Translations under genes and position numbers: made by a program | In this document: piece by piece, positions 1-64,000 of the stretch | How the letters are laid out: each line of letters opens with the position of its first letter | How positions within the stretch are numbered: the first letter of the stretch is position 1 | NCBI GenBank assembly: GCA_036274735.1 | Contig: DASUFD010000124.1 | Span: 25,880 to 89,879, forward strand | From: Burkholderiales bacterium | GTDB taxonomy: Bacteria > Pseudomonadota > Gammaproteobacteria > Burkholderiales > SG8-39 | Direction of reading: 5' to 3' | Length of the DNA stretch: 64,000 nucleotides | The notes under the pieces: model-generated | What the model saw: the letters and a program-made list of their open reading frames with translations, nothing else | Told to the model about the DNA's origin: nothing | Databases searched by the model: none

Positions 1-860
1 GCGCGCTCTACGAGAAGATGCTCAAGCTCGGCGGGCAGCGCTTCACCGTCAAGCCTTCGGCGCTCCCCGAAATGGAGCAGCTCTTCGAGGAGCTGCCGAA
101 TTTCACGGCCGTGCTCGAGGACATCCGCAAGCACCTCGCGCTGTGCGTCGACTCGAACGACTCGATCGAGCTGCCGCCGATGCTGCTGCTCGGCGAGCCG
201 GGCATCGGCAAGACGCACTTCGCGCGCAAGCTCTCGCGGCTCCTCGGAACGGGCTTCGGATTCGTCCCCATGAGCTCGTTGACCGCCGGCTGGGTGCTCT
301 CGGGCGCCTCCTCGCAGTGGAAGAACGCCAAGCCGGGCAAGGTGTTCGACACCTTCCTCAACGGCGAGTACGCCAACCCGGTCATCGTCGTCGACGAGCT
401 CGACAAGGCGAGCTGCGAGGGCCAGTACGACCCCCTCGGCGCGCTCTACGAGCTCCTCGAGAGCGAGACGGCGACCCGCTTCGTCGACGAGTTCGTCGAG
501 CTGCCGATCGACGCTTCGGGCGCGGTGTGGCTCGCCACGGCGAACGACGCGGCACGCATCCCCGAGCCGCTGCTCTCGCGCCTTGCCGTCTACGAGATCG
601 ACGCGCCCGATGAGGCCGGAGCGAGGCGCATCGCCGCGAACATCTATCGCGAGGTGCGGAACGCCCACGATTGGGGTCGGCACTTCCCGGAAAGGCCCTC
701 GGAGGCGACGCTCGAGCGGCTCGCCGAGCTCGCGCCGCGCGAGATGAAGCGCGCCATCCAGTCGGCCTTCGGCACCGCCAAGCTCGCGGGGCGCAGCGAG
801 ATGTCGCCCGACGACGTGCAGGATAACCGCGGCGCGCGCCGCTCGAGGATCGGCTTCTAG
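1..860 (+). CDS. Lon-like AAA+ ATPase without protease domain (5' partial)
   Basis: Walker A GEPGIGKT, Walker B VIVVDELDK, Lon-type segment FVDEFVELPID..ATAN..IPEPLLSR. The frame is open back to the window edge and the protein ends in RIGF. Confidence 0.75.
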   Translation, partial: ALYEKMLKLGGQRFTVKPSALPEMEQLFEELPNFTAVLEDIRKHLALCVDSNDSIELPPMLLLGEPGIGKTHFARKLSRLLGTGFGFVPMSSLTAGWVLSGASSQWKNAKPGKVFDTFLNGEYANPVIVVDELDKASCEGQYDPLGALYELLESETATRFVDEFVELPIDASGAVWLATANDAARIPEPLLSRLAVYEIDAPDEAGARRIAANIYREVRNAHDWGRHFPERPSEATLERLAELAPREMKRAIQSAFGTAKLAGRSEMSPDDVQDNRGARRSRIGF

Positions 861-873
861 CAGCAGTCGGGTT

Positions 874-3498
<2,625 letters not shown>

Positions 3499-3510
3499 CT
3501 ACTGCACGGC

Positions 3511-3543
3511 AACAAAACCCCGGGGCGCCGCGGACGCCCCGGG
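3511..3543 (-). terminator. intrinsic terminator between the small hypothetical gene and alaS
   Basis: 9-bp stem CCCGGGGCG/CGCCCCGGG with 7-nt loop, followed by GTTTTGTT on the minus strand. Confidence 0.7.
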
Positions 3544-3554
3544 AGAACACTTCG

Positions 3555-3893
3555 CTAGGCGTTGATGCGCCCGTACTTCAAGAGCCGCGCCCTGACCGCC
3601 GTCATGGTGCGCTCATGCGCCGCCGCGAGCTCCTGTAGCGCGCGACCCGAATCGAACCCCGCGAGCAGCTTGCGGTCCTCGTCCTCGGTCCACGGCTCGC
3701 CGGTCTTCGCCGGCAGCTGCGACTTGCGCCGCTGGAAGCGCTCGAAGCGCTCGAGCGCGGCCGCCGCCTCGTAGAGCGCCCGCACCACCTGCGGCCGCTG
3801 ATACGCGCTCTGCGGCGGAAACACTTCGCCCGACTCCGGGTCGACGCCGTTCGCCAGCGAGCGAACCACCGCCAATGCCTGTGCCTGATCCAT
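3555..3893 (-). CDS. 112-aa hypothetical protein with C-terminal Myb/SANT-like helix-turn-helix
   Basis: ATG at 3893 with strong SD GGAGGTGA. LANGVDPESGE N-terminal motif and GEPWTEDEDRKLL...AVRARL C-terminal motif. Confidence 0.8.
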   Translation of the reverse strand: MDQAQALAVVRSLANGVDPESGEVFPPQSAYQRPQVVRALYEAAAALERFERFQRRKSQLPAKTGEPWTEDEDRKLLAGFDSGRALQELAAAHERTMTAVRARLLKYGRINA

Positions 3894-3933
3894 GCCCTCA
3901 CCTCCTCTCCCAGGCGAACGCCTGTATCTACTC

Positions 3934-3949
3934 CTGAACGCATGTACAG
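3934..3949. promoter_or_regulatory. candidate LexA (SOS) box
   Basis: CTG-N10-CAG; reads TACTGTACATGCGTTCAG on the minus strand; lies between two divergent genes inside the recA-recX-alaS locus. Confidence 0.6.
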
Positions 3950-3958
3950 TAGTGGCGG

Positions 3959-4864
3959 ATGACACGGCTGCTCGCCTTTTTCTCGTTGGCGGTCCTTGCG
4001 CCGGGTCACGCGCTCGCACAGGCGGTGAGCGATGCGGACCTGCAGAAGCGCGCCAATGCGGTGCTGACGCTTATGGGCTTCGCGCTCACACCCGACGTCA
4101 CCACCGGCTCGCTCTCGATCAGCGACCAGAGCGCCGGGAATCCGTATTTCCGTCAGACGTCGCTGAGCGGCGGAGGCACGCTGAGAGGCAGGCGCCTTTA
4201 CCTCGAGGGCACGCTGGCGTATGGACGCTACGACCCGACGTTCGCGAGCGACGCCGCGCCGATTCCCGTGAAGTGGGACAGCTTGCTCGCGACCGGCGGG
4301 GTCGGGTGGAATTTTCCGCTCGCGCCCGAGCTCGCGATCCGGCCGATCTTCAACCTCTCCCTCGGCCGGGTGGAAAGCGAGGCGAGCGTACCACCAGCCT
4401 CGGCCGCAACCCGCTCGACGATCGACTTCCTCAGTCATGGCGAGCTGAACGCCGGCGGGATCGGCGGCTCACTGATGCTCGACTACGCGCGCTACCGGCC
4501 CGAGAACGAGATCGACGCCGAGGTCCGCTACAGCAGCATCCACCTGCAGAGCTTCCAGAGCTCGAGCGCGGTGCAAGGCCACGCGCTCGCGCAGACGTTC
4601 TCCTTCTGGTCTCGCTATCGCGCGCCGACCGGCCACGTCGTCCTCGAGCGCCCGCTGCGCTACGTACTAGAGTACGCGCACAGCCGGTTCCTCGGCGATC
4701 TCGAAGGCGCGCTCGGCTTCGAGTACGTGAACTCGCTCGGTGCGGGCCTCGAGCTCGACACGAGCGCGCGCGACGCCTACGCCACGCGCCTGAGGCTGCT
4801 CGTGCGCTACAAGGTCGGCAACGACGTTACCGGCTGGGCCGTCGGGCTCGCCGCGAGCTTCTAG
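3959..4864 (+). CDS. outer-membrane beta-barrel protein, solitary autotransporter-barrel-like
   Basis: Sec signal peptide (..HALA-Q), amphipathic beta strands, C-terminal Phe (VGLAASF), no passenger domain. Confidence 0.65.
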   Translation: MTRLLAFFSLAVLAPGHALAQAVSDADLQKRANAVLTLMGFALTPDVTTGSLSISDQSAGNPYFRQTSLSGGGTLRGRRLYLEGTLAYGRYDPTFASDAAPIPVKWDSLLATGGVGWNFPLAPELAIRPIFNLSLGRVESEASVPPASAATRSTIDFLSHGELNAGGIGGSLMLDYARYRPENEIDAEVRYSSIHLQSFQSSSAVQGHALAQTFSFWSRYRAPTGHVVLERPLRYVLEYAHSRFLGDLEGALGFEYVNSLGAGLELDTSARDAYATRLRLLVRYKVGNDVTGWAVGLAASF

Positions 4865-5299
4865 TCCTCGGCGCGCAGCAGCAGCCGTTGCACGACGTCT
4901 AGCGAGAACCCGCGGCTCTGCAGGAAACGCGCGCGCCGCGCCTTCTCCTCGCGCGTGAGCGCCGGTGCTCGATACTTGCGCGCGAGAATCGCCCTCGCCT
5001 TCTCGAGATCGCCCTCGGCCGAGACGCGCTCGGCCACCGCGTCCGCGACGCCGTGCGCCTTCAGGTCCTGCCGGATGCGCGCCGCGCCGTATTTGCGCGA
5101 GAGCCAGTGCGTGCGCGCTTCGGCGTAGCGCTCGTCCGAGAGCTGCCGTTTCTCGAGGAGCTCCTCGAGAACAGCCTGCAGCATCTGCACAGATTCGGCG
5201 TGCGGCGCGAGCTTGCGGGCGAGCTCGGCGCGCGAGTGCTCGCGCCGCACGAGGTACCGGAGCGCCCGCGCCTTCAGCTCGACGCGGGTGTCGGGCCCT

Positions 5300-5313
<14 letters not shown>
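4861..5313 (-). CDS. recX: recombination regulator RecX
   Basis: [31 protein letters not shown]; directly downstream of recA. Confidence 0.95.
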
Positions 5314-6376
<1,063 letters not shown>

Positions 6377-6437
6377 TTGCTGTACCTCTTGTTCTGGTCG
6401 GCATCTACGGCAGGTCGGTTCCTGGGCCAACACCGGA

Positions 6438-6485
6438 TACTGTATAAACGTCCATGATTGTGGTTCGGTTGACCGCCGCTGTCAA
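6438..6485 (-). promoter_or_regulatory. sigma70 promoter of recA with downstream degenerate LexA box
   Basis: TTGACA (6485-6480), 17-nt spacer, CACAAT (6462-6457). Box TACTGTATAAACGTCCAT at 6438-6455 is CTG-N10-CAT, with a mismatch in one half-site. Confidence 0.7.
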
Positions 6486-6516
6486 ACCCTAGAGAAAACC
6501 CTTAGGAGACAAAACG

Positions 6517-7392
6517 ATGGCGAAAGTTGCATTCCTCGGTCTCGGCGTCATGGGCTATCCCATGGCGGGACACCTCCTGAAGAAGGGCGGCCACGACGTC
6601 ACCGTCTACAACCGCACCGCCGCCAAGGCGCAGCAATGGACGAAGGAGTACGGCGGAAAGCACGCGCCGACGCCGCGCGAAGCGGCGAAGGACTGCGACT
6701 TCGTCATGATGTGCGTCGGCAACGACGACGACGTGCGCTCGGTCGTCTATGGCGAGAACGGTGCGCTCGCGGGCATGAAGAGCGGCGCGATCCTCGTCGA
6801 CCACACCACGGCCTCGGCGATCGTTGCCAGGGAGGTTTTCCAGAAAGCAAAAGACAAGGGCATCGGCTTCGTCGACGCCCCGGTCTCGGGCGGCCAGGCG
6901 GGCGCGGTCAACGGCCAGCTCGGCATCATGTGCGGCGGCGAGGAAGCGGTGTTCGCCAAGGCGAAGCCGGTGATCGACGTGTACGCCAAGATGGCGGCGC
7001 TGATCGGCGGCCCGGGCGCTGGGCAGCTGACGAAGATGGTGAACCAGATCTGCATTGCCGGCCTGCTGCAGGGGCTCTCCGAAGGACTGGCTTTCGCCAA
7101 GAAAAGCAACTTGGACCTGGAAAAGGTGGTCTCGGTGATCTCCAAGGGCGCCGCGCAGTCCTGGCAGATGGAGAACCGCTGGAAGCAGATGAACGAGGTG
7201 AAGTTCGACGGCTTCGGCTTCGCGGTGGACTGGATGCGCAAGGACCTCGCCATCTGCCTAGAGGAGGCGCGCAAAAACGGCGCGCGCCTGCCGGTGACCG
7301 CGCTCGTCGACCAGTTCTACGGGCATGTCCAGGCGCGCGGCGGCCGGCGCTGGGACACCGCGAGCCTCATGCACCTCGTCATGAAGGATTAG
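6517..7392 (+). CDS. NAD(P)-dependent beta-hydroxyacid dehydrogenase (3-hydroxyisobutyrate/tartronate semialdehyde reductase family)
   Basis: FLGLGVMG Rossmann motif, DAPVSGG, catalytic KMVNQ, KDL motif. Confidence 0.9.
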   Translation: MAKVAFLGLGVMGYPMAGHLLKKGGHDVTVYNRTAAKAQQWTKEYGGKHAPTPREAAKDCDFVMMCVGNDDDVRSVVYGENGALAGMKSGAILVDHTTASAIVAREVFQKAKDKGIGFVDAPVSGGQAGAVNGQLGIMCGGEEAVFAKAKPVIDVYAKMAALIGGPGAGQLTKMVNQICIAGLLQGLSEGLAFAKKSNLDLEKVVSVISKGAAQSWQMENRWKQMNEVKFDGFGFAVDWMRKDLAICLEEARKNGARLPVTALVDQFYGHVQARGGRRWDTASLMHLVMKD

Positions 7393-10102
7393 CGAGCAGC
7401 GGCGCGGCGCTCAACGGCAGCGCCACGCGGAAGCAGGCGCCCGGCGCCGCGCCCCGCTCGACGAGCTCGAGCGAGCCGCCCAGGCCACGCATGATCTGCC
7501 AGCTGATGGCGAGCCCGAGCCCGGCCCCGCCGCTGCCGCTTTTCGCCTGCGCGCGGCCGCGCACGAACTTGGAGAAGATCCGCTCCCGCTCCTCGGCGGG
7601 AATGCCCGGGCCGTTGTCGGCGATCGTCACCTCGTAGCGCCCCTCGCGCACCGCGCTCGCGATGGTGACGGCGGGCGCCGGGCTGGTGTTGTACTTCACG
7701 GCGTTCGAGATGAGGTTGATGAACACCTGGCAGAGGCGGTCCTCGTTCGCCGCGACGGTCACGCCGCTCGCCCGCTCGGTACTGAGCAGCGCGACCCGCG
7801 TGCCGGCGAAGCCGCGGCACAGGCGCAGAGAGGCATCGAGCGCCGCCTCGGGATCGATGGTCTCGCGCGGCCACGGCGCTTCGCCGCGCTCGAGCAGGCT
7901 CAGGTCGAGCGTGCTGTCGAGGAGCCGCGTCAGGCGCACGCTCTCGTCGTGGATGATGCGCACGTAGCGCTGCGCGGTCCGCGGGTCGAGGTCGCGCGTC
8001 TCCATGAGAATCTGCGAGAAGGAGCGAATCGAGGTCATCGGCGTGCGCACCTCGTGGCTCACCTGGCTCAGGAAGTCGTCCTTTTCCTGGTCGAGGCGGC
8101 GCAAGCGCTCGTTGGCGTCGCGCAGCTGGCGCGCCGCGGCCTCGAGCTCGCTCGACTTCTCCTCGAGCTGGCGGCTGTGCTCGCGCATGCGCAGCGTGTC
8201 GTCGGCGATGCGCCGCAGCTCGTCGAGGCTGATGGTCTCGACCGTCACCGCCTCCGAGATCATGGTGCGCGCGGTGGCCGCCCCGACGCTGCCGGCGAGG
8301 CGCCGCTCGAGCTGGGTGATGAACGCGTCGTCGGCGATCGGCGGACCGTGCTCGAGGCCCTGCTCGTGCGCGGCGCGCTCGAAGAGCGCGCGCGCGGCGT
8401 CGGCGCCGAGGACGCGCTGCGCGAGCGCAAACAGGTGCTCGGGCGAGGCGCGGCGGCGGATCAGCCCCGCGCTCGCCTCGTCGGGGGTGCGGAACACGTC
8501 GACGAAGAGCGCGCTCTGCAGCCGCTCGATCGGCCGCGGCTCGCGCAGGAGCGAGATGCCGGCGAAGAGCAGGCAATTCGCCGAGAGGCTCCAGAAGAGC
8601 GAGTGCACGAGCGGATCGAGCCCGGCGAGCCCGAACAACGCGTGCGGACGCAGGAACGCGAGGCCGAGCGGCCCCTCGTGCAGCACGCTTGCCGAGAGCG
8701 CGACGTCCGGGCCGAGGCTCGGCAGGAAGAGGGTGTACGCCCAGAGCGCGGCGCCGGCTGCCAGCCCGGCGATCGCGCCGCCCGCGTTCGCGTTGCGCCA
8801 GAAGAGCCCGCCGACCAGGCTCGGCACGAACTGCGCCACGCCGGCGAAGGAGATGAGCCCGATCGCGGCGAGCGCATCGCCCGGGCCGCTCAGACGATAG
8901 TAGAGGAAGCCCAGCAGCAGCAGCACGGCAATGCTCACGCGCCGCGTGACGAGCAGGAAGCGGCGCATCTCCCCTGCGGCGTCGAGCGGCAGCCAGTTAA
9001 AGCGCAGGGCGAGCGGCACGACCAGGTGGTTCGAAACCATGGTGGAGAGCGCGATGCAGGCGACGATCACCATCGAGGTGGCCGAGGAGAAGCCACCGAG
9101 GAAGGCGAGCAGGGCGACGGCGTCCTGGCCCGCCCACATCGGCAGCGTCAGCACGAACATGTCCGGGTTCGAGCCCCTCGGGAGGAAGCTCAGGCCGGTG
9201 ATGGCGATCGGCAGCACGAACAGCGTGATCAGCAGCAAATAAAGCGGGAAGAGCCACGACGCGGTGCGCAGGTGGCGCTCGTCGGCGTTCTCGACCACGG
9301 TGACCTGGAACTGCCGCGGCAGGCAGAGCACCGCGACGCCGGACAGGAAGATGAGCGCCACCCAGCGCGCGCCGAACACGTCGGGCGAATGCAGCAACGC
9401 CGGTGCCCCCCGCGAGAAGCTGTCGGCCACGCCGTCGCAGATGCCGAAGACGACGAGCACGCCGACGGCGAGCAGCGCGACCAGCTTGACGACCGCCTCG
9501 ACGGCGATCGCAGCGACGACGCCGTGGTGGCGCTCCTTGGCATCGACGTTGCGCGTACCGAAGATGATGGTGAAGATCGCCATCCCGGCGGCGATCCAGA
9601 AGGCGGTATGGAAGTCGGCGCTAGCCGGCAGGCCGAGCGCGTTTTCCGGGCCCGCGGTGCTGATCACCTGGAAGCTCGTCGTCACCGCGCGCAGCTGCAG
9701 CGCGACGTACGGCGTCACGCCGATCACCGCGATCACCGTCACCAGCGCGGCGAGCGGCACGCTCTTGCCGTAGCGCGAGGAGATCATGTCGGCGATGGAA
9801 GTGATCCCCTGCGCGTGGCCGATGCGCACGAGCTTGCGCAACAGCACCCACCAGCCGGCGAACACCAGCGTGGGGCCGATGTAGATGGTCGCGAACTCCA
9901 GGCCGCCGCGCGCCGCGGAGCCAACCGCTCCGTAGAACGTCCAGGAGGTGCAGTAGATCGAGATCGAGAGGGTGTAAACGAGCGGCGAGCGGAGCCAGCC
10001 GAGACGGCCGGCGCGCGCGCGCCGATCGCCTGCGAACGCCACCGCGAAGAGCAGCGCCACGTAGGCGAGCGCGATCGGCAGGACCAGCTCGGCGGAGAGC
10101 AT
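7379..10102 (-). CDS. sodium:solute symporter (SLC5)-fused sensor histidine kinase (CrbS/CbrA-like)
   Basis: Start MLSAEL at 10102 (TAATG overlap). Polytopic N-terminus with YCTSWTFYG and LPRQFQV; STAC-like ERRLAGSVGAATAR; H-box SHEVRTP; N-box NLISNAVKY; G boxes DNGPG and GAGLGL. Confidence 0.92.
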   Translation of the reverse strand: MLSAELVLPIALAYVALLFAVAFAGDRRARAGRLGWLRSPLVYTLSISIYCTSWTFYGAVGSAARGGLEFATIYIGPTLVFAGWWVLLRKLVRIGHAQGITSIADMISSRYGKSVPLAALVTVIAVIGVTPYVALQLRAVTTSFQVISTAGPENALGLPASADFHTAFWIAAGMAIFTIIFGTRNVDAKERHHGVVAAIAVEAVVKLVALLAVGVLVVFGICDGVADSFSRGAPALLHSPDVFGARWVALIFLSGVAVLCLPRQFQVTVVENADERHLRTASWLFPLYLLLITLFVLPIAITGLSFLPRGSNPDMFVLTLPMWAGQDAVALLAFLGGFSSATSMVIVACIALSTMVSNHLVVPLALRFNWLPLDAAGEMRRFLLVTRRVSIAVLLLLGFLYYRLSGPGDALAAIGLISFAGVAQFVPSLVGGLFWRNANAGGAIAGLAAGAALWAYTLFLPSLGPDVALSASVLHEGPLGLAFLRPHALFGLAGLDPLVHSLFWSLSANCLLFAGISLLREPRPIERLQSALFVDVFRTPDEASAGLIRRRASPEHLFALAQRVLGADAARALFERAAHEQGLEHGPPIADDAFITQLERRLAGSVGAATARTMISEAVTVETISLDELRRIADDTLRMREHSRQLEEKSSELEAAARQLRDANERLRRLDQEKDDFLSQVSHEVRTPMTSIRSFSQILMETRDLDPRTAQRYVRIIHDESVRLTRLLDSTLDLSLLERGEAPWPRETIDPEAALDASLRLCRGFAGTRVALLSTERASGVTVAANEDRLCQVFINLISNAVKYNTSPAPAVTIASAVREGRYEVTIADNGPGIPAEERERIFSKFVRGRAQAKSGSGGAGLGLAISWQIMRGLGGSLELVERGAAPGACFRVALPLSAAPLLANPS

Positions 10103-10362
10103 TACGGCTCGCTCTGGCCGTCGCCCGGCGGCGCCGGCACCGCGAGCGCCCGCCCGAGGAGCGCCGCCGCGACGACCAGGCCGAGCCACACGGCGAAGAA
10201 GTAAAGCACGAGCAGCGGGACGCCGGCGACGTCGACCGGGACGGCGAAGAGCGTGATCAGCGGCGGCAGCACGAGGAAGAGGCCCGCGAGCGGCAGGAGG
10301 CGTGCCGCCTCGCGCACGCGCTGCAACCGTTCCGAGGGGTTGGTCAGCGGCTCGCTCGCCAC
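10102..10362 (-). CDS. small two-TM membrane protein coupled to the symporter-kinase
   Basis: 86 aa with two hydrophobic helices; its stop overlaps the kinase ATG. Confidence 0.75.
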   Translation of the reverse strand: MASEPLTNPSERLQRVREAARLLPLAGLFLVLPPLITLFAVPVDVAGVPLLVLYFFAVWLGLVVAAALLGRALAVPAPPGDGQSEP

Positions 10363-10366
10363 GGCG

Positions 10367-10735
10367 TCACCTCCCGACGAGGCGGCGCACCGCGCTGAGG
10401 ACGTCGGTGTTGGAGAACGGCTTGGTCATGAAGGCGGCGGCGCCGAGGCTCTCGGCCATGCGCCGGTCCTGCGGCTGGCCTTTCGCCGTCAGCACCATGA
10501 CCGGCAGCGTGCGCAGCGCCGGGTCGGCTTTCAAAAGCTTGAGCAGCTCGAAGCCGTTCCTCTTCGGCAGCATGACGTCGAGGACCAGGACGTCCGGCGG
10601 CGCGCTGCGCAGCCGGCGCAGCGCCTCCTCGCCGTCGAGCGCCGTCTGAACCTGGAAGCCGTCGCGGCTCAGCACGAAGCTCAGCGACTCGACGATGTTC
10701 GGATCGTCCTCGGCAATCAGCACGCGGATAGCCAC
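10367..10735 (-). CDS. single-domain response regulator (receiver only)
   Basis: GTG at 10735 after GGAGG. VLIAEDD, VLVLDVMLP (phospho-Asp), VLTAK, TKPF; about 122 aa with no output domain. Confidence 0.92.
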   Translation of the reverse strand: MAIRVLIAEDDPNIVESLSFVLSRDGFQVQTALDGEEALRRLRSAPPDVLVLDVMLPKRNGFELLKLLKADPALRTLPVMVLTAKGQPQDRRMAESLGAAAFMTKPFSNTDVLSAVRRLVGR

Positions 10736-10776
10736 GTCCCCGCCTCCTGCCACGAGTGTAGCGGCTTCGGCCGGCC

Positions 10777-12249
10777 TCACGCGCCGACGACCGCATCCTC
10801 CTGCCGGTATGCGCAGGCGCTGCGCGGGCAGATCCGGCAATGTGCACCGACCGGCAGCGCGGGCGCGGAGGACGAGAGGTCGAGGCCGTCCCCGTATACG
10901 GTCTGGTCGGCCTGCAGCGCGTCGCAGGCGAGCATGAGAGAAGCAACGCGGCGCGGCATGGGGAAAGCCGCGCCGCGCTTCTCGACCGAGCGCGCGACGA
11001 AGAGAAAGCGCTCGCCGCCCGGGAACTCGACGAGCTGGCGGACCACCGCCGAGGACGCGTGCAGGGCCTGATAGACGGCCCACAGCGGGCAGGCACCGCC
11101 GTGGCGCGGCAGCGGCAGCCGCGCCAGCGGAAAGCGCTTGGCAACGAATCCCGAGGCGTCGACGCACATCAGGCCGAAGGCGACCCCTTCGGCGCCGGGG
11201 CGACGCAGGGCGAGCAGCCTCCGGCACACCTGCTCGATGCTCGTGTCGAAGGCATTCGCGAGCGCGTCGACGTCGTAGCGCAGCCGACGCGCGGCGGCGA
11301 GGAACGCGTCGTACGGCATCAGCACGGCGGCCGCTACGTAGCCCGAGAGCGCACGATGTGCGCGGCGTCGCGCCGCGTCGCTGCGCAGAACGGGCGCGGC
11401 CGCTTCGGCGGCGAGCGCCTGCGCCGCGATGCGCTCGGCGGCGAGGCGCGCGAGGTCGAAGAGTCCCGCTTCCGCCGACACCGCCGCGCCGAGCCCTTCC
11501 AAATAGGCCTTGAGCCGCGGCGCTTCGGCCTTGCCCTCGACGCCGGCGGCCCCGCGAACCGCCTGCGCCGCTTCCTCGAGAGCCGGGAAGTAGTAGTTAT
11601 GGTCGAGAAGAAAATCATCTACGTCTCCGGCCGGGGTGTTCGAGCGCGCACCCCCGCGGTCGCTATGAAAGAACGCCGCGAGCGCTTGCGAGATCTCGCT
11701 CAGCCGGCGGCTCTCCCCGCCGATCATGGAAACGAACCGGCGTCGCTGATCGGCGCCCAGGTCCTCGACGCTCTCCAGGATCTCCGCCGCCGAGCGGATG
11801 GAGGCGATACGCGTGAGCAGGCTGTGCACCGCGTCGGCGAGGAACGGGTCCTGGGTGAGGCGGTCGGACAGCGCGCTCATCGCGCGCCCGCGCTCGAGCC
11901 ACGCACGATGCAGCAGCACCAGCGCGCGCGCCCACGATGCCCGCTGGCCCGCAAGCTCCGCGGCGCCGGCCGCCTGCAGGCCGAGCTCGGCGAGCAGCGG
12001 CTCGGCGGCGAGCTCGGCTAGCTCCGCCATCAGGCGGCGCTCGGTCGCGCCATCGAGCTCGTCGATCGAAAGCCCGAGCGCGTCGGCGATGCGCTTGAGA
12101 AGGGCGCCGCCGATGTTGCGCTTACCCGCTTCGATGAGGTTCAGGTACGAGGCGGAGATGCCGAGCTGCGCGGAAAGGGCCGCCTGCGTAACGCCGACCG
12201 CGCGGCGGCGCTCACGGATCTTGGGTCCTACGAGGCGGGCGGGCGTCAT
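10777..12249 (-). CDS. XRE-family short-chain fatty acyl-CoA regulator (ScfR/PrpR/RamB type) with internal HisKA-like segment
   Basis: N-terminal HTH QAALSAQLGISASYLNLIEAGKR; C-terminal GGACPLW and CRICPRSACAYR. Start could be 12249 or 12267. Confidence 0.88.
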   Translation of the reverse strand: MTPARLVGPKIRERRRAVGVTQAALSAQLGISASYLNLIEAGKRNIGGALLKRIADALGLSIDELDGATERRLMAELAELAAEPLLAELGLQAAGAAELAGQRASWARALVLLHRAWLERGRAMSALSDRLTQDPFLADAVHSLLTRIASIRSAAEILESVEDLGADQRRRFVSMIGGESRRLSEISQALAAFFHSDRGGARSNTPAGDVDDFLLDHNYYFPALEEAAQAVRGAAGVEGKAEAPRLKAYLEGLGAAVSAEAGLFDLARLAAERIAAQALAAEAAAPVLRSDAARRRAHRALSGYVAAAVLMPYDAFLAAARRLRYDVDALANAFDTSIEQVCRRLLALRRPGAEGVAFGLMCVDASGFVAKRFPLARLPLPRHGGACPLWAVYQALHASSAVVRQLVEFPGGERFLFVARSVEKRGAAFPMPRRVASLMLACDALQADQTVYGDGLDLSSSAPALPVGAHCRICPRSACAYRQEDAVVGA

Positions 12250-12422
12250 GCGCGGCAGATGCTGCAATGCAAGGTCGAAAATAAACTGCCTTTGCTAAAG
12301 CGATGTGAAGGATACACAAAAATCTTTCGCTCTCTCAATGTGATGTTGCGTTCTTTACACTCGTCGGTGACCATCATTGCAAGTTGCGCCGCCGCGCAGC
12401 CCACATTCACCGAGGAGGAGTA

Positions 12423-13769
12423 ATGAGCGACATCATCAAGGATGCGCGCCGCCGCCAGATGTTGAAGGCAAGTGCGCTGCTTGGCGCCGGCATCGCCGCG
12501 CCGTCTCTTTTCGTTCCGCGCCACGCCTGGGCGGCCATGCACCCCCCGATTGGCACCTGGCCGGCCGGCGTGCAGGGCGGCACGGTCTACATCGGGGCGG
12601 CCGTTCCGCGCACCGGCACCTATGCGGTGCAGGGCGAAGACGAGCTCAAGGGCATGCAGCTCGCCGTAGAGCACATCAACCAGGGCCACGAGCTTGCGCA
12701 CAAGATCGCGCCGAAGCTGCAGAAGGGCGTGCTCGGCAAGCAGGTCGAGCTGGTCGTCGCCGACTCGGGCGCGAAGCCGAACGAGGCGGTGCAGGCGCAG
12801 CAGCGCTTCATCAACGAGAACAAGATCATGGCCATGACCGGCTCGACCTCGAGCGCGGTCGCCGTGGCGCTGAACAAGTTCGCGCAGCGCGAGAAGGTGC
12901 TCTACCTGGTGGCGATCTCCGGCTCGAACGACACCACGGGCAAGGACTGCGCGCGCTACAGCTTCCGGCAGTGCTTCTACGGCGAGACGGCGGCGAACGC
13001 GATCGGCCCGGTGCTCGTCAAGGCCTACGGCAAGAACAAGAAGGCGGCGTTCATGACGCCGGACTACACCTACGGCCATACGGTGACCAAGTCGGTCAAC
13101 GACTACCTGACCGAGCACGGCGGCTGGAAGATGGTCACGAACCAGGTCTCGCCGCTCGGTACGCAAGACTTCAGCTCATACCTCACCAACATCGCCAACT
13201 CGGGCGCCGACGTCATCGTCAACGTGAACTGGGGCCGCGACGCGGTGCTGTCCATCCAGCAGGCGAAGCAGTTCGGCTTGACGCCGCGCATGAAGATGGT
13301 GGTCCCCTACCAGATCCCGTTCCTCGCGAAGGAAACCGGCCCCGAGCTGACCGAAGGCGTCTACGCCGCCACCGACTTCTGGTGGACGCTGGAGGACAAG
13401 TTCCCGCTCGCCAAGATGTTCGTGGAGGCCTTCGACAAGAAATACGGCTACAAGCCGGAATGGGGCGCGAACAACGCGTACATGCAGTTCACGATCTGGG
13501 CGCGCATGGTCTCCGAGGCGGGCTCGTTCTACCCGCCGGACGTCATCAAGGCCTACGAGAAAGGCGAGGAGTTCGACTCGACGGTCGGCAAGGTGCACTT
13601 CCGCAAGGAGGATCACCAGCTCGTGCGCCCCGTCGTCATCGTGCGCGGCAAGTCGCCGAAGCAGATGAAGAACAAGGAGGACTACTGGGAGGTGCTCGAC
13701 GTGCTGCCCGGCGCGCCCCTCATGCAGAAGCCCGACGCGTTCGGCTGCAAGCTCGGCGACTACACCTAG
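12423..13769 (+). CDS. Liv/HAAT-family ABC transporter substrate-binding protein with Tat signal
   Basis: ATG 12423 after GAGGAGGAG; ARRRQMLK twin-arginine signal; PRTGTYA, GSTSSAVA, DYTYG motifs. Confidence 0.9.
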   Translation: MSDIIKDARRRQMLKASALLGAGIAAPSLFVPRHAWAAMHPPIGTWPAGVQGGTVYIGAAVPRTGTYAVQGEDELKGMQLAVEHINQGHELAHKIAPKLQKGVLGKQVELVVADSGAKPNEAVQAQQRFINENKIMAMTGSTSSAVAVALNKFAQREKVLYLVAISGSNDTTGKDCARYSFRQCFYGETAANAIGPVLVKAYGKNKKAAFMTPDYTYGHTVTKSVNDYLTEHGGWKMVTNQVSPLGTQDFSSYLTNIANSGADVIVNVNWGRDAVLSIQQAKQFGLTPRMKMVVPYQIPFLAKETGPELTEGVYAATDFWWTLEDKFPLAKMFVEAFDKKYGYKPEWGANNAYMQFTIWARMVSEAGSFYPPDVIKAYEKGEEFDSTVGKVHFRKEDHQLVRPVVIVRGKSPKQMKNKEDYWEVLDVLPGAPLMQKPDAFGCKLGDYT

Positions 13770-13783
13770 AAAGGCACTGACCT

Positions 13784-13856
13784 CGTCGTCCCCGCGCAGG
13801 CGGGGACCCAGTTCTGGTTTCCGAAAGACTGGGTTCCCGCTTTCGCGCGAACGACC
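13784..13856. repeat. inverted doublet of CGTC-type REP-like palindromes
   Basis: CGTCGTCCCCGCGCAGGCGGGGACCCAG plus an inverted degenerate copy GGTCGTTCGCGCGAAAGCGGGAACCCAG. Confidence 0.75.
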
Positions 13857-13874
13857 TTTGGGGGCCGTTCCCGC

Positions 13875-14750
13875 GTGATCACCTGGGGCAACTTCTTCTC
13901 GCAGCTCTTCAACGGCCTCGCGCTGGGGGCGCTGCTCGCGCTCATCAGCTCGGGGCTGACGATCATCTATGGCACGCTCGGGGTGCTGAACCTCGCGCAC
14001 GGCGCGATGTTCATGCTCGGCGGCTACGCCGGCTACGTCGCATACCAGTACACCGGCTCGTTCGTGCTCGCGGTGATCGCCGGGACCCTGTTCCTGCTGG
14101 CTGTCGGCATCGTGATGGAGCGCGTGGTCATCCGCCACTTCTACAGGCGCCCGCCCGAGGACCAGCTGCTCGTCACCTTCGGCCTCGGCATCGTCTATGT
14201 CGAGACCGTGCGCTACTTCTTCTCCAGCCTGTCGAAGATGGTGCCGGCGCCCAAGCTCTTCGCCGGGATCACCAATCTCGGCTTCATGTTCTACCCGACC
14301 TATCGCCTTGCGGTGGTCGGCATCGTCGCGGCTGCGCTGATCGCGCTCTTCCTGGTGCTGTACAAGACGCGTCTCGGCCTCATCGTGCGCGCCGGCATCG
14401 AGGACTCCGTCATGGTCGATTCGCTCGGCGTGAACGTCGACCGGGTATTCATGCTCGTCTTCGGCATCGGTGCCATGGCGGCCGGGTTCGCCGGGATCGT
14501 CAACGCGCCGGTGGTTTCCCTCGCGCCGGACATGGGCGAGGCGATCCTGGTGCAGACCTTCGTCGTGGTGGTGATCGGCGGGGTCGGCTCCTTCCCCGGC
14601 GCCGTGCTCGGCGGCCTGATCGCCGGCGAGATCATCAGCATCACCTCGATGTTCAACCCGGGCTACGCGTACGTGATGCTGTTCGCGGCGATGACGCTCG
14701 TGCTGATGCTGCGGCCGCACGGCCTCCTCGGCGTTAAAGGACGCGAATGA
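13875..14750 (+). CDS. branched-chain amino acid-type ABC permease (LivH family)
   Basis: GLTIIYGTLGVLNLAHG, TRLGLIVRA, VVVIGGVGS. Confidence 0.92.
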   Translation: MITWGNFFSQLFNGLALGALLALISSGLTIIYGTLGVLNLAHGAMFMLGGYAGYVAYQYTGSFVLAVIAGTLFLLAVGIVMERVVIRHFYRRPPEDQLLVTFGLGIVYVETVRYFFSSLSKMVPAPKLFAGITNLGFMFYPTYRLAVVGIVAAALIALFLVLYKTRLGLIVRAGIEDSVMVDSLGVNVDRVFMLVFGIGAMAAGFAGIVNAPVVSLAPDMGEAILVQTFVVVVIGGVGSFPGAVLGGLIAGEIISITSMFNPGYAYVMLFAAMTLVLMLRPHGLLGVKGRE

Positions 14751-14772
14751 CCGCCAAACGGCGAGGCCGGGA

Positions 14773-16620
14773 ATGAACGCCGACCGGCTCGGCAATACGC
14801 AGCGCCCTTTCCTCGTCGAGGCGCTCACGCTCGCCGCGCTGATCGCCGCGCCGTTCGTGCTGCCCTACCTGAACGCGGCGCCGGATACGGTCAATCGCAT
14901 CCTCGTCTGGGGCATGCTGGGCATCGGCTTCGACATCCTGTTCGGCTACACGGGGCTGCTCTCCTTCGGCCAGTCGGCGCTCTACGGCACGGGCGGCATG
15001 GTCGCGGCCTACCTGCTCGTCACGGCGGGCTTCCCGCACGTCGTGACGGCGCTTCTCATCGGCATGGTCGTCGCCGCTGTGGTCGGCTACCTGGTCGGGC
15101 TGGTCGCGCTGCGCCGCACAGGGATCTACTTCGCCATGATCACGGTGGCGATCGCCGAGGTCTTCTTCTTCATCGAGTTCAATCCGCTCTCGCAATGGAC
15201 GGGCGGCGAGAACGGCCTGCCGGGCGTGCCGGCGCCGAGCCTGCACCTGGGCTTCACCACGCTGCGGTTCACGCGCGGCTGGGACCTCTATCCCTTCCTC
15301 GCGTTCTTCTACTTCATCGGCATCGTCATCGCGCTGCGCATCGTGCGCTCGCCGGTCGGCGCGATCTTTCGGGCGATCCGCGAGAATCCCCTGCGCGCGG
15401 CCGCCGTGGGGCACAACATCCACGCCTACAAGCTCACGGCCTTCGTCATTGCCGCAGCCTACGCCGGCCTCGCCGGCGGCCTGCTCGGTGTGATGCAGGG
15501 GTTCATGCCGCCGGATGCCTTCATGTTCGAGACCTCCGGGCAGCTCATCATGCAGACCGCGATCGGCGGCATCGGCACGCTGTTCGGTCCGCTGGCGGGC
15601 GCGGCGGTGTGGCTCTTCCTGCAGGATTTCCTGCAGTCCACGCTCAACCTCGGCGCGACCTGGAAGCTCGTGCTCGGCGTCATCTTCGTGCTTCTCGTGT
15701 TCTTCCTGCGCCAGGGCATCATCGGCGGCATTCGCGACCTCGTCGCGCTCGTCCGCGGCAAGGCCGCCGCCCGGCGCGCGGCGCAGGCGCCGCCCGCGCC
15801 GCGCGCCCCTGCCGCGCCGGCGCATCGCAGTCCCGCGCATCGCTTCTCCGGACCGATCCTCGAAGCGCGCGGCCTCTCCAAGCACTACGGCGGCGTCACG
15901 GCGAACGCCGACATCGAATTCACGGTAAACGCCGGCGAGCTGCACGGCATCATCGGCCCGAACGGCGCCGGCAAGACGACGCTCTTCAAGATGCTCACCT
16001 GCGAGGTGCCGCCGAGCTCGGGCACGATCCGCTTCGAGGGTCGCGACATCACCGGCATGAGCGTCACCGACGTCTGCCAGCTTGGCCTCACCAAGAGCTA
16101 CCAGATCAACCAGCTCTTCAACCGCCTGACCGTGCGCGAGAACATCATCATCGCCGCGCTCGCCGAGCTGCGCGGCAAGTTCCGCCTCGATCTGATGCGC
16201 AGTCTCTCGAGCGTGCCCGGGCTGCGCGAGCACGTCGACCACAGCCTCTCCCTGGTCGACCTCGGCGCGCGGCGGGACACGCCGGTCTCGCAGCTCGCCT
16301 ACGGAGAGAAGCGCCGCCTGGAGATCGGCTTGGCGCTCGCCGCTTCGCCCACCCTGCTCCTCCTCGACGAGCCGCTCGCCGGCATGAGCCCGCGCGAGCG
16401 GACCGAAACCGTGCGGCTGCTGAAGTCGATCGCCCAGGGGCGCACGATGATCGTCATCGACCACGACATGGACGCGCTCTTCGAGCTCGCCGAGCGCGTC
16501 ACCGTCATGCACCAGGGGCGCGTCCTCACCGAGGGCACGCCCGAGGAGGTCAAAAGCAACGCGGAGGTGCAGGAAGCCTACCTGGGCGGCGTGCACGAGT
16601 CGGCGGAAAAGGTCGCATGA
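14773..16620 (+). CDS. fused LivM-type permease / LivG-type ATP-binding protein
   Basis: GYTGLLSFGQ and TGGENG permease motifs; Pro/Ala linker; GPNGAGKT, LAYGEKR, LLLLDEP. Confidence 0.92.
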   Translation: MNADRLGNTQRPFLVEALTLAALIAAPFVLPYLNAAPDTVNRILVWGMLGIGFDILFGYTGLLSFGQSALYGTGGMVAAYLLVTAGFPHVVTALLIGMVVAAVVGYLVGLVALRRTGIYFAMITVAIAEVFFFIEFNPLSQWTGGENGLPGVPAPSLHLGFTTLRFTRGWDLYPFLAFFYFIGIVIALRIVRSPVGAIFRAIRENPLRAAAVGHNIHAYKLTAFVIAAAYAGLAGGLLGVMQGFMPPDAFMFETSGQLIMQTAIGGIGTLFGPLAGAAVWLFLQDFLQSTLNLGATWKLVLGVIFVLLVFFLRQGIIGGIRDLVALVRGKAAARRAAQAPPAPRAPAAPAHRSPAHRFSGPILEARGLSKHYGGVTANADIEFTVNAGELHGIIGPNGAGKTTLFKMLTCEVPPSSGTIRFEGRDITGMSVTDVCQLGLTKSYQINQLFNRLTVRENIIIAALAELRGKFRLDLMRSLSSVPGLREHVDHSLSLVDLGARRDTPVSQLAYGEKRRLEIGLALAASPTLLLLDEPLAGMSPRERTETVRLLKSIAQGRTMIVIDHDMDALFELAERVTVMHQGRVLTEGTPEEVKSNAEVQEAYLGGVHESAEKVA

Positions 16621-17312
16621 GCCTGCTCGAAGTCGACCGCCTCAACAGCTACTACGGCGACTCGCACATCCTCTTCGACGTCGCGCTGCGCGTCGAGAAG
16701 AACGAGGTCGTCGCGCTCCTCGGCCGCAACGGCGCGGGCAAGAGCACGACGCTGAAGAGCCTGATGGGCGTCGTGACCCCCCGCACCGGCTCCGTGCGCC
16801 TCGACGGCCACGAGCTCGCCGGGCGCAAGAGCCACGCCATCGCCCGCGCCGGCATGCAGCTCGTGCACGAAGACCGGCGGATCTTCAGCCTGAACGTCGA
16901 GGAGAACCTCGTCCTCGCCGGCCTCACCGCGCCCCGGAGATGGCCGCTCGAGCGCATCTACGAGATGTTCCCGCGCTTGCGGGAGCGGCGAGCGAGCCGC
17001 GGCACCGACCTCTCCGGCGGCGAGCAGCAGATGCTCGCGATCGCCCGCGCCCTCATCCGCGACCCGAAGATCATCCTCCTCGACGAGCCCTTCGAAGGCC
17101 TCGCGCCGACGATCGTCCGCTACCTGATGGACGCCTGCCGCGAGCTCGTCGCCGCCGGCCAGACGATCGTCATCGTCGAGCAGAACATCGCCGCCACCCT
17201 CGCCCTCGCGAGCCGCGCCTACATCATCAACAACGGCCACATCGTGCACGAGGGACCCGCCTCGGAGATCCGCGGCAAGCCCGAGGTGCTGCAGCGCTAT
17301 CTAGGCGTCTAG
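16617..17312 (+). CDS. LivF-type ABC ATP-binding protein
   Basis: ATG 16617 overlapping the upstream TGA; GRNGAGKST, LSGGEQQ, ILLDEP. Confidence 0.93.
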   Translation: MSLLEVDRLNSYYGDSHILFDVALRVEKNEVVALLGRNGAGKSTTLKSLMGVVTPRTGSVRLDGHELAGRKSHAIARAGMQLVHEDRRIFSLNVEENLVLAGLTAPRRWPLERIYEMFPRLRERRASRGTDLSGGEQQMLAIARALIRDPKIILLDEPFEGLAPTIVRYLMDACRELVAAGQTIVIVEQNIAATLALASRAYIINNGHIVHEGPASEIRGKPEVLQRYLGV

Positions 17313-18680
17313 GGGTTCGAGACCGCCGAGCATCGTCGGCACGAGCTCGCTCACCGTAGGGTGGATGTGCACGGCGTGGGTAATCGTCGTGTAGGGGCGC
17401 TTTGCGTACATCACGTCGAGCAGCGAGTGCACCACCTCGTCACCGTTCAGCCCTAGGATCGCGGCGCCGAGGAGTAGCTTCGAGTCGGCGTCGACCAGCA
17501 CCTTCATGAAGCCCTGAGTCTCGCCAGCTTCGCGGGCGCGGCTGACGCGGGTCATCGGCATCTTGCCGAGAAGAACGCGCTTGCCGGCCTTCTTCGCTTC
17601 CGCTTCCGTCATGCCGGCGCGCCCAAGGGGCGGGTCGATGAAGAGCGCGTAGGTCATGATTCGGTCGGAGATGCGGCGCTTTTCGTTGCCGAAGAGGTTG
17701 GCGGCGACGATTTCGTAGTCGTTGTAGGCGGTGTGGGTGAAGGCGCCTTTGCCGTTGCACTCGCCGAGCGCCCAAACGCCTTCCGCCGTAGTGCGGCATT
17801 CGTCGTCGACCTTGATGTAGCCGCGCTCGTCCGCCTCGATCTTCGCTTCCGCCAATCCCAGATCGTCGGTATTCGGCGTACGGCCTACCGCGAGGAGGAC
17901 GTGGCTGCCTTCGGCGACCGGCTTGCCCTGCTTGCATTCCAGGGTGACGGCGATGCCTTTGCCTTTCTTCCTGAGGCCCATGCATTCGGCATCGGTGCGG
18001 ATGCGAATTCCCTCGCGCTCGATGATGGCGCGGATCCCGGCGGCGACGTCGTCGTCCTCGCGCGGCAGAAGCTTCGGCGCACGCTCGACCACCGTGATCT
18101 CGGAGCCGAAGCGGCGGTACATCTGGGCGAATTCGAGGCCGATATAGCTGCCGCCGACGATCACCAAATGCCTCGGCACGAAGTCGACTGCCATGATCGA
18201 GCTGTTGGTGAAGAAGGGCACGTCGTTGACGCCCGGCATGTCGGGAACGGCGGCGCGCGCGCCGACGTCGATGAAGATGCGCTCGGCCTCGAGCTGCCGG
18301 CTTTTGACGGTGACGTGGCGAGGGCCGGTGAAGCGGGCGTGGCCGCGGATGAGCGTCACGTTCTTCATGCCGGCGATCCACTTTCGCAGGCCGTTCTGCG
18401 ACTGCTGCACGACGGCATCCTTGCGGCGCTTCACCGCGCGCATGTCGGCCGGGGCATCCCTTTCCTTGAAGCCGAACTCCGCGCCGCGCCGCGCCAGGTG
18501 CATGGCACGCGCGCTGGCGATCAGGGTCTTGGTCGGGACGCAGCCGGTATTGACGCAGGTGCCGCCGAGGAGCTTGCGCTCGATGAAGACGGTCTTCAAA
18601 CCTTCCTTGTCCAGGCGCGCGCACAGCGCGGGGCCGGCCTGGCCGGCGCCGATGACGATGGCATCGAAGCGTTCGCTCAT
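17301..18680 (-). CDS. FAD-dependent pyridine nucleotide-disulfide oxidoreductase (MerA/RclA-like family)
   Basis: GAGQAG, redox centre GGTCVNTGC, GGSYIG, C-terminal HIHPTVSE. Confidence 0.9.
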   Translation of the reverse strand: MSERFDAIVIGAGQAGPALCARLDKEGLKTVFIERKLLGGTCVNTGCVPTKTLIASARAMHLARRGAEFGFKERDAPADMRAVKRRKDAVVQQSQNGLRKWIAGMKNVTLIRGHARFTGPRHVTVKSRQLEAERIFIDVGARAAVPDMPGVNDVPFFTNSSIMAVDFVPRHLVIVGGSYIGLEFAQMYRRFGSEITVVERAPKLLPREDDDVAAGIRAIIEREGIRIRTDAECMGLRKKGKGIAVTLECKQGKPVAEGSHVLLAVGRTPNTDDLGLAEAKIEADERGYIKVDDECRTTAEGVWALGECNGKGAFTHTAYNDYEIVAANLFGNEKRRISDRIMTYALFIDPPLGRAGMTEAEAKKAGKRVLLGKMPMTRVSRAREAGETQGFMKVLVDADSKLLLGAAILGLNGDEVVHSLLDVMYAKRPYTTITHAVHIHPTVSELVPTMLGGLEPLDA

Positions 18681-19249
18681 GGACGTTTCCTGAAGACGAG
18701 GAGGCGGTTATTGGACGGCATCGCGTTGTCTTCTTCTAGCGCCAGGCCCTGCGTTTTCGCAAGCTCGCACACCGCCTCGAAATCGCGCACGCCGCTCGCC
18801 GGGTCTTGCGCGCGCAGCATCGCGTCGAAGCGCGCGTTGCTCCGCGAGCTCGGCTTGCCGCCGTAGTGGAACGGCCCGTAGAGGGCGAAGACGCCGCCGG
18901 GCGGCAGGAGCTCGCCGACGCCCGAGAAGAGGCGCTCGACCTGCGGCCAGGACATGATGTGGCAGGTATTGGCCGAGAAGACGGCGTCGGCGGCGAGCGG
19001 CGGGAACGGCCGGTCTACGTCGAGCTCGAGCGGCGGCGGATCGGCGATCCACTCCCGGATGCCCGGAAGATTCTCGACCACGTCGCTCGCCTGCCAGACG
19101 AGGTACGGCAGTTCGCGCGAAAAGTAGGCGGCGTGCTGGCCGGTGCCCGAGCCGACCTCCAAGACGCGACGGCGATCGGCGAACACCCGCTTCAGGACGG
19201 CGAGGATCGGCTCCCGGTTGCGCTCCGCCGCGTCGGAGAAAGGCCTCAC
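18677..19249 (-). CDS. DUF938-type SAM-dependent methyltransferase
   Basis: AAERNREPIL, VLEVGSGTGQH, YGPF, MPSNN. Confidence 0.85.
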   Translation of the reverse strand: MRPFSDAAERNREPILAVLKRVFADRRRVLEVGSGTGQHAAYFSRELPYLVWQASDVVENLPGIREWIADPPPLELDVDRPFPPLAADAVFSANTCHIMSWPQVERLFSGVGELLPPGGVFALYGPFHYGGKPSSRSNARFDAMLRAQDPASGVRDFEAVCELAKTQGLALEEDNAMPSNNRLLVFRKRP

Positions 19250-19767
19250 TGAGAGGCCGCGGTCGCCTTCCAGGTCTCGCCGACCAGGCTGCGCACCTGG
19301 AACAGCCCGTCGTCGCGGAAAAGGAACGTCTCGAGGAAGCTGAGGGAGCGCTCGTCGTCGAGCAGCGCCGCCGGCGGCGCCGGCAGCGGCATGGCCATGA
19401 TCACGCTCGCCACGGCGCGCTGCTCGAGCGCGTGGTAGCCGTTCGAGCGAAACACCGCCACCCGCAGCGGGCGGCCATGGCTGTCGACGCGGATGTGCAG
19501 CACGACGATCGACTTCATCAGGTGCGGCAGCTGCTCGTGGAACACTTTGGGATTCGAAGCGACGATGCGAACGGCGAGGCGCCGCTTGTAGTCGTCAAGG
19601 AGCCGGGCCGGCGCGACGACGACGTCGGGCGGCGCAGCGGCTGGCGGTGGAGGCGGCGGGAGCGGCTCGAGGGCCGGCGGGGGCGCCGGCGCGACGGCCG
19701 GCGGTTCCTGAGCGCACGCGGCGAGAGTCGCGATGACGAGGGCCGCCCAGGTCCGCTTATGCGCCAT
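19246..19767 (-). CDS. lipoprotein with Pro-rich linker and TonB/TolA C-terminal-like domain
   Basis: Lipobox LAAC, poly-Pro stretch, VLHIRVDSHG..RS.G...LEQRA; SD GGAGGAG. Confidence 0.7.
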   Translation of the reverse strand: MAHKRTWAALVIATLAACAQEPPAVAPAPPPALEPLPPPPPPAAAPPDVVVAPARLLDDYKRRLAVRIVASNPKVFHEQLPHLMKSIVVLHIRVDSHGRPLRVAVFRSNGYHALEQRAVASVIMAMPLPAPPAALLDDERSLSFLETFLFRDDGLFQVRSLVGETWKATAASQ

Positions 19768-19861
19768 GCCTGCACTCCTCCGGCTTGTTGTTGTGCCGAC
19801 ATCGTAGCAAACGAAACGGGGTCTGCGCCTGCGCGGCGACGACCTGCCAGCCTTCAGAGTT

Positions 19862-20929
19862 TCAAGCGGCGAGGCGGACGGGAATGCGGCGCGGGCCGAA
19901 CGGGCGGGCGAAGGCGCCGAAGCGCCCCGCGATCGCCGCGGTGCAATGCTGGCAGCGACCCGACTCGCTCACCCTATATTCCCCGATACGGTACCAGTCG
20001 CGCTCGATGACGCGCTCCTCGCAGGAGGCGCAGTAGGTCGAGCCGCCTTCCGCGTCGTGAACGTTGCCCGTGTAGACGTAGTTCAGCCCCGCGAGCCGCG
20101 CGATCTCGCGCGCGCGCGTGAGCGTAGCCGCAGGCGTCGCCCTCACATCGGTCATCTTCCAGTCGGGATGGAAGGCGGTGAAGTGCAGTGGCACGTCCGG
20201 TCCGAGGTGCTCGCGAATCCATCTGCATTGCGCCTGCAGCTCTTCGTCGGAGTCGTTCTTCCCCGGAATGAGCAGCGTCGTGATCTCGGTCCAGACGTCC
20301 GTCTCCTTCACGAGGTGGACGAGCGTGTCGAGCACCGGCTGCAGTCGGCCGCCGCACACCTTGAAGTAGAAGTCGTCGGTGAATGCCTTGAGGTCGACGT
20401 TCGCCGCGTCCATCTTCGTGTAGAACTCTCGGCGCGCCGCGTCGTGCATGTAGCCCGCCGTGACCGCGACGGTCTTCACGCCCTTCGCGTGGCACGCGTC
20501 GGCGATGTCCATCGCGTACTCGGCGAAGATCACCGGGTCGTTGTACGTGAACGCCACCGACCTGCAGCCCAGCCGCAGCGCCGCGTCCGCGATCGCCTCC
20601 GGTGCCGCCTCGTCCTGCAACCGGTCCATCTCGCGGGATTTCGAGATATCCCAGTTCTGGCAGAACTTGCACGCGAGATTGCATCCGGCGGTGCCGAAGG
20701 AGAGCACGCTCGAGCCGGGATAGAAGTGGTTGAGCGGCTTTTTCTCAATGGGATCGACGCAGAAGCCTGAGGAGCGGCCGTAGGTGGTGAGCACCATCGT
20801 GTCGCCCTCGCGCTTGCGCACGAAGCACAGGCCACGCTGGCCCTCGTGCAGCTTGCAGTCGCGGGGGCAAAGGTCGCACTGCACGCGCCCGTCGCCGAGC
20901 TTGTGCCACCAGCGGCCTGGGTGGCTCAT
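19862..20929 (-). CDS. amrS: AmmeMemoRadiSam system radical SAM enzyme
   Basis: ATG 20929 (ATGA overlap); CDLCPRDC, DPIEKKPL, CNLACKFC (CxxxCxxC), YVYTGN. Confidence 0.92.
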   Translation of the reverse strand: MSHPGRWWHKLGDGRVQCDLCPRDCKLHEGQRGLCFVRKREGDTMVLTTYGRSSGFCVDPIEKKPLNHFYPGSSVLSFGTAGCNLACKFCQNWDISKSREMDRLQDEAAPEAIADAALRLGCRSVAFTYNDPVIFAEYAMDIADACHAKGVKTVAVTAGYMHDAARREFYTKMDAANVDLKAFTDDFYFKVCGGRLQPVLDTLVHLVKETDVWTEITTLLIPGKNDSDEELQAQCRWIREHLGPDVPLHFTAFHPDWKMTDVRATPAATLTRAREIARLAGLNYVYTGNVHDAEGGSTYCASCEERVIERDWYRIGEYRVSESGRCQHCTAAIAGRFGAFARPFGPRRIPVRLAA

Positions 20930-22272
20930 TCCTTCCATTTTGCGACTCTGTAGCGAGAAACACGGCAGCGGCCCAGACGAATGTCGGCGGGCAGGCCTGC
21001 TTTGCGCGCGAGCTCGCGCAGGAACTGCCGCTTGTCGGAGATGCTCTCCCACACCTGGGGCAGGAAAGTAGCGCGCCGCCCGTCGGCTTCCAGGATCAGG
21101 CCGTCCTCGCCGGCCGCGATCTGCTCGAGGAGATCCGCCTCGTCGGCGAAGCGCATCGCCTTGGGCGGCGAGAGCAGCGAGACCTCGAGGCGGCAGCGCG
21201 GCCATTCGTCGGCGGCGACCGGCGGGAAGCGCGGATCGCGGAACGCCGCGCCGAGGGCATTCTCGGCGACGTCGACACCGAGCGGACGCGCCGCCTGGAG
21301 GCTGCCGATGCAACCGCGCAGCGCGCCCTCCCGGGTCAACGTGACGAACGTAGCCCCGGCCTGCGCGAGCCAGGGCGCCTCCAGCGAGGCGGCCGAGCCG
21401 TGGAGGCGGCTCTCGATCGCGCTACGCGCGATGCCGAGCAGGGTCGCGCCGGCTTGATCGAGCGACACGGCGTGCCCCGGCTCGTCGAGGGCGAACGCCG
21501 AATAGCCGACCACGCGGCCCTTGCCGCCGGCGGTGTCGCCCGAGTTGCACGCACCGAGCAGCCGAATCGAGAGGCGCTTTCGCTTCGCGAGCGCGAGCAG
21601 CCCGTTGAGCGGCGTCGCGCCGCATGCCTCGTCGTGGTCGAGGTCGCACGCGAGCTCGCCAATGCGCGCGACGGTGGAACTATCGATGCGCTGCGCTTCC
21701 GCGTAGCCGTGGTAATGCGACAGATCGGTGGACACCACAACCAGCGTCTCGCGTCCACCCCAGAGCCGCTCGATGACCTCGGCCACTTCCTCCACCGCCG
21801 CCATGCCGACGGCGAAGGGCACGAGCGAGAACTGGCCGAGCTGCTTCTGCAGGAACGGGAGCTGCACTTCGAGCGCGTGTTCCAGAGCATGCGCGGGGTC
21901 GCTTTCCACCACCTGCGGCAGGCCGCGCAGAGCCGAGAGCGCCTCGTGATCGATCGGCACGGCGCCGAGCGGCGTGGCAAAAGCGCGCGAGGCGGGCACT
22001 GCCAGGCCGCGCACGGGGACGCGATGCACCGGCCCCAGCACCACCACCCGGCGGACGATGCCGCGCGCGGGCGCGAGCTCGTCGTAGGCACGCGCGGCGA
22101 CCGGGCCCGAGTAGATGTAGCCGGCGTGCGGCACGATCAAGGCCTTGGGATGGCCGAGCCGCGGCTGCGGCTCGCCGGTGCCGGCCAGCAGATCCTCGAC
22201 CTCGGTCGCGAGAGCGCGAGGCTCGCCCGGGTAGAACGAGCCGGCCACGGCCGCGTTGCGCATGCTGCCCAT
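20926..22272 (-). CDS. amrB: fused AmmeMemoRadiSam protein B (MEMO1-like) and protein A (AMMECR1-like)
   Basis: AVAGSFYP, PHAGYIYSG, EHALEVQLP, STDLSHY; then LRGCIG, DPRFPP, ATFLPQVW. Confidence 0.92.
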   Translation of the reverse strand: MGSMRNAAVAGSFYPGEPRALATEVEDLLAGTGEPQPRLGHPKALIVPHAGYIYSGPVAARAYDELAPARGIVRRVVVLGPVHRVPVRGLAVPASRAFATPLGAVPIDHEALSALRGLPQVVESDPAHALEHALEVQLPFLQKQLGQFSLVPFAVGMAAVEEVAEVIERLWGGRETLVVVSTDLSHYHGYAEAQRIDSSTVARIGELACDLDHDEACGATPLNGLLALAKRKRLSIRLLGACNSGDTAGGKGRVVGYSAFALDEPGHAVSLDQAGATLLGIARSAIESRLHGSAASLEAPWLAQAGATFVTLTREGALRGCIGSLQAARPLGVDVAENALGAAFRDPRFPPVAADEWPRCRLEVSLLSPPKAMRFADEADLLEQIAAGEDGLILEADGRRATFLPQVWESISDKRQFLRELARKAGLPADIRLGRCRVSRYRVAKWKE

Positions 22273-22292
22273 GCCGCTATGTTGGGACGCGC

Positions 22293-22772
22293 TCAGGCGG
22301 AGTCAAGGCGTCCCAGCACGCCGCGCAGAGCGTGCTCGACGGACTGACGGCGCACTGCCCGCCGATCGCCGCGGAAGCGACGCGTCTCGCTCCAGGCGCT
22401 GCGGCCGCGAATCGCCCAGCCAAAGCAGACGGTGCCGACCGGCTTCGCCCGGCTGCCGCCGCCCGGACCCGCGACACCGGTGATCGCCAATGCAATGGTG
22501 CCTCGGCTGCGCGAGAGCGCGCCGAGGGCCATCTCGCGCGCCGTCGGCTCGCTCACGGCGCCGTGGCGCGCGAGCGTCCGCTTCTTGACGCCGAGCAGCT
22601 CTTCCTTGGCCGCGTTCGAGTAGGTCACGAATCCGCGCTCGAACCATGCGGACGAGCCGGCGATCGCGGTCACGGCCTGCGCCGCCCAGCCACCGGTGCA
22701 CGACTCGGCGGTGACGAGCAGCGCCTGCCTCGCCTGTAACGCGCGGCCCAGCTTTCGCGCGAGAGCATTCAC
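22293..22772 (-). CDS. pncC: CinA C-terminal / nicotinamide-nucleotide amidohydrolase
   Basis: GTG 22772 (GTGA overlap with pgpA); AESCTGG, VTYSN, GAVS, TGVAGPGGG, PVGTV. Confidence 0.92.
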   Translation of the reverse strand: MNALARKLGRALQARQALLVTAESCTGGWAAQAVTAIAGSSAWFERGFVTYSNAAKEELLGVKKRTLARHGAVSEPTAREMALGALSRSRGTIALAITGVAGPGGGSRAKPVGTVCFGWAIRGRSAWSETRRFRGDRRAVRRQSVEHALRGVLGRLDSA

Positions 22773-23260
22773 AGGAAGATGCGCCGTGCGAGCGCCAGCA
22801 CGATCAGTGCGTAGGCCGCGGCGAGCAGGTCGTCGAACATCACGCCGAAGCCCCCTTTCCAGCGCCGCTCGAAAGCGCGGATCGGCGGCGGCTTGGCGAT
22901 GTCGAAGGCGCGGAACATGATGAACGCCGCCGCCTGCCACGCCGGGTCGCGGGGCACGAGCGCGAGCATCCCGAGGAAGGCGACGATTTCGTCCCACACC
23001 ATGGCGCCATGATCGGCCACGCCCAGGTGGCGACCGGTGACGCCGCAAGCCCAGACACCGAGCAGGAAAAGCGCAGGGACGGCGGCGAGGAGCGCGAGCG
23101 GACCGACGACGGGGAGGAGGAGGGCGCCGAGCGCCCAGCCGGCGAGGCTGCCTGCGGTGCCCGGGGCGCGCGGCGTGAGCCCTGCGCCGAACCCCAGAGC
23201 CACGGCGTGCGCGGGATGGGAGAAAGCGAAGCTTGCGCTCGGCGGCGAGAGGGCGCTCAC
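22769..23260 (-). CDS. pgpA: phosphatidylglycerophosphatase A
   Basis: APGTAGS, DHGAMVWDE, FRAFDIAKP, GVMFDD; start GTG 23260. Confidence 0.93.
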   Translation of the reverse strand: MSALSPPSASFAFSHPAHAVALGFGAGLTPRAPGTAGSLAGWALGALLLPVVGPLALLAAVPALFLLGVWACGVTGRHLGVADHGAMVWDEIVAFLGMLALVPRDPAWQAAAFIMFRAFDIAKPPPIRAFERRWKGGFGVMFDDLLAAAYALIVLALARRIFL

Positions 23261-24186
23261 GCGAAGTGGTCGAATCCGCCGCGCTGCGGGATCGCCTGGC
23301 CGTCCGCGTCGAGCACCTCGAGCTTCGGCTCGCCGGCCCTCATGCTGCCGATGCGTGTCAGCGGCAGGCCGAGCTCCTCGCCGAGCGCGGCGATGGCCGC
23401 ACGGCGCGCGGGCGTGGCGGTGAAGGCGAGCTCGTAATCCTCGCCGCCGGAGAGCACGCAGTCGCGCTCGAGCATTGCGTCTTTCACCTCGGCGAAAGCG
23501 CGCGCACGCGGGAGGCGATCGTAGTAGATCTTCGCCCCCAGCCGCGATCGCTCGACGATGTGTCCAAGATCGCCCACCAGACCATCGGAGATGTCGATTG
23601 CGGCGTGCGCGATGCCGCGCAGGCGCTCGCCGAGCTCGACCCGGGGCTCGGGCTCGTGCAGCCGCCGCTCGGCTTCCTCGATTCCCGGCCGCTGAAGCGC
23701 GAGCGCGGCGCCGCCCAGCTCTCCGGACACCCAGATGTCGTCCTGCGGCTTCGCCGCCGAGCGGTACAGCGCCACTCCCGCCGGCACTTGGCCGAGGGCG
23801 ACGATATTGATGATCCGCGTCTCGGCGCGCGTCGTGTCGCCGCCGACCAGCTCGACGCCGAAGCGTGCCGCGAGTGCAAACAAGCCCGCCGAGAAGCGCT
23901 CGAGCCACTGCTCCTCGACCGAAGGCAGGCCGATCGACAGCAGCGCCCAACGCGGCGCGGCACCCATCGCGGCGAGGTCGGAAAGGTTGACGGCGAGCGC
24001 CTTGTGTCCGAGCTTGCGCGGGTCGGCGCCGGGCGAGAAATGGCGCCCCTCGACGAGCATGTCGGTGGTGAGCGCGAGCTCGAGGCCAGCATCGGCCCGC
24101 ACCAACGCGCAATCGTCGCCCAGCGCGTTCACTGTGCTGACGAGCGGGCGCTCGAAGTACCGCCGGATGAGCTCGAACTCGTTCAG
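23257..24186 (-). CDS. thiL: thiamine-phosphate kinase (probable CTG start)
   Basis: [41 protein letters not shown]. Confidence 0.93.
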   Translation of the reverse strand: MNEFELIRRYFERPLVSTVNALGDDCALVRADAGLELALTTDMLVEGRHFSPGADPRKLGHKALAVNLSDLAAMGAAPRWALLSIGLPSVEEQWLERFSAGLFALAARFGVELVGGDTTRAETRIINIVALGQVPAGVALYRSAAKPQDDIWVSGELGGAALALQRPGIEEAERRLHEPEPRVELGERLRGIAHAAIDISDGLVGDLGHIVERSRLGAKIYYDRLPRARAFAEVKDAMLERDCVLSGGEDYELAFTATPARRAAIAALGEELGLPLTRIGSMRAGEPKLEVLDADGQAIPQRGGFDHFA

Positions 24187-24611
24187 GCGATCTTGCGCGC
24201 GCGCGCGACTTCTTCCGGGCGCAGCTGCGCGGCGACTTTCTCCAGGACGCCGTTCACAAAGCGGTGGCCTTCGGCGGCGCCGAAGCTCTTGCCGAGCTCG
24301 ACCGCCTCGTTCAGCACCACCTTGAAGGGCGTCTCCGGATGGGCGACGAGCTCGAAGGCGCCGATGTAGAGGATCGCGCGCTCGACCGGCGAGAGCCGCC
24401 CGGGACTGCGGTCGAGGTGCGGGGCGATCAGGCGGTCGAGCTCCGCGACGCGCTCGCGCACGCCGCGCACCAATGACTCGACGAACGCGCGATCGGCCCG
24501 GCCGGACTCTTCCAGGCCGAGCGCCGCCTCGAGCGGGTCGGCCCCGGAAAGCTGCCAGGCATAGAGGGCCTGCAGCGCGTTCTCGCGGGCCTGTCGCCTA
24601 GCGCTTTTCAT
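24183..24611 (-). CDS. nusB: transcription antitermination factor NusB
   Basis: [30 protein letters not shown]. Confidence 0.96.
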
Positions 24612-25011
24612 CGAGAGAACCTTTCAGGCGCACCATTTCCACGGCGACGCGCACCGCCTCCGCGCCCTTATCGAGCCGCGCCTCGGCCTGCGCCTCGTCT
24701 TCGGTGGTGAGGATGCCGTTCGCCACCGGCAGGCCGAAGTCGAGCGCCACGTCCATCACGCCGCGCGCCGACTCGTTGGCCACCACCTCGAAATGGTAGG
24801 TCTCGCCGCGAATCACCGCGCCGAGCGCGACCAGCGCGTCGAAGCGGCCGCTCTGCGCGAGCCACTGCAGCGCGAGCGGGATCTCCAGCGCACCGGGCAC
24901 TTGCAACACCGATGTATTGGCGCCTAGGCGCTCGGCCTCGCGGCGCGCGCGCTCGAGCAGCTGCGCGGCGAGCGGCTCGTTGAACCGGCTGGCGACGATG
25001 CCGAGGCGCAT
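24598..25011 (-). CDS. ribH: 6,7-dimethyl-8-ribityllumazine synthase
   Basis: [24 protein letters not shown]. Confidence 0.96.
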
Positions 25012-25017
25012 GGCGCC

Positions 25018-26130
25018 TTACCGCGTCAGGTAACCGCTGACTTCGAGACCGAAGCCGGCCATGCTCGGCATCTTGCGCGGCGCCGCCATCAGCTTCATCC
25101 GGCCGACGCCGAGCTCGCGCAGGATCTGCGCGCCAATGCCGTAGACACGCAGATCGGCGCTGCGTCCGCCCTGCGGCCTGTCGTTTTCGCTGCTTGCGGT
25201 GAGCCGCGTGGACAGCGACTCGACGCTCTGCGTGCAGTTGAGCAGCACCATGACGCCGCGGCCGGTCTCCCGGATCGCCGCCAGCGCCTCGCCCACGCCC
25301 CAGGAATGCGTCCCGGGTCCGGCATCGAGCAGGTCGATCACGGAAAGCGGCTCGTGAACGCGCACCAACACCTCGTCCTCTCGGCCGTAGCGGCCGAGAA
25401 CCAGCGCGAGATGCATTGCGCCGAGCGCGAGGTCGCGGAACGCGACCATGCGGAAGCGGCCCCAGGCGGTATCGATGTCGCGTTCGAGCGTGCGTTGCAC
25501 AAGCGACTCGTTGCGGCTGCGGTACTCGATCAGGTCGGCAATAGTGCCAATCTTGAGGCCGTGCTCCGCGGCGAACGGCACCAAGTCCGGAAGTCGCGCC
25601 ATGGTCCCGTCGTCGCGCATGATCTCGCAAAGCACGGCGGCCGGGGTGAGGCCGGCGAGACGGGCGAGGTCGCAGCAGGCTTCGGTGTGGCCCGCGCGAA
25701 CCAGGACGCCGCCGGGCTGGGCGATGAGCGGGAAGACATGGCCAGGCTGCACCACGTCCTCGGGGCGCGCCTCGGGCGACGCGGCGACCTTGATCGTGAG
25801 CGCACGGTCGTGCGCGGATATCCCTGTGGTGATGCCTTCCGCGGCCTCGATCGAAACAGTGAAGTTGGTGCCGTGGCGCGAGCGATTCTGCGCGACCATC
25901 GGCTTCAGTCCGAGCCGCGCGGCGTGCGCCTCGGTGATCGGCATGCAGATCAGCCCTCGCCCGTGCCGCGCGAGGAAATTGATCTTCTCCGGTGAGACGA
26001 AATCGGCGGCGAACACCAGGTCGCCCTCGTTCTCGCGGTCCTCGTCGTCGACGAGGATGACGATCTCGCCCGCCCGTACCGCCGCAACGATTTCGGCAGT
26101 CGGGCTGATGGCGGCGGATTCGCGGCGCAT
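25018..26130 (-). CDS. ribB: DHBP synthase fused to a degenerate GTP cyclohydrolase II-like domain
   Basis: DDEDRENEGD, PGHVFP, RAGHTEA; C-terminal domain VRVH..YGIGAQIL lacks the Zn-binding cysteines. Confidence 0.93.
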   Translation of the reverse strand: MRRESAAISPTAEIVAAVRAGEIVILVDDEDRENEGDLVFAADFVSPEKINFLARHGRGLICMPITEAHAARLGLKPMVAQNRSRHGTNFTVSIEAAEGITTGISAHDRALTIKVAASPEARPEDVVQPGHVFPLIAQPGGVLVRAGHTEACCDLARLAGLTPAAVLCEIMRDDGTMARLPDLVPFAAEHGLKIGTIADLIEYRSRNESLVQRTLERDIDTAWGRFRMVAFRDLALGAMHLALVLGRYGREDEVLVRVHEPLSVIDLLDAGPGTHSWGVGEALAAIRETGRGVMVLLNCTQSVESLSTRLTASSENDRPQGGRSADLRVYGIGAQILRELGVGRMKLMAAPRKMPSMAGFGLEVSGYLTR

Positions 26131-26157
26131 GGGCGCGATTTTACGCCGCCCCGGGGC

Positions 26158-26553
26158 TTACTCCTGCGCTTGCCCTTCGGCCGCACTCTTGTCGCTGCTC
26201 TCCCCGAGCTTCTCGCGGATGCGGGCCGATTTTCCGGAGCGGCCGCGCAGGTAGTAGAGCTTGGCGCGGCGCACCTCGCCCTTGCGCTTGACTTCGATGG
26301 AAGCGATGAGCGGCGAGTAGGTCTGGAAAGTGCGCTCGACGCCCTCGCCCGAGGAGATCTTGCGTACGATGAACGACGAATTAAGGCCGCGATTCCTCTT
26401 GGCGATCACCATGCCTTCGAAGGCCTGAACGCGCTTGCGCTCGCCTTCCACGACGTTCACGTTCACGAGCACGGTGTCGCCGGGGGAGAAGTCCGGGATG
26501 TTCTTCGCCAGCCGCTTGATCTCTTCTTGCTCCAGCGTCTTGATCAGGTCCAT
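26158..26553 (-). CDS. rplS: 50S ribosomal protein L19
   Basis: [23 protein letters not shown]. Confidence 0.98.
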
Positions 26554-26562
26554 TGTCAGCTC

Positions 26563-27309
26563 CTAAGCCCTATATTCTCGCTGGAATTCCGCCAGCAGAG
26601 TGCGTTCCTCTTCCGTCATGCCGCGCGCCTGGAGCAGCTCCGGCCTTCTCAGCCAGGTGCGCCCCAGGGCCTGCTTCAGCCGCCAGCGCCGGATCTCGGC
26701 GTGGTGGCCCGACAGGAGCACCGCCGGCACGCGCTGCCCCTGCTCGTCCTCCGGCCAGCGCTCGGGCCGCGTGTAGTGCGGGCAGTCGAGCAGCGCCTGG
26801 GCGAACGACTCCTCGAGCGCCGAGCGTTCGTCGCCGAGCGCGCCGGGCAGCTGCCGTACGCAGGCGTCGATGAGCGCCATCGCCGCGAGCTCCCCGCCCG
26901 AGAGCACGAAGTCGCCGAGGGAGAGCTCCTCGTCGACGCGCCGGTCGAGCAGCCGCTCGTCGACGCCCTCGTAGCGACCGCAGAGCAGCGTCAGGCCCGC
27001 TTCCTTCGACAGTTCCATCACCCTCGCCTGCGCCAGCCTCCTGCCCTGCGGCGACAGGTAGATCACCCGGCCGCCGCCCGCGGCCCTCGCCGCGTCCAAT
27101 GCCTTGTCCAGCGGCGCGGCGAGCATCACCATGCCCGGTCCGCCGCCGTACGGACGGTCATCGACCGTCCGGTAGTTGTCCGTCGTGAAATCGCGCGGAT
27201 TCCACGTTTGCAGGCGCCACAGCCCCGCGTGCAAGGCGCGGCCGGTGATGCCGCTTTGCGTCACGGCGGCGAACATCTCCGGGAAAAGCGTGATCACGTC
27301 GAAGCGCAT
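26563..27309 (-). CDS. trmD: tRNA (guanine-N1)-methyltransferase
   Basis: Start [35 protein letters not shown]. Confidence 0.98.
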
Positions 27310-27830
27310 CACCAGTCTCTTCCCCACTCCACGGTGATCTGTCGCGCCGGCAGATCCACCTCTTTCACGACCGACGAGACCCAAGGCATCAGGTAGGTAC
27401 GCTCGCCCGCCACTTCCATCACGTCCTGCGCGCCGTTGGAGAAGAGGCGCGCGACCACACCCAACCGCTCGCCCTGCTCGTTCACCACCTCAAGGCCCAC
27501 CAGGTCGTCGAGGTAGTAGCGGCCTTCGCCCGGGTCCGGCAGCGCGTCGCGCCGCATCCAGACCGAGTCGCCTTTCAGCCGCTCGGCCTGCTCCGGGCTC
27601 TCCATGCCGGCAAGCTTCGCGACCACCGTCGTGCCGTGCACCTTGGCCTCGATGACCGGGTAAGCGCGCCCGCCGATCCACCATTCCTCGGCAGCGGCCA
27701 ATGTGTCGAGGACTCCGCCGCCTGGCACGGCCTTCAGCCATCCGCGCACGCCGTAGGCGCCGGCGACGCGGCCCATCTCGATCAGTCGATCGGCCCTACT
27801 TCCCGGCGGATCAGGCCGCCTTTTTTGCAA
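27309..27830 (-). CDS. rimM: ribosome maturation factor RimM (start uncertain)
   Basis: [25 protein letters not shown]; lies between rpsP and trmD. Confidence 0.93.
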
Positions 27831-28062
27831 ACTGCTTGACGAGCCGCTGCGCGGTCGGCGAAAGCTGCGCGCCGCGCCCTTCCCAATGCTTGACGCGCTC
27901 GAGGTTCACGCGCAGCGCTTCGCGGCCTTGCGGCGCCTTCGGGTCGTAGAAGCCGACGCGCTCGAGAAACTTTCCGGACGCGGCGCGCCGCGAGTCGGCC
28001 ACCACCAAGTGGTAGAACGGGCGCTTATTCGCGCCGCCGCGCTGCAGTCGAATCACCACCAT
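27811..28062 (-). CDS. rpsP: 30S ribosomal protein S16
   Basis: [30 protein letters not shown]. Confidence 0.97.
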
Positions 28063-28095
28063 ATGAATTTGTCCCGGGACTGCGAAAAGGCGCGG

Positions 28096-28105
28096 ATTAT
28101 ACAAT
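28096..28105. promoter_or_regulatory. overlapping divergent -10 boxes (rpsP operon / mce operon)
   Basis: TATAAT on the minus strand (28101-28096) overlaps TACAAT on the plus strand (28100-28105). Confidence 0.5.
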
Positions 28106-28123
28106 AGCCCCGGGGAAGGGAGG

Positions 28124-28900
28124 ATGGTGCGCGCGCTTCGCAGAGTCGAAGGGGGGATGCGTCTGTCGGCGGCGTTCGCGACGCGGCTGGGCGCTCTGCG
28201 CCGTCCCCCGGTTCTCGAGTCGTTCCTGCGCCAAGTCTATTTCACCGGCGTCACCGCCGCCACCGGTGTAGTGCTGCGCGCCTCGGCGCTCGGCGTGCTG
28301 ATCATCGCGATCACGATGGACGTGCTCGATGCCGACGTCGACCTCGCCGTGAAGATCCTCCTCGCCGTGGTGTTCCGCGAGATCGGTCCCCTTGCCGCCG
28401 CGACGGTCGTAATCCTGCGCAGCGGTACGGCGATGTCGGCGGAAGTCGCCATGATGCGCGTCTCCGGCCAGACGCGCGCGCTGCGCCATCTCGGCATCGA
28501 CCTTTACGATTACCTCGTGGTTCCGCGCGTCGCGGCGGTGATGCTCGCGACGTTGGTTCTCACCTTTTACATCCAGTGCCTCGCCGTCTTGGGCGGTCTC
28601 GCGCTGAGCCCGTTCATCATCGATGCCTCCTTCACCGAGTTGACGGAGCGGCTTTTCCAGCTCTTCGCGCCTGTCGACTTCTTCTACTCGACGGTGAAGG
28701 CGCTGCTTTTCGGGTTCGCCGTCGCTGTCTGCTGCTGCTATCACGGGCTCAATCCCCCGGACCTAACGCTGAACGCCGTGCCAAAAGTCGTGACCCGCGC
28801 CGTCACGCAAAGCGCCATGCTCGTGCTGGCGATCAACGCGGCTTTCGCGTACCTCGTGTTCGGCATCCTGTTCTTCGGCCTGGTGACCGCCAAGCTATGA
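28124..28900 (+). CDS. MlaE/YrbE-family ABC permease
   Basis: [37 protein letters not shown]. Confidence 0.88.
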
Positions 28901-29508
28901 AGTCCGAGGCCGGGCTCGCGGTGAGCTATCTGCGTACCGACGGGATTGCCGAGATTTACGTCGGCGTGCCAGCCGGCACCGTCGCCCGGGTGCACCTCCC
29001 CGGCGAGGCCGCGCGGGCGCGATTCGTCACCGCCCTGCTCAAGGCGAAGTGCGAGTCGGGCGACGCGCTGGAGCTCTTCGGGGAGCCGGTCGCGGGCCTA
29101 GCGCCGCAGGCGCGCGCGCGCCTGCGCCGGCGTGTCGCCGCACTCTCGCCCATCGTCGGCCTCATGACCAATCTCAACGTCTGGGAGAACGTGTCGCTTC
29201 CCGCCGCGTACCATGGCACGCCGCCGCTCGATCGCGTCGCCGGGCTTGCCGTGGAGCTGCTCGCGGACCTCGGCGTAGAGCCGCGGACGTTCCTTGCCCG
29301 GCTCCCCGAGGAGCTCGATGCTTTCGAGCGCAAGCTCGCCGCATTCCTGCGTCTGCTCGTCGCGCGGCCGGAACTCGCGCTCCTCGACGGCCTCGACGAG
29401 GGGCTGGGCCGCGCGGAGCGCTCGCGCATCGAGCGCTTCGAGACCGAGCTGCGCGAGCGGCTGCCGCTTGCCACGCTGCTCTACGTCGATTGCAAGGAGG
29501 AAGACTGA
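28897..29508 (+). CDS. degenerate MlaF-like ABC ATPase fold (catalytic motifs lost)
   Basis: ATG 28897 overlapping the upstream TGA. NLNVWENVSLP and PELALLD retained; no Walker A, signature motif or catalytic Glu. Confidence 0.75.
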   Translation: MKSEAGLAVSYLRTDGIAEIYVGVPAGTVARVHLPGEAARARFVTALLKAKCESGDALELFGEPVAGLAPQARARLRRRVAALSPIVGLMTNLNVWENVSLPAAYHGTPPLDRVAGLAVELLADLGVEPRTFLARLPEELDAFERKLAAFLRLLVARPELALLDGLDEGLGRAERSRIERFETELRERLPLATLLYVDCKEED

Positions 29509-30497
29509 TGCCCGCCCGCCTCGCCCCGCCGCGCTTCTCGCCTCCTCTGCGCTTCTCGCGCCTGCTCTTAAAGGTGAACGCCTTCCTGCTCGCTGCGCTG
29601 CTGCTCGTCGCCGCCTTTCTCGGGCTCGTCGCCTACAAGCAGGGCTGGTTCGTGAAGCAGACGCCGATCCACTTCGTGACCGCCAACGCGCTCGGCATCA
29701 ACAAGGGGATGCCGGTGAAGCTCTACGGCTTCACGGTCGGCTCGGTGAGCAACATGCAGCTCGCCCAGGAGGGCGTCGACGTCGAGCTCTCCATCATCAA
29801 TGCCAACCTGCCGCGCATCCCGCGCGGCTCGCGCGCCAAGCTGGCGCGCGAATCCGGGGTCGTCGGCGCGAGCGTGATCGAGATCGCTCCCGGCAAGGGC
29901 GGCGTGCCGGTGGCGAGTGGCGAGCGCATCGACTTCGAGCCAAGCCGCGGCATTTCCGAGATCATTGACGATTTTCGCCGGCAGGCGGTACCCGCGTTCA
30001 ACGAGATTCGCCAGGTGCTCGCGCAAATGCGCCAGTCCGGCGAGGACGTCTCGGTCGTTCTCGCCGGACTGCGCCGCGAGGTCGACCGTCTGCCGCAAAC
30101 GCATCAGGAGTTGCGCGAGCTGCTTGTCAACGCCGGGCAGGCGAGCCGCGACGTAAGCCGCGACGCGCGCGACGCGCTGAGCGCGGCGCGCCGGGCAAGC
30201 GGGAGCGCAGGACGGGCCGCCACGGCGGTGGATCGCGCGGTGCCCGAGCTCTCGGAAAAGCTGATCGCCACGCTCGACTCGCTCGAAGCGACGAGCGAGC
30301 AGCTGCGCCGCACGGGGCTGCAGGCCGAGGAGACGCTGCGCCGCGCCGGCCCCGTCCTCGAACGCGGCGAAGCGGCAGCGCGCGAGGCAAGCGACGTATT
30401 CAGTGCAGCAAAACGCGTATGGCCGATCCGCGACTCGCTGGAGGAAGGCGGCGAGCGTCTGCTGCCCATCGACAGCTTCGACGGCATCGCCCGGTGA
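29508..30497 (+). CDS. MlaD/MCE-domain protein with long helical C-terminus
   Basis: ATG 29508; single TM; ALGINKGMPVKLYGFTVGSV MCE motif; Ala/Arg/Glu-rich helical tail. Confidence 0.88.
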   Translation: MPARLAPPRFSPPLRFSRLLLKVNAFLLAALLLVAAFLGLVAYKQGWFVKQTPIHFVTANALGINKGMPVKLYGFTVGSVSNMQLAQEGVDVELSIINANLPRIPRGSRAKLARESGVVGASVIEIAPGKGGVPVASGERIDFEPSRGISEIIDDFRRQAVPAFNEIRQVLAQMRQSGEDVSVVLAGLRREVDRLPQTHQELRELLVNAGQASRDVSRDARDALSAARRASGSAGRAATAVDRAVPELSEKLIATLDSLEATSEQLRRTGLQAEETLRRAGPVLERGEAAAREASDVFSAAKRVWPIRDSLEEGGERLLPIDSFDGIAR

Positions 30498-31321
30498 GAC
30501 GCGGCAGCCTACTCGGCCTGCTCCTTTGCTGCGCATGCGCGGTCGCGCCGCGGGTAGAAGCGCCGATGCAAGGCCGGCTGGCGCAGGCCGAGGGGCGCGC
30601 CGCTGCGCAATTGCGCAGCGGCGATGCGGCCGCGGCAGCGAGGAGCTACGACGAAGCTTTGCGCATCGCGACCGCGCTCGAGGACCTGGACGCCGTGGCC
30701 GTCAACGCCATCAACCTGTCGATCGTGTATCAGTGGCTCGGACGCAACGCCGAGGCGCGGGCGGCCCTCGCGGCGGTCGTCGATGACCCGCGTCCCTTCC
30801 CGGCGCGCCGGCGCCTGCAGGCCGAGCTTCGCCGCGCCATCGTCGACCTCGCCGCCGGCGAGCCGGCCTCGGCCGCCGCGATGGCAGCGCGCGCCGAGCG
30901 TCGCTGCGCGCCGCGCTGCGACTATTCGGCCACGCTCCTCAACGTGAACGCCGAAATCGCGCTCGCGCGCGGCGATGCGAGCGGTGCCGCCGGAGACGCC
31001 GCACGCGCGCTAGAGCGCGCGCGCAGCGGCGAGGACAGCGTCGAAGCCGCCAATGCCCTGCGAACGCTGGGCCGCTCGGCGCGCCTGCGCGGCGACCCAG
31101 CTGGCGCCCGAACGCTCCTCGAGCAAGCGCTCGAACTCGATCGCAAGCTCGCCGACCCACGCAAGATCCTAGCCGACCTGACCGAGCTCGCCGGCGCCGC
31201 GCAGGAGCAAGGCGACCGTGCGGCCGCCAGCGGTTATGCCGCGCGGGCGGCCGCGGTCGGCCGCGTCGTGGACAGCGGCCGCGGCATGGCGGAAATGGAA
31301 GCGGGGCTGCGGCGGCCCTAG
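30494..31321 (+). CDS. TPR-like lipoprotein
   Basis: GTG 30494; signal peptide with Cys (LLLCCAC); repeats such as ANALRTLG..ARTLLEQALELD. Confidence 0.75.
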   Translation: MRRGSLLGLLLCCACAVAPRVEAPMQGRLAQAEGRAAAQLRSGDAAAAARSYDEALRIATALEDLDAVAVNAINLSIVYQWLGRNAEARAALAAVVDDPRPFPARRRLQAELRRAIVDLAAGEPASAAAMAARAERRCAPRCDYSATLLNVNAEIALARGDASGAAGDAARALERARSGEDSVEAANALRTLGRSARLRGDPAGARTLLEQALELDRKLADPRKILADLTELAGAAQEQGDRAAASGYAARAAAVGRVVDSGRGMAEMEAGLRRP

Positions 31322-32265
31322 CCGACCGACTCGCACACGGCGGTCCACGTGCCGTCGATGCACTCGACGTCCTGCTCCAGCCGCGCGCCGAAGCCGAGCA
31401 GCTCGCGCACCTTCGCCTCGACTGCCTCTCGCGTCGCTCCTGAGACAACTGTCTTCAGGCCGAACCGCTCGACGATGACGCGCACTGCGGCGCGCCGGTT
31501 CTCACAGGTGGCGATCCACTTCGCGCCGATCAGCGCTGGCTCGGCGAGGACGTGCGCACCCTCGGCCGCCAGTCGTTCGAGCACCGCGGCGACGCTCTCG
31601 CGGCTGCTCCCGGAGACGATGAAGTGCGTGCCGGCGTCCGAAACGTGCGCGGGCGCCTCGCGCGCCGGCGCCGCCTTCGGCCCGCGGGCCCGCAGGCGGG
31701 CCTGCGCCTCGGCGACCCGCCGCGCCACGCGCACCGCTGGGTTTACGGCGTACACCTCGTGCGTGCGCGCGTGCTTGTCGGTGCGGCCCCCGAGGGCCTG
31801 GAACATCGTGCCGTACTCGGCGGAGAGAAGCAGCATCACGTCATAGAACGAGCGCGACACCAGGAGCTGCCCGGCGCCGGCGAAGGACATGATGCGCTGC
31901 GCCACGTTGATGCCGTCGCCGATCACGTTCTCCTGGCCGTTGATGTCGCGACTCACGTGCACCGGGCCGAGATTGATGCCCATGCGCAGGGGCAGCTCGC
32001 CGACGGTGTCGAATATCGCGAGAGCAGCGAAGAGCGTCCGCTCGGGATCGCCGAGAAAGGCGACCGCTGCGCCGTCGCCGGTGTCGATCACCACTCGCTC
32101 CGCGGCCGCCGTATCCTGCAAGGCCGCGGCCAGCATTTGGTTGAAGCTGTGCTTGAGACGGATCTCCTCGCTGACGCCGAGCCGCGAATAGCCGACGATG
32201 TCGAGGAAGAGCACGCTGCAGACCAGCGTGCGGCTCGCCTCGTGCGAGGGCGCCGGGTCGTTCAT
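31318..32265 (-). CDS. class III nucleotide cyclase with tandem C-terminal repeats
   Basis: LFLDIVGYS, TGDG, RMGINLGPV, GDGINVAQR; start overlaps the ffh stop. Confidence 0.85.
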   Translation of the reverse strand: MNDPAPSHEASRTLVCSVLFLDIVGYSRLGVSEEIRLKHSFNQMLAAALQDTAAAERVVIDTGDGAAVAFLGDPERTLFAALAIFDTVGELPLRMGINLGPVHVSRDINGQENVIGDGINVAQRIMSFAGAGQLLVSRSFYDVMLLLSAEYGTMFQALGGRTDKHARTHEVYAVNPAVRVARRVAEAQARLRARGPKAAPAREAPAHVSDAGTHFIVSGSSRESVAAVLERLAAEGAHVLAEPALIGAKWIATCENRRAAVRVIVERFGLKTVVSGATREAVEAKVRELLGFGARLEQDVECIDGTWTAVCESVG

Positions 32266-33611
32266 CGCACGCCGGGAATCATGCCCTTCATGTTGCGCAT
32301 CATCCGCTGCAGGTTCCCGCCCTTCATCATCTTCATCATCTTTTGCATCTGCTCGAATTGATTGAGCAGCTGATTCACCGCCTGCACCGGCACGCCGGCG
32401 CCCGCGGCGATGCGCCGCTTGCGCGAGGCCTTGATGAGTTCGGGCTTGGTTCGCTCTTGCGGCGTCATCGAGTTGATAATGCCTTCGATGCGCCGTAGCT
32501 GCTTGTCGTCCTGCAGCTTCGCCGGGTCGACCTGCCCGACGAGCTGCGCCGGCAGCTTGTCCATCAGCGAGGCAACACCGCCCATCTTCTTCATCTGGGC
32601 GATCTGCTGCTTGAAGTCCTCAAGGTCGAAGCCCCGGCCCTTCTTCACCTTCTCCGCAACGCGCTTCGCTTCCTCGAGGTCGATCTTCGCGTGCGCTTCC
32701 TCGACGAGCGACAGGATGTCGCCCATGCCGAGGATGCGCGCCGCCATGCGCTCCGGGTGGAAAGCCTCCAGGCCGCCGAGCTTCTCGCCGACGCCCGCGA
32801 ACTTGATCGGCTTGCCGGTGACGTGGCGCACCGAGAGCGCCGCGCCCCCGCGCGCGTCGCCGTCCAGCTTGGTCAGGATCACGCCGGTGAGCGGCAGGCG
32901 CTCGTTGAACGCGCGAGCGACGTTGACGGCGTCCTGGCCCTGCATAGCATCGACGATGAACAGCGTCTCGACGGGGTGCAGCGCGGCGTGCAGCGCGGCC
33001 ACCTCGCGCATCATTTCTTCGTCGATTGCCAGCCGGCCAGCCGTGTCGACGATCAGCACGTCGAGATAGTGGGTGCGCGCGTACTCGAGCGCCCGCTTGG
33101 CGATCTCGAGCGGGTTTTCGCTGGTTTGCGAAGGAACGAACGCGGCGCCGGCCTGCGCAGCCACGGTCTTCAGCTGCTCGATCGCCGCGGGTCGATATAC
33201 GTCGGTAGAAACGAGCGCCACTTTCTTGCGCTCTCTGCCAAGCAGCAGGGCGAGCTTGCCGCTCGTCGTCGTCTTGCCCGAGCCCTGGAGGCCCGCCATG
33301 AGGATCACGGCGGGGGGCTGGGTCGCGAGGTCGAGCGGCACGTTCGCCGCGCCCATGAGGGCGGCGAGCTCGCGATGCACCACGCCGACCAGCGCCTGGC
33401 CGGGAGTGAGGCTGCCGACCACGTCGGCGCCGAGCGCCTTGGCACGCACCGCGTCGATGAAATGCCTCACCACCGGTAGCGCGACGTCGGCTTCGAGCAG
33501 CGCCACGCGCACCTCGCGCAGCGCTTCCTGGATGTTCGACTCGGTAAGGCGCGCTTCGCCGCGCACGTGCTTGACGATGCGCGCGAGCCGCTCGGTAAGG
33601 GTATCCAGCAT
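32262..33611 (-). CDS. ffh: signal recognition particle protein
   Basis: Start MLDTLTERL; GLQGSGKTT, DTAGR, TKLDGDARGG, Met-rich M domain. Confidence 0.98.
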   Translation of the reverse strand: MLDTLTERLARIVKHVRGEARLTESNIQEALREVRVALLEADVALPVVRHFIDAVRAKALGADVVGSLTPGQALVGVVHRELAALMGAANVPLDLATQPPAVILMAGLQGSGKTTTSGKLALLLGRERKKVALVSTDVYRPAAIEQLKTVAAQAGAAFVPSQTSENPLEIAKRALEYARTHYLDVLIVDTAGRLAIDEEMMREVAALHAALHPVETLFIVDAMQGQDAVNVARAFNERLPLTGVILTKLDGDARGGAALSVRHVTGKPIKFAGVGEKLGGLEAFHPERMAARILGMGDILSLVEEAHAKIDLEEAKRVAEKVKKGRGFDLEDFKQQIAQMKKMGGVASLMDKLPAQLVGQVDPAKLQDDKQLRRIEGIINSMTPQERTKPELIKASRKRRIAAGAGVPVQAVNQLLNQFEQMQKMMKMMKGGNLQRMMRNMKGMIPGVR

Positions 33612-33629
33612 GGGGTGTAAACTGAAGAG

Positions 33630-34481
33630 GTGCCCGACATTGTAATTCAGGCGATCGCGTCCGCCGCGTACGCGGTCCTGGCGTGGCACCTCTGGCGCTC
33701 GCGCTGGCGGCCCAGCGCCGCCCTCGCGCGCCCCGAGCTCAATCTCGGCGAGCGCCTCGCGATCCTCGCACCGCTCGCCCTGCATGCCTGGCTGCTCGCC
33801 CACGGCATCTTCGGCGCGGCGCAGCTACGTTTCGGCTTCGCCTGGGCGCTTTCGGCGATGCTCTGGCTCGCCGTGCTGATCTACTGGGTGGAGAGCCTCT
33901 TCTTCAGCCTGATGGGCATGCAGCCGCTGGTGCTCGGCGCCGCCGCCTTGGGCGCGCTGCTGCCGGCATGGTTCCCTGGCCGGCTCATGGCCAACGCCGT
34001 GTCCTCCGACTTCAAGGTGCATCTTGCGCTCGCCATCGTCGCCTACAGCGTCTTCACCATCGCGCTGTTGCACGCGGTGCTCATGGCCCTCGCCGACCGC
34101 CTGCTCCACCGCCGGAGCGCGGCAAGCGAGCTGCTGCGTGGCGACCCGCTGCACGGGCCGGCGTCCCGGCTGCCGCCGCTCCTCACCATAGAGCGCATGT
34201 TCTTTCGCCTCGTCGGCACCGCCTTCGTCCTGCTGACGCTCGTGCTCGCTACGGGGATGACGCTCTCCGAATCCATGTTCGGCCGCGCCATGCGCTTCAA
34301 CCATGAGACGGTGTTCGCCGTCATGGCCTGGCTGACGTTCGCCGTTCTGCTTTGGGGCCGGCTCGCGCGCGGTTGGCGCGGACGCACGGCGCTGCGCTGG
34401 ACGGTGGCCGGTTTCGTCATGGTGCTGCTCGCGAACATCGGCACCGCGTTCGTCCTCGAGGTGCTGCTGCACCGCGGCTGA
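33630..34481 (+). CDS. ypjD: inner membrane protein YpjD (CcsA-like)
   Basis: About 8 TM helices; LPPLLTIE, HETV, GWRGR; divergent from ffh. Confidence 0.85.
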   Translation: MPDIVIQAIASAAYAVLAWHLWRSRWRPSAALARPELNLGERLAILAPLALHAWLLAHGIFGAAQLRFGFAWALSAMLWLAVLIYWVESLFFSLMGMQPLVLGAAALGALLPAWFPGRLMANAVSSDFKVHLALAIVAYSVFTIALLHAVLMALADRLLHRRSAASELLRGDPLHGPASRLPPLLTIERMFFRLVGTAFVLLTLVLATGMTLSESMFGRAMRFNHETVFAVMAWLTFAVLLWGRLARGWRGRTALRWTVAGFVMVLLANIGTAFVLEVLLHRG

Positions 34482-35798
34482 GTGGACCTGCTGCTCCTCG
34501 CCGGCCTGATCCTCCTGAATGGCGCCTTCGCCATGGCGGAGGTTGCGCTGCTTACAGCGCGCCGCCCGCGCCTCGAGGCGCTCGCCAAGCACGGCGACAC
34601 CCTTGCCGCAGCCGCTGTCCGGCTCAGCTCGGATCCGACGCGATTCCTGTCCACTATCCAGATCGGCATCACCTCAATCGGCCTGCTGAACGGCATCGTC
34701 GGCGAAGCGATCCTCGGCGCCCGGTTCGCCGCCTGGCTGCAGGCAAACTTCGGCCTCCAGCCCGGGACCGCCGGCGTCCTTGCCACGGCTGGCATCGTCA
34801 TTAGCATCACCTACGTCTCCATCGTAGTCGGCGAGCTGGTGCCGAAGCGCCTGGGGCAGCATAACGCCGAAGGCATCGCGCGCGTGGTCGCCCTGCCGAT
34901 GCTCTGGCTCGGCAAAATCTCCGCGCCGTTCGTTCATCTGCTGTCCAGGTCGACCAATGCCATCCTCGCCCCCCTGCTCGTCGTGCTTCGCCTACGCCGG
35001 GGCGAGGAAGAGGAGATGTCGCCGGAAGAAATTCGCACGATCCTGCTCGAGTACTCGAACTACCTGCCGAAGAAGCACACTTCCATCCTGATGAACCTCT
35101 TTGACGTCGGCAGTATCACCGTTCAGGACATCATGGTTCCGCGCTCGCGCATCGAGTCGGTGTGCTTGGAGGACGGTATGGAAACGGTATCGCGCCAACT
35201 GGCCACCAGCCACCACATGCGCCTGCCCGTGTTCCGCGATCACGAGGGCGACCTCGCCGGCGTGCTGCACCTGCGCAAGATTCTCGGTGCGCTGCATGCC
35301 GGACCGCTCGACGAAGCGGCGCTCACTGCCGTGCTCGAGGACCCTTACTTCGTGCCGGCCAGCACCTCCGTGCTCTCGCAGATGCAGTACTTCCAGGAGA
35401 ACCGCGAGCGTCTGGCGCTTGTCGTGGACGAGTACGGCGAACTGATGGGCTTGGTCGCGCTCGAGGACATCATCGAGGAGATCATCGGCAAGTTCACCAC
35501 CTCACTGCCGAACGCCGCGCCGCTCGCTTGGGACGCCGCCGGCACGGCCACCGCGGAGGGTGCGATGCCGGTGCGCGAGGTGAACCGGGCGCTCGGGCTC
35601 ACGCTGCCCACCCACGGCCCGAAAACACTGAACGGCCTGATTGTCGAGCACCTTCAGGACATCCCCGAGGCGGACGTGTCCATAAAGATCGGCGGCGTGC
35701 CGATGGAGATCGTTCACGCACAGGGCCGGACGATCAAGACCGTGCGCATTTTTCGGCCCTCCGCCAACGTAGAAAGTACAGTCTCGTCAGAGGCTTAG
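34482..35798 (+). CDS. CNNM/HlyC-CorC family protein (DUF21 + CBS pair + CorC domain)
   Basis: GELVPK, DIMVPR, VVDEYG..GLVALEDIIEE, PKTLNGL. Confidence 0.9.
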   Translation: MDLLLLAGLILLNGAFAMAEVALLTARRPRLEALAKHGDTLAAAAVRLSSDPTRFLSTIQIGITSIGLLNGIVGEAILGARFAAWLQANFGLQPGTAGVLATAGIVISITYVSIVVGELVPKRLGQHNAEGIARVVALPMLWLGKISAPFVHLLSRSTNAILAPLLVVLRLRRGEEEEMSPEEIRTILLEYSNYLPKKHTSILMNLFDVGSITVQDIMVPRSRIESVCLEDGMETVSRQLATSHHMRLPVFRDHEGDLAGVLHLRKILGALHAGPLDEAALTAVLEDPYFVPASTSVLSQMQYFQENRERLALVVDEYGELMGLVALEDIIEEIIGKFTTSLPNAAPLAWDAAGTATAEGAMPVREVNRALGLTLPTHGPKTLNGLIVEHLQDIPEADVSIKIGGVPMEIVHAQGRTIKTVRIFRPSANVESTVSSEA

Positions 35799-35802
35799 AA
35801 AG

Positions 35803-35843
35803 GGAACTTCACCCTTTACAAAACCCTCAACGCCGGGCATCAT
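35803..35843 (+). promoter_or_regulatory. candidate pilC promoter(s)
   Basis: TTTACA (35815), 17 nt, CATCAT (35838); also GGAACTT-N17-TCAA, resembling an ECF/sigmaE promoter. Confidence 0.4.
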
Positions 35844-35904
35844 CGCGCGGGTAAGCGGGAGGACGGGGTGCCCCCGCGCAGGCAGTCGGTGGAGGGAATC
35901 GGGA

Positions 35905-37128
35905 ATGGCAACCGCAGCGGCGGCCCTCAAGGGGCCGAAAGAGTTCGTCTTCGCTTGGGAAGGCAAGGACAAGGCCGGCAAGACCATCCGCGGCGAACTG
36001 CGGGCGGCGAGCGAAATCGCGGTCAACGCCACGCTGCGTCGGCAAGGCATCCTGGTGCAGAAGGTGAAGAAGCAGCGCCGGCGGGGTGGCGGCAAGGTGA
36101 CGGAGAAGGACATTTCGCTCTTCACCCGCCAGATGGCGACGATGATGAAGGCGGGCGTACCGCTACTGCAGTCGTTCGATATCGTCGGCAAGGGCGCCTC
36201 CAACCCCGCGGTGCAAAAGCTGCTCCTGGACATCAAGAGCGACGTGGAAACCGGCTCCGCCCTCGCCTCCGCGTTTCGCAAGTATCCGCTGTACTTCGAC
36301 GCGCTGTTCTGCAACCTGGTACAGGCAGGCGAGCAAGCCGGCATTCTGGAGACCCTCCTCGACCGGCTTGCGACCTACAAGGAGAAGATCCTCGCCATCA
36401 AGTCGAAGATCAAGAGCGCGCTCTTCTACCCCATCGCGATCATCGCGGTGGCGTTCATCATCACCGCGGTGATCATGATCTTCGTCATCCCCGCGTTCAA
36501 GGAGGTCTTCACCAACTTCGGCGCCGATCTGCCGGCCCCGACGCTGCTCGTCATCGCGATCTCCAACTGGTTCGTCGCCTACTGGTACGTCATCTTCCCG
36601 GTCATCATCGGGTCCATCTACGGGTTCTTCGAGGCCTGGAAACGCTCGATGGCCGTGCAGATCTTCATGGACCGCACGATGCTCAAGATCCCGGTATTCG
36701 GCGATCTCGTACGTAAGTCCGCGATCGCGCGCTGGACGCGCACTCTGTCGACGATGTTCGCTGCCGGTGTGCCGCTCGTCGAGGCGCTCGATTCCGTAGG
36801 CGGTGCGGCGGGCAACTACGTCTATGCGAGCGCGACCAAGCAGATCCAGGCCGACGTCTCGACGGGCACTTCGCTCACCGCCGCCATGCAGAATGCCAGC
36901 GTGTTTCCGCCGATGGTGCTGCAGATGGTGGCCATCGGCGAGGAAACGGGCGCCCTCGACAGCATGCTCAGCAAGGTGGCCGACTTCTACGAGCAGGAGG
37001 TCGACGACGCCGTCGAGGCGCTTTCCTCGCTGATGGAGCCGATGATCATGGTCATCCTCGGCACGCTGATCGGCGGCATGGTGATTGCCATGTACCTGCC
37101 GATCTTCAAGATCGGCCAGGCGGTCTAG
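35905..37128 (+). CDS. pilC: type IV pilus assembly platform protein
   Basis: FTRQMATMMKAGVPL, AGEQAG, KSALFYP, IGEETGALD, MYLPIF. Confidence 0.96.
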   Translation: MATAAAALKGPKEFVFAWEGKDKAGKTIRGELRAASEIAVNATLRRQGILVQKVKKQRRRGGGKVTEKDISLFTRQMATMMKAGVPLLQSFDIVGKGASNPAVQKLLLDIKSDVETGSALASAFRKYPLYFDALFCNLVQAGEQAGILETLLDRLATYKEKILAIKSKIKSALFYPIAIIAVAFIITAVIMIFVIPAFKEVFTNFGADLPAPTLLVIAISNWFVAYWYVIFPVIIGSIYGFFEAWKRSMAVQIFMDRTMLKIPVFGDLVRKSAIARWTRTLSTMFAAGVPLVEALDSVGGAAGNYVYASATKQIQADVSTGTSLTAAMQNASVFPPMVLQMVAIGEETGALDSMLSKVADFYEQEVDDAVEALSSLMEPMIMVILGTLIGGMVIAMYLPIFKIGQAV

Positions 37129-37144
37129 GGAGCGCGCGAAGGCA

Positions 37145-38008
37145 ATGACGTTCCTCGGCTGGCTCCCTCAGCCAGCCGTGTTTCCCTGGCTGGCGCTGCT
37201 TTTCGGGCTGTGTATCGGCTCGTTCCTCAACGTCGTCATCTTCCGGCTGCCCAAGATGCTGGAACGCGAATGGCGCGCCGAATGTGCGGCCCTCGCCGGC
37301 GCGTCCCCCGCCGAAGAGCGCCCACTCAATCTCATTACGCCGCGCTCCCGCTGCCCCGGCTGCGGCCATGGCATCCGCGCCTGGGAGAACGTTCCGGTGC
37401 TGAGCTGGGTACTGCTGCGCGGCAGGTGCTCGAGCTGCGGCATGGGCATCAGTGTGAGATATCCGCTCGTCGAGCTGCTCGGCGGCATTGCCGCAGCGGC
37501 GGCGGCCTGGCGCTTCGGACCCTCGGTCGCGGCCCTCGCTGCCGCTGTCTTCGCCTGGTTCACGATCGCGCTCGCCTTCATCGACCAGGAGACGGGGCTG
37601 CTGCCCGACGACCTGACGCTGCCGCTCGTTTGGGTCGGACTCCTCGTCAACCTGACTGGCGCGTTCGTACCGCTCTCCCAGGCGGTGGTCGGCGCGGTCG
37701 CCGGTTACCTGTCGCTGTGGCTCGTCTACTCGGCCTTCAAGCTCGCCACCGGCAAGGAAGGCATGGGCTACGGCGACTTCAAGATGAATGCCGCGGTAGG
37801 CGCCTTTCTCGGCTGGAAGATGCTGCCGCTCGTTATCCTGCTCTCCTCTGTCGTGGGGCTGATCTTCGGCGCGCTGCAGATGTTCGCCGTGCGGGGGAAA
37901 TGGGAGTCCGGCTTTCGCTTCCACTTCGGCCCGTATATCGCTATCGCCGGAATCGTCGCCCTTTACTGGGGCGATGCCATCGTTCGCTGGTACTTGCAAC
38001 GGCTGTGA
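37145..38008 (+). CDS. pilD: prepilin peptidase / N-methyltransferase
   Basis: GSFLNVVIFRLP, two CxxC pairs, LPD, GMGYGDFK, FGPY. Confidence 0.96.
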   Translation: MTFLGWLPQPAVFPWLALLFGLCIGSFLNVVIFRLPKMLEREWRAECAALAGASPAEERPLNLITPRSRCPGCGHGIRAWENVPVLSWVLLRGRCSSCGMGISVRYPLVELLGGIAAAAAAWRFGPSVAALAAAVFAWFTIALAFIDQETGLLPDDLTLPLVWVGLLVNLTGAFVPLSQAVVGAVAGYLSLWLVYSAFKLATGKEGMGYGDFKMNAAVGAFLGWKMLPLVILLSSVVGLIFGALQMFAVRGKWESGFRFHFGPYIAIAGIVALYWGDAIVRWYLQRL

Positions 38009-38023
38009 CCCGGACCCGGCGTT

Positions 38024-38650
38024 TTGCCCACTAGCGGACGGTTCGTCGTCGGCCTGACCGGCGGCATCGGCAGCGGCAAGAGCGCGGCAGCGGAAGAATT
38101 CGCGCGGCTTGGCGCCGCCGTCGTCGACACCGATGCGATCGCCCACGAGCTGACGGCGCCCAGCGGAGCCGCCATGGCTAGCATTCGGCAAGCCTTCGGC
38201 GACGCCTTCGTTTCCCCGAACGGCGCGCTGGACCGCCGCGCAATGCGACAGCGCGTGTTTGCGGATCCCGCCGCGAAGCGCACGCTCGAGCAGCTCCTGC
38301 ATCCGTTGATCCGCGCCGAGTCCGAGCGCCGCATCGCCGCGGCGCGCGCGCCGTACGTCGTGCACGTCGTGCCGCTGCTCGTCGAGTCCGCCGATTACCG
38401 TCGTCGTGTCGACCGTGTACTGGTGGTGGATGCGCCCGAGCAGACGCAGATCGAGCGGGTGCGCGCGCGCAGCGGCCTCGCCGAGGCCGAGGTGCGTGCC
38501 ATTATGCGCAGTCAAGCCTCTGCAGCCGAGCGGCGGGCGGCAGCCGACGACGTGATCGACAATGGGGGCAGCCTGGAATCGCTGCATTCGCAGGTCGCCG
38601 CGCTGCACCAGAAGTATCTGCGCCTGGCGACAAAAAACACGGCGCCGTGA
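38024..38650 (+). CDS. coaE: dephospho-CoA kinase
   Basis: VGLTGGIGSGKS, LDR, LLHPLI, PLLVE. Confidence 0.96.
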   Translation: MPTSGRFVVGLTGGIGSGKSAAAEEFARLGAAVVDTDAIAHELTAPSGAAMASIRQAFGDAFVSPNGALDRRAMRQRVFADPAAKRTLEQLLHPLIRAESERRIAAARAPYVVHVVPLLVESADYRRRVDRVLVVDAPEQTQIERVRARSGLAEAEVRAIMRSQASAAERRAAADDVIDNGGSLESLHSQVAALHQKYLRLATKNTAP

Positions 38651-38688
38651 GTTGTACGGCAGGGGCAAATCGCTCAGAATCGGCCGGG

Positions 38689-39447
38689 TTGATCACGTAT
38701 GAATACCCGCTGAACGAGCGTATCCGCACGCTGCTGCGGCTGGAGGACCTCTTCGAGCGCTCGCGCCACTTCGTCGCGCGGACCGACCCGCACGACCACC
38801 ACATGGCGCTGCTGACCCTGTTCGAGATTCTCGAGGTAGCGAGCCGCGCCGACCTGAAGTCCGACCTGCTGCAGGAGCTCGAGCGCCAGAAGCAGGTGCT
38901 GTTGTCGTTCAAGAACAATCCGGATATCGCCGAGGAAGCGCTCTCGAGCGTGCTGCGCGATATCGAGCAGGCGGCGGCGGCGCTGTTCTCCATGACCGGC
39001 AAGATTGGTCAGTATCTGCGCGAGAACGACTGGCTCATGTCGATCAAGCAGCGCACCGGCATTCCCGGCGGCGCCTGCGAGTTCGACCTCCCCTCGTACC
39101 ACTACTGGCTGCACCGCCCGGCGGAGGAGCGCACGGGCCAGCTCGCCGCCTGGACGAGCCCCCTTTATCCGTTGCGCGACGGCTCGGCGATCATTCTTCG
39201 CATCCTGCGGGAGTCGGGGCGACCCCAGGGCATGAATGCGGCGCAAGGCATGTACCAGCAAATGCTGGGCGGCAAGACCGCCCAGATGCTGCGCTTGCGC
39301 CTCGACCCCGGGCTGCCCTGCGTCCCGGAAATCAGCGCCAATAAGTACGTCCTCAATATCCGCTTCATCTCGCAGCAACCCGAAGACTCGCGCACCCGGA
39401 CGGCCGAGTGGGACGTGCCGTTCGAGCTCACCTTCTGCAATTTATAG
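38689..39447 (+). CDS. zapD: cell division protein ZapD
   Basis: [40 protein letters not shown] start at 38689 likely. Confidence 0.95.
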
Positions 39448-39449
39448 CG

Positions 39450-39641
39450 GTGCGGCACCCCCCCAAAGTCCCGTGCCCGCGCTGTGGCGAGCGGGCGGCC
39501 TTCTCTCCCGAAAATCCCTGGCGGCCGTTCTGCAGCGAGCGCTGCAAAATGATCGACCTCGGTGCCTGGGCGTCAGAGACCTATCGGGTCCCGGGTGAGG
39601 CCGGCCGCCCGGAGGAAGACGAGCCGCCGGGAGGCTCCTAG
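39450..39641 (+). CDS. yacG: DNA gyrase inhibitor YacG
   Basis: [20 protein letters not shown]. Confidence 0.93.
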
Positions 39642-40540
39642 TCCCAAGCGCCGCGGATCATGGCGATGCCGTGCGCGCCGTGCCGGGAGGCCGTGCCTAA
39701 ATCGCGGGCCCGTAATCCGCCGATAGCATAGACCGGAATGCTCGTACCATGCGCCAGCGCGGCGAATCCATCCCAGCCGAGCGGCGCAAGCCCGCTTTTC
39801 TCCAACACTGGACCGAGGACGGCGAAATCGAGGTCGAGGCGCATGGCCCGCTCGAGCTCCCGGCGCGAGTGGCACGAAGCAGCGGCCAGGCCGGTCGGCG
39901 GCCGCGCTTCGAGTTGCATCAGCTCGGAGGCCGTGAAGTGTCGCCCGTCCGCGGCAGAGCAGGGTTGCTTGGTGAGTACGCGGCATCCATAACGGTGCGC
40001 GAGGCCAACAACCTGCTCGGTGAACAGCTCGCGCTCAACGCGCGCGAGTGCCGGCTCGCGGATCTGCAGCAGCCGGAGCCCGACGCTGAGGCGGCGCTCG
40101 ATGCGTTCGAGCATGCGCGCGACGCCCAGCCGCGCCGCGTCGGTGATGGCGTACTCGCGCGGCAACGTCAGGGCGCAGAGCACCGGGGTATTGGCGGGGA
40201 GCATCGGTGAGACGCGCGGCTCGCCGCCTTTCTGCCAGGCGATCGCCTGATCCTCGCGGGGATGCGGCTCGCCTTGCCACGCTGCCACGCGGAAGAAATT
40301 GAGGCGCACCGTGCCATGAGGGTAGGTATACACGCGGGTGATCCAGGGGTCAGCCGCCTGCACTTCGATGCCGAGCTCCTCGTGCAGCTCACGCCTTAAC
40401 GCCCGCTCGGCGTCCTCGCCCGGCTCGACCTTGCCCCCGGGGAACTCCCAATAGCCGGCGTAGACTTTGCCCGCCGGGCGTTGCGCCAGAAGAAAGCTGC
40501 CATCGGCACGCTGGAGCACCGCGGCCGCGACCTCGATCAC
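39638..40540 (-). CDS. MutT-type Nudix hydrolase fused to a thiamine-phosphate-synthase-like domain
   Basis: Nudix box [22 protein letters not shown]-terminal QIRE, ASCH, PVYAIGG; GTG start at 40540. Confidence 0.9.
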
Positions 40541-40541
40541 C

Positions 40542-41423
40542 TTACTTCTTCTTGGAATGGGGTCCGGCCCCCGAGCCGCCCTCGTGGCGACCCGCCCAGT
40601 CACGCGCGAACTGGTAGGCGACGCGTCCACTGCGCGAGCCGCGCTGCAGGGACCACTGCAGAGCTTCCTCCCGCGCCTCGTCCGTCTCCTTCACGCCGAG
40701 CGTCTTCAGCCAATGGCCGACGATCGCAAGGTATTCGTCCTGGTCAAAGGGATAGAAAGTCACCCACAGGCCGAAGCGCTCGGAGAGCGATATCTTCTCC
40801 TCTACCGTCTCTCCCGGGTGGATCTCGTCGCCCACATAGCGAGTTTCGAGGTTCTCCGCCATGTATTCGGGCATGAGATGGCGGCGATTGGAGGTCGCGT
40901 AAATGAGCATGTTCTCCGAAGTGGTGGACACGGAGCCGTCGAGGGCCACTTTGAGCGCGATGTAGCCCTCTTCCGCGCCTTGGAAGCTGAGATCGTCGCA
41001 GAACACGAGGAAGCGCTCCCGTCGCCCGGCGACCTGATCGACGATATTGGGCAGATCCACGAGATCGTTCTTTTCGACTTCAATCAGGCGCAATCCCTGA
41101 CGCGCATACTTATTGAGCAGGCCCTTCACGATCGATGACTTGCCGGTGCCGCGCGCGCCGGTAAGCAGCACGTTGTTCGCCGGGCGTCCCTCTAGGAACT
41201 GGCGCGTGTTCTGCTCGACGCGCTCGATCTGGCGGTCGATGCCGCGAAGATCGGCGAGTCGGATGCGATGCACCTGGCGCACCGGCTGCAACCATCCGGC
41301 AATACCCGGGCGGCCGCTCGCGCGCCAGCGCAAGGCGATGCTCGCCGACCAGTCCGTGGCCGGCGCTGCGGCCGGCAAGAGCTGGTCGAGACGCTTGAGG
41401 ATCTGTTCGAGTTCTTGGCTCAA
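40542..41423 (-). CDS. DUF815-family AAA+ ATP-binding protein
   Basis: NNVLLTGARGTGKSS, FCDDLSF, YATSNRRHL, SLSERFG, RSGRVAYQF. Confidence 0.9.
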   Translation of the reverse strand: MSQELEQILKRLDQLLPAAAPATDWSASIALRWRASGRPGIAGWLQPVRQVHRIRLADLRGIDRQIERVEQNTRQFLEGRPANNVLLTGARGTGKSSIVKGLLNKYARQGLRLIEVEKNDLVDLPNIVDQVAGRRERFLVFCDDLSFQGAEEGYIALKVALDGSVSTTSENMLIYATSNRRHLMPEYMAENLETRYVGDEIHPGETVEEKISLSERFGLWVTFYPFDQDEYLAIVGHWLKTLGVKETDEAREEALQWSLQRGSRSGRVAYQFARDWAGRHEGGSGAGPHSKKK

Positions 41424-41432
41424 AGGAGGTTT

Positions 41433-42637
41433 CTAGCTCCTGTACTCGGCATTGATTTTCACGTAGTCGAAAGAGAGGTCGCAAGTCCAGACCGTGGCGG
41501 AGGCTTTGCCGCGATTCAACACCGCCCGCACCTTGAAGTCCGGCTTCTTCATCGCGCTGGTGGCCGATTCTTCGCGGTAATGCGCGTCGCGCGCTCCGCG
41601 GTGCACAACGCGAACGTCATCGATGTACAGGTCCACGCGTGCTACATCGAGACCCGCCGGCCCCGAATACCCGATGGCGGCGAGGATCCGACCGAGGTTC
41701 GGGTCCGACGCGAAGAACGCTGTCTTCACCAGCGGCGAATGCGCGATGGCGTAGGCGACGCGGCGACATTCGTCCATGCTTCGTCCCCGCGCCACCTCTA
41801 CCGTGACGAATTTCGTCGCGCCCTCGCCGTCCCGGACGATCGCCTGTGCCAGGTGGCGGGCGACATCCGTAAAGCCGGCCTCCAGCCGCAAGAGGTCGCG
41901 CCGGCCCGAGGCGACGGCGCCCTCTCCCGTAGCCAGCAGGACGAAAGCATCGTTGGTCGACGTATCGCCGTCGACCGTGATGCAGTTGAACGTTCGGTCG
42001 GCCACGCGCCGCACCATTCGGCGCAATATGGCGGGCGCAACCCGAGCGTCCGTGGCGACGAACCCGAGCATCGTGGCCATGTTCGGATGAATCATGCCCG
42101 CACCCTTGGCGATGCCGGTGACCGCGGCCGCGCCGGTCGAAAGGCGCAGCCGTCGTGAATAGGCCTTCGGCACGGTATCCGTCGTCATGATCGCCTCGGC
42201 CGCGGAGAGCCAGTCGTCCCGGCTCAGCAAGGCCCTCGGGAGCGCGGCGACGATGCGCTCGGCAGGCAGCGGCTCCATGATCACCCCGGTCGAGAACGGC
42301 AGGATTTGTCCCGGCGCGCAACCAAGATGGCCGGCGAGCGCTCGGCAGACACTCATCGCGTGCTCGACGCCTTGCTCGCCGGTGCCGGCGTTGGCGTTCC
42401 CGGTGTTGATCACCAGCGCCCGCACCTTATTCCGCAGGTGCTTGCGCGCGAGGATAACGGGCGCGGCGCAGAAGCGATTGCGCGTGAACACCCCGGCGGC
42501 CGCCGTTCCCGCCGCGAGGCGCACCACAAGCAAGTCCTTGTGCTGCGCCTTCTTTATCCCCGCCATCGCGACGCCGAGCTCGATGCCGGCGATGGGCAAC
42601 AGCGCGCCGGGGTCCGGCCGCGCAAGATGGACGGCCA

Positions 42638-42638
<1 letters not shown>
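41433..42638 (-). CDS. argJ: bifunctional ornithine acetyltransferase / N-acetylglutamate synthase
   Basis: [44 protein letters not shown]. Confidence 0.97.
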
Positions 42639-45433
<2,795 letters not shown>

Positions 45434-45519
45434 CGGTTGCGGGCCCGCGCGCGCACGGAGCCCGTGCAAGCCCTTGCAAAACGAAGGATTTTATCCGGAA
45501 ACCGGGGAGAAGCGGGCGA

Positions 45520-46461
45520 CTAGCGTGCGCTCGCCGCAAGATGCGGCGTCCGCTTGGTCATCTGCAGGAACTTCATCGGATTCTGCGCGACGCCGTGGAA
45601 GCGCACCTCGAAATGGAGATGCGGGCCGGTGGACCGGCCGGTGCTTCCGGAGAGCGCGATGCGACGGCCGCGCTGGACAATGTCGCCCTCCTTGACGAAG
45701 AGCTTGGAGAGGTGCGCGTAGCGGGTGACGAGGTCGTTGCCGTGGTCGATGTCGACCATGTAGCCGTACTGGGGATGGAAGCCCGCGAACTGCACGACAC
45801 CGGTGGCCGCAGCCCGCACATCGGAGCCGAGCTCGGCAAGAAAATCTATGCCCTCGTGCATGGCGAGCTGGCCGGTGAAGGGGTCGATACGCCGCCCGAA
45901 GCTCGAGGCGTTGTAGGTGGCGGCGACCGGAAGCATCGTCGGCATCATCTTCTTGCGCAGCGTCTGCTCGAAGAGCTGCGCCTCCAGCACGCTCAGCATG
46001 TCGTTACGGTTCTCGAGCTGCCGGGACAGCGCGACCAGCTTCTCGTTGAACTCGCCCATCGACAGGTTCTGAGGCGGCATGGTGCTCGTCGCGCCGCCGA
46101 GGCCTGGGGAGGAGGAGAACTTGATGTCGCGCACGCCCGCCACGGAGGTCAGCCGCTCGCCGAGAGCATCGAGGCGGGTGAGCTGCGCCTGCATTTCGCC
46201 GAGCTTGACCGCCATGGCGTCAAGGTTCTGCTGCACGAATGCGCGGTTGCGCTCCGCCTCCGCTTCCTGCGCCGCGAGCACGAGCTTCTGGAACGCAGGT
46301 AGCGGCAACTCCACCGCATAGCGCAAGGTGAACCAGTACAGGCCCGCGGCGCCGGCGAGCACCGTGCAGAGCGCCAGCAGTCCTCCCGCCACCAGGTGGC
46401 GCGTCGTCAGCGTTACTGACTTCGCTCTCGCCAACCGGTCGGAGATCAGGATAATCTGCAA
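45520..46461 (-). CDS. M23 family metallopeptidase
   Basis: TTG start (QIILIS) after GGAGG; TM, coiled coil, HEGID, YAHL, STGPHLH. Confidence 0.92.
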   Translation of the reverse strand: MQIILISDRLARAKSVTLTTRHLVAGGLLALCTVLAGAAGLYWFTLRYAVELPLPAFQKLVLAAQEAEAERNRAFVQQNLDAMAVKLGEMQAQLTRLDALGERLTSVAGVRDIKFSSSPGLGGATSTMPPQNLSMGEFNEKLVALSRQLENRNDMLSVLEAQLFEQTLRKKMMPTMLPVAATYNASSFGRRIDPFTGQLAMHEGIDFLAELGSDVRAAATGVVQFAGFHPQYGYMVDIDHGNDLVTRYAHLSKLFVKEGDIVQRGRRIALSGSTGRSTGPHLHFEVRFHGVAQNPMKFLQMTKRTPHLAASAR

Positions 46462-46485
46462 GACGCCTCCCAAAACGCCGTTGTC

Positions 46486-46929
46486 ATGCGACCGCAAAAG
46501 CTCGACCGCATTCTTTCCGCCCAAGGCGAGTTGCAGCCTGTGCTCGCCAAGGCGCGTGAGCTGCGTGCAATCTCCGGCCTCGTTCAACGCTTCTTGTCCG
46601 CCGACCTTGCCCGCGAAGCCCGGGTCGCCAATTTCAGGGACTCCCAGCTCACGCTCGTCGCGACAAGCTCCGCGTGCGCGGCGAAGCTGAAACTGCTCGC
46701 TCCGGCCCTCGGCCGCTTTCTTACCGAGCGGCGCTGGCAGGTTAATTCAGTTTTTGTGAGGGTGCAACCGAGCTCGTCACGCGCCAGCGTGCCGGCGCTG
46801 CACCGCGACGTGCATTTCTCCACATCGGCGCTCGATGCGCTGCGCGAACTGCACGCGTCGATGCGCCCCTCGCCGGCGCGCGACGCGCTCGGCCGCCTGC
46901 TCCGGCGGCGCGAGGTGCGCCAAGGTTAG
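46486..46929 (+). CDS. dciA: DciA (DUF721) family protein
   Basis: Position between lpxC and the M23 gene, on the opposite strand; [15 protein letters not shown] motif. Confidence 0.7.
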
Positions 46930-47840
46930 CTGTATTGGGCGACCAGCCGGGCAACGCCGGCCGGCGCATCCTCGCTGCGCTGGAAGCTCACCGTTTCGAC
47001 TGCGTCGGGTTGCACGAGCAGGGCGCGCAGAAGCCGGTTGTTGAGGGCGTGCCCGGACTTGTGTGCAGAGAATGCGGCAAGCAGCGGCTTGCCGAGGAGA
47101 TAGAGGTCGCCGATCGCATCGAGCAGCTTGTGGCGGATGAACTCGTCGGTGAAGCGCAGGCCCTCCGCATTAAGGACTCGGTACTCGTCGAGCACCACGG
47201 CATTGTCGAGGCCACCTCCCAGCGCCAGGCCGCTTTCACGAAGCGTCTCGACTTCGTGCATGAAGCCGAACGTGCGCGCGCGGGCGATTTCCTTGAGATA
47301 GGACGTGCGTGCGAAGTCGACTTCCACGCTTTGGGTGGAGCGCTCGATCACGGGGTGCTTGAACTCGATGGAGAAGGAAAGCTTGTAGCCGTCGTATGGG
47401 TCGAGGCGCGCCCACTTGTCGCCATCCTTTACCTCGACGGCGCGCATCACGCGCAGAAAGCACTTGGGCGCCGCCTGCTCTACGATTCCCGCCTGCTGTA
47501 TCAGGAGGACGAACGGAGAGGCGCTGCCGTCCATAATCGGGACTTCGGCGGCATCGAGGTCGATGTAGACGTTGTCGATGCCGAGACCGCCGAGCGCGGA
47601 CATGAGGTGCTCGACGGTATGCACCTTGGCCCCCTCGCGCGTCAGGCAGGACGCGAGGCGCGTATCACTCACCAGCTCGGCGCGAGCCGGAATCTCGACC
47701 GGCGAGGCGAGGTCGATGCGGCGGAACACGACGCCCGTATTCACGGGCGCCGGTCGCAGGCTGATGCGCGCCTTCTGTCCGGTATGGAGGCCGACGCCGG
47801 AAGCGGAGACCAGTTTCTTGAGAGTGCGTTGCCTGAGCAT
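46926..47840 (-). CDS. lpxC: UDP-3-O-acyl-GlcNAc deacetylase
   Basis: [35 protein letters not shown]. Confidence 0.98.
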
Positions 47841-47881
47841 CGAATTCAGTTGTTGCGCTGCACAGTCTAGCAGGATCGTCG

Positions 47882-47916
47882 ACGGGACGCCCCCTGGCAA
47901 GGAGGCGGCGTCCCGT
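47882..47916 (-). terminator. GC-rich hairpin downstream of ftsZ (terminator or stabiliser; no U tract)
   Basis: Perfect 10-bp inverted repeat ACGGGACGCC/GGCGTCCCGT. Confidence 0.5.
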
Positions 47917-47927
47917 GCGGGAGGGTC

Positions 47928-49094
47928 CTAATCCGCCTGCTTCCGCAGGAAGGCCGGAATGTCGTACTTGTCCACACCGCTCTGCTGGAGCGCCTCCACC
48001 GTCGATGCGCGATTACGCCGGATGACGGCCGGTACGGCGTCGAGCTCGTTGTAGTTCACAGGGCCGGGCAGGTTGTCGGTGCCGGTTTTCTGTGCCGAGA
48101 CATTGTTCAGTACGAGCTGCGGCTTCGGCTGACGCGCGGCGCTCGGCGCCCCGAGGCCGGTGGCCACCACCGTGACCCGTAGCTCGTCGGCCAGCGTGTC
48201 GTCGTAGACGCCGCCGTAAATGATGGTCGCGTCGTCGGCCGCGAACGTGCGCACGATGTTCATCACTTCCTTGGTCTCGCGCAGCTTGAGGCTCGCTTTC
48301 GACGCCGTGATATTCACCAGCACGCCGCGAGCGCCGGCGAGGTTGACGCCTTCGAGCAGCGGACACGCGATCGCCTGCTCTGCGGCAATCCGCGCTCGGT
48401 CGATGCCGTTCGCGACCGCCGAGCCCATCATCGCCATCCCCTGCTCGGACATGACCGTGCGCACGTCCTGGAAGTCGACGTTGACCAGGCCGGGATGATT
48501 GATGATCTCCGCGATACCGGCGACGGCGTTGTTCAGGACGTCGTCGGCCGCCCTGAAGGCATCCTCCTGAGTCACGTCCTCGCCGAGCACCTCCTCCAGC
48601 TTGTCGTTGAGGATGACGATGAGCGAGTCGACATGCGGGCCGAGCGCCTCGAGGCCGGCCTCCGCCACCTTCATGCGCTTGGATCCCTCAAAGGTGAAGG
48701 GTTTGGTGACAACCGCGACCGTCAGCACGCCGAGGGAGCGCGCCACCTCGGCGATGACCGGCGCCGCCCCGGTGCCGGTGCCGCCGCCCATGCCCGCGGT
48801 GATGAACACCATGTGCGCGCCGGCGAGGGATTCCTCGATGCGCTCGCGCTCGGCGAGCGCCACCGCGCGCGCTTCCTCGGGCCTTGCGCCCGCGCCGAGG
48901 CCGCTCGTGCCGAGCTGGATCTGATTGCCGGCGCGGTTGCGCGACAGCACCTGGGCGTCGGTATTGACGGCGATGAACTCCACGCCCTGGACGCCCTGCT
49001 CGATCATGTGGTTGACGGCATTGCCGCCGGCGCCGCCGACGCCGATCACCTTGATGATCGGGCCGTTGGCCTGGTTGTCGACGATTTCGAACAT
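47928..49094 (-). CDS. ftsZ: cell division protein FtsZ
   Basis: GVGGAGGNA, GMGGGTGTG, NVDFQD, C-terminal DIPAFLRKQAD. Confidence 0.99.
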   Translation of the reverse strand: MFEIVDNQANGPIIKVIGVGGAGGNAVNHMIEQGVQGVEFIAVNTDAQVLSRNRAGNQIQLGTSGLGAGARPEEARAVALAERERIEESLAGAHMVFITAGMGGGTGTGAAPVIAEVARSLGVLTVAVVTKPFTFEGSKRMKVAEAGLEALGPHVDSLIVILNDKLEEVLGEDVTQEDAFRAADDVLNNAVAGIAEIINHPGLVNVDFQDVRTVMSEQGMAMMGSAVANGIDRARIAAEQAIACPLLEGVNLAGARGVLVNITASKASLKLRETKEVMNIVRTFAADDATIIYGGVYDDTLADELRVTVVATGLGAPSAARQPKPQLVLNNVSAQKTGTDNLPGPVNYNELDAVPAVIRRNRASTVEALQQSGVDKYDIPAFLRKQAD

Positions 49095-49123
49095 GTTGTT
49101 GTCTCCTTGCCTTTGTTGTCACT

Positions 49124-50352
49124 TCAGAAGTTTCTCTGGAACCACTCCCGCATTCGGCCGAGCACGGCGCGCAACGAGCCGGCCTGGCGCGAAAGCTTTC
49201 CCTGCTGCAGCTGCGCGCGACCTTCGAGCAGCAGGCCGACGGCGGTCGCGTAGCGCGGCGTGCGCACCACTTCGGCGAGCGCTCCGGCGTAGCGCGGCAC
49301 GCCGATGCGCACCGGCATATGGAAGATCTCCTCGCCGAGCTCGACCATGCCCTGCATCACCGAGGAGCCGCCGGTGAGGACGATGCCGCTCGACAGCAGC
49401 TCCTCGTAGCCCGAGTCGCGAAGCACCTGCTGCACGAGCGAGTACAGCTCCTCGACGCGCGGCTCGATCACCTCGGCGAGCGTCTGACGCGACATGGTGC
49501 GTGCGCCGCGCTCGCCGATGCCGGGCACCTCGATCATCTGGTGGGGGTCAGCCAGCTGGCGCAGCGCGACGCCATGGCGAATCTTGATTGCCTCGGCATC
49601 CGAGGTCGGCGTGCGCAGCGCCATGGCGATGTCATTGGTGATCTGGTCGCCGGCCACCGGGATCACCGCAGTATGGCGAATCGCGCCTTGCGTGAAGATG
49701 GCGATGTCCGTGGTTCCGCCGCCGATATCGAGCAGGCACACGCCGAGGTCCTTCTCGTCCTCGGCGAGCACGGCGCGCGAGGACGCGAGGGGCTGCAGGA
49801 TCAGGTCGCTCACCTCGATGCCGCAGCGGCGCACGCACTTGATGATGTTCTGTGCCGCAGACACCGCGCCGGTGACGATGTGCACCTTGACCTCGAGGCG
49901 CACGCCCGACATGCCGATCGGCTCGCGCACGTCCTCCTGGCCGTCGATGATGAACTCTTGGCGCAACACATGCAGGATCTGCTGGTCGGTCGGAATGTTG
50001 ACCGCGCGCGCCGTATCGACCGCGCGCTCGACGTCGAGCGCGGTGACCTCGCGCTCCTTGATCGCCACCATCCCGGTCGAGTTGAAGCTGCGAATGTGGC
50101 TGCCGGCGATGCCGACGAACGCCGAAGCGATCTTGCAGTCGGCCATCAGCTCGGCTTCCTCCAGCGCGCGCTGGATCGCTGCCACCGTCGCCTCGATGTT
50201 CACCACCACGCCCTTCTTCAGGCCCTTCGACTCGTGACCGCCCATGCCGAGGACCTCGAGCCGCCCGTCTGCGGCCAGGTCCGCCACCAGGCACGCCACC
50301 TTGGAGGTGCCGATATCGAGGGCGACGACGAGGTTCTTGTTTTCCTTGGCCA

Positions 50353-50353
<1 letters not shown>
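49124..50353 (-). CDS. ftsA: cell division protein FtsA
   Basis: Start MAKENK; LDIGTSK, DIGGGTTD, VLTGG, C-terminal amphipathic WFQRNF. Confidence 0.98.
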
Positions 50354-54238
<3,885 letters not shown>

Positions 54239-54242
<4 letters not shown>

Positions 54243-55306
54243 GCCGCGCTCGCGCGGGCCAATGCCATGCAGCGCGCAGCCACGGTACGTGCGGCTTCGG
54301 GCTTACCGAGCGCGCGCGCCTTCTGCGCCATCGCGAGGAGCGCTGCGCGATCGAGCCCGCCGATCAACGCGGCAAGGCGCTGCGGGGTGAGCTCGTGTTG
54401 CGGCAGCAGGATCGCCGCGTCTCGCTCGGCCAGGAAGCGCGCATTGGCGGTCTGATGGTCATCGACGGCGTGCGGAAAGGGCACGAGGACGCTCGCCATG
54501 CCGGCCGCGGAAAGCTCTGCGATAGTCACTGCGCCCGCGCGGCAGATCACCAGGTCCGCTTCGGCATAGCGGCGCGCCATGTCGTCGATGAAGGCGACCA
54601 GCTCTCCCTCGACGCCCGCGGCGCCGTAGTGCGCACGCAGCGCGGCGAGATGTTTCTCACCCGCCTGGTGCACCACGCGCGGCCTGTCCGCGAGCATCGC
54701 CAGCGCGCGCGGCACGGCTTCGTTCAGCGCCTGCGCGCCGAGGCTACCGCCGACCACGAGCAGCTGCAGCGGCCCCGAGCGGCCCGCGAAGCGCTCCGCC
54801 GGAGGCGCGAGCTGCGCGATTTCACGCCGCACCGGGTTGCCGGTCCATTCCGCGCCCTTGATCGCCCCGGGAAACGCGACCATCACCTTGTCGCAAACGC
54901 CGGCGAGCACGCGATTGGCGAGTCCCGCGATCGCATTCTGCTCGTGCAAGGCAAGCGGGCGGCCGAGAAGCGACGCCATCATGCCGCCGGGAAAGGCGAC
55001 GTAGCCGCCGAGGCCCAGCACCACGTCGGGCTTGAGACGCCGGATATGGCGCGCGCTTTCCCAGAAGGAATAGAGCAGGTTCAGCGGCAGGACGAGCTTC
55101 TGCACGAGACCCTTGCCACGCGCCGCGCGCGCGCGGATCCATGTCGCTGGAATGCCGCGCGGGGGAACCAGGCGCTCCTCCATGCCGCCGCGCGCGCCCA
55201 TCCACACCACCTGCCATCCGGCGGCGCGCGCTTCCTCGGCAACCGCGAGCCCCGGAAAGATATGCCCGCCGGTCCCGCCCGCCATGATCATCAGCGTGCG
55301 GCTCAT
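54239..55306 (-). CDS. murG: lipid II GlcNAc transferase
   Basis: [30 protein letters not shown]. Confidence 0.98.
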
Positions 55307-56466
55307 GCGTTCAGCCCTCTCGCCAGCTGGCGGTTCTCCCAGTCGATGCGCAGCAGGATGGCCAGCGCGACGAAGTTGACCACCAGGCCGGAACCGCCGT
55401 AGCTCATGAGCGGCAGCGTGAGCCCCTTGGTGGGCAGCAGCCCCATGTTCACGCCCATGTTGACGAACGCCTGGAAGCCGATCCAGATGCCGATCCCCTG
55501 GGCCACCAGGGCGGCGAAGTGGCGCTCGTGCTGCGCCGCCTGCCGCGCGATGGTGAAGGCGCGCGCGACGATCCAGGCGAAGAGCACGATGACGAGCAGG
55601 ACGCCGACAAGGCCGAGCTCCTCGGCGGTGACGGCGAGGAGAAAGTCGGTATGCGCCTCCGGGAGGTAGTTCAGCTTCTCGACGCTCGCACCGAGGCCCA
55701 CGCCGAGCCACTCACCTCGGCCGAAGGCAATGAGCGCATGGGAAAGCTGGTAGCCGCGGCCGAAAGGGTCGGACCATGGATCCATGTAGCCGAATATGCG
55801 CTGCATGCGATACGGCGAAGAAGCGACGAGCAGAACGAAGCCGGCGGCGAGCATGGCGACGAGGGCAAGGAAATGCCGGCCGTTCATCCCGCCGAGGAAC
55901 AGGATGCCGAAGGCGGTCACGGCGATGACGACGAGCGCACCGAAGTCCGGCTCGCGCAGGAGCAGCCAGGAAGCGAGCAGCATGACCGCGAGCATCGGCA
56001 GCAGGCCGCGCCGAAAGCTTTTCAGCACCGTGTGCTTGCGCACCGTGTAGTCCGCGGCATAGAGCACCACGCCGAGCTTCATCAGCTCGGAGGGCTGCAG
56101 GTTGACGAACGGCAGCGCGAGCCAGCGCCGCGCGCCGTTCACCTCGCGGCCGAGCCCGGGGACGAGCACGGCGACGAGCAGCGCGACAGCGCCGAGAAAA
56201 AGCCAGGGCGCTGCGTGCTGCCACCAGCGCGCCGGAAAGAGAAACACCACCAGCGAGCCGACGAGCGCCACGGCGAGGAAGGCGGCATGGCGAATCAAAA
56301 ACCACGCCGGGTTATGGCCCGCATAGCGTGACGATTCGGCCGTGGCGATCGATGCCGAATACACCATCACCAGGCCGAGCGCCGCCAGTATCAATCCGGC
56401 CCAGGCGAGTGCCCGGTCGTACTCGGCGCTCGGCGCATTGCGCGCGAAGATATAGGTCTGGCTCAT
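55303..56466 (-). CDS. ftsW: cell division SEDS protein FtsW
   Basis: [28 protein letters not shown]. Confidence 0.97.
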
Positions 56467-57830
56467 GCGAGACCCCGTACCGCTGCCGCGAAGACCTCGC
56501 CGCGCTGCTTGTAGTCGCGAAACATGTCGAAGCTCGCACACGCGGGCGAAAGGAGCACGGCCTCGCCCGGCCGCGCCAGCGCAGCCGCGCGCGCGACCGC
56601 CGCCTCGAGGCTGGGGCAGCGCTCGTGCGCTATCGCGCCGGCAACGCCGGCCAGCGCACGCTCGATGAGCGGAGCATCACGACCGATGAGCAGGACGTGC
56701 GAGGCGCGCTCGCGCACCGGGGCGGCGAGCGGGCCGAAATCCTGCCCCTTGCCCTCGCCGCCGAGAATCAGCACCGCCTTGCGGCCGAGGCCGCGCAGCG
56801 CCGCAATCGTCGCGCCCACGTTGGTTCCCTTCGAATCGTCGTACCAATGGACGCCGCGGCGCACGGCGACGAGCTCGAGGCGGTGAGGCAGGCCTCGGAA
56901 CGAGACCAACGCGTCCTTCATCTGCTGCAGCGGAACACCCAAGGCGGCGACGAGCGCGCATGCGGCGAGCGCATTCGCGGCGTTGTGCATGCCGTGGATC
57001 GGCAGCGCGGAGAGCTCGAGGAACGCTTCGCGGCCGCGCACCAAAGCACCGGCGGCGATGCCGAAATCGCCGGGTGCGGTCGGCGCATCGAGGCCGAAGG
57101 TAACCAGCTTGCGGTCGGGTAGCGCCATCGCGAGCGATCGCGAATCGTCGCGGTTCAGCACCTGAACGGCCGCGCCAAGGAAGATCCGCGCCTTCGCCGC
57201 TTGGTACTCCTCGATCCCGGCGTAGCGGTCGAGGTGGTCTTCCGAAAGGTTGAGCATCGCCGCCGCGCACGGCGCGAGCGACCACGTGGTCTCGAGCTGG
57301 TAGCTCGAAAGCTCGAGCACCCAGGCGGCGGGCGGCGCCGCGCGGCGGATCAGCGCGTCGAGGACCGGCGGCGCGATGTTGCCGGCGGCCTGCGCGTCGA
57401 CGCCCGCGCATTTCAGGAGATGGGCCGCGAGCGCGGTGACGGTCGTCTTGCCATTCGTTCCCGTAACCGCAAGCACGGGCGCGCGGTTCTGCCAGGCGAA
57501 GAGCTCCACGTCGCCGACGATCGGGACGCGTCGCTCGAGCGCGGCGCGGCCGATGGCGCTGTCGAGCGGGAGGCCGGGACTGATGCAGAGAAGATCGATG
57601 CCATCGAGCAGCGAGGGGGCGAAAGGTCCGCCGTGGAACTCGCCGTCGAAGTCGGCGCGCCGCGGCGCGTTCGGCCGCGTATCGGCGACGCGCACGATCG
57701 CGCCCGCGCGCCGCGCCCAGCGCGCCACCGACAGACCGGTATCGCCCAGGCCGAGCACGAGCAGCCGCTTGCCGCCGAGCGGCGTCGGCGTGGGCCTCGG
57801 CAGAAGCGAGAAGAGGGGTTCGCGCATCAT
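56463..57830 (-). CDS. murD: UDP-MurNAc-L-Ala--D-glutamate ligase
   Basis: [41 protein letters not shown]. Confidence 0.97.
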
Positions 57831-58918
57831 CGCAGCTTCAGCGTCGAGAGACCGAAGAGCACGAGCATCATGGTGATGATCCAGAAGCGCACCACTACCT
57901 GGCTTTCCTTCCAGCCCTCGAGCTCGTAGTGGTGGTGCAGCGGCGCCATGCGGAAGATGCGCTTGCCGCCACTCCAGCGGAAGTACAGCACCTGGATCAT
58001 CACCGAGAGCGTCTCGGCGACGAACACGCCGCCCATGATGAAGAGCACGATCTCCTGGCGGATGATCACGGCGACGGTGCCGAGCGCCGCACCGAGCGCT
58101 AGGGCGCCGACGTCGCCCATGAAGACCTCGGCCGGATAGGCGTTGAACCAAAGAAAGCCGAGTCCCGCGCCGGCGAGCGCGCCGCAGATCACCGCCAGCT
58201 CGCCCGCGCCCGGGATGTAGGGCAAGCCGAGATACTTGGAAAACACGGCGTGCCCGGCCACGTAGGCGAAGATGCCGAGCGCGCTGCCGACCATCACCGT
58301 GGGCATGATCGCCAAGCCGTCGAGCCCGTCGGTGAGGTTCACGGCATTGGAGGTGCCGACGATGACGAAGAAGGTGAGCGCGATGAAGCCGAAGATGCCG
58401 AGCGGATAGGCGATATGCTTGAAGAAGGGCACGATCAGCTGGTTCATTCCCGGCGTGCTCTGCGCGAGCGCCGCGAGGGTGACGGCCGCGGCGAGGCCGA
58501 TGACCGATTGCCAGAAGAATTTCGCTTTCGCCGACAAGCCCTTGGGATTGCGGTGCACCACTTTGCGGTAATCGTCGATCCAGCCCACGCTGCCGAATGC
58601 GAGCGTGACGAGCAGCACGACCCAGACGAGCTTGTTGCGCAAGTCGCCCCACAAGAGGACGGTGAGGCAGATCGAGACGAGGATCAGCGCGCCTCCCATG
58701 GTCGGCGTGCCGGCCTTGGTGAGATGGGAGCGGGGCCCGTCGTCGCGCACGGCCTGGCCGATCTTGTAGGCGGTGAGCTTGCGGATCATGGCCGGCCCGA
58801 GGACCAGCGACACGGCAAGCGCCGTGAGGCAGGCGAGCACCGCGCGCAAGGTAATGTAGTTGAAGACGTTGAAGACGCGCGCGTCGCGGGCGAGCCATTG
58901 CGCGAGCTCGAGAAGCAT
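57827..58918 (-). CDS. mraY: phospho-N-acetylmuramoyl-pentapeptide transferase
   Basis: [31 protein letters not shown]. Confidence 0.99.
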
Positions 58919-60282
58919 CAGTGCACTCCTGGGACCGGGGCGCCGGTGAGGGCGGCGACGACGCGCTCCCTGCGCATGAAGCGCGAGCCCTTCACGAGCA
59001 CCGTCTTCGCCTCGACCGCCGCCACCAGCTCGTCGACGCCGTCGAAGTGTCGAGCGCCGGTACCGAACGCCGCCACCGCATGCGTCGTCGCCTCGCCGAG
59101 CGCGAGCAGGGCATCGATGCCCTTGGCGCGCGCATAGTCGCCGACCTCGTTATGAAACTGCGGCCCTTGCGCGCCGACCTCCCCCATGTCGCCGAGGACG
59201 AGCGCGGTCGGGCGCGGACACGAGGCGAGCACGTCGATCGCCGCGCGCACGGAATCGGGGTTGGCGTTGTAGGTGTCGTCGATTACGGTGACGCCGGCCA
59301 GGCCCTGCTTCACCTGCAGCCGGCCGATGTAGGGACGGAAGGCGCTCAATCCGGCGCCAATGCGCGCCGGCGGCACGCCGGCGGCGAGCGCGCAGGCCGC
59401 GGCGGCCAGTGCGTTGCGCACGTTGTGCAGGCCCGGGATGGCGAGAGTCGCATCGGCTTCGCCTTGCGGCGTGCGGATATGGATCTCGCTCGAGAGCTGC
59501 TTCAGCTCGTAGCGCCCGGTGACGGCGCCCGCCTGAAGCCCGAAATCGACGACCTGTCTTGGGTGCGCGCGGCGGCGTAGGTATTGCGCGCGCGCATCGT
59601 CGGCGTTGACGACGGCGACGCCGTGCGCGGGAAGGGCATCGTAGACGCTCGCGTTCTCGGCGGCGACTTCGTCGACCGAGCGCATGAACTCGAGGTGCTC
59701 GCGCTGCGCGTTGTTGACGAGCGCCACGGTGGGAGCGACGATGCCGGCCAGGTAGCCGATCTCGCCACGATGGTTCATCCCCAGCTCGATCACGCCCCAG
59801 CGATGCTCGGCGCGCAGCCGCAGCACGGTGAGCGGCACGCCGATATCGTTGTTGAGATTTCCGGCCGTGGCGAGCACGGCCGCCTCGTCGGCCGCCTCCT
59901 CTCTGGCGTGCAGACGCAAAACCGCCGCGAGCATTTCCTTCACCGTCGTCTTGCCGTTCGATCCGGTGATCGCCACCAGGGCGGGCGAGAAACGGCGACG
60001 CCAGGTACGGGCGAGATCGCCGAGCGCGCGGCGGGTATCCGCGACGATCAGCACCGGCAGCGGGAAGGGCCCGCCATAGGCGCGGTCGACCATGGCGGCC
60101 GCCGCGCCGCGCTCGGCGGCGGAGGCGAGGAAGTCGTGGCCGTCGAAGCGCTCGCCGCGCAGCGCGACAAACAGTTCGCCCGCTTTCAGCGCCCGGCTGT
60201 CCGTGCTCACGCCCGTGAAGCGCGCCGGCGCGCCGCTCGTTCTGCCCGCCACGGCCTCGGCCGCCTCGGCGAGGGTCATCAT
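58918..60282 (-). CDS. murF: UDP-MurNAc-tripeptide--D-Ala-D-Ala ligase
   Basis: [30 protein letters not shown]. Confidence 0.97.
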
Positions 60283-61715
60283 CTCCGGTCCCGCGAGGCG
60301 AGCGCGGCGCGCGCCGCGGCTTCGTCGGAGAACGGCAAGCGCTCGCCGCGCACTTCCTGATAGCGCTCGTGGCCTTTTCCGGCCAGCAGGACGACGTCGC
60401 TGTTGGTAGCGGCAGCGAGTGCCAGCGCGATAGCCTGCGCGCGGTCGGCTTCGCTGTCGTAGCTTCGCCCGACTCCGGCGGCGATCGCGGCAATGATCGC
60501 CTCGGGATCTTCGCTGCGCGGATTGTCCGAGGTGAGTACGACTTGGTCGGCCAGCCGCCCGGCGACATTGCCCATGAGCGCGCGCTTGCTCGGATCACGA
60601 TCGCCCCCGGCGCCGAAGACCGCGATCAGCCGCCCGCCGCGCTGTTCTGCGATGGGCCGCAAGGCGCCGAGCACCTTCTCGAGCGCATCGGGCGTGTGAG
60701 CGTAGTCGATCACCACGAGCGGCCGTTCGCTCACCTTCTGCATCCGTCCGGGCACGGCGGGCAGCTCGGCGAGCAGCGGCACGGCATCGCGAAAAGCCAT
60801 GCCCTTGACGAGCAGGCATCCGAGCACGCCGAGCGCATTGGCGAGATTGAACCGGCCGACGGCGCTCACGCGCAGCGGCATGCGGCCCCAGCTGGACGCC
60901 ACTGCATCGCCGTCGAGAACGAGGTACTCCTCCACGCCCTCCGGCTGCGCGGCAAGCGCGTAGCCGACCGTGCGCACGCCTTGCGCACGCGTTCGGCGCG
61001 CAAGCTCGCGGCCAAACCGGTCGTCAAGATTGAGCACCGCGGCCTGCAGCCCGGGGGTATCGAAGAGCCGGGCCTTGGCGGCGCCATACGCCTCCATGGA
61101 GCCGTGATAGTCGAGATGATCGTGCGAGAGGTTCGTGAAGAGCGCGCAGGCGAAGTGCACGCCGTGCACTCGCCCTTGGACGAGCCCGTGCGAGGACACT
61201 TCCATCGCGGCGGCAGCGGCGCCATCGCGCGCGAACCCGGCGAGCCGCTCCTGCAGCTCGAGCGCGTCGGGCGTCGTGTTGCTGGCGTCGCGAAGCTTGC
61301 CGGGATAGCCGCTGCCCAGCGTACCGAGCACCGCCGCTTTGATTCCGGCTCTTCCGAGCAGCGCGGCGAGCCACTGGCTGCAGGAAGTCTTCCCGTTCGT
61401 CCCGGTCACGCCGCAGACCCAGAGCCGCTGCGACGGACGACCATAGAACTCTGCGGCGAGCTCTCCCGCGCGCTGCTTGAGTCCGACGACTCCCGCGTTG
61501 GGGATGCGCCAGGCTTGCGGCCAGGCGAACGCATCGGCTTTGTCCCAGAGCACCGCCGCGGCGCCGCGCGCGAGCGCATCCGGGATGAACGCACGACCGT
61601 CTGCCTTCTCCCCGGGATAAGCGAAGAACGCGACGCCCGGACCGCAGCGACGGCTGTCGGAGGAAAGCCGCTCGATCATCGCCCCTTGGGCCGCGAGACG
61701 CTCGAATGGCTCCAT
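60279..61715 (-). CDS. murE: UDP-MurNAc-dipeptide--meso-DAP ligase
   Basis: GTNGKTS, MEVSSH, DHLDYH, DYAHTPD, DNPR (DAP motif). Confidence 0.97.
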   Translation of the reverse strand: MEPFERLAAQGAMIERLSSDSRRCGPGVAFFAYPGEKADGRAFIPDALARGAAAVLWDKADAFAWPQAWRIPNAGVVGLKQRAGELAAEFYGRPSQRLWVCGVTGTNGKTSCSQWLAALLGRAGIKAAVLGTLGSGYPGKLRDASNTTPDALELQERLAGFARDGAAAAAMEVSSHGLVQGRVHGVHFACALFTNLSHDHLDYHGSMEAYGAAKARLFDTPGLQAAVLNLDDRFGRELARRTRAQGVRTVGYALAAQPEGVEEYLVLDGDAVASSWGRMPLRVSAVGRFNLANALGVLGCLLVKGMAFRDAVPLLAELPAVPGRMQKVSERPLVVIDYAHTPDALEKVLGALRPIAEQRGGRLIAVFGAGGDRDPSKRALMGNVAGRLADQVVLTSDNPRSEDPEAIIAAIAAGVGRSYDSEADRAQAIALALAAATNSDVVLLAGKGHERYQEVRGERLPFSDEAAARAALASRDRR

Positions 61716-61722
61716 GGCGGCC

Positions 61723-63443
61723 TCACGTGCTCTCTCCCGCTTCGTCGCTACCGTGCGGCGCGTCGAGCGGCTCGAGCGGCGCGTCGTACGGCACCGCCAG
61801 CATGCGCAGGATCGCCTGCGCCACCCGGGCGAAGATCGGCGCGGCCACCGAGCCGCCGTAGTAATCGTCGGCGCGCGGCTCGTCGACCATGACGGCGACG
61901 ACGATCCGCGGCGCCGAAGCGGGCGCCAGGCCGACGAACGAAGCGATGTATTTGTCCGCAGCGTAGCGGCCGTTCTCTTCCTTGTGCGCGGTCCCGGTCT
62001 TTCCGGCCACGCGGTAACCCATGATCCTCGCGCGCGGCCCGGTACCGCCTGGCTGCACCGCCAGCTCGAGCATGGCGCGCACCTCGCGGGCGGTTTCGGC
62101 CGACAGCACCTTCTCGCCGCTCGCTTCGGCGCCGGATTTGACCAACGAAAGCGGCACCAATTCCCCGTCGCGTGCGAAAACCGTATACGCCCGCGCGAGT
62201 TGCACGAGACTTAGCGAGATACCGTGGCCGTAGGCCATCGTCGCCTGCTCGATCGGCCGCCAATGGCGATAGTTGCGCAGTCTGCCCGCCGCCGCGCCGG
62301 GAAACCCGAGCTCGGGCGCCGTGCCGAAGCCGACGTGGCGGAAGAGGTCCCACATCACTTCGGCTGGCATCGCCAGCGCGAGCTTGGCCGCACCGACGTT
62401 GGAAGACTTCTGCAGCACCTGGGCCACGGTCAGCACGGCGGCGGGATGTACGTCGCGGATCGTATAGCGCGCGAGACTCATGCGCCCCGGCGCGGTAACC
62501 ACGGCCGTGCGTGGGGTGACGCGACCGGTCTCGAGTGCCGCTGCGATGGTAAAGGGCTTGAGCGTGGAGCCCGGTTCGAAGAGATCGGTGATCGCGCGGT
62601 TGCGCAGCTGCGCGCCGGTCAGCCTCGCCCGATTGTTGGGATTGAAGGACGGCACGTTCACGAGGGCGAGGATCTCCCCGCTGCGAACGTCGAGCGCAAC
62701 CAGCGCGCCGGCCTTGGCATGATGCTCCCGCACCGCCTCGCGCAAGGCGCCGTAGGCGAGGCTCTGCATCTTGCTGTCGATGGACAGCGTCAGGTCGCGT
62801 CCGTCCTGCGCCGCGCGGATCGATTCCACGTCTTCGACGACGCGGCCCAGGCGATCCTTGATCACCCGGCGGCTGCCCGCGCGCCCCGCGAGCAGGTCTT
62901 GATAGGCGAGCTCGACGCCCTCCTGACCGCTGTCGTCCACGCCGGTGAAGCCGATGACGTGCGCCGCGACTTCGCCGGCCGGGTAGTAGCGGCGGAACTC
63001 CTGCTGCTCATAGATGCCGCGCAGGCGCAGATCCTCGATGGCCTGCGCCGTTTGCGGAGCGATCTGGCGCTTGAGATAGACGAAATCGCGCGAAGCGTCG
63101 GCCAGCTTGCGATCGAGCTCGGCGCCGCTCATGCCAAGCAGCCCCTCGAGCCTGCGCTTGGCGGCGCGGCCGAGCTCGACGTCCCCGGGGATGGCCCAAA
63201 TCGACTTGACCGGGGTCGACACGGCGAGCGCCTCGCCGTTGCGATCGAGGATGCGACCGCGCGTCGCGGGCACTTCGAGCACCCGCGAATAGCGGGCGTC
63301 GCCTTTCTCCTGGAGGAACTCGGTATTGACGGTCTGCAGGTAAAGCGCGCGGGCCGACAGGGACACGAAGCCGAGGAGCAGGCCGGCGAGCAGCGCGCGA
63401 GCGCGCCACGCCGGCAGCCGTACCAGCCCCTGCGTCGCCCGGC

Positions 63444-63447
<4 letters not shown>
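61723..63447 (-). CDS. ftsI: penicillin-binding protein 3
   Basis: RGRILDRNG, STLK, SSN, KTG transpeptidase motifs. Confidence 0.96.

Positions 63448-64000
<553 letters not shown>

Follow-up and report, generated by a model that had tools for sequence, protein, structure and literature searches.

By what route could a sensor kinase govern the transport genes beside it, when it is accompanied by a lone receiver and by no response regulator that binds DNA? The question is raised by positions 7379-17312 of the window, by which we mean the whole stretch of 64,000 nucleotides that was analysed. Open reading frames, translations and Pfam matches place here a minus-strand run encoding a regulator, a receiver, a membrane hairpin and a kinase, with a Liv-type ABC importer diverging from it on the plus strand. 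The features are:

7379-10102, minus strand: SLC5-STAC histidine kinase, 907 aa, with HisKA and HATPase_c (Pfam)
10102-10362, minus strand: ORF for a hydrophobic two-helix membrane hairpin, 86 aa, matching no Pfam family
10367-10735, minus strand: single-domain receiver, 122 aa, Response_reg alone (Pfam)
10777-12249, minus strand: XRE-HTH/ScfR-family regulator, 490 aa counted from the ATG
11665-11847, minus strand: DHp insert within the regulator (61 residues, 135-195, with His142), the predicted receiver docking site
12278-12374, plus strand: shared promoter region of regulator and importer, with a degenerate direct-repeat layout
12423-13769, plus strand: Liv-type periplasmic binding protein, 448 aa, with a weak TAT-signal match
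13875-14750, plus strand: LivH-type permease (Pfam, NCBIfam)
14773-16620, plus strand: LivM-type permease fused to a LivG-type ATPase (Pfam, NCBIfam)
16617-17312, plus strand: LivF-type ATPase (Pfam, NCBIfam)

The initial annotation had described a four-gene minus-strand operon opposite a Liv-type ABC operon, without a DNA-binding response regulator; the reading frames and Pfam matches agree with the first statement, and no such regulator was found within 7379-17312. Contigs from other soil runs span the gene junctions, one covering 7153-11382 and another 11777-12863, and because these contigs bridge the genes, the gene order is not an artefact of assembly. In one RNA run (n=1), 6% of words were present and the pieces that could be placed carried many mismatches, which makes the run no guide to expression.

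The kinase is built from a transporter-like membrane domain, STAC, a coiled region, a DHp (His683, in HEVRTP) and a catalytic domain in which the N, G1, F and G2 boxes are all there. Its residues 7-616 align to residues 10-589 of chain A of PDB 10ed (E=4e-73), which we take to be the CbrA SLC5-STAC structure, and these features together mark it as an SLC5-STAC-HisKA kinase. Pfam detected neither a PAS nor a receiver domain in it; the Pfam SSF family gave no match on it and does match its paralogue on contig C107 of the same genome. At 10102 the kinase ATG overlaps the TAA stop of the upstream hairpin gene, and a comparable small ORF precedes 76 of the 80 kinase genes inspected, some loci being counted twice. 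The hairpin profile has chain X of 10ed (58 aa) as its top PDB match, at an E-value of only 0.035. A two-helix membrane peptide encoded by an overlapping upstream gene and with this degree of likeness is probably a relative of CbrX, and may pack on the kinase as CbrX does. The receiver has an intact phosphoacceptor motif at D53 and also T83 and K105. We know of no output for most single-domain receivers.

The regulator exceeds the Pfam cut-offs for HTH_3, Peptidase_M78 and ScfRs, matches 6cyy (E=2.6e-19) and has the MtPrpR fold of the ScfR family, the classes of which were reportedly defined by Carter and Alber in 2015. Its four Fe-S cysteines (C387, C471, C474 and C479) are kept in all 120 of the close homologues listed, and against the RamB model NF038139 of NCBIfam it scores 250.6 bits, short of the cut-off of 700. 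It had also been annotated as bearing a DHp, and this was borne out. The insert forms two helices (residues 135-160 and 166-195) with the fold of a DHp; HHalign aligns it to the window kinase with a probability of 98% (E=1e-13), and its profile finds HK853 (E=1e-6) and DivL (E=2e-5) in the PDB. Pfam HisKA matches residues 136-189 at E=2.7e-4 and 21.4 bits, under the cut-off of 26.9. A profile made from the insert alone (96 rows) gives 59.7 and 59.2 bits to the genome's pair of SLC5 kinases and at most 12.4 bits to the remaining 24 that were scored among the 29 kinase-like ORFs found. In a DHp tree built on 54 columns, SLC5 kinases, regulator inserts and the exonuclease segments described below fall on one side and 20 other kinases on the other (support 86). 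A FastTree phylogeny of the regulators has a single change of insert label, with a support of only 74. Inserts resemble the kinase of their own locus only a little more than kinases of other loci (0.403 against 0.382, kin not being independent), and for the exonuclease segments there is no such difference. By these sequence comparisons the insert of the regulator derives from a DHp of the SLC5-kinase family.

Prediction of a complex between receiver and regulator gave a score of 0.71, against 0.01 for the best of three controls, which were unrelated proteins rather than other receivers. Of solved pairs 116 of 157 reach the score mark, and of mismatched pairs 2 of 215; for this complex the figures apply only approximately. 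The predicted pose of receiver and insert follows the standard kinase-receiver arrangement, with A149, S150, S153, A154, E156, I157 and F172 of the insert touching helix 1 and residues 104-110 of the receiver; regulator residues 141-143 also lie within the interface. The runs had at least 94% of contacts in common, with a partner pLDDT of at least 87. Because like complexes are solved, the score is support for binding and not a demonstration of it. Conserved positions of the insert coincide with the surface that faces the receiver, and on this model the receiver is predicted to dock there.

Among 96 diverse homologues the docking face of the insert is conserved above the histidine, with Ile at H+15 in 95, Ser at H+11 in 90 and Arg at H+10 in 87. 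Thr or Ser stands at H+4 in 85. The histidine is retained in 81 of the 96 and in 118 of the 120 close homologues listed. It is replaced in the other 15, and in 7 of 36 alphaproteobacterial loci, by Tyr, Phe, Gln or others in scattered branches. The acidic residue that follows it is mostly lost (Glu at H+1 in 19 of 96), Pro is absent from the residues listed at H+5, and the H-E/D-x-R-T-P box with an invariant His is not a feature of these 96 inserts. It could be proposed from this histidine that the system is a phosphorelay, in which phosphate would pass from kinase His683 to receiver Asp53 and on to regulator His142, the phosphorylated histidine switching DNA binding. His-Asp phosphotransfer on DHp domains is reversible, and the frequency of His, the Thr or Ser at H+4 and the place of residues 141-143 in the predicted interface would all accord with such a relay. 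We nevertheless consider it unlikely, as the scattered branches have dispensed with the His, the His-less loci L104, L116, L119 and L120 still hold kinase, receiver and transporter, and the exonuclease partner of the same kinase family has none; for the His-less lineages a relay would have to suppose that the step was lost or rewired. We favour docking over phosphotransfer, given that conservation is stronger on the docking face than at the His and that the exonuclease fusion lacks the His at 19 loci. A chemical role for His142 is conceivable, since its retention exceeds what drift alone would lead one to expect. The route from kinase to receiver to regulator given by the initial annotation thus gains a predicted receiver-insert contact, while its phosphotransfer step is weakened by the replacements of the His. 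Binding alone may carry the signal, phosphate on His142 being dispensable, by analogy with DivK and DivL.

The insert is situated between the DNA-binding half of the regulator and the first helix of its ligand-sensing half, immediately preceding the helix that bears Phe155 in MtPrpR. This helix has been proposed to relay ligand binding to the DNA-binding heads (PMC6765138). The Phe155 position is Ala in the window regulator, and Ala or Val in 44 of 98 representatives. MtPrpR F240, H319, K217, R338, K347 and K410 correspond to F, R, a deleted region, C, K and R, the counterparts of K217 and K410 having been read off a printed alignment by hand; two of the four scored CoA contacts are gone, together with a strand region that holds a fifth. 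All four are kept in 40 of 79 regulators with the insert, as against 41 of 43 without it. Integration of acyl-CoA status by the regulator, as had been supposed, now appears doubtful, and where the pocket is eroded, as in this lineage, acyl-CoA may largely have given way to the receiver as the input. One ScfR-receiver fusion (P0018) among the 120 homologues listed was set aside, its junction resembling a frameshift through an intergenic stretch.

The gene set recurs widely: the minus-strand quartet and an importer facing it are found together in many genomes. Kinase and receiver are found within the fetched stretch at 31 of 36 alphaproteobacterial regulator loci, a transporter is divergent from the regulator at 33, and kinase, receiver and transporter occur together at 29. 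The ABC importer is no fixed member of the set, a symporter of the SSS/ActP type facing the regulator at 5 of the 36. Acetyl-CoA synthetase is present at only 4 of 36 and other neighbours vary. A search of 301 alphaproteobacterial genomes found the cassette in at least 35; close relatives keep the kinase side in 10 of 11 cases and the Liv binding protein in all 11. Within the same genus the regulator occurs in 2 of 71 genomes, where the kinase type of the exonuclease clusters is common. On another view the insert serves only as a coil for dimerisation, or is a relic, with the regulator an ordinary one-component ScfR protein and the kinase-receiver pair just its neighbours in a carboxylate-uptake cluster. 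Five of the 36 regulators do lack a kinase in the fetched stretch, though each of these five genomes has one elsewhere. At locus L005 there is none within about 8 kb downstream, and the full CoA pocket of many regulators and the sub-threshold HisKA match also point that way. This explanation is very improbable in our estimation, given that the conserved insert residues are the receiver-facing ones, that the linked kinase family is the only one the insert resembles, and that linkage persists through several gene orders and two classes.

Exonuclease fusions adjoining the same kinase family carry the same DHp segment without the His (19 loci, two of them gapped). Contig C107 of the window's own genome has a second kinase, a receiver and such a pseudo-DHp exonuclease, and the exonuclease is also found at 3 of the 36 regulator loci. 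The PAS-exonuclease fusion adjoins DUF294 and ActP. In a further reading the arrow is reversed or runs sideways: as a phosphatase or sink, the insert would drain the receiver or sequester it, or it would pair directly with the kinase DHp, and the ligand state of the regulator would in this way tune another output, for example the exonuclease fusion of acs clusters. The Thr or Ser kept at H+4, which in HisKA kinases is linked with phosphatase activity, would suit this arrangement, as would C107 and the three shared loci. It is made improbable by the 33 of 36 regulator loci that show no exonuclease in the fetched stretch, by the receivers of regulator loci, which form their own subtype (25 of 34 have Glu16 and none of the 14 from exonuclease-only loci does; kin are not independent), and by the erosion of the CoA pocket, which leaves the regulator little other input. 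Kinase and output pairing at H+11 did not cleanly separate regulator from exonuclease outputs. The chances seem to us about even that a plug-in principle is at work, in which outputs gain a copy of the kinase's DHp and with it control by the receiver, at least twice: in the regulator, by which a one-component sensor of acyl-CoA became a two-component output and then repeatedly lost CoA sensing, and in the PAS-exonuclease.

The shared promoter regions of the family contain direct repeats of TT(T/G/C)ACA, 112 boxes being found in 45 of 47 regions compared with 12.9 +/- 2.9 in shuffles, mostly at spacings of 31-33, 40-42 or 8-10 bp. The layout fails in L013 (163 of 200 shuffles) and L026 (32 of 200), and in the window it is weak (score 0.8, equalled by 3 of 200 shuffles), with a weak box at 12313 and an exact TTTACA at 12354. 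A candidate minus-strand promoter at 12338-12309 overlaps the first; a candidate plus-strand -35/-10 at 12346/12369 was assigned by eye only and was not reported by the promoter scan. The box matrix found no convincing additional site in the genome. The classical TTTGCAAA box associated with PrpR and PccR has no occurrence in the 47 regions. The regulator would bind the repeated boxes; the idea that the signal relieves repression is guesswork based on where one of them lies. Rows Pden_177x-179x are absent from one Paracoccus supplement file containing acetate expression tables.

All four importer proteins fall below the NCBIfam equivalog cut-offs for Liv (LivKHMGF) and Urt (UrtABCDE), and the importer is Liv-type by fold only. 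A binding protein of 71% identity is encoded with a Liv operon on a Bradyrhizobium plasmid, without the kinase-receiver-regulator cassette. Solved structures near the binding protein are distant matches and uninformative on ligand, and the idea that the importer corresponds to a D-lactate transporter of Phaeobacter was dropped, being unsupported in the papers searched. The substrate is probably a small organic acid. The cassette is common, and in soil and aquatic lineages it lies opposite uptake systems; for this reason it probably governs the use of a common small substrate.

With the gene set, its recurrence, and the position and kinase origin of the insert established by sequence analysis, we give a probability of roughly 0.6 to the following reading. 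A small organic solute is likely the signal for the kinase, which in turn likely controls phosphorylation of the receiver; the receiver is predicted to dock on the DHp insert of the ScfR-family regulator, and docking likely alters the hold of the regulator on its promoter boxes and so expression of the divergent importer. A transcription factor that bears the docking domain of a kinase is likely to be a new link from two-component signalling to gene expression; if His142 is phosphorylated, the switch of this transcription factor would be a DHp histidine and not a receiver aspartate. The sequence itself allows the partner of the receiver to be recognised, since that partner bears the docking surface of the kinase. 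This provides a searchable rule for partners of other orphan receivers, and it suggests a partner for the exonuclease gene of acs-actP clusters, which has long lacked an explanation. No description of this wiring was found in the papers searched; the ScfR-class and original STAC papers, which were outside that search, may mention the cluster. Pden_1785, an ScfR protein clustered with a two-component system, is mentioned in a single sentence and not studied in PMC10370305.

The SLC5-STAC-kinase architecture is common to the window kinase and to CbrA/CbrB, CrbS/CrbR (MxtR/ErdR) and RpuS/RpuR. A hairpin gene overlapping from upstream is shared with CbrX, and the Na2-site lysine is kept (K206 here, K196 in CbrA, by the alignment to 10ed and PMC13022988). 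Transporter genes are likely targets, as for RpuS/R (PMC9100948). CrbS/CrbR and RpuS/RpuR, however, combine a hybrid kinase having PAS and a C-terminal receiver with a LuxR-type partner (PMC9100948), neither of which is found in the window set, and CbrA has a PAS and a sigma-54 activator partner (PMC13022988), whereas the window kinase has no PAS and a bare receiver as its partner. The DNA-binding output also differs from CrbR, RpuR and CbrB in being an XRE/ScfR protein with a kinase-derived insert. The regulator shares with MtPrpR, RamB and PccR the XRE HTH, the IrrE-like and GAF-like domains and the C..CX2CX4C Fe-S ligands; its gene is also oriented divergently to its likely target, and direct-repeat boxes are present, as is described for sites of ScfR proteins (PMC10370305). 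It differs from MtPrpR in its 61-residue DHp insert and eroded CoA contacts. The clusters of acs, DUF4212-ActP, DUF294 and exonuclease have the kinase family, hairpin and lone receiver in common with the window set, but in them the partner that bears the DHp is a PAS-exonuclease fusion of the membrane, without the His, and here it is a transcription factor. DivL of Caulobacter carries Tyr in place of the DHp His, and several regulator inserts resemble it in this. PMC12471899 describes DivK as a single-domain receiver that modulates the pseudokinase DivL through protein-protein interaction, a lone receiver on a DHp-type surface as is predicted here. DivL is a membrane pseudokinase controlling another kinase, whereas the DHp of the window regulator is part of a transcription factor and is accompanied by no catalytic domain.

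ORF and Pfam analysis bore out the positions of the eight genes described in the initial annotation:

12249-10777, minus strand: XRE/ScfR regulator with a DHp insert, first of its run
10735-10367, minus strand: lone receiver, second of the run
10362-10102, minus strand: 86-aa hairpin, third of the run
10102-7379, minus strand: SLC5-STAC kinase, last of the run
12423-17312, plus strand: Liv-type binding protein, permease, permease-ATPase fusion and ATPase

From regulator to kinase the spacings are 41, 4 and -1 bases, and window stretches 7153-11382 and 11777-12863 are each covered by contigs from other soil runs. All four ABC proteins score below the Liv and urea equivalog cut-offs, so 'Liv-type' is a label of fold and not of substrate. 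A long inverted repeat separates the binding-protein and permease genes (13781-13855; predicted fold of 13779-13872 about -49 kcal/mol). It is REP-like, comparable palindromes being present on 13 or more further contigs, and could stabilise the binding-protein mRNA. Between alaS and recA (3959-4864) lies an outer-membrane-barrel-like 301-aa ORF with a signal-peptide-like N-terminus and a C-terminal Phe.

Regulator residues 136-189 give a weak Pfam HisKA match. Against MtPrpR, a solved ScfR relative, the regulator profile aligns on both sides of the insert and skips about 65 positions between, and the structure model (mean pLDDT 92) matches MtPrpR outside the insert, which forms two helices (135-160 and 166-195). 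The insert aligns with HK853 and DivL in the PDB and, at 98% probability, with the window's own kinase, sharing 20 of 62 residues with its DHp. A profile of 96 inserts only gave 59 bits for both SLC5 kinases of the window's genome and at most 12.4 bits for the other 24 kinase-like ORFs scored (29 found, the 24 being the non-SLC5 ones scored). A tree from a short alignment places SLC5 kinases together with inserts and segments of certain exonuclease fusions, opposite 20 other kinases (support 86), and a C-terminal-domain tree of 123 rows, insert excluded, shows one change of insert label (support 74). The insert is therefore a copy taken from the SLC5 kinase family, and was probably gained once in the regulator family.

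The receiver is predicted to dock on this insert. A complex prediction with two copies of regulator residues 62-200 and the receiver scored 0.71, against 0.01 in the best of three controls (between-run contact agreement at least 94%, partner pLDDT at least 87); the score mark was attained by 116 of 157 solved pairs and 2 of 215 mismatched pairs, rates that apply only roughly to this receiver-regulator pair. Because kinase-receiver complexes have already been solved, this pass may reflect mere likeness. Docking is supported by the coincidence of the predicted contacts (insert 149-157, 172 and 175 with receiver helix 1 and 104-110) with the most conserved insert residues: counting from the insert histidine, I at H+15 is found in 95 and S at H+11 in 90 of 96 diverse homologues (98 less two gapped at the His site). 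The histidine itself is kept in 81 of these 96, in 29/36 alphaproteobacterial loci and in 118/120 close homologues, and retention in most homologues leaves room for a relay or phosphatase role. Its loss in otherwise intact loci argues that receiver binding can suffice without phosphotransfer. The proposed phosphotransfer from kinase through receiver to regulator is weakened by these losses. The insert matches its own kinase only slightly better than those of other loci (0.403 against 0.382, 38 loci); the same comparison revealed no preferential matching of exonuclease segments to their own kinase.

The second SLC5 kinase of the window's genome lies on another contig (G000:C107:9153-21370, L091) in a cluster of acs, DUF4212, ActP, hairpin, kinase, receiver, PAS-exonuclease and DUF294. 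The PAS-exonuclease fusion is the sole other protein in the genome matched by the insert profile (37 bits). Such fusions adjoin receiver and kinase in many loci without the regulator, and their DHp segment lacks a histidine at the site in 19 loci, of which two have a gap at that position. The docking surface of one kinase family is therefore present in two unrelated outputs. The downstream C107 protein is a membrane PAS-exonuclease fusion with a His-less DHp segment and then about 170 residues without a Pfam match, possibly the remnant of a kinase catalytic domain; a DUF294-CBS gene follows. Near-cluster ORFs at L117:14870-15997, L138:15007-16008 and L139:6940-8199 carry a DHp-like segment that belongs to this family and lacks a histidine box, and are possible further receiver-controlled outputs.

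Of 80 kinase genes inspected, with certain loci counted twice, 76 have a hydrophobic ORF of 50-115 aa in front of them. The Pfam scan found no family for the hairpin; among 177,635 PDB sequences its profile best matched 10ed chain X (58 aa, E=0.035). It is a probable relative of CbrX, described in the available text of PMC13022988 as a hairpin bound to the SLC5 domain and dispensable for growth.

The neighbourhood survey proposed earlier found kinase, receiver, regulator and divergent transporter together in 29 of 36 loci (35 from the class of G043, Roseinatronobacter, and one from G045). Kinase and receiver are close by in 31, and a divergent transporter is present in 33 (28 Liv-type, 5 SSS/ActP-type); in the five cases where the regulator has no kinase close by, the genome holds one elsewhere. 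The regulator search gave 80 loci; in each of the 11 closest the regulator lies divergent from a Liv binding protein, and 10 of them keep kinase and receiver. The insert-centred profile had full-length matches in at least 35/301 genomes of G043's class (centre genome counted; a floor, as 12 candidates were scored per genome), 3/301 of the window's own class and 2/71 of its genus. This patchy presence within the genus suggests that the cassette spread by transfer. The importer is an exchangeable partner, because binding proteins at most loci are only 34-40% identical to the window's and the window type also occurs on a Bradyrhizobium plasmid without the cassette.

Several loci depart from the common arrangement. 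L005:9986-18827 has an insert-bearing regulator and Liv importer with no kinase or receiver downstream; the following genes, including an AMP-binding enzyme by Pfam, resemble the benzoyl-CoA (box) pathway. Two lone receivers, one by the regulator and one by the kinase, occur at L003:11518-15481 and L101:6627-14399. Among plasmid records the sole insert-bearing-regulator match is L172 (Neorhizobium sp. SOG26, 1.17-Mb record), where the regulator adjoins a Liv binding protein. A regulator-receiver fusion in one record only, P0018, is probably a frameshift artefact.

Integration of acyl-CoA status, as initially proposed, could apply to some members of the family and is in doubt for the window regulator, judging from the CoA contacts given in the available text of PMC6765138. 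All four scored positions are intact in 40/79 insert-bearing representatives against 41/43 without insert (kin, not independent), with about 15 changes on the tree. In the window regulator His319, Arg338 and Phe155 (MtPrpR numbering) are replaced by Arg, Cys and Ala respectively, and the strand region carrying Lys217 is missing; the Fe-S cysteines are kept. Stepwise deletions in the IrrE-like domain (e.g. P0007, P0008, P0015, P0017, P0178, P0180) affect 30/90 insert-bearing representatives against 0/43 without insert, and take out strands that form subunit contacts in MtPrpR.

In 47 divergent promoter regions (near-duplicates included; four loci omitted, their gene start not being located), the transporter strand carries 112 copies of TT(T/G/C)ACA at preferred spacings, where shuffled sequence gave 12.9. 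Using 36 alphaproteobacterial regions to train a matrix, we recovered this register in six betaproteobacterial-type regions kept out of the training (0-1/200 shuffles as high) and, weakly, in the window (3/200), L012 and L014, and did not find it in L013 or L026. ScfR sites are two near-identical boxes in the available part of PMC10370305, and we infer that these boxes are putative regulator sites. By eye, about eight regions have their last box flanked by a plausible -35 and a plausible -10 element, an arrangement that would be compatible with repression; the promoter scan of the window listed only a minus-strand promoter (12338-12309).

We give slightly better than even odds to a C2-C4 organic acid as substrate. 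A small carboxylate would agree with acs downstream of the importer in 4/36 loci, DUF4212-ActP as divergent unit in one, and the relatives CrbS and RpuS, linked to acetate and pyruvate respectively in the text available of PMC9100948. Acetate specifically is less favoured, as other neighbours vary (68 proteins scanned, mostly from 119 listed), the Paracoccus supplement file searched has no row for the putatively corresponding genes Pden_177x-179x, and the accessible part of 10.1101/072470 ties DUF4212 symporters to lactate and D-alanine.

The cassette is real and widespread, and apparently uncharacterised: the literature searched, with subscription papers and bioRxiv supplements outside its scope, did not describe any DHp-bearing ScfR or receiver-to-ScfR wiring, and the only mention found was one sentence in PMC10370305 on Pden_1785, an ScfR clustered with a two-component system. 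The putative docking link is based on homology and residue conservation, on gene order and on a single structure prediction. The component families are known from other systems, and the new element would be a kinase-derived docking domain within a transcription factor.

Follow-up and report, generated by a model that had tools for sequence, protein, structure and literature searches.

To our knowledge, the route from single-domain receivers to an output is usually unknown. Among described regulators, the closest to the protein considered here are PrpR of M. tuberculosis (6cyy/6cz6), RamB and PccR, with which it has in common an HTH, a DII, a DIII-GAF core and four Fe-S cysteines. It differs from all three in about 65 DHp residues that lie between DII and helix alpha1, in the partial loss of its CoA-pocket residues, and in an operon that also holds a receiver and a histidine kinase. 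For PrpR, it was proposed that the acyl-CoA signal is relayed by movement of helix alpha1 (PMC6765138). The Paracoccus ScfR protein Pden_1785 is reported to cluster with two-component genes, in a paper whose main text contains neither 'histidine' nor 'domain' (PMC10370305), and a search of mostly openly accessible literature returned no published description of a DHp in an ScfR regulator.

For the kinase and the receiver, the nearest described systems are CrbS/CrbR, CbrA/CbrB and RpuS/R, which resemble the locus in their transporter-like sensor, their upstream small membrane protein and their link to acs or carboxylate uptake. Their response regulators, however, bind DNA (LuxR or sigma-54 type), whereas a Pfam scan of the kinase studied here found neither a PAS nor a receiver domain, the receiver is a protein of its own, and the DNA-binding function resides in another protein, the ScfR regulator. 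ChpT and Spo0B offer another comparison: both have a His-bearing DHp without kinase activity that is fed by a receiver, retain a remnant of the CA fold, and hand the phosphate on to a second receiver. Unlike them, the regulator has no CA remnant, and its usual locus has no second receiver. In DivL of Caulobacter, a kinase core serves as input and senses the phosphorylated form of a single-domain receiver, DivK; DivL keeps PAS and CA, has Tyr in place of the His, is described as being without phosphatase activity, and controls a kinase (PMC4211667). The regulator, in contrast, carries a bare hairpin, usually with the His, inside a DNA-binding protein, and it differs at +3 and +12 (offsets are counted from the His), residues that matter for DivK binding by DivL (PMC4211667). 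With its His present and CA absent, the window regulator is not of the DivL type, in which the His is replaced and CA retained. Tyr does replace the His in 5 of 127 members of the family, and the comparison might best be taken as an analogy of working principle only.

The features found in the window, that is, the whole stretch of 64,000 nucleotides analysed here, are collected in Table 1. We conclude that the architecture is real, old and widespread: a subfamily of ScfR regulators with a captured DHp that stands beside a transporter-kinase and a lone receiver. The subfamily is likely, as a predicted wiring, to be connected to this kinase and receiver through the captured DHp.

Table 1. Features of the regulator locus in the window.
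Feature	Coordinates	Strand	Remarks
ScfR/PrpR-family regulator, 490 aa	10777..12249	-	order: XRE HTH, linker, DHp insert, DIII/GAF-like core, Fe-S cysteines; alternative start at TTG 12267 possible
PF01381 match in regulator	12055..12219	-	E 2.6e-14
DHp-like helical hairpin insert, ~residues 134-197 of regulator	11659..11850	-	
Regulator His142 and Thr146 (+4)	11812..11826	-	His codon 11826-11824, Thr codon 11814-11812; His/Thr pair as in HisKA phosphatase chemistry
Four predicted [4Fe-4S] ligands of regulator	10813..11091	-	Cys387 and C-x2-C-x4-C (471, 474, 479)
Single-domain receiver, 122 aa	10367..10735	-	PF00072 sole domain; phospho-acceptor Asp53 at 10579-10577
Hydrophobic 86-aa protein	10102..10362	-	stop overlaps kinase start
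SLC5-STAC transporter-like histidine kinase, 907 aa	7379..10102	-	HisKA and HATPase_c matches
Divergent intergenic region	12250..12383	.	PhaR-type box 12262-12272; 3-mismatch copy of family palindrome 12304-12318
LIV/Urt-type ABC transporter operon	12384..17312	+	binding protein, permease, permease-ATPase, ATPase; divergent from regulator

The N-terminal part of the window kinase resembles the SLC5-STAC part of CbrA (PDB 10ED, E 8.5e-71), which places it among the SLC5-STAC sensors, and both its H-box and its ATPase domain are intact. Pfam returned no DNA-binding domain in the 122-aa receiver, which separates it from the CrbS/R and CbrA/B type with its DNA-binding response regulator. The receivers are canonical: Asp53 and Lys105 occur in all 95 that were aligned, and helix 1 and the KPF loop are strongly kept in these rows. 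The 86-aa protein is likely a CbrX-like membrane hairpin, judging from its position and hydrophobicity (for CbrX, see PMC13022988), and its homologues sit between receiver and kinase in many loci. A 3-hydroxyisobutyrate-dehydrogenase-like gene (window 6517-7392) is convergent with the kinase, the stop regions overlapping; since it is near only one other locus among those shown, it is probably outside the regulator-receiver-kinase module.

The regulator matches Pfam HTH_3, Peptidase_M78 and ScfRs, all above cut-off, which is the domain set of ScfR/IsaR proteins, and its predicted model (pLDDT 91.8) matches PrpR 6cz6 (E 8e-19, rmsd 2.8). At 250.5 bits against the RamB equivalog NF038139, for which at least 700 are required, it does not count as a RamB. 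The cysteines that correspond to the Fe-S ligands of PrpR (PMC6765138), C-x2-C-x4-C and a fourth Cys, are all present in the window protein and are kept in 117-118 of 121 loci, the remainder being gaps. The CoA pocket has fared differently. Among the residues equivalent to PrpR F240, H319, R338, K347 and K217, the window regulator keeps F and K347; H319 is replaced by R and R338 by C, and about 23 DIII profile positions, the stretch that holds K217, are absent (11460-11520); 43 of the 121 loci likewise have gaps in the vicinity. Across loci H319 is found in 49/121, R338 in 60/121 and K347 in 53/121, against 27-28 of 28 canonical rows, whereas 119 close homologues of the window regulator mostly keep them (H 98, R 112, K 90). 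By these alignments, the pocket is relaxed across the loci.

It had been proposed in an earlier note on this DNA that the regulator carries a copy of the neighbouring kinase's HisKA/DHp domain. The comparison behind this proposal is reproducible: regulator 11850-11701 and kinase 8080-7931 translate exactly as quoted and align without gaps at 20/50 identical positions, compared with a mean of 3.8 and a maximum of 14 in 100,000 shuffles. The His codons, CAC at 11826-11824 in the regulator and 8056-8054 in the kinase, are where they were said to be; the residue after the regulator's His is indeed Ser, and Pfam finds no HATPase domain in that protein. When the full proteins are compared by BLASTP, the sole significant stretch is 23/69 residues long (E 3e-7). 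The HisKA profile does match the regulator (E 2.8e-4), although at 21.3 bits the match stays below the 26.9 cut-off; four of five relatives scanned exceed it (32.9-41.7 bits), and the fifth, L047, gives no match. A precomputed HisKA label is borne by at least 10 of 110 listed homologues and by one ScfR cluster in the protein Atlas, so the DHp-ScfR architecture is already visible in databases. Moreover, a 14-row profile of the insert picks out HK853 (E 4.3e-4), the two His residues being aligned. Residues 68-215 of the regulator are predicted to form a long helix, a kink and a hairpin, and the top Foldseek matches of this hairpin, modelled as a monomer, are kinase DHps (rmsd ~2 A over 71 residues, E 0.065 or weaker), so the segment does model as a DHp-like hairpin. 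The view that the segment is a DHp homologue of the window kinase's family is thus supported.

Whether it is a copy of the neighbour itself is a separate matter. In this genome, an insert profile built without the window scores 88 bits with the regulator, 51 with the cognate kinase, 47 with a paralogous SLC5 kinase, 32 with an exonuclease-fused pseudokinase and 14 with the next ordinary kinase. In a tree of 96 DHp segments (58 columns, rows thinned by identity, midpoint root, support rough and bootstrap not settled), 37 inserts form one clade (99/97) within the SLC5-kinase group (95/94), nested among transporter-kinases of the CbrA/CrbS type, and the window insert is not sister to the window kinase. 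The kinase-family homology claimed in the earlier note therefore stands, but its 'copy of the neighbouring kinase' does not: the tree and the DNA identity of the two 50-residue segments (79/150, 53%) lead us to reject a recent duplication from that gene. As the inserts form a single clade inside the SLC5-kinase group, with the window's insert apart from its own kinase, the tree has the insert as one old capture from the SLC5-type kinase family. Of 164 regulator rows (the best 150 representatives at 50% identity, 13 genome hits and the query), 128 have the insert, 28 canonical ScfR proteins cleanly lack it and 8 are fragments. Profile positions 57-132 and 200-510 align with PrpR and positions 133-199 are unmatched, which puts the insert of ~65 residues, by alignment, between DII and helix alpha1 of DIII.

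The regulator has also kept its company. We collected 121 loci, namely the window, 40 of 43 hits in one class and 80 further matches, the best among at least 591; because they include kin, counts over them are not independent. Among the 99 loci with at least 5 kb downstream, receiver and kinase are both present in 81, the receiver in 83 and neither in 16, and the receiver follows the regulator directly in 78, which bears out the view that lone receiver and kinase travel with the regulator. Fifteen of the 16 partnerless genomes hold receiver and kinase elsewhere, 14 of them with the receiver beside such a kinase (one, G676, with the paralogue's gene order and a weaker receiver) and G534 with both but apart; in G685 neither was found elsewhere. 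The regulator occurs in 43 of 401 alphaproteobacterial genomes sampled, all 43 of which have the kinase, and nine more of the 401 have a kinase match without the regulator. In the window's own class it turned up in 3 of another 400 genomes, these three also giving a further match in a long frame (a match only). All 40 relatives that were screened lacked it; 24 of them share the genus, and many of the genomes are incomplete. One of 120 listed homologues, P0024, is a 615-aa regulator with a C-terminal receiver fusion; we set it aside as evidence, as it could be an assembly frameshift.

What the insert might do is suggested by its residues. In HisKA kinases, E+1 is reported to be needed for autokinase activity only and T/N+4 for phosphatase activity (PMC3510030), the His and Thr positioning the catalytic water of the latter reaction (PMC5727384, PMC7005713); H260 and T264 allow the DHp of HK853, even in isolation, to bind and dephosphorylate its receiver (PMC5727384). 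The window insert has H142 and T146, with Ser at +1 and Arg at +5. Over 128 diverse members (127 for the His and +4 counts), H is found in 87%, R+10 in 88%, S+11 in 92%, I+15 in 99%, F+30 in 96% and L+41 in 98%, whereas E+1 (28%), R+3 (14%), P+5 (0%) and F+12 (22%), each at 98-100% in 87 kinases, have largely gone. The His, on whose conservation the earlier proposal depended, is kept in 118/120 close homologues, 111/127 diverse members and 115/121 loci. T/S+4 is present in 116/127, that is, in 105/111 members with the His and 11/16 without it, and its loss is tied to that of the His (Fisher p 0.005, kin not being independent). In the 16 members that have replaced the His (Tyr in the five noted above, Phe in four, Gln in two, and others), the rest of the hairpin is kept. 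Because the His/T+4 pair persists while E+1, R+3, P+5 and the ATPase domain are lost, the insert looks, from its residues, kinase-dead but phosphatase-shaped.

We propose, with a probability of about one half, that the phosphorylated receiver docks on the regulator's hairpin and switches its DNA binding allosterically. The transporter-like kinase would likely sense a small carboxylate-type solute, given CrbS/CbrA and the nearby acs, and would phosphorylate Asp53 of the receiver, all catalytic residues being intact. The output-less receiver would then bind the hairpin, and since the insert adjoins helix alpha1, the proposed carrier of the acyl-CoA signal in PrpR, docking could be passed through this helix to the HTH. 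Readout of the phosphoryl group would fall to the His/Thr+4 pair, which might also reset the signal by slow dephosphorylation. By synteny, the likely output would be the ABC uptake operon that diverges from the regulator and frequently has acs behind it.

The match between the docking surfaces of regulator and kinase is incomplete. Positions +11 and +15, the counterparts of specificity residues 271 and 275 in HK853 (PDB 4jas title), carry the residue of the regulator's own kinase in 71/81 and 75/81 loci, respectively; the figures are 3/81 for +3, 18/81 for +8, 10/81 for +12 and 16/81 for +36, and we count the differences at +3 and +12 against the docking model. The window regulator shares with its kinase three of the five HK853 rewiring positions and, among the DivL-DivK binding positions +3, +7, +12 and +29, only +29. 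Docking residues are, on this evidence, only partly shared, and the kept hydrophobic residues could be explained by the four-helix fold alone. Covariation between proteins over 81 loci (~44 effective) gave a mean z of 0.03 at the expected regulator-receiver interface and only 0.13 in the kinase-receiver positive control, too little for the method to speak for or against docking.

The first alternative is a His-Asp-His relay, in which phosphate passes from the kinase to the receiver and on to His142, the phospho-His switching DNA binding; we regard it as possible, though rather unlikely. The His is kept across close, locus and diverse sets while +1 and +5 vary freely, and at 87-95% it is more conserved than pure allostery needs, DivL and the exonuclease pseudokinase (His in 0/120) having lost it. 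The receiver is catalytically intact, and loss of E+1 removes autokinase activity but, in what PMC3510030 reports, is not shown to block transfer. Against a relay, the kinase His is invariant in 87 rows, compared with the 16/127 replacements in regulators, and regulators that lack it keep their partners: in the six His-less loci, the receiver is in the locus in three, and receiver and kinase are elsewhere in the genome in the other three. In addition, DivL Y550H was reported to be unlabelled by DivK~P without ATP (PMC4211667), and the tendency of His and T+4 to be lost together is in keeping with phosphatase-type use. Of the two options raised in the earlier note, the data lean to an allosteric or phosphatase-type readout rather than a relay, as these His replacements leave the hairpin otherwise intact. 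If the relay were nevertheless true, an outside carboxylate signal and the inside CoA pool would be integrated in one Fe-S/acyl-CoA regulator.

A second alternative, which we consider unlikely, holds that the hairpin serves dimerisation only, or keeps the regulator at the membrane by pairing with the kinase DHp, with the receiver acting elsewhere. The best-kept positions are those of the core (I+9, L+16, F+30, L+41), and Arg+3 and Phe+12 have disappeared. Taken over the full hairpin, a regulator resembles its cognate kinase more than it does non-cognate kinases (z 5.1 for 81 loci, 4.0 for 22 representatives). The resemblance lies mostly in the loop, helix 2, +6 and +13 and not at the docking positions; at specificity positions cognate pairs have none in excess (p 0.51), which counts against docking. 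An origin of the resemblance in composition bias was largely rejected by offset controls (z at most 1.8 for 81 loci, up to 2.5 for 22 representatives). However, the excess falls to p 0.055 once five representatives of kinase-like early branches are dropped; moreover, the His, T/S+4, S+11 and I+15 are kept as well as the core, and an output-less receiver lies directly downstream in most loci.

It is more doubtful still that the flow is reversed, the hairpin acting, under control of a metabolite, as a phosphatase or sink by which the phospho-receiver is tuned for another target, while DNA binding answers only to acyl-CoA. The kept H/T+4 pair, the CoA pocket of the close homologues and the other DHp-like proteins at some loci are consistent with it, but the pocket is relaxed across the 121 loci and altered in the window protein, and another receiver target is absent from most loci among the genes screened. 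Finally, a neutral relic of a fusion accident, to which the sub-threshold HisKA score of the window regulator and the patchy distribution (0/40 relatives) might point, is highly improbable in view of the single origin, the full length and the strong position-specific conservation across members less than 50% identical.

As to the target of the regulator, a binding-protein gene is divergent from it in 95 of 106 loci with at least 2 kb upstream, acs is within reach in 29/90, and from this synteny the ABC transporter operon is likely what it controls. In three of the 106 (L133, L163 and L086) the regulator is divergent from an actP-type symporter cluster rather than an ABC operon, which indicates a role in carboxylate uptake. 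A palindrome, TGT(A/C)AA-N3-TT(T/G)ACA, is present upstream with at most two mismatches in 70/96 regions, against 2.7 in mononucleotide shuffles; the window copy has three mismatches, a level reached by 25/96 shuffles. The family palindrome, weak in the window, may be an operator or a pair of back-to-back -35 boxes of divergent promoters, as its halves presumably fit the -35 consensus; for both reasons we set it aside as a proven operator. A TGC-N3-GCA box, which matches the PhaR motif (PMC12542648), is found in 49/96 upstream regions, against 5.8 in shuffles.

If the docking model is right, the family would provide a concrete answer to the question of lone-receiver output, a transcription factor having apparently acquired the hairpin on which the receiver docks in the kinase. 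A DHp, normally an output, would here act as an input, inside a DNA-binding protein, and this would explain how carbon uptake is controlled by CrbS/CbrA-type sensors without a DNA-binding response regulator in alpha- and some beta/gammaproteobacteria. The natural variants with His replaced by Tyr, Phe or Gln, and those with a degenerate CoA pocket, would form a series by which relay, phosphatase and allosteric models could be separated.

Other DHp-like proteins were met along the way. At L001:7624-12916 (G000:C107), the paralogous SLC5 kinase and a lone receiver stand in an acs/actP-type cluster, followed by a protein annotated as 'DNA polymerase III epsilon' that consists of a PAS, a His-less DHp, a degenerate CA-like part and an intact DEDDh exonuclease, and then by a CBS-domain protein. 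In its 120 homologues the His position is A, G, T or S, while R+3, P+5, R+10 and E+14 are kept, and it flanks the kinase in 6 of 9 regulator-less genomes fetched. This exonuclease pseudokinase is a candidate second output for the lone receiver; its value as proof of an allosteric readout is weakened by N, A and N at +8, +11 and +15, unlike the kinase. Proteins of ~205 aa, HisKA-like at the N-terminus (Pfam 17-28 bits) but without the His, and with no domain assigned to the C-terminal part, lie at the end of the ABC operon at L061:1328-1960, L063:16880-17500 and L065:16974-17585. Beside SLC5 kinases, at L175:7054-8202 and L178:13061-14011, there are soluble HisKA plus HATPase proteins that lack the His and whose sequences closely resemble the core of the SLC5 kinase.
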